NCBI GenBank assembly: GCA_003427395.1
Contig: BFEA01000012.1
Location: 4,487,762 to 4,540,812, forward strand
Reading direction: 5' to 3'
DNA from: Chara braunii
Lineage: Eukaryota > Plantae > Charophyceae
DNA length: 53,051 nucleotides
The position numbers were made by a program, and so were the translations under genes. This document shows positions 1 through 53,051 of this stretch, one piece after another (position 1 is the first letter of the stretch; the number at the start of each line of letters is the position of its first letter). A model generated the notes under the pieces. The model was not told where the DNA came from and ran no database searches. It was given only the letters and a program-made list of their open reading frames with translations.

Positions 1-649
1 CTCCCCCTCCCCCTCCGCGTAATCCTCCCCCTCCCCCTCCGCGTAATCCTCCCTCTCCCCCTCGGACTCTGTCACCTTGCATGGACAAGTTGGACGGAGG
101 AAAGAACCCCCCATCACCAGATCCATCACAGGAGAGAAGAACCATGTCTGGACCGTCAGATCTGATCGGATCCGCCAGTCGTCGACGCTTCTTGGTTGGT
201 GCATTCGAAATGGACGCCATCACCATCTTCGTTCGTACACGTGGAGAGGCTTCGTACACGTGGAGGGGCTCTCCCCTCCCCAACCTCCCTTCTTTTTTTT
301 TTTTAACTCCTTAATTTCTCTATGGTCGTCTTTTCCAGCAGGACTTTCGTTTTTCTTTTTGTTTTGATTTTCTTTCACCCCTTGGCTTGGCCGACTGAAG
401 ATGATCCTTACCCGAAATCACCACCTGCAATCTGGGAGGAAATTCCTCAAAGATCATGGTCTTTCTGCTGTGGCCACTGTACGGAGCTCTACGTTATGCA
501 ATTTCATGGTCGAACACTACACTTTCATATGCGCGCGTCTGCAAAACCTCGATCAATCGAAATTCGAAAAACAGACTAATTAATTGCCCAATTCACCAAT
601 TCAGTAATAATCTCATGTGGCTATGCAGATGTCAACTGCAGAAGCAAAG

Positions 650-1082
650 GAGGAAGAAGAAGAAGAAGAACAACAACAACAACAACAACAAAAGTAGAAA
701 ACGACGACGACGACGACGACGACGACGAAGAAGAAGAAGAAGAAGGATAGTGCGAAACAGTGGCCAAGGCAGTCTTCGCACACGATTCACAAATAGATCG
801 TCACATCTCCACATGCACCACTCTCAGTATCACGCACATTTCCACATTTCCCCTGCTCATCAGGGGGGTTAATTAGCTGAAGAAGAAGAAGAAGAAGAAG
901 AAGAAGAAAGAAGAGAGAAGAAAAGATAGAAGATAGAAGACGAAAGTAGATGAGAAAGAGAAGATGAATACTGACAAACAGAGGCCAAATATTTTTCCTG
1001 CGTGCAAACTCGGAGAAATCCAGAAGAACAAACAAGAAACAGAAGAAAAAAGAGGAGGAGGAGGAGGAGGAGGAGGAGAAAG
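650..1082. repeat. Compound trinucleotide microsatellites (GAA, AAC, GAC, GAG)
   Basis: Runs of (GAA)n, (AAC)n, (GAC)n and (GAG)n are directly visible and explain the poly-K/N/R ORFs. Confidence 0.9.
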
Positions 1083-1485
1083 AGCCAGCTAGCTCTGATT
1101 ACTTGTGGATTTTCGATCGTCAGCGGCCGTTTAATTACCGACGTCCGACTTCCCGCTCATCCCACTTCATTCCCTACATGCGATTCGATTCGATGCGATG
1201 TGAGTCCATTCACATATATCCACCAAGACACGGTAAAAAAAAACACTGCGCATCGTTTCAAATTTACCTATTTATCTCTGCCGATTGTTTAAAAGAAATC
1301 GGCGGAGCGGCGCTAGTAGTCACAATCACTACAAACGAAACGCTACCGGTAGCGGGCTCGACCTCACGCATTCCCGCCCATGGGAAGTAGAGCGACAATT
1401 CACAAAACATTTTTTTTTTTGGGGGGGGGAGGTGAACAATTCACAAAACAAAATGCTAGGAAGTGGAGTCGATACGAGACATTGC

Positions 1486-1605
1486 GCCTCGCTCCACTAC
1501 TCTCGACAGGCACAGAAGACAAAAATCATGGTAGTGTATCTTTCCATGTTCGAGCGAAATATTCACTCTCTCGTTTTGCACATTTCCAGCGTAGTGGAGC
1601 GAGGC
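1486..1605 (+). mobile_element. 120-bp MITE-like element with 15-bp terminal inverted repeats
   Basis: GCCTCGCTCCACTAC (1486-1500) and GTAGTGGAGCGAGGC (1591-1605) form a perfect inverted repeat; a second copy lies inverted at 5242-5361. Confidence 0.6.
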
Positions 1606-2377
1606 CTATTCCCGCCGATGTGAAGCTGTGCGACCAGACCTTCCAGTGGACTCCACACCAAACATCCCGCCCATGCGAATGTGTGCGACAGACCTACCGT
1701 TTTCACCCGTTCGTCCCCATAGAACGCCCGGTCATTATAGCTGTATTAGGCTCAACTTTCAGTCTAGATGCACCAACGATGCCCGGGCCTCTTATTCCGG
1801 TGAAAACGGTAGTGGACTCTCCAGGGGCAAGGTCCCACTTGCACTGATTAGGAGATTGCGGCCGTTGATCTTCGCTATCGACGGTCGATATGGCATAATT
1901 AGTGTCGGAAACATTCCCGCCTTCGTAAACATTTCACATTATTACAGTATTTAAGGGTCAGATCCCACTGGCAATGACGAGTGGAATAAGTGTCTGAATC
2001 TGGACGTGTTGCACGCAGAGATGCAGAAAAGCAGATCAATCACAGTTTTCTGCACCTCGCCACAAACACGTCCAGATTCAGACACTCATTCCAATCCTCT
2101 TTCCCAGTGGGATCTCCGGCTAAGTATTATGTTCTCCGGTCACGCCGGCCGCGCATGCTCTCCTTTCATTTTCTTTCCCTTTTTCTTTCAAAAGGGCGAC
2201 GGCCTTGAGATATCATCTCATTACCGTCTTCCCCCGAAGACAACGCACCCTTATTTTGGCTGTATCTGGTCGGAAATATAGCTTGTATACATCCATTTTT
2301 AGGGTGCGTTGTGTTCGGGCGATTGCCTGGGGTAGCCAGCCCCAGGTAATTCAGAATTACCTTTCTCTGTCACCTGA

Positions 2378-2448
2378 TTGCATCTGGGATTCGAACCTTG
2401 GATCTGTACTTCAACAGTCCATGGGTGTACCAACTGAGCTAGGCCAGT
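2378..2448 (-). mobile_element. tRNA-derived SINE head or tRNA pseudogene
   Basis: Minus strand has an A box TAGCTCAGTTGG (2441-2430) and B box GGTTCGAATCC (2397-2387) at tRNA-like spacing; no clean cloverleaf. Confidence 0.65.
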
Positions 2449-3236
2449 TGTTGATCACAACGTGCGTGCTCTCCTAAGTCTCCTTTGGTCACCGCGTGCG
2501 TGCATGCATGCTGTGCTTTGAAAGAATTCCAAAAAAAGAAGCACATAGCTTTTTTAATATGTTCTACAGCTATATCGCCCATCTGAAATATTGTGCGACT
2601 TAAAAATTAAAAAAAATTAAAAAAATTGTGCGACAGATTCGCATGAGTTATGCCCGCGCATGATATGATGCTTTCGTTACAGCCAGCCGTTCACACCCAT
2701 GACTCATTACCACAGGCTCCCGGTACTAGTAACTTGTAAGTACGGGTGTGCTCGCGCTACGATTTCCTGCATGTACCTGTCCTCATAGAGAGCCAGGTTC
2801 AGCCGGGAAGAGTCCCAGCGTTCGTATGACCTTCGCGTCGACATAGACAGAGAAAGTAGGGCCTCGCGTCGCCTGTTCAATCGTTCAGGAGAGAGATTGG
2901 CAAAAGACGCAAAGTACTACTAAGTGCATACTGAGACTCGATCCATCCGGCATGTATGTGGCCGTCATTACGCCCAAATGCGTCGATTCGATACTAGAAG
3001 GTCTGTGTCGTTAAGGTATTCATTCACGTTCTCTCCTCCGCAGCTCTACTCACAAATTCATCCTTGTTTTCAGTCTGGAAAAGAAATGATTTGTTTAAAA
3101 AAAAAAAAAAAAAAATCATCCTGTGGTTCTCGCACGTCTCGCCTCCACAGCTCTACTGACACACAAATTTTTCATTTTGACAATTGTAGTGAAGTCGTAC
3201 ATGCTCACACAAAAGAAGGACCGAAAATGCCACTCC

Positions 3237-3290
3237 NNNNNNNNNNNNNNNNNNNNNNNNNNNNNNNNNNNNNNNNNNNNNNNNNNNNNN
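3237..3290. other. Assembly gap followed by poly(A)
   Basis: Run of N, then about 40 A. Confidence 0.99.
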
Positions 3291-3334
<44 letters not shown>

Positions 3335-3429
3335 GCGGCTCAACGAATCTGAAGAGGCCTGCTCCACTTGTTGATATGGCGGGTTTCTTATTCATTCCCC
3401 TCCTCAGAATCACGGCGGCAACGAGAGAT

Positions 3430-3875
3430 CGGTTTTCCTAATTGGATCTTGATTCATCTGTAACAAGGACAGAAGGAGGGGGGGTGAGGGGGGAGAAGAA
3501 GAGGAGGAGGGAGGAGAGAGGAGGGGAGGAGAGAGGAGGGGAGGAAGAAGAAGGGGAGGGAGGAAGAGGAGGAGCTAAAAGAGGCACAGAGTGGGGGTGA
3601 GTATCTAAACCAGATTCGATTCCTTCGAGCCTCCGGTCTTTTGTTTTCCCCCTTTGCTGCGTACACAAAGTCCACACTGTGAATCAGAGCGCGAAGTCGT
3701 AAAAAAACAAAACAAGGAAGGAAAGTCCCACCTGTTCATCTATATATAGTCAACCAGAGCCTGCCCGTAAACCGTAGGCAGAGAGAACAAACGAGTGGCT
3801 GTGACAAACTGTTTCGTATATATATACATTTGCGCTCCGATTTCCAGTGTGACGATATATATATATATATATCGT

Positions 3876-3908
<33 letters not shown>

Positions 3909-4760
3909 CAGGGGGAGTTATAAGGAAGAAGATAAAAAAATCAATTCATTTTTTCCTGTTTTTCTTTCTTTCTTTCTTTTTTCCTTTTTTTCGCTTTTGC
4001 GCTCTGATATTCTTGTGACAATATATACATACATATATATATATGGTTCTATTTTTTGGGGGGAGGGGGAGGCGGACGGAGAACGGAGGACGGAGCCGTT
4101 CTAGGCCCCTAAGAAAACTGTTTCAGAAAGGAACTAGCTTCTGCATGAGCTCCCGAATGCCTTTCAGGCGAGCAGTCGGTTAATCTAGTCCCAGTTAGGA
4201 TGATGTTGAGATTGGGCTAGAAAAAGCAGGACTGAATGGTTAAACTGTTTAGCATTGGCCGTAGGATGGGAATAGACATATCTATCTCCTCGGTCAAATT
4301 TTTTGATCTGAGCTTCAAGGTTTGCTTTGAGAAGTAGTAATTCAGACGGGAATGGAGTGGTCCTGGGACGCTGGACCCGGTTTCCAGCATGGTGATTGGT
4401 TACTTCCGGGTTGAATTGTGAGGACCCCGGCCTCGACCACTATTCCTTTGGAATATAAAGTGACAACTTCTCAAAAGAAAAAAAGAAAAAAGAAAAAAGA
4501 AAAAAAAGAAAAAAAGAAAGAACGGAGGACGGAGGACGGAGGACGGAGGAGAGAGGAGTGGAGAAAGAAGAAGGGGAGGGAGGAGAAGGAGGCGGCGGAT
4601 CTAAAGGAGAGGCAGACAGTCGGGGAGCAGGGTAAATGCCTCCTTGACGGTGAGTATCTAAATCAGATTCGATTCCTTTGAACTTCAGATCCTTTTTTTC
4701 TTTTTCCCCTCTCGTTTGTGCAGAGATGTTTGCAGCGTATCGAACCTTCGACAAATGAGC
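3430..4760 (+). repeat. Two diverged copies (~3470-3690 and ~4540-4760) of a purine-rich repeat
   Basis: Shared GGTGAGTATCTAAAYCAGATTCGATTCCTT after GA-rich tracts near 3596 and 4649. Confidence 0.6.
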
Positions 4761-5241
4761 AACAATGCGAGGAAGGAGGAAAGGGAAAGCCGAGTGGAAG
4801 AGACGGAACACACGTTGCCGACCCGGAGCAGACAATAAAGAGGGACCCGTTGGTATCAACCAAGAAGGAGAAAAGGAATCTCAACGGAATCTTACAGCAA
4901 ATAGAGAAAAAGGTGGGGGGGGGGAGACCGCCGCGACAGCCACCCAGCGCAGCAAGGAGGAGGAGGAGGAGGGGAAGCACGCATCTCAGAGTAGAACGAC
5001 TGACCTTGAAGACGTCCATTGATACAACTGGAGCAGCACAAAGACGATCAGATGATTAGAATGGCTGCTATGCACGCAAGGACGACAAAGTCGAAAGGAA
5101 GAGGACGGTGTTCAAAATCAACAAGGAAAACACACGCAGGTTGCCCGCCAAAAACACAAACAAAAAGAGGAAGACACTGGCAGCTGACTTGGCGTGACAA
5201 CACAGAGTAGTTGGCTGGCGGCGCGTGTGCAGACATATCGG

Positions 5242-5361
5242 GCCTCGCTCGACTACTCTGGAAATGTGCAAAACGAGAGAGTGAATCTTCCGCTAGAACA
5301 TGGAAAGATACACCACCATGATTTTTGTGTTTTGTGCATTTCAAGAGTAGTGGAGCGAGGC
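5242..5361 (-). mobile_element. Second copy of the 120-bp MITE-like element, inverted
   Basis: Reverse complement of 1486-1605 with scattered substitutions; TIRs retained with one mismatch. Confidence 0.6.
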
Positions 5362-8300
5362 GCATCGCCAGAACCCGCCACTCGTGTTCGTGCCACGGAC
5401 TGACGGAAGGACGGAATTTTTCCCTTTTTTCCTTTTTTCTATCCATGCAACGTAATCCATCCCATCCCACACCCACAGGTGGGTTTGACAGGTTCGTTTG
5501 CCCCTTCCTCCCTCCCTCCCTCCCTCCCTCCGCCCACCCTTCTCCCTGTCCAGATATCGACCACGGTAGGAGACAACCCGTTCACCCCCGTGCATCCAGT
5601 AGGCGCCTCGGGGGGCTGTGGAGGGTGGAGGTGCGACAGGCGCGGAGTCCATGCGGATGCAGCGAAGCTCCCCTAGAGAGAGACTATTATGTTGGTCACG
5701 CACTAGCGCCCAGGGGCCGAGACCGAGTAGGATGTCGGCTGAATGATGATAATGATGAAGTCTTGGGTTCAAGTTCGACGTGAGTTCGAATCGCGAGGGG
5801 GTATATTCCGCCCATCCTGAGTGGTAGAAAAATGAAAAAAAGGAAAAACGCGCAATCAGAATCTTTTACCGTTGTAAGAAGGGGGGGAATCATTATTTAT
5901 CGCTGACATTTCCCGTCTGCCGGCAGGAGGAGAACGATCGCGCTGGCCCGCCGGCGAGAAAGAGATCCCTCTCTTGCCGCCCTTTTTACCTTTTTCGGAC
6001 GGATTTTTGGTGACGATCGATGTATGGCGGGGGACACACGGCCTGGCCGCACTGCTCAAACAAATGTGTGAAATGGCACATGGATTTTCTCATAGAATGT
6101 GGGAAGATACACGCGCCATAGCTTCGGTATTTTTCGGATTCAATTCAGTGAGGCGGTATGGCGAAGGTCCACAGCTGCTCGCAATCAGTTTTTCCAACGA
6201 AAAATGATATTCATATTTTCATATTTTCATATATTCATATTTCATCCCTCCCATGTGCGACGAGGCGGCGTGCAGTGATTTCACGCTGTGACGCTGGACG
6301 CCGCTCACCACGCCAATCGCCGGGTAGCTTTTGCCAGGATGGCCAGCCACGAAGGCAAGCCGACACGACGGACATTTATTTTGGATTTTTTCTCACTGAT
6401 GTACGACGCAACCGGTGGCGGCCGTGAGAGAGAACGAGACGAAGGAAACCGGCTGGCAAAGGCTCTCGCTCCACTACTGTCCACTGTCCAATTTCGGATA
6501 GTGCGACGTCTCTCCACTTGCTGTCTACTGTGCAAGTACAAAATTGGTCGGACCATGGGAAATGGGGCAATGCCTGATCACCCCACATCGCCGCCATGAG
6601 GGGCTGACGGCCTACAGTCTTCACCCGAAAATAAAGAGGCGGGCGTGATATTCAACTTACCCTAAAAAGATCAGATTTTCCTTTTTACTCTCTTTTTCTT
6701 AAATAGACACCCCATAGAATAGAACGCCTGGGCGTTATATGTGAATGTTCCATGGGCAGAGTGCCGTGTAGAGGTAGTAAACATGGGTTTTTTACAGGAT
6801 TTGCTGAATTTTGTTTTCTTATTGAATTTGGGCCCCCCACCAAAGTTGCCATAAATTTACTGAATATAACGGTTGGGTGTCGTCGAGCGCATCGGTCCCG
6901 CAGGGAAACCCTCCCGGGCAATGGAGCTTTTGTCACCGCTCCGGTCGAGTGCGCCAGCCATACCTCTCGTGAACCCCTACGACAGGATAGGGCCACTCAA
7001 GGTATAACTTACCTCCGCCCAAGGGGTTGTCACCACCCTTGAACGGGCGTATACCCATCGAGCTACCGAATCACGTGCGAAAGTTAATCAGTTGCAATAG
7101 CAGAGGTAGCCCCGCTGAGGGTGTTTTCTCGTACATTGTAGCACAGGGGATACGCGTGGTCGCATGCCTCTATCGGACCCATCCGTGAATCGACGCACTG
7201 GAGGGTTGAAGTCCCAAGCGCGACTTATCATCGTCAACTAGGACGTATCCTTCTTACCACGCATTACACCACGCCAAAGACCAATGAATTTTATTACTCA
7301 CACAAACAAAACACTCCTAGTCCCTTCAGTATCCAACCCATAACCTTTCGACACAAAATTGGTTGGGCATCATGCGCAAGACTTAAGATAAAACGGCATG
7401 AACGGAAGGCTTTCTCGTACCGACTAGCCATGTCCTAATATGCGAGCAGTCGCAATGATGATGTACTATGTAGTACTCGTAATTGTGCGACCCTCGATGG
7501 TCTCAAGGGTCGCGTCCGGCACGCATGTGTCGGCTGACACACGCCTTGAGGGATTAATCTCTCGACGCTAAACAACCGCCAAGGCAGTTGAGAGGTCTGC
7601 CCTCTTCTGCACCTTGCGGAGAGTGAGTGGTAAACAAGTTCAGACCTCTTTGTCGCGGCCAGCACTTATGGTCTTCGAGACGCGCTCCATCATCCACGGT
7701 CTGAGAGAAGTCAAGGGGTTTGACTTTGAGGGTTGTCATGGACATCAACGTCCAGCTATAAAAATTTCATAAAGAAAGAGCAAACGAGGATTTTTTTTTT
7801 TTTTCAAAACATATTCGTTCAACTTTTACACACGGTCACTGTAGACCACGCGAATGCTCATAATATATACATTCACACATATGTAAAAGGGTATAAGATA
7901 TGAGACGATCACTTCTCATAATCACGGTGAAACTTCCTTCAAACATATGTATGCGATGGCAGACAGAGTCAAATCCTGAGTTCAAACCACAACCATACTT
8001 GTAATCACATCAAAGATTCGACCAAAAGTTATCGCACTACATGGGTCAACTTCAACCACTTTTTGCGCTCGTACCCCTTGCTTTAGTCAAACCAGCCTCC
8101 CCCTTTGCCCAACCTTCCATAATAAAATACTCAGTATCTTTGTTAAATGACCATTCAATAACGTCTGGGTGAAAACCCAACAAAACAATTCAAACCACAG
8201 GGGCTTAAGCCTTTTAGGTTTATGAGCGAGAGTGAGTTAAAGTTGAGTCGTAAACCGCCGAATCAGCAACCGGCATGTTATCAATGATTACAAAAGATGA

Positions 8301-8559
8301 TCCTCGTGAGATCAAGTTGAGACTAGTCCGATCTTGAATTGAAGTGATTAAAAATGACCTGCAACACAGCGCAGGTCAAACCTCAAGACTAAACTATAAT
8401 TGTATGAAGAATAAACCTCCATACAATGTTTCACTCAAGTCCTTCGGATAGTTATGAGGTTTAAATCTATCTCTAAGCAAGTGTCAAAGGAAAGGGAGAC
8501 CTTTGGTAACATCTCCCCCGTACAGGGTGGATCGTCAGAATATTCGCTATGAGAATATA

Positions 8560-9200
8560 ATCTAACTTTGTTGAAGTAAGAAAAATTCGACAGCACTTCC
8601 TGTAGGAAAAGTACCTTCTCGGAATTTATATTCGTTCGAATGTGAAAACTAAAATTGTCATCAGTTGTAGAGAGTCAAATTTTGTCTGACTTTCTTATTT
8701 AACAAAAAATAAGTTCCTTTAGAGAAGTAGACTTTTCATATTTATACTGAGTCACATCAGAACTCGAAACAATACTTGAGTTTCTGTTAAGTCAAAATTT
8801 AACCAACTCTTTATATTTGTAGAAATTTCGACATCACTCCCTCTAGAGAAGTGTCAATCTAAAATTTATACTAAGTTGATTTTAACTTTCCAAAGCCAAA
8901 TTTTATCGAACTCCCTGAATTAGCAAAAAAATTCATAGAAAAGAAGGTTTTCCATATTTTTACTAAGCCAGATATAAAGCTTATACAAAAGTTGAGTTTT
9001 GAAAAATTAAAATTTAGCTAACTGCTTCGTTTTGTTGAAATTTCATCAGTGTTCCCCGTAGAGAAAGTAGCTTCCCGAAATTTATACAGAACCAAGTAAT
9101 ATAAAGGATCTAATAAAATCCGAGAATGTGAATTAAGTAAAATAAACTTAACTCAAAAAATGGAGGAATTTAACTAACTTCTACAGCTCCAGCACGCGAC
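8560..9200. repeat. Diverged ~120-bp tandem repeat inside element A (ortholog in B at ~33960-34640)
   Basis: Recurring TAGAGAAGTAG...AAATTTATAC motif at about 120-bp period. Confidence 0.6.
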
Positions 9201-9302
9201 GAGCATCTAAAGCAACTACCTATCAAAGTTTAAATTCATACTAATAGAAGTTTATACTCATCCACAATATTTAGTACTCTCCCCACGTCCCAAAATGGAA
9301 CC

Positions 9303-11079
9303 AACATCGAATTTGTGAAAACCTAACAAAATCATAAAACCTAACATTTTTTATAGAATGAAAAAGTAAAAGTCAAACTGTTATTTTTGACACATAAAAT
9401 ATTTTAACTGTTTCCCGATAAAAAAGGCAAAAAAAAAGGCAAAAAGTCTAGTGATTCTCAAAATGTGCAAGAAAATCATTTCCAACAAAGAGCATGTTAT
9501 AAAACTATAAGTCGTTCTCTGTAGACTGACAAAAAACATAACTCAAATAAGATAATATTTAAGGACTTCAAAGGGCACTCGAAAGATGTTAGAAAATACA
9601 GTTTCAGTATATACTCATTTGTAGAACTATAAGTCGTTTTCAACAGTTTGGTAAAAATCAAACTTTGCGAAAACTAGTTTATAGAACTATAAATTAATAT
9701 AAATTCATTTTTAAGTTAACTGTAAAACCCTTGTCCAAAAAATATATGTTATGTAAAAGAATAATTCAAGCAAGTTTTGTTTGGAAGACATCCTCAAATT
9801 TTTAGTTAACCACGATTTAAAAAAAAAATATATTTATATATATAGAGAGAGAGTTGCCAGGCCGAACGTACGGAGGACCCTAAGCTGACCCCCGAACGTT
9901 CGGACGTTGGGGACCATCGAAGGGGTTCAGATTTCGCAAAAAAATATTTTAGTACCTAAAAATTATTTTTTTTTTTCTGATTTTTTTTTGTGTGTTCTAT
10001 GTTATGTAAGCTACCTGTCTATCAATTTTGAAGTCATTCTGTGGAGCCAAACAATAATGAAAAATCGGCAAAGATGGTGGTGTCAAAACTTCATTTCCCA
10101 CTTACTAATTTGTTTTTTTTTCTCTTTTCACTTTTTGTTTTCCCTTTTATTTCGGGGCCTGAAAAAAATTATTATTTTTTCAAACTTTATTTCTAGGTTC
10201 ACTGTTATGTAAGATACATATGTATAAAATTTCATGGCATTTGACAAAGCCNNNNNNNNNNNNNNNNNNNNNNNNNNNNNNNNNNNNNNNNNNNNNNNNN
10301 NNNNNNNNNNNNNNNNNNNNNNNNNNNNNNNNNNNNNNNNNNNNNNNNNNNNNNNNNNNNNNNNNNNNNNNNNNNNNNNNNNNNNNNNNNNNNNNNNNNN
10401 NNNNNNNNNNNNNNNNNNNNNNNNNNNNNNNNNNNNNNNNNNNNNNNNNNNNNNNNNNNNNNNNNNNNNNNNNNNNNNNNNNNNNNNNNNNNNNNNNNNN
10501 NNNNNNNNNNNNNNNNNNNNNNNNNNNNNNNNNNNNNNNNNNNNNNCCGAACGCGTCGAGAGGGGCTCCCAAACGTTCGGGCGTTCGGGTTTGGGCGTTC
10601 GGCCCGTCTCGAACACCGAAAACCCTGTACATATATATATATATATATGTGTGACGATATATATATATATATAATAAAAAATAATATATTCGTCCATGTA
10701 GGAGAGGACATATGAGAGCGAATGTATTCGTGAACGAGAATATGTGTGCGTCTTTGGAAAACCCCCGAGTAGGTTCGTCGTGCTACATACCTTCTAGAAT
10801 TATAAATATTATTTTTTTAATAAAGAAAAAAATGGGGTATTTCAGTTTCTGAACAAACGGTGCTTTGCGAGGTAGTGATTTTTTGTAAAAAAACTTGTTT
10901 CTCTCATCACCACTTCCAGTGGTTCGAAAAAAGTAATTTTGTGTTCCTTTTTTGTTGTTAATTTTTTTCACATATAATTTTATTCATGTAGGAGGCCTTA
11001 ACAATGTACTATCAGGAACTTTAAAAAATTTCGTGCAAACCTAACAATTTTTTTTATAGGTTTTCACGAATCCTATGTT
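9303..11079. mobile_element. Non-autonomous TIR element with 4-bp TSD (AACC) nested in A
   Basis: TIRs AACATCGAATTTGTGAAAACCTA and TAGGTTTTCACGAATCCTATGTT; AACC at 9299-9302 and 11080-11083; absent from the orthologous site in B (~33870). Confidence 0.75.
9845..10627. mobile_element. Non-autonomous DNA element with CCGAACG subterminal repeats in a (TA)n tract; spans gap 10252-10546
   Basis: Starts GAGAG/GAGTTGCCAGG, ends CCGAAAACCCTG; CCGAAC/GTTCGG motifs cluster at both ends; similar motifs in 34762-35112. Confidence 0.5.
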
Positions 11080-11149
11080 AACCTTGTCAACAATAGTTCA
11101 TATTCTCTCAATAATATATTTATTTTTACCCAACTTATATAAAGTGTAA

Positions 11150-11905
11150 GTTGGACCATTCATTGAATATACACAAAGACAAAGCAATATTAACTTTCTC
11201 TTCTTTGGGCATGTGACAAGATCATTCAACTTAGAATCAACGCCAAGTCGCCGTGAACAGTTCAAGTAGCCAAGTTATATATAATTTTTTGCTCTTAATC
11301 TTTTAAGGTAGCATAGGACCGAACCGTTCAGCTTAGAAACAAAGTGCAAGCTGCCCCTTCTTACCATCAATTAATATTATTAATCAATACTATTTTTATT
11401 ATGATAAGCTATAGTCAGACCATTCAACTTAAAAACAAAGTCTGACTAGCCTGTTCATAAACTATACTAGTGATAGAGTATAAAAAAAATTATTTATTAA
11501 TTTTGTTATGTGCGTGACTCCAAACCAAACCATTCAACTTAGAAATAAAGTTTGATCCTTCACCCGATCTCCCTAAGAATAAACAAAAAATATTTTGAGT
11601 CATTTAACTTAGAAACAAAACTCAAACCTTTTTTTTCATAAACAATAAAGAAACATAAGGAGACTGAGTTATTCAACGTAGAAACAAAACTCAGTCTCGC
11701 TTAGAAAATCCCAAAGTAAATCAAGGCGACCAAGCTATTCAACTTAGGAACAAAGATTGGACCCTGAAAATGCAGTCGTTTGCAACCCTCGCAAGTCAGA
11801 GCAACCAAACCATCCAACTTAGGAACAAAGTTCGTTCTTCCAAGCAGTCAAAATAAAACATGGCACTGAGTCTTTCAACTTAGAAACAAAGTTCAAACTT
11901 TGGTT
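11150..11905. repeat. Array of ~9-10 constant-loop hairpin repeats (CATTCAACTTAGAAACAAA) in element A
   Basis: Motif recurs every ~60-110 bp; several units are flanked by unit-specific inverted repeats, e.g. TAGTCAGAC/GTCTGACTA (11412-11448) and GAGACTGAGTT/AACTCAGTCTC (11660-11698). Confidence 0.85.
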
Positions 11906-23410: not shown

Positions 23411-26400
23411 TCAACCCTCAAGGTTTTTCAAAAAAAAAAAGTGGGGGGAAAAGAGAGGGGAAGGAGGAAAGAATGGTGTGAGAAAGAAGAGGAGAAGATT
23501 ATCACCCCGAGCGCATATTGGAAATACGTCGAGCAAAGCAGATGCAAGCAGGGAGAGGAAAAACAAGTACGTGTCCTCCTCCAGATAACACATCTTCAAA
23601 GGAAAGGACACATCGCGACAACTTTCTGAGCAAATGACAAATCGAGAAATGTCAAGGGCATGGTAAGATATTATTTCAGTAGATCCCACCTTTACAATTT
23701 TTAGCAAGTAGATAATATCAGTTTGGTTTACGATAACCCTCAAAGCAACATTTCTCATCTGATCAAGGAAGGGTTGAAAAATCTCATACTCATCCAAGGT
23801 AGAGAAAATTTGTTTTGAGACTCACAAAGTTCCCTCAGTTTTTTTTTTTTTTTTTTGTCTTTTATAACCCCAATCGTTAGTTGCTAAATTGAACCTGACA
23901 TTATCACTCACGAACTTGTAAGGTATTAAGGAGGGGGTCCAAAATCTTAAATTGATGTTAAAAGGTAACAAGGAATATAGACTTTAGTCTTACACTTATG
24001 TCTTTTTTTTTTCTTTTTCTTTACCCATGATAGCAATGACATCTATAAGAGACATCCAATCCCTTCGATCCTCAAAGTTGTTAATGGTTAAAAAGTTAGG
24101 AAGTCTCTCAAATTGCATTACTTGCAATCTCCAAGTCACTCTCCTCTGAAACTTCCCAAGCCACTATGTTATCCTTATAAGATTTATGTAGGTTCCTCTC
24201 AAACATTCCAAGTAATTAGTTTCTTTGTATAACTTTGCAAGAGTATAAATTATCACATTTAGACAGTTAGTTTTGAGGAATTTAATCGCAAGAATATAAA
24301 ATATTATATGATATCTTTTGCAGATTCTGTGTCTCTCGATTACAAAAGGATTGTTATCTCAGTTACTTTATTAAACCAACCTCTTACAGTTATCACTGTT
24401 CGTATTAAAATAAATTCTTAATCATCAAGATTTTCAATCATCACCGGTTGTTCAATAATTAATGAATCCAAGATGTCAAAACGATGCTTAAAGGAATCAA
24501 AGATTAAAGACTTTAGTTTCAGAACCAAAATTCTGTTTTTTGCTTCTCCCACTTCAGTTATTACTTCTAAAAAAGGCATACAATCTCTTCTATCATCAAA
24601 GTCGTTCATGGTTTGGAAATTAGGCAACCTGTCAAATTATTTGATCCGTGATCCCCATGTTACCTTTTTGTTCAACTTTTTCGTTAAACTTCTTACGCTT
24701 ATGACATAGTCATCAACTCCTCTTCAACATTCTAAATAATATGCACCCTCTTTCAGTTTAGAAGGAACATATATTATTACATCATATTCATTAGTCTTGG
24801 TAAATTTGACCATAGGAATATACAGTGTCATGTGACCCTTCTTGCAAACAACGTACCTTAAGGTTTAAAAAAAATTATCAACCCCTACTACTTTATTCAA
24901 CCGACCTCTCATAATTGATATCTTTGTAATTGACATGAAGTCTCAAGATCTTTGTGATCTCTTCACCTTTCAAACAAAATCCACCATACTCGCATTAGAA
25001 GATGAAATCCCTTTAGAGGAGAAAAAAGTATCATTGAGAAAGGTTTAACATGAATACTCCAGGTAAAGCTTTTTTTTTTTTTTTCAAGCCTTATACTTTC
25101 TTTTAACACCTATTAGCATCACGTTCCCAACATATGCCATATTCACAGCTTCCAAGTATTTCTTGAGATACATATATTATGACATCATACTCATTGAGCT
25201 CAATGAAATGAAAAGTCAAGACATACAAGCTTTTGTATTCTTATCCACTTTCCTCAGTGCTTCATACTTCACCACTTCATAAGGGAATACTTATTTTTCC
25301 CCCAATGAAGTTATAAAATTCAGCAGTGTCTAGGTCTCCTCCTCACTCAATCTTTCATTTGTTCTTCCTGATCGTACCAAATAGTCACTCTCAGCGTTGT
25401 ACTCATCAGTGTCCTTAAAACCTTTTGACTCTCAAGACAAAGTTCATAATGACTGCCTAATTGTCCCTTTCAAGTTAATGTCACTCAGAGGAGTAAAAAA
25501 TTCTTCAAAGGTAGTAACATGAGTGGATGAGGAGTAAAAAATCTTTTAAAAGTGGTAGCATGAGTAGATAATGCAAACTATTTTTCTCTTTCTTAATCCT
25601 TTCCTTCTCTTTCATTTCTACATCTTCAACAAAGCTCCAACACCTTCCATAAATAAATTTTGAACTTCTTTCTTTAGGGATATATGTCCTGAGACTGTAC
25701 TCATAAAGCTTAAGAAAACAACAAGTCAAAATATATAATAGTCCTCCCCCTCATCCGTTCTCTATACTGCATACTTGACGACCTTATATAAGATTACTTC
25801 TCTCTTACTTAAGGAATTTAATGATTTCAATAAACTTTCAGTCTTTTATTTATTTGGTCATGAAACTCTTTCAAATTATGACCTTCGGTGTTTAATTTCC
25901 TCCGCAGATACTTTTGTTGATCTCATGGTAATCTATGCAGTTCATCTCTCTTCAATACCATATTAATGACAAAGAATCAGATGCTCTCATCACAATAATT
26001 ACCAAGACGAGGAGGAATAGACACCAAGTCACAGGTCACTGACATCAAACTTCATTCCACTTTCTTCTTCAGTCTAATCAAGTTTCCCATCGCATCATAG
26101 ATGAATTGAATGACAATATCATAACCAATTGAAGGTTATATCATCATTGCATTTTTCTTTCTTGACATAGGGACGAATGCCATCGATGTCGCCTTCCAAA
26201 AAGTGTACCAGCCTGAGCACCACACAAATTGTTGGATTGCCTGAGTGATAGGTCTAACAATGCTTGCACTGATAATAAAAATATATTCCTGATGGTGAAC
26301 TTTTAAAGTTCATTCAGTGCATCTCTAACCAACATTTATGATAAAAAAGTTTTTTGCTTTAAACTAACTCTTTTATTTTTCAGTTTTCAAAGATATCAAT

Positions 26401-26527
26401 ATCTCATAGACATACATTTGATTAAGTTTAATTCTCTTAATGAAATAATATCAATCTACTTCTCCAAGTTCAATATAGCACCTCACATGACAAAAGATTA
26501 AACACAATTAGTAACTCTTGCTTTCAT
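23411..26527 (-). pseudogene. Long decayed AT-rich coding region of unknown product
   Basis: Minus-strand frames read as complex protein across scattered stops and frameshifts (MKARV... at 26527; YYQCKHC*TYHSGNPT...; LRYVVCKKGHMTLYIPMVKF... running into the 24418-24627 ORF); no family recognised. Confidence 0.4.
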
Positions 26528-27099
26528 GATCTTTGACTGAATGAAAATAGAATGATAAATCTGATAATTAAAAGATTGTCAATAGTTCTTATGTCCTAAC
26601 CAAAGCTCAAAGACTGGTGTTAACCCAGACTCGTGCTAGACATATAAATTTTTTATTTTCCAATTAACAACATTATTTTTATCACACTTTTTCTCATTCA
26701 GACCATTTATGGTGACCGGAAAGACAATAGGTCGTCACGCAGGATTTTTATGATTTTTGCAATAAATAAATAAAATTATTAATTCAAATCGCTTCCTGTT
26801 GTGTGCGTCCGGCTTTGGGCAAAACTCATCGATTACGGTCTATGTCGGTCCCCTGTCTTAATAGGAAGCCTTAATTAATTTGGTTCAGAACAATAATGAT
26901 CATGCAAATAAATAAAATTAAAATCAAATACATCATATGCATATCATAATTTTCAATTAAAAAATTTGAGAACTGACAAAACCATCAAAGAACATAACAT
27001 CAAGTAGTGTCAATAAAGACAAATCAACACTGACCGACTCAATGCAAAAACAAGGTGGATGAAGGAAGGTGAAAGATCACAATAGTCTAAAGAGTACAA

Positions 27100-27665
27100 C
27101 GTGAAAGACATGAGCGGCATTATAAGTTTCAACTCTCACTCCTTACTACTCTCGGTCTCATCCTCAATCTCAGTCTCTTATGGCGTCGAATATCATGCCT
27201 CTGTATCTCTTAAGGTGGTGACATAGGAATGAACTGTTACCTAAGACCATCGACATCTGAGAAATGTAAGTCGAAAAAGCAAGGAGCTTAACGTCTCTCC
27301 ATGCACAGTACTCCTCTCATACTGAAGGAATATATGACATAGAGAAGATCCCTCTTCTCAAATTACCAAACCCATATGATTTTGTCAATGCTTCAATGTC
27401 TCGCTCGATTGAATAGATGTACTTCTTTGCTAAGTCCACGAAGATTCTCTAGTAAGAATCATCACAACTACTGAACGAAATAAGAGGACTTAGATAAACT
27501 GCATACTACTTAGGACCGAGGCACTTCTCCTTTTCAGACTCAAGGTTAACAACACGTTCATTAAGATAAGTTGCAGCAACAGTCAACATTGAGTCAAAGC
27601 ATTCATGAGTCTCCTTTCCTCTCTTGATGTAGGTCTCATATCGTACACTGATGTTTGAATGAATT
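27100..27665 (-). pseudogene. Second decayed ORF fragment of unknown product
   Basis: Frame of ORF 27506-27796 (SVRYETYIKRGKETHECFDSML...) continues past single stops (YAVYLSPLISF...RIFVDLAKKYIYSIERDIEAL). Confidence 0.35.
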
Positions 27666-27689
27666 GGGTAAGAACCAGTATTGTCAGGC

Positions 27690-27940
27690 AGGGATCCTCG
27701 GGGGCCGAGATGCGGTGGGGGTTGCGGGGACCCCTGGAACCCGCCCCCGCCCATCCCCCCCCCCCCCTTGCCCAACCCTGTCACCCCTGCCCTCATCCCT
27801 TCAGCCCCGCCCCCATCCCTTCACCCCCGCCTCCATCCCTTCACCCCCGCCCCCATCCCTTCACCCCCGCACACCGGCCCCTGAACCTCCGCCCCCGCCC
27901 CCGACTACGCCCCCGTTCCCACGCCCCACCACGACCCAAC
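27690..27940. repeat. C-rich tract with ~20-bp tandem units (CCCCATCCCTTCACCCCCGC)
   Basis: Three near-identical units at ~27810-27870; G-quadruplex-prone on the minus strand. Confidence 0.8.
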
Positions 27941-29433
27941 TGTCAGCTTGAATACCCTTACAAGGGTACCTGCCCTTGTTTTTACAAGTGACAGAGATGA
28001 GACTTGGATTGAAGATTGGAACCTTTGAATACGTGTGGTCGGTTTTCCGATGGTCAACGGTGTGGTTAAATAGTACGACAAAGCAGAGAGTGTGTGGACG
28101 CGCAAATTCCAGGTGCGAGTGAATTCTTTTTGATATGTCGTAAACCGACATTTGTTTTGCTGGAAATGTTTACTTTGATAAAATTAGGATTAAACGATCT
28201 CTTCGTTTAGTTGGTATGTCTGTTTGTGAGGTGTATGCATGCGAGGAAACGAAATTGCAGTAGCCAGCGTTAGGTTTGAGTACTGGTGCCACGGTTAAAA
28301 GTAATTACCTTGGCTTTTATTTAATGCGATGTTGGAGCCTGCGTAGTACGTAGTGCAATAGGGCGCCTCATTGTGTTTTGCCCGCCAATAAGAAATCTTC
28401 CGCAGTTCTGGTGACGGCGTGCATAAACAGATTCCAGCATAGACAAGGGTCGAGTTTTCGTCATTAAAATAGTGAAAGTGCAGTTCTGAAAAGGTGACCA
28501 CGTGTGGGGGTCAGGGCCGACAATGGGGCGACCCTTGTGTGGAAAAAAGGTGCGTGCGATAAACGGGTTGAGGTAGTAAAGGTACGACTTTGGAAGGTGG
28601 CTTCTTGTGTGAGCCTGGAGCAACGATGGTGTGACTTTGTGTGATAGGTGGTATGTGTGATGATTATGGGTAAAACCAGGCCTCCGTGCAGCAAAAGTGG
28701 GAGCACGACGACTATAGCTCAACCGGCAGGCCAAAGGTTTGGACTGGGGGAGTCTTATAATGAAGACAAGTTCCCTTTATACTTTACGACCTTGGACTTT
28801 CGACTTGTTGACATGGGGATCGAGGTCAACAGGCGCCGTCGAATGAGCGATGGAGCAGCTTGAAGAGAACCAAGGGGTTGAAGGTCTGGCGGGACTATCC
28901 CTCTTGTTTTGATGTTGACCCCGACCTTTGGGTCAAATTGGATGGACCCACGAGATGCGTACAGTCTCTCCCTCTCTCCTCCGTTGTCCCGACCTTTTTT
29001 ATTTAAAAGTTTCATTTTTGTGACCGAATCAATACCAGTACCGGTGTCGGTTCTGGAACCGGTGATGAAACTAACAGGACCGACTCAATTGCTACACTGC
29101 ACCTGAACTATCAAAATACAGACCTAAGTTTGGATTTCACTATAAGCAAATGAGTAAACGAGTCTCAGTCCTTCGGGACATCCGTTAAAATTTGAGCGAT
29201 ATAGAGGAGATAAGCATTGCCCTTGTGCAAGGGTGGCGTGCCTGAATCAGAGCAGGATCCATATTTTGGTCACCACGATTGCCTCGCTCCCCTCCTTGAT
29301 CCTGGTCGGCTCCAAATGTACTCGAGTGTTGGAATAGACTACGTATGTAGTTAGGGGCATTATTGAGACGAGTAGGCCCGATGATATCGGGGCGATGTTG
29401 CTTACTATGAGTACGTGAGGTACTCTGGTACGT
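27941..29433 (+). mobile_element. Copy D (more diverged) of the TGTC-terminus family, interrupted by copy B
   Basis: Starts TGTCAGCTTGAATACCCTTACAAGGGTACC; contains a tRNA-like remnant (~28780-28840) and a U6 copy; probably resumes at 36781. Confidence 0.65.
29168..29268 (+). pseudogene. U6: U6 snRNA-derived copy (diverged) in element D
   Basis: GTCCTTCGGGACATCCGTTAAAATTTGAGCGATATAGAGGAGATAAGCATTGCCCTTGTGCAAGG...CCATATTTTT; ACAGAGA box mutated; TATAAG at about -27. Confidence 0.85.
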
Positions 29434-29935
29434 TGTCGGTGTGAATACCCTTATAAGGGTATCCTCCTTGTTTTTTGCAAGAAACAAAAAATAAGTTTGG
29501 TTTAAAATTTGAGTACACCGCGCAAGTCGAGGTTGTGTTTCAATTACGCTGACTAAGTGGCTGACTAGGAATAGAGAGTGTGTGAGCGCGCAGACTTAAG
29601 ACGCGCGAGATCTCTCTTTTCTGATGATTGTGAAGCCAGCATGGTTACCAACCAAAATGTTTGTTTTTTATTTAAATTAGGATTGCAAGATTTCATCTTT
29701 TTATTGGTACGTTTAACCGCGGCATGTGCGCTCGTACAGAGGACGACATTGACGAAAATGCGACTTTGAGTAAAGTCAGAGTATGCGAAGGAATAGGTGT
29801 GCGGAAGGCGTGGAGCTTGGCGGCCGTGGATTTAGTGGATAAGTCGAGGTATGGCTTTGATACGTTTCAATAGGCCCTCGCGCCTTATGATACCCAGTTA
29901 TATAGTTTGCCGCTAGTGGTAGGCTTAGCCTTGGG

Positions 29936-30007
29936 CCTAACATTATTGGTTATGGTGTCGGACTTTCATCTGGGAGATTCAGGGATTGAGGCCAATAGGC
30001 GACGACG
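29936..30007 (+). pseudogene. tRNA-Glu-like remnant in element B
   Basis: TGGTTATGGTGTCGGACTTTCATCTGGGAGATTCAGGGATTGA, orthologous to the remnants in A, C (~38358-38425) and F. Confidence 0.5.
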
Positions 30008-30237
30008 CAGGATATAACGGATCAGCGTGAAGGGACCGAGGGGTTGAGGAGCCTTCGAGGTGATCCCGCATGGTTTTGGCTGACCTACAGGGCCGAGGTT
30101 GCCCTTCATTTTTCATCCGGCTATTTGCCTATACTGTGGGGATTATTAATTTTTATTATATTAATGTTATTTGTTGTTTATCTTCTTTAAAGCAAGGCGT
30201 GGTGCCGTGTTTTAGGGGCGCCCAACCTGATCATCCA

Positions 30238-30309
30238 CGATCTGCTGTGAGAGATTTGAGTGTGAGCATGCTGCTGGGGCCCAAAAGATGGTGGACTATT
30301 GCCCGGGGC
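30238..30309 (+). pseudogene. Decayed 28S rRNA fragment (sense) in B
   Basis: GATCTGCTGTGAGAGATTTGAGTGTGAGCATGCTGCTGGGGCCCAAAAGATGGTGGACTAT versus LSU GATCTTCTGTGAAGGGTTCGAGTGTGAGCATGCCTGTCGGGACCCGAAAGATGGTGAACTAT. Confidence 0.8.
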
Positions 30310-30349
30310 ACTACAGGGAGACCGCAGCAAACGCTGTGGCAAGCTGCAG

Positions 30350-30490
30350 GTCACATGGAACCCTTCTCCACATCGGTCTTCGAAGTTCTCAGTTGAGTGT
30401 CTACTACTACCACCGAGATTTGCGTCGAGACCCGCTTCGCCAAAATGCGCGTTACAGGTTTCAAGTTGCGGCAGATCGCACCCGCGACTC
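30350..30490 (-). pseudogene. Decayed 28S rRNA fragment (opposite orientation) in B
   Basis: TCACATGGAACCCTTCTCCACATCGGTCTTCGAAGTTCTCAGTTGAGTGTCTACTACTACCACCGAGATTTGC matches the reverse complement of the LSU GCAGATCTTGGTGGTAGTAGCAAATATTCAA region. Confidence 0.8.
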
Positions 30491-30695
30491 CGTGAATCGC
30501 CTATATGTGTGTGAGCATGTCTAGCGTGGCTGGCCCAGAACACTCAGGCAAGGGGGTCTGAGACTGGTATCGGTGATTGTACCAGTCTTCCCAGCCCAAT
30601 TGGTATGCCCATGGGCAGTAAAAAACAGAAACGGAGCTTAGACCAGGAGGTTGCCTAGCCTCCAGGAAGCGCCATGGGGCATGGGCCCACGTGAA

Positions 30696-30803
30696 GTTCT
30701 TCGGGACATCCGTTAAAATTGGAACGATACAGAAAAGGTTAGCGTGGTCCCTGCGCAAGAATGACACGCATAAATTGAGATAAGCAGACACCTCCTTTTT
30801 TTT
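30696..30803 (+). pseudogene. U6: U6 snRNA-derived copy in element B
   Basis: GTTCTTCGGGACATCCGTTAAAATTGGAACGATACAGAAAAGGTTAGCGTGGTCCCTGCGCAAGAATGACACGCATAAATTGAGA followed by a T-run; ACAGAGA is changed to ACAGAAA. Confidence 0.92.
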
Positions 30804-33024
30804 GTTATTTTCTTCTACTCGTTATTTTTCTTCCTACGAGGCCATTCCTGTCGGATCGATCTCGCTATCTGCATTATGTGAACAAGAGGGAGAGTTGACC
30901 TCAACAAACACGAAGGGAAAAATAAGCAGTGTGGGAGTGAAAATTGTTTGGCTTACCCGTTTCCTAACGATAACGAGCGAAGGAGGAGTTGAAATGGGGG
31001 TTCGGGGGTATGGCAGACTGAATGGCGGAGTCGGAAGTGGGGTTAAGAAAAATGACGAAGAGGTATATTGGAAAAGGAGTGTGTGGAGCGAGTCGAATGT
31101 GACGAAGAGTAGAATGAGAAGGAGTTGGAGTTTACCTGATCTTCGATAAAATTGAGTTGGTAAAGAATCGATTTCTGGTGTTTTGACACATGGCGGGTGG
31201 AACAATAGTGTTAGATTCGACATAGAGGCGATTGTCTGGCCGTTGGGGGTAATATAGCCTGTGCGAGGAGTTTGGTCATGTACCTGGCCCCGTTCTAGCA
31301 GAGGGTTCATTCGTACCGTTGAATGCTAGAGAAGGAGGGAATACTTACCGCTGAAAGCCAACGACAAGAGACGGGGTCGTTATTGCGTGGTATTGTAATC
31401 ACCGCTTGGGTGCTTGTCAAAACCGGGATCACTACTTTGTTTATACGTTGGACTGTGATCGCGCCGCTAATAGTAATCGAGCAACTGCTCACTATCTGTT
31501 CCACACGTAACCGCCCATCCAGATTGCAGTTTTATCGCCCATCTCGTGCCCCCCACCGAGTTATGCGCTCACGAGGATGACCGCTATTGCGGTTGTACTT
31601 GACCTCGTAGTCACTATTGGAGCTGCCTGGGTTCTCACTCCTCCGTTGATTTCGATTGCATATAGGTGGGTTGGCCAAGGACACTGAGGCAATAAGGGAT
31701 AGTAGGCGGAGAGGGAGAGGGAGAGGGAGTATCTACCCTGACACGAGAATTTGGCTTGCTTTTTAAGTTGTCGAACTTTTCGGCGTCCAGGTAGCACTCC
31801 TTGCATCCCATGTTTTTCAGACATTCCCGTGGTATGCTGGTTAGAGTGGCGTGACTATCTGGTTTCCTACCATTGCTTCTTGTGGTCGTTTTGATACACC
31901 CACTACCTGGTTCATCGTACCAGCAACCGTTTGTTTGTCCCGACGACGAGACCATGCAAGTTTGTGTGTGGATGTTGTGCGTCATAGGACTGTGAATGAC
32001 TCGTTAAATCTGTTACCTGTTTTCGCAGCTTCTTTACTACTGCGACAATCGTCGCAACTGTGGGGTTGTTACTAGGAGTATATCCCAACCCTTGGAAGGG
32101 GGTGCACTTTGGGATAAGAAGTCGTTCTTGGTCTACCACCGAGTTGCTGGAAGACTTAGCTTGCTGAGACAAACACTGCGGTTGCAATCTGCTAAGGTGT
32201 TGATGATGGATGCCCCGCTGTTGTTACTGACAAGCTCAAAGTACATGTTGTTGCGCACGATGCTGCTTAGCCAAGTCACGCCAAGTTTCGTCCGAGCTCC
32301 AAGTAGAACACGGGGGAGGGACGTGCACTATTTGAACATGACCTTTCTGGACTGCGTGACATCGGTTTGGTTAGAGCTAGGAACATAACAATTTGGAGGA
32401 GCGCGATCAGGGTTTTTTCAAGGGAGTCTCTACTGAGAATTGAAAGGTCACCAGAGAGTTAATGGTTGAAGGTTTGACTTCAGTTGACCGAGCTACTCTG
32501 CACTCTGACAGTCATTGTAGGGCCCTTAGGCGTCTGAAGGATTCAAGGCCCTCTTACGCGAGTCTTAGTGCACCTTCTTTGTATTAGAGAAACTGAAACC
32601 TTTTCCTTCTACCCTTCTTATTCTAAGTCTGGTTTGTTGATTCTGAGAGAAAGACGACAAGAGGGATTGAAACCCGTAATCCGTGCCAAGGACTCTGTGG
32701 GAGGTTGTCCCACGGGAGCTCTGCCGGAACCTAGGCGAGGTTCTGGAGGCAGGGAACTGAGTGGTAATCATCATCCCCTTCTATAACCAGTTAAAACCCT
32801 TACCTGTATATCTTTCTATCGTTTGACTGAGTATACTGCATGCATCACTATTGAATATATGTTTGACTTTCTGAACTTAAATCAAAGTTAAGTAAAGGAA
32901 TGCACTAACATGCGCAGTTTGAGTTTCATTTTTGTTGCTTGACTGAATTCAGATTGAAAATGAGTTGTGAATTTGGCGAAGGCGGGAAGGAGGTGGTTTT
33001 CCTTGCGATTGTTTGGGTTAACTA

Positions 33025-33800
33025 GAGACTGGGCTTAGTTTCTAAGTTGAATGACCCGGTGCTTTGTTTATTTTGACTGCTCTAAGGACTAAACTTTGTT
33101 CTAAGTTGGATGATTTGCTTGCTCTGACTTGTGAGGATTGCCTGCGAATGCATTTTCATGGACCAAGTTTTGTTTATAAGTTGAATGGTTTGGTCGCCTT
33201 GATTTATTTTTGGGTTTTCTGAGTGGGACCGAACTTTGTTTCTAAGTTGAATGATTGAGTCTCCCTATATTTCTCTATTGGTTATGAAAAATGAAGTTTG
33301 AGTTTTGTTCCTAAGTTGGATGACTCAATTTTTTTTATTTTTATTTTGAGAGAATCAGGCGAAAGAGCATACTTAGTTTTTAAGTTGAATGGTTTAGTCT
33401 TGAGTAATGCACATGTTGGAACCAAGGAATAATTCTACATATACTCTACTATTATTTTACTTATGAACATGCTAGTCAGACTTTGTTTCTAAGTTGAATG
33501 GTCCGACTATAACTTATCATCATGAAAAAAGTATTAATTAAGAATATTAATTGATGGTAAGATGGGATAGGCTAAACTTTGTCTCTAAGTTGAATGATTC
33601 AGTCCTATGCTACTTTAAAGGACTAAGAGCAAAAAAATATAAACAACTTGATTGCCTAAACAGTTCAGGGCGACTAGACTTCATTTTTAAGTTGAATGAC
33701 CTAGTTATATGCCCAAATAAGTGAAAAGTAGTAGTGCTTTGTGTTTGTGTATATTCAATGCCCAAGCTAGACTTTGTTTCTAAGTTGAATGGTCTAGCTT
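33025..33800. repeat. Array of ~10 constant-loop hairpins (TTTGTTTCTAAGTTGAATG) in element B
   Basis: Example: AAGCTAGAC-TTTGTTTCTAAGTTGAATG-GTCTAGCTT at 33764-33800; units colinear with the array in A. Confidence 0.85.
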
Positions 33801-34761
33801 TACGTCTTATGTAAGCTGGGTATACGGGATAAATCACTGAGAGATTATGAACTATTGTTGACAAGGTTCAACCTTGGGACTGGTGAAAGTATGGACTTAC
33901 ATGTGGCTGAGTGTGAGCTCTACTTCGTCTGAATTTCAGTTTGATAGGTAGTTGCTTTAGTTGTTCACCATGTGCTATAGCTATAGGAGTTAGTTCAATT
34001 CCTACATTTTCTGAGATGACTTTTTTTTACTTAGTTCAATTCTCGCATTTTCTAGGATCATTTATTTCACTTGGCGTTGTATAAATTTGGAAAAATTACT
34101 TTCAATGGAAGACGCTGCCGAAATTTATAAAAAAATAAAAAGTTTATCAAATTTTGGTATTTCAATGTTCAAGTTTTGTCTAAGTTTTATATATGGCTTA
34201 GTAAAAATATGAATTTTTTTTTTTTTCTACGAGAAGTGTTGCCTGAATGTTTGCTAAATCAAGGAGTTAGAGAAAATTTGACTTTGGGCAGTCAGAATCA
34301 TTTCAGGATCCATACTTCGTTTTGTATAAATTTTGGAAATCTAGTTTCTCTACGGGAAGCGTTGCTAAAATTTCTACAAATCTAAGGAGTTAGTTCAATT
34401 TTATCTTGGCATGAAATCAAGTCTTACTTTGATTTTTTATCCAACTTAGTATAAATTTGGGAAGTCTACTTCTTTAAGAGAGATGTTGCCCAAATTTTTA
34501 CCAATTCAAGGTGTTAGATAAAATTTGACTTTCTACAGTTAAAGGTCATTTCAATTTTCATATTCAGACGAGTATAAATTCTCAGAAGACACTTTTCCTA
34601 CGGGAAGCGCTATCGAAATTTTCTTAGTTTATATGAGTTAGGTTATATTATGATAGAAAATATTTTGACGATCTACTATGTATAAAGGAAATGTTGTCAA
34701 AGTCTACCTTTCCCTGAGCACTTGCTTAGAGATAAACTTATACTTACTATGAGAAAATTTT

Positions 34762-35112
34762 GAGTTGTGTAGCACACCGAACATGTTCGGAGCTTTTTCG
34801 AACGTTCAAATATGTTCAAGTGTTCGACCGAACACTTCCCGAACGTGTTCGACCGAACATATTAATATATATATATATATATATATATTGGTTTTTGATT
34901 TTTAATTCGAGTTTGGTTACGAATTTGAGCATACCTCCCAGAAAATAGTTGTTTGTATTATTATTTTATACAACATATATTGTTTTCAGATTTGTTTTAT
35001 ATCTTTTTTTTTTAAATATATTTTTATGCTCGCATTCGGAGGGTTTTGGTGCTCGTTCGCGTTCGGTCGCGAACGTTCGGGTTCGGTCACCAAACCCGAA
35101 CACGATGCTATG
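34762..35112. mobile_element. Short element with CCGAAC repeats and an imperfect 8-bp TSD, nested in B
   Basis: AAAATTTT|GAGTTG...GATGCTATG|CAAATTTT; absent at the orthologous position in A (~8440). Confidence 0.65.
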
Positions 35113-35654
35113 CAAATTTTGAGTAAGAACGTGATATGGGGACTTGTTCTCCATACACTTATAGTCTAGCTTTGGACATTCGCTTATCTTGTGTTACAGG
35201 TCCTCTTTGATCGATTCGATTCAGGACTGAACTATATTCAACTTGATCCCACGAGGATCATCTTCTGTTATCACTGATAATAGGTCGGTTGCCGATTCAT
35301 CAGTTTACGACTTAACTCGAATTCACTCTCGCCACTTAGTCTAAAGACTTTAGCCCCTATGGTTTGAATTGTTTCGTTGGGGTTTTCACCCGGACTTTAT
35401 TGAATGACCATTTAATAAAGATACATAGTATTTTATTATGAAAGGTTGAACAAAGGTTGGGGTTTGTCTGGTTGAAGCAAGGAGTGTGAGCGCAGAGAGT
35501 GTTTGAAGTTGACCCTCTCACTTTTTGGTTGAATCTCTGATGTGATTGCAGGTATGTTTGTGGTTCAGACTCTGGATTTGACTGTCTGCGATCACTGCAC
35601 ATATATACATGGTTGAAGGGAGTCTCACTATGATTGTGAGAAGTGATCGTCTCG

Positions 35655-35670
35655 TATNTATANANNTATN

Positions 35671-35737
<67 letters not shown>

Positions 35738-35738
35738 N
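35655..35738. repeat. (TA)n microsatellite
   Basis: Directly visible. Confidence 0.95.
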
Positions 35739-46125: not shown

Positions 46126-47190
46126 CTCTCTCTCTCTCACACACACACATAGCCTGCCAGTAGCTTCTTCCCCGTGCGTGGCTCTTCCCGTGTGCACTGA
46201 TTGGTTCCTTCCCGGTGCAGCCCTCGTGCGCTTCGGGTGCATGACCTTACCTGTTACCTGTTCGCTCCTGCGTTCCAAACGCTCCCTCCGCCCGGAAACC
46301 AGTCCGCGAGGGATCAACACACTCCCGTGCGCCAGCTCGTGCTTCCTTCCCGTGCGCAGGTGAGAGTCCCCCGAGAATGAGCCCTCTTGGGCTTGTAAAG
46401 TTTGCTGGTCCCACTGTACCAGCTCCCAGCAGCCAGCTCTCCCCCGCCGTCGGCCGATCAGTGTCGGGAACTTTGCAGCGCCCTGGTACCGGGCCTATGC
46501 CCGAGCCTGTTTGGGCCCCGGAAAGGTCTTTGTCGAGGAGAGCCTTTTTGTCGAGAACCGGACCTTTTGCAGCGCCCCGGTACCGGACCTATCTCGGCCT
46601 TGGTGGTCCCCACTCATAAGTGGTACCAGCCCCCCTTGTGAAAGTCACGCAGGCCCGCCCAAAACTCTAGGTCGTGAGGTCCATTTCTGAGCCTTAGGCC
46701 CGTACCCTTCTCCTCTTAGTGTCGAGGCCCCTGCGTAGGCCATATCCCCACCACTTGTTCACGCAGGGTGTTCTTGAGAATTCGGTCACTCGAGGCAACT
46801 TCGGGCACTGCCGCCGCTTAAGATGTCCGTAGCCTCACGATAAACGCCCGACGCCTCCATTCCCTCGACTATTCCGCCGACCTTTAGTATCATTCCGACC
46901 TTTCGAGGCCGGGCCCCCTTGTCCGACCCCTCGGCAGTTGTCCGTTGTGGTAGCCTCTTTGCGTTCGTTTGTAGCTTATGTCTTAGCCTCTCTCCGCGAA
47001 GATACCACTGTTCAACGCTCAAGCCCTGCTCGAACTGAACGTCGTAGCCCGACCACTCGTTCCGTCAACCTGTCGCGGCATTTTCCCATGGCNGGTGAGC
47101 CCCTGCCAGGTAGAAACCAACAAATGCGAACCTCGTTGTGCGCCCTTGTAAAGGAAGNAAAGGGCGGCGTANGGCTGGAGCCGCCCGACA

Positions 47191-47204
47191 NCAGCCCCCC
47201 CCCC
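47191..47204 (-). other. Polypurine tract
   Basis: G10 run on the minus strand just upstream of the 3' LTR start. Confidence 0.75.
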
Positions 47205-47494
47205 ATTCTCGACGTCCCCGACGAGCGATCTTGGAGTATCGTCTGTTTATCGAGAAGGAAAAATTTAATCGGCTGACACCTAATCTGTACCCGATCAACC
47301 CCAAGAGACATATCNCTCTCATAATTTTCTTTCTTCTTTTANCTCTTCCTACCNCTCTTTCCACCATCGCTTNTTTTAGCTTTCCGCTTTTTATCCCTAG
47401 CTCGTCCTTTCAACCACTCCCACGTTGCCAGATTCGAGCGAACTTTGGTTTTGTCTCGCCACTTGTGGAAGTAAAATTTTCTTTTGCTCATACG

Positions 47495-48742
47495 CTAAGT
47501 CGGCAGGATCAGTTTGATAAATGTTAAAGTACCTCCTTCTTCGAACATCGGACCTCCGAACTTCCGAGTTTTACCTCCCCCGTTTACGAACATCCTTCTC
47601 CTCCTTGCACCCATTCTCCACCCAACCAGTAAGGCTTGAAAGAGTATAGGAAAGACATCGCATGACAGATCGCAGGACAGGCTTGTACGGACCCACAAGG
47701 AGCTCGCGCCACCATAAAGATCAAACGTAATGAGACGATCAGCCATGCTNAGTAAGATGCCGACATTAAAGCTGCAGTCGTAGCACCNACAACGGAAAGT
47801 ACGAGCATAAGTTGACGTNAGGATGATCAGTAAGAGAAAAAGGAGGCGCAAGTCTTCATTCCAGCCTCGCACTCTTATCCCAAGCTGAAATTTTGCGACC
47901 CNATTTCCAGTCTTAATCGAATCATTATCGTCAATAACGGATTTCTTCACTTGAAACCCTTCCNTGAGTTCTGACAGTTCCTTAAATTCTCTCGACGTGC
48001 TTTTAAGATGGTCTGCATCCTCAATAAACTTAACTTCCACAATGGTCTTTCCTCCGCCTTCTTGGTCAGATGAAAGTCGAATCTCATTGTCTTGTCCTTC
48101 CAAGAGGTTCCCGTCTAATTNTCCTTCAACACTCANCGTCGTGCATTGATTCATTATGAAATCTTCAATATTTTTCATAGTTACCAGCTTTTGGCTCTTA
48201 AAACTATACCCGACATCGTTTTCGGACGTATCGATGGTCTCCAANAGTTGGGCAAGATCATAGTCGACATCGGAGTCGAGGGTCTCAAACAGTTGTGCAA
48301 GCTCATAGCCGTCGTCCGGCTCGACAGTCTCCAACAGTNGGGTAAGNCNATAGTCGATACCCGGTTCGGAGGCCTCAAAGAGTTGAGCTAAGTCATAATC
48401 GTCAACATGTTCGATGGTCCCAAATAGTTGCACCAGCTCATAGCTGACGTCCGACTCGACGGTCTCAAAAGGATGAGCCAGCTTGTAGCCGACATCTGGG
48501 CCAACAGACTCAAATGGTTGGGCAAGCTCACAAACCATGTCCAAATCGGGGGTCTCAAACAGTTGAACCAACTCATAGCTAAGATCTGGCTTGATGGTCT
48601 CAGAAAGTTGAGCCAGATCATAGCTGATATCCGGCTCTACACACTTAAACGCTGGGGCAAACTCATAGCTTGTGTCTGAGTCCTCTGCCCTCTTGTTTTG
48701 AGTATCGCCAATTTTTTTCAAGCCTCTGCATTCTTCAATCAT
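47495..48742 (-). CDS. Retroelement internal ORF with ~10 acidic 15-aa repeats (consensus approx. EPDVSYELAQLFETV), unknown function
   Basis: 415-codon open frame; 45-bp repeat units at ~48230-48680; no protease, RT or integrase motifs seen; contains ambiguous bases and a non-ATG start. Confidence 0.5.
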   Translation of the reverse strand: MIEECRGLKKIGDTQNKRAEDSDTSYEFAPAFKCVEPDISYDLAQLSETIKPDLSYELVQLFETPDLDMVCELAQPFESVGPDVGYKLAHPFETVESDVSYELVQLFGTIEHVDDYDLAQLFEASEPGIDYXLTXLLETVEPDDGYELAQLFETLDSDVDYDLAQXLETIDTSENDVGYSFKSQKLVTMKNIEDFIMNQCTTXSVEGXLDGNLLEGQDNEIRLSSDQEGGGKTIVEVKFIEDADHLKSTSREFKELSELXEGFQVKKSVIDDNDSIKTGNXVAKFQLGIRVRGWNEDLRLLFLLLIIXTSTYARTFRCXCYDCSFNVGILXSMADRLITFDLYGGASSLWVRTSLSCDLSCDVFPILFQALLVGWRMGARRRRMFVNGGGKTRKFGGPMFEEGGTLTFIKLILPT

Positions 48743-49268
48743 TGGTATCTCTTCCTGTGTCGTGGTTCGATCTACCCACGTTTCCTAAACAACCTTCGGC
48801 CCTTCGCCCCTCGGCGAGACTTTAATATCAAGGTTAGTATTATCGGCTCCATTTTCTTCTGCTTCCTCACTCATTTTCTCANCACATACCGGAGCTGCAT
48901 CAGAATCTTTCTGGCAACTCTCGAACCGAATACTCGAAACCCCAACCGTCAGACTATCATTCGGGTCTGGGTCCTCCTCAAACTGGACACTAGATACCCA
49001 GAACTCTCCCTACTCTGACTCTTCCGCTGTCCTTACTACATTGCTAGTACCCATCTCGGTGGAAGTTCGACAGCGTATATCTTCCTCCTCATTCTCATTT
49101 GTATTCCGGTCCTCCTCAAACGGAGTCAAACCTGATACTCGACACCCAGATTTCTCCTTGAATTTTCTGAATCACCTCCTGGGTTGTTCTTGTTTTAACG
49201 TCAGTATTCATCTTCGTAGAAGGTCCGCATGATATATCTTTCTTGTCATTCGCACATTCGATCTTTCT

Positions 49269-50483
49269 TCACTCATCCAGCTCGATGGTTTTCCCAGAGT
49301 CTTTTTCTCGTCTGTCCTGAGGTCCTTGTTGTAAGGGAATCTTCAACGATTCCACACTCCTTTGAGGTGGGACATTCTTCATTCTCTTCACCCTTTCTCG
49401 TTCGGCCCTTAGGGCTTCAATCTCCTCGACCGTTTCCCATCCTTCCCTATATGATCTCCTTCGCTCTTTCTCTTCTTCTCTACTTCTCCAACGCCTATCT
49501 CGAAATCCCCTATCGTCATCCTTCTTCCAGTTGCTGCGGTTTCTTCCTTTCCATTCCCCTCTATCTCTACTTACTTTACCTTTTTCAGGCGGCATGAACT
49601 CTCTTCCGTCCTCATCACCGAATTGTTTTTCTAAATGACTTTCGGGTTCTCCTTTCCCTAGTTTCTCCAACACCCCAAGTAGATGAGCTTTGGCATCCAG
49701 TCCCCCAGTCTGCAAAGCCAATGCCCTTGTCTGAGCGAACGTCACCCATTTATTAGGCATGTTCTCCATAACAAACTTTCTTCTCTCGATAGGCAGAGTC
49801 CCTATGAATATGCCGCATCGTTCTATCTCACCGAGAAACTCATTTTCTATCAATGGTTCAGATGCCCTCTCAAAGCATCACGCAAATGTCACTAATGTCT
49901 CTCCTTCCTCCTTCTTCATCTCCTTTAAGTCCTCGACCGAGTAGGAGATATCNTCGCATGCAAAAGCTCGAGANAATCGTTCTCTGAAAGTTGCCCACCT
50001 CCAATCCTCNGGTATAGCAGCACGCACGTCTTTGTCTAGTTTGAGATCAGTATGATTAATGAATCCCATTATCGCTTCCCGATCAGTCCATCCCGCTCTC
50101 AAGGCATAAACTTCCCAGTCGTTCATGAATTCTGTTACCCGATGTCCCGTGAAATATAAAGGCTGACCGAAGTAGGGTGGTTGGTAAAACAAAGGACTGC
50201 ACAACGGTCCGCACGCCATAGCATATGGACTTGGTCTGCATNGTGNNTCACATCGTCCTTTTCGCCAAGTCTCGCCCCCAGGGATTCCTACTNCGGTTGN
50301 CGCCTTTACATGAGGAGGTCTGCTCTCAAATTCACTATCCCACCTTTCTCCTCCATCAGAATTCTCCACCGCCATCTTTCTCTCAGGAATATTAAGCTCA
50401 CTCCTCATCTCCGAAAGATAAACCTTCTCCATAACTTCCCGACGCTCCTTTTTCAACCCTCCATTAACCTTACTAATCAACAA
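49269..50483 (-). pseudogene. gag: Gag-like ORF interrupted by one in-frame TGA (49878-49880)
   Basis: PLYFTGHRVTEFMNDWEVYA...W...WATFRER..RAF....LKEMKKEEGETLVTFA resembles the retrotransposon gag capsid pattern; ORFs 49878-50483 and 49269-49853 share a frame. Confidence 0.75.
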
Positions 50484-51309
50484 GGAGATGAAAGGTTACT
50501 CTCTCAGACGCTGTGTAGCCCAGCCCGACTGATGAGCTCATAGATCCCCACGACAGGCCTCCACTGCACCCGCCTATATCCCTGACGACGTCAACAGGCC
50601 TAGAAGAGAACCGCCCTCTGGCGTATCTCCTCCTACCCTCATGTCGAAAGAGAGGCTGATCCCATGTCGCCATCATCGCTGGCCTACCGATCCCGAGAGC
50701 AATCCCTTGACCCGAGCTGGCCAACTCGTGCATCATAGGGTCGGACCGAAGTCACATGCTCACGGAACGACGGTATTTCCCTCGTGCAATCCTATCCGGC
50801 ACCATGTCTCAACTCGGCCCACCTCAAACATGGATTTACCCGGGACGCTTTCCCCCGACACTATATAATGTCCTAATCAGACCTCCTGCTAGCAATCGGA
50901 TCAACTAGCCTGTCTATTTCCCCCAACTCCTTGCGATCCGGGGCGCTTCTCCCCTCCCCTTCAGTCCCTCCAGTTCTTCCCCAGCTTACAATTTTCACTC
51001 AAAGAGATCTGAATCAGGTGGACTGACAAAGGGTAGGGAAATCAGAAGACAATCCCCCTCCAATCACAAGAGCATGCCAGAGGAATTTCATGCAGAAAAT
51101 AGAAATGCAGAAATTGCAATACTCAGAATACCTCACCGGGGTATCGAGATGGGTCGGATTGCCAGTCGTCGCCGCACTCTCGCCTCAACACACCCTGACA
51201 TTTCCAAGAGAAACAATATCGACGTCAGTAATGGAGTTGAGCGCCTCGATCACCAACGCCTTCCTCGCCTCTGCGGTTACAGGCGGACCGAAGTCCCGAG
51301 AGGCAGCCT

Positions 51310-51327
51310 TCCCCAGCAACGGCGCCA
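51310..51327 (-). other. Primer-binding site complementary to the tRNA-Asp 3' end
   Basis: TGGCGCCGTTGCTGGGGA, 1 nt from the LTR end; 17/18 match to the plant tRNA-Asp complement TGGCGCCGTTGCCGGGGA. Confidence 0.9.
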
Positions 51328-51328
51328 C

Positions 51329-52729
51329 TGTCGACCAGTAGAAGGGGTCTGCCGTCACGCCAACCAAACCCTATACCTCGCGCCGTGTCTGTCACCCACA
51401 GGAGGGTCGATCGAGGCTCCTGTGACCTGCAAGAAATCAGTATCCCCAAAATACGCTGATACCGCAATATAAGGCAAGCAACTGTTGACGGTGAAACAAA
51501 TTGTAGAAATGATCGAAATGCGTGTTTTGATTTAATTCAGAATAGTATGAAAGTTCGCACTGCGATCAGGCTCTGGGTCTCGTTCATAGTACGAGTCTGT
51601 AAAATACGTTTGAGTCCCAACGGAACCCGGCCCCGGCAGAGGCGATACCTTGGTTCGCCCGGGTGCGCGACTAGGACCTGTCCCGGGTCTAGATCCAGTC
51701 TGGTCTGGCCTGATCCGGCCGGTCTGATCCCGTCTAGTCTGTCCTGTGTCCGGTCTGGTCTGATCTGATCTGATCTGGTCGGACCCGGTCTGATACGTCC
51801 TGGTTGGGTCTGATCTGGTCTGTTGCGATGCTCTCTGGTCTGGTCTGAACTGGTCTGATCTGATCTGGTCTGGGTCTGGTCGGATTCTGATCTGGTTCTA
51901 ATCTGGTCTGGTCTGGATCTGGTCCAGTCTGTTCGGATCTGGTCTACTTTGGCCTGGTGGTCCGGTAGGGGGGGCTTTCGAGTCCGACTGCGGCTCGGCG
52001 TGCACATCCTTTGTTCATCCGCTCTTGAATCTCCTCACTTTGGCATTCCCAACACGGAGCAGAAACCACATTGCTTCAACATCCGTTGACACCTCTCTAG
52101 TCACCTTGCAGAGTTGAATTGCAATTAAGCTCAACAGAGCTTCTTTCCCTGCCGATTCTCGCAAGCCCCTTCATTTAGCTGTTGTTATTGCGGGAAAGAC
52201 AGTGGAAACCTCGTCGGCTCGTTTATGCGCGTCACTAATCAGGTGACGGGGCATTAGCCCTTCCCCTTGAATGTGGTAGGTAGGGACAACAGTTGTGGCT
52301 TCCAGAGACGGTAGATGTAATAGTAGGAATCTTGTTTGTCCAATCATGCGTGTCACCAGTTAGACGACGGGGCGTTGGCTTCTTCGCCGTCGGTTCCTCC
52401 CTGCAAGATTCCCCGGCTGGAACTTCGCGTGATGATAGGACAATAGAAATCTCGTTAATCCAATCGTACGCGCCGCTAATTAGATGACAAAGCCTTAGAC
52501 TTCTTTTCCCGCGTATTCTTCCAGATCCATTCCCTCGGCTGTGGGATTGTAGACACGAACAGTAGAAACCTCACCCCTCCAATCATAGGTGTCACTAATT
52601 AGATGATGTGGCATTGGCGATCTCATGAGAGTCATAGTTACTCCTGTCGTTTACCCGCGCTGAGTTGAATCTCCTCACTTTGGTCTGTTGAGCGTCGGGG
52701 AGAATCTCATTACATCCACACCCGTCAAG

Positions 52730-52819
<90 letters not shown>

Positions 52820-53051
52820 GTGCACGCGTGCGTGCTGTCCGATTCGCCCTCGCCGCTCGTTCCTCTTACTCGGCAGCTCTTCTGCTGTTTGCGCAGTAGT
52901 GCCTTTCCACACAACAGCTTCTCCCGCGCAGAACTTCACGCAACTTCGTTCCGACTCTGTGGGCAGATCCACTCTTACCTCGCCGCAACTTCTCTCTCTC
53001 CTCGCGTGCACTCCCCGTGCGTTCACACCAGCTTGGTTATGATTGAATCTG
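51329..53051 (-). repeat. 5' LTR (partial, continues beyond the window), including the 28S-derived array at ~52025-52720
   Basis: Aligns with 42388 onwards; adjacent to the PBS. Confidence 0.9.

Follow-up and report, generated by a model that had tools for sequence, protein, structure and literature searches.

A hairpin array with a shared loop word inside a multi-copy, probably mobile repeat of Chara braunii

The stretch of DNA analysed here (53,051 nucleotides of Chara braunii contig BFEA01000012.1, positions 4,487,762 to 4,540,812, assembly GCA_003427395.1; hereafter the window) has no recognisable gene content. Three U6 copies reported by Rfam at 29162, 30696 and 39459, all on the forward strand, together with fragments of LSU_rRNA_eukarya, identify it as eukaryotic nuclear DNA. 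None of 228 ORF translations (13 + 149 + 66, a total that counts a few ORFs twice, in different forms) carried a Pfam domain at or above the curated cut-off, and the same search of the ORFs found no capsid, Gag or reverse transcriptase gene in the window. According to ARAGORN the window contains no tRNA. By eye, 29930-30010 resembles a tRNA-Glu, but this is supported by neither ARAGORN nor Rfam, and we make no claim for it. The plant U-snRNA upstream element matched three times at one mismatch against 2.66 expected and never near the U6 copies, and the dinoflagellate spliced-leader word had no match in the window. The assembly of the window contains N gaps and long (TC)n runs. Its CpG observed/expected ratio ranges from 0.59 to 0.99, and RIP and CpG-decay indices lie near 1, which is uninformative.

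The window holds three to five copies of a repeat, among them blocks A, B and C and a short form (Table 1). Block B carries a U6 pseudogene, the hairpin array described below, an AT-rich tail and a 3' piece of about 320 bp, and no ORF of this block has a Pfam domain. A U6 copy is present in blocks B and C and an LSU fragment in blocks A and C; in the alignments of the U6 copies at 30696 and 29162 (B region) the ACAGAGA boxes are altered. The 5' edge of the block is sharp and common to five copies, with unrelated DNA upstream among them, and the 3' edge is common to three copies, plus one inverted copy. Reading the edges by eye, we recognised no TSD, TIR or LTR; there is a hairpin 12 nt inside one edge but no Helitron TC/CTRR ends. 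None of the Helitron, LTR and TIR readings thus had a recognisable hallmark.

Beyond the window, 5539 contigs of a DNA run with the same species label (X1) matched the 1.8 kb around array B at 80% likeness or more. Summed contig depth was 187-2091 across most of array B (bins 33171-33719), about 12000-18000 over unit 10 and about 87000-102000 (up to 102434) over two short flanking segments, values that we read as 'many copies' only, since contig depth confounds copy number with conservation and does not fix how many arrays the genome contains. The family's most abundant segment in the DNA contigs lies in the leader of the array (32683-32743; summed depth 102434), and contigs identical to the window had a depth of about 5-14 (5.5-13.9). 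Some contigs join distant units (33056 to 33765; 33073 to 33477), which suggests copies with fewer units; an alignment artefact is also possible, since the loop is repeated. The sequence thus occurs in many genomic copies, with defined termini and unalignable flanks in different copies. Judged from this copy number and the sharp edges, the repeat is or was likely mobile. We regard the array as part of a multi-copy non-coding repeat that is probably a mobile element, a unique host locus being excluded.

The word TTTGTTTCTAAGTTGAATG, searched with up to three mismatches, has 20 matches in the window against 0.05 expected (100 shuffles, maximum 1): nine on the reverse strand at 11223-11890, nine on the forward strand at 33035-33791 and two at 41868 and 42368. 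They belong to three paralogous arrays, A, B and C, whose units 1-10 are orthologous in the alignment. A remaining, tenth B unit carries a 1-nt deletion (33095-33112) and was recovered with an 11-mer search. The loop-to-loop spacing in array B is 59, 75, 66, 69, 69, 109, 96, 102 and 93 bp. A first-pass annotation of this DNA had described a loop word recurring about ten times at 60-110-bp spacing, and both this description and the stems it quoted are borne out: AAGCTAGAC/GTCTAGCTT is present at 33764-33800, TAGTCAGAC/GTCTGACTA at 11412-11448, GAGACTGAGT/ACTCAGTCTC at 11660-11698 and ACCAAGT/ACTTGGT at 41990-42025. A deletion (alignment columns 1132-1158) has removed the 5' half of unit 10 from array A. 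Array C is without units 4, 9 and 10; its unit C8 ends after the loop, and a different repeat starts at 42388. A covariance-model search returned all ten B units at E <= 1.4e-8, these units being training rows of that model, and with filters off it found no extra units over the window, the best match outside the arrays being 34163-34207 at E = 0.085. Tandem Repeats Finder detected no array.

Table 1. Repeat blocks, hairpin arrays and associated features in the window
Feature	Position	Strand	Remarks
Repeat block A	6918-17009	-	inverted; 72-77% identity to B; extra DNA 9266-11062
Array A	11214-11899	-	9 units orthologous to B1-B9; 63/81 stem cells paired
Unit A9	11214-11250	-	
Unit A1	11863-11899	-	
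Short block form, 785 bp	19693-20477	+	5' 460 bp joined to 3' 320 bp; interior including array absent
Repeat block B, putative non-autonomous element	29431-36690	+	self-BLAST; shared 5' and 3' edges
Hairpin and T-run, 5' edge of block B	29446-29476		
U6 pseudogene of block B	30696-30800	+	Rfam
Conserved leader of array B	32506-33025	+	common to A (12428-11900) and C
Array B	33026-33800	+	10 hairpin units; 69/90 stem cells paired
Unit B1	33026-33062	+	9-nt arms
Unit B2	33086-33121	+	9-nt arms
Unit B3	33160-33196	+	9-nt arms
Unit B4	33226-33262	+	9-nt arms
Unit B5	33295-33331	+	9-nt arms
Unit B6	33364-33400	+	9-nt arms
Unit B7	33473-33509	+	9-nt arms
Unit B8	33569-33605	+	9-nt arms
Unit B9	33671-33707	+	9-nt arms
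Unit B10	33764-33800	+	9-nt arms
3' piece of block B	36371-36690		about 320 bp
Repeat block C	37851-42388	+	66-77% identity to B; cut off at 42388
LSU fragment of block C	39132-39283	-	Rfam
U6 copy of block C	39459-39558	+	Rfam
Array C	41858-42386	+	7 units (C1, C2, C3, C5, C6, C7, C8); 42/54 stem cells paired (six units scored)

The units are hairpins about 40 nt long, each with an outer stem of its own (6-10 bp) and with a 19-nt loop that they have in common. Loop positions 6-8 (TTC) pair with positions 15-17 (GAA) in an inner helix of 3 bp, which leaves the 6-nt tip TAAGTT and a 5 x 2 internal loop. In an alignment of 21 units the inner helix is paired in 93.7% of cells and the outer helix in 71.9%, and all ten outer pairs show changes on both sides. 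The middle pair of the inner helix (pair 19-28) is UA in 16 units, CG in 3 and UG in 1, the change from T-A to C-G (TTC/GAA to TCC/GGA) being found in A2, B5 and C1 of this alignment. Each unit had been said to possess a different stem. The letters do differ between units, but the stems are related: they are diverged forms of one ancestral stem, with the consensus GGACYRRAC / GTYYRGTCC and a few subfamilies.

Is the pairing more than chance? The duplexes formed by a unit's own flanks have a mean energy of -7.19 kcal/mol, compared with -4.82 for 604 non-orthologous flank pairings, and none of 5000 permutations reached this value. Stem covariation between units was 0.452 against 0.307 +/- 0.026 in column shuffles (0/500), and it fell to 0.085-0.199 in registers slid by 1-3 columns. 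Because the stems share one consensus, shuffling the columns leaves 69.8% of cells paired, compared with 76.9% in the real alignment. As arrays A and B have common ancestry, we repeated the shuffles inside single arrays, where array B alone had 74 of 100 cells paired (66.1 +/- 2.6 when shuffled; 4/2000) and array A alone 66 of 90 (57.1 when shuffled; 1/2000). The stems of units 7 and 10 differ at up to 4 of 9 positions, and both pair perfectly. Since the stem subfamilies are few, the independent compensatory events must also be few, perhaps 3-6. Folded one by one (200 shuffles), 11 of 20 units had z-scores of -1 or below and six of -2 or below (lowest in A4, -5.02, A7, -3.98, and B10, -3.42; mean about -1.27), and nine of the 20 folded no better than their shuffles. 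Compensatory changes beyond chance were thus present between units and inside single arrays, but absent between recent orthologs. The proposal that pairing persists while the stem letters change is upheld by these data, also within A or B alone, and the contrary outcome that had been named beforehand, no covariation with flank pairing at the shuffled level, did not occur for the units taken as a set. Taken together, the results point to a hairpin that acts as a single strand presenting a fixed loop.

The history of the array appears to consist of a long period of constraint followed by decay. Within a single array, identity among the units is 84-89% for the loops and 43-48% for the stem arms, and the spacers resemble one another no better than shuffled sequence does (0.70 vs 0.71), so that the core alone, i.e. 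the loop letters and the stem pairing, was preserved over a long time. Between A and B the loops have diverged by 12.5%, the stems by 25.9%, the spacers by 20.9% and the upstream sequence by 16.8%. The 81 orthologous stem cells of these two arrays comprise 44 that are unchanged, 12 with a single change that still pair, 19 paired in one copy only, one with a single change that is unpaired in both, two compensatory doubles and three other doubles; both sides had changed in five cells, where chance predicts 5.25. In the three-way comparison of A, B and C (six units), 29 of 54 cells are paired in all copies and 18 fail in exactly one, which makes most mismatches private losses. At five positions where B departs from the hairpin or the loop word (33058, 33504, 33583, 33682 and 33687) most paralogous contigs carry the pairing or the consensus letter. 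The constraint on the stems has been gone or weak since the A/B duplication, and their decay since then has been neutral. The first-pass annotation had proposed selection on a single-stranded structure with a fixed loop. This proposal has the between-unit covariation on its side; selection that is still at work at these loci is not supported, with two compensatory cells of 81 as against 19 disruptive ones.

The loop is not the same everywhere. In C2, C3, C5, C6 and C7 it is 21-22 nt long: it starts with AA and carries two insertions, an A behind position 8 and a T behind position 14, on stems that are still orthologous to those of A and B. C8 has the 19-nt form, and C1 has the AA start without either internal insertion (20 nt). 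The middle pair of the inner helix is C-G in four of the five interior C units, with A opposite G in C3 instead. A constant 19-nt loop, as first described, is therefore correct for A and B but not for array C, where five of seven units carry another loop version. Five DNA contigs, and 4 of the 18 RNA reads from run X6, likewise have the extra A behind 33780, so the second version is present elsewhere in the repeat family. Identical indels in five C loops exclude independent mutation, which leaves two routes: sequence was copied from loop to loop, through conversion or template switching, or the array descends from a subfamily whose loops had all changed together.

These loops also speak for another account of the array. 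The array might be a functionless, satellite-like internal tandem repeat, in which the hairpins are by-products of an ancestral palindromic unit and the loops were homogenised by short-tract conversion or by template switching during replication or reverse transcription. Two identical 1-nt insertions in five interior C loops, on stems orthologous to A and B, would on this account need just such copying between loops, and the contigs that join distant units are consistent with gain and loss of units. The stems without constraint since the A/B duplication and the lack of RNA reads on array B in the oligo-dT runs fit it equally. However, loop conversion leaves unexplained how stems that differ as much as those of units 7 and 10 can both pair perfectly, why covariation exceeds shuffles within single arrays, and why the inner helix covaries from T-A to C-G; the survival of the core next to spacers that have diverged to the shuffled level argues for selection on the core. 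We consider this account unlikely.

Which strand, if any, is the acting one? G-T wobbles on the plus strand of B and C had been offered as evidence for it. On the motif strand we counted 31 G.T wobbles against 23 A.C mismatches in 225 cells, and A.C mismatches on this strand are wobbles on the other; the asymmetry is not significant (p = 0.34), and the argument falls. Only 16 of 26 units had flank duplexes whose stability was greater on the motif strand (Wilcoxon p = 0.40), and the z-score of the whole-array fold was -1.55 for this strand and -3.29 for the opposite one (20 shuffles each).

Mismatches without strand asymmetry would be expected if the array were read as double-stranded DNA, that is, as a row of sites for a transposase, transcription factor or chromatin protein that recognises the 19-bp word, with the inverted flanks being secondary. 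Subterminal repeats of some DNA transposons and the box arrays of enhancers and terminators are of this type. Ten copies of a long word that share one orientation, recur every 59-109 bp and lie in a repeat close to a sharp conservation edge would suit such a role, as would the absence of detectable transcription of array B in poly(A) RNA. A duplex site, however, gives no reason for the base-pair covariation of the flanks or of the inner TTC/GAA helix, and no candidate protein is encoded in the window. This makes a duplex-site array quite improbable.

None of the listed sequencing runs contained the stretch as RNA. In three oligo-dT RNA runs (X5-X7, of each of which 6-13% was read) the depth at 95% likeness was 0 over 32805-33719, a segment that runs from the leader into array B. 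At 80% likeness the same runs gave reads of paralogs on the flanks and thin coverage, at depth 0-8, on the array. These libraries would miss small or non-polyadenylated RNAs. Poly(A) RNA reads from paralogs match a 74-nt stretch of the leader (32713-32786) that is 96% complementary to 12137-12210. A host non-coding RNA gene cluster, in which a polycistronic and perhaps intronic precursor would give rise to about ten small hairpin RNAs or serve as a long non-coding scaffold, the copies in the window being pseudogenes of a multi-copy gene family, could claim this conserved leader, the small covarying hairpins with their constant loop, and the three U6 copies as small-RNA genes or pseudogenes next door; it is highly doubtful, since Rfam gives no match at gathering or permissive thresholds, Dicer-type precursors need stems longer than 6-10 bp, reading by eye showed neither box C/D nor H/ACA motifs, the family is very abundant and decaying at this locus, and the U6 neighbours have mutated ACAGAGA boxes.

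With a probability of roughly one half, the array is a series of single-stranded docking sites, all identical, for a single trans-acting factor; it would have worked in active copies of the repeat, and the copies seen here would be decaying relics. In the active copies the hairpins may present the loop word, probably on RNA, as a multivalent platform for this factor. Selection would act on master copies, so that the loop word and the stem pairing are kept only in the replicating lineage, and each genomic copy would decay neutrally. Constraint between units followed by neutral decay of each copy is the pattern to be expected if the array acts in cis within a repeat that is, or once was, mobile. 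That the stems covary favours a folded single strand over a duplex DNA site, and ten identical loops in one orientation speak for multivalent binding of one factor. We speculate that the ligand is a protein, encoded by the element or by the host, that reads the loop, that the acting strand is the one carrying TTTGTTTC..., and that the loop versions were either copied from unit to unit along the array, in conversion or template-switching events, or follow a change of partner.

A bolder version of this proposal takes the repeat for an undescribed mobile element with a multivalent hairpin platform on RNA or single-stranded DNA, in which the two loop versions are dialects (19 nt in A and B, 21-22 nt in C), each read by a trans-acting protein of its own. 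We hold this to be a long shot; if true, it would amount to co-evolution of a repeat array and its binding protein within one genome. If the docking-site reading is right, the two loop versions could help to find the factor that reads them.

If the reading as docking sites in active copies holds, the array offers a natural case of selection on structure and loop word within a repeat family, in which the dead copies record neutral decay and thereby provide an internal control. It would also hold a caution for genome scans: covariation between repeat units proves past constraint on master copies, which is no proof of function at the locus under inspection. Should the array turn out to be an ordinary satellite-like module, the finding would be a mere annotation of a repeat-rich, gene-free region.

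How does the array compare with known systems? A constant word that recurs every 60-110 bp or so recalls CRISPR. CRISPR arrays belong to prokaryotic or viral genomes and consist of identical direct repeats with unique spacers of uniform length between them. Here, what stays constant is the loop instead of a palindromic repeat, the DNA is eukaryotic nuclear, the spacing is irregular (59-109 bp) and the DNA between the loops is orthologous in three copies. The first-pass annotation had already called the likeness superficial on the grounds that the spacers are orthologous between copies, and the alignment of A, B and C confirms this orthology; we reject the CRISPR reading. A metagenome scan for a two-copy 11-mer pattern, which proved too loose, matched at least 119 loci, of which two were inspected: one is a cyanobacterial-type CRISPR array (L018) and the other an unrelated tandem repeat (L004). 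The metagenome CRISPR matches have just 11 nt in common with the array, and the full loop word (up to three mismatches) in a hairpin-array context was found in none of 124 metagenome loci. The same pattern in the viral scan gave five loci, all unrelated, and exact 18-mer scans of viral and prokaryote collections gave 19 and 52 loci with one match each, which is the chance level.

Among RNA families, Rfam returned nothing on the arrays at gathering scores, at E up to 1 over the window or at E up to 10 over 32600-34100. A microRNA precursor has a stem of at least about 21 bp that holds the conserved mature sequence, and a variable loop. The units have it the other way round, with variable stems of 6-10 bp, too short for Dicer-type precursors, and a conserved loop; no miRNA family matched the arrays (32600-34100, E up to 10), and a microRNA cluster was discarded. 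As to a snoRNA cluster, no Rfam snoRNA model matches the arrays, and a by-eye reading of the aligned units recognised neither box C (RUGAUGA) with box D (CUGA) nor H/ACA.

Other parallels are found among transposable elements, RNA viruses and messenger RNAs. A limited literature search for tandem stem-loop arrays in transposable elements, which is no proof that such arrays are undescribed, gave nothing relevant. Internal tandem-repeat regions occur in these elements, for instance the central repeats of Helitron-like DINE-1 and the UTR arrays of plant LTR retrotransposons. The array resembles them as a row of short units inside a dispersed, non-coding, multi-copy element whose copies decay and whose unit number seems variable; it differs in that only a core of about 40 nt is conserved, that the spacers are unalignable and that the core is a hairpin with covarying stems. 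RNA-virus packaging signals are stem-loops dispersed in multiples, and stringent LINE reverse transcriptases recognise 3' stem-loops. The logic may be similar, with a fixed loop on freely varying, pairing stems, repeated for multivalent binding, but the loop of the array is longer (19 nt) and has a small helix of its own, and the window encodes no capsid, Gag or reverse transcriptase. The 3' UTR of the transferrin receptor contains five iron-responsive elements, which are protein-binding hairpins. Like them, the units line up on one strand as hairpins that have their loop in common and differ in their stems; unlike them, they lie outside any gene or UTR context, in a multi-copy repeat whose copies are not conserved. 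No known family matched the array in Rfam or in the wider scans; we read it as a structured module inside a repeat.

In array C, a row of constant-loop hairpin units, the same two 1-nt loop insertions were found in five interior units (C2, C3, C5, C6 and C7; 41929-42290), and the stems of these units remain orthologous to those of arrays A and B. This is a concerted change confined to the loops. Compared with 33740-33800 (+), 27 nt are missing from array A at 11150-11215 (-); the loss takes in the 5' arm of unit 10, the tenth hairpin, together with most of its loop. Since this deletion is bounded by TTCAATG and TTGAATG, it is microhomology-like. A search of the window with a covariance model built from the array units also returned borderline matches at 34163-34207 (+; E = 0.085) and 8957-8990 (-; E = 2.1), whose positions, downstream of array B and of array A respectively, are orthologous; they may represent a degenerate eleventh unit.

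Among the sequences flanking array B, the 74-nt stretch 32713-32786 is 96% conserved with respect to 12137-12210, compared with a likeness of about 77% in the rest of the repeat blocks. Among the DNA contigs of one run (taken at a likeness of at least 80% around array B), this stretch is the segment of highest abundance, with a summed depth of about 100000. Poly(A) RNA reads from paralogs also map on it, and in nearly all such reads from oligo-dT runs X5 and X7 the first mate lies on the minus strand. A second segment like this one is present at 33903-33995.

The repeat block has a sharp 5' edge, and about 12 nt inside it we found, in five copies, the hairpin GAATACCCTTACAAGGGTATCC followed by a T-run, which could act as a terminator-like or terminus-recognition hairpin. 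The block also exists in a short form of 785 bp (19693-20477), whose junction falls within about 25 nt of sequence found twice in block B (29990-30015 and 36371-36395); because of this double occurrence, the short form may have arisen by deletion between short direct repeats.

Coordinates of non-coding RNA-like features and edge hairpins in the window
Feature	Position	Strand	Remark
U6 snRNA copy	29162-29267	+	above Rfam gathering score
U6 snRNA copy	30696-30800	+	above Rfam gathering score
U6 snRNA copy	39459-39558	+	above Rfam gathering score
Edge hairpin + T-run	29446-29476		
Edge hairpin + T-run	37866-37896		
Edge hairpin + T-run	19708-19739		
Edge hairpin + T-run	16994-16964	-	
Edge hairpin + T-run	27950-27980		
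Eukaryotic LSU rRNA, short internal fragment	45962-46147	-	model positions 2135-2330
Eukaryotic LSU rRNA, short internal fragment	39132-39283	-	model positions 1187-1339
Eukaryotic LSU rRNA, short internal fragment	15699-15770	+	model positions 1231-1302

A separate repeat, present at 42388-44347 and 51329-53050 in two copies about 92-93% identical, truncates array C with its first copy, after which come long (TC)n tracts together with N gaps (about 44460-45016). At 13911-14907, direct repeats (136-229 bp) are densely nested with inverted repeats some 90-118 bp long, whose complementarity reaches up to 92%. A number of unrelated miRNA precursor models matched this nest, weakly and below threshold, and it is probably a long-hairpin repeat, not a miRNA.

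Two of the LSU rRNA fragments occupy corresponding sites, one in repeat block C and the other in repeat block A. The U6 snRNA copies of the window are likely pseudogenes carried within the repeat blocks: the ACAGAGA box is altered in both alignments read (ACAGAAA at 30696, AUAGAGG at 29162), and no obvious upstream promoter elements were seen for the copy at 30696. In their 5' and 3' portions, these copies have a plant-like look.
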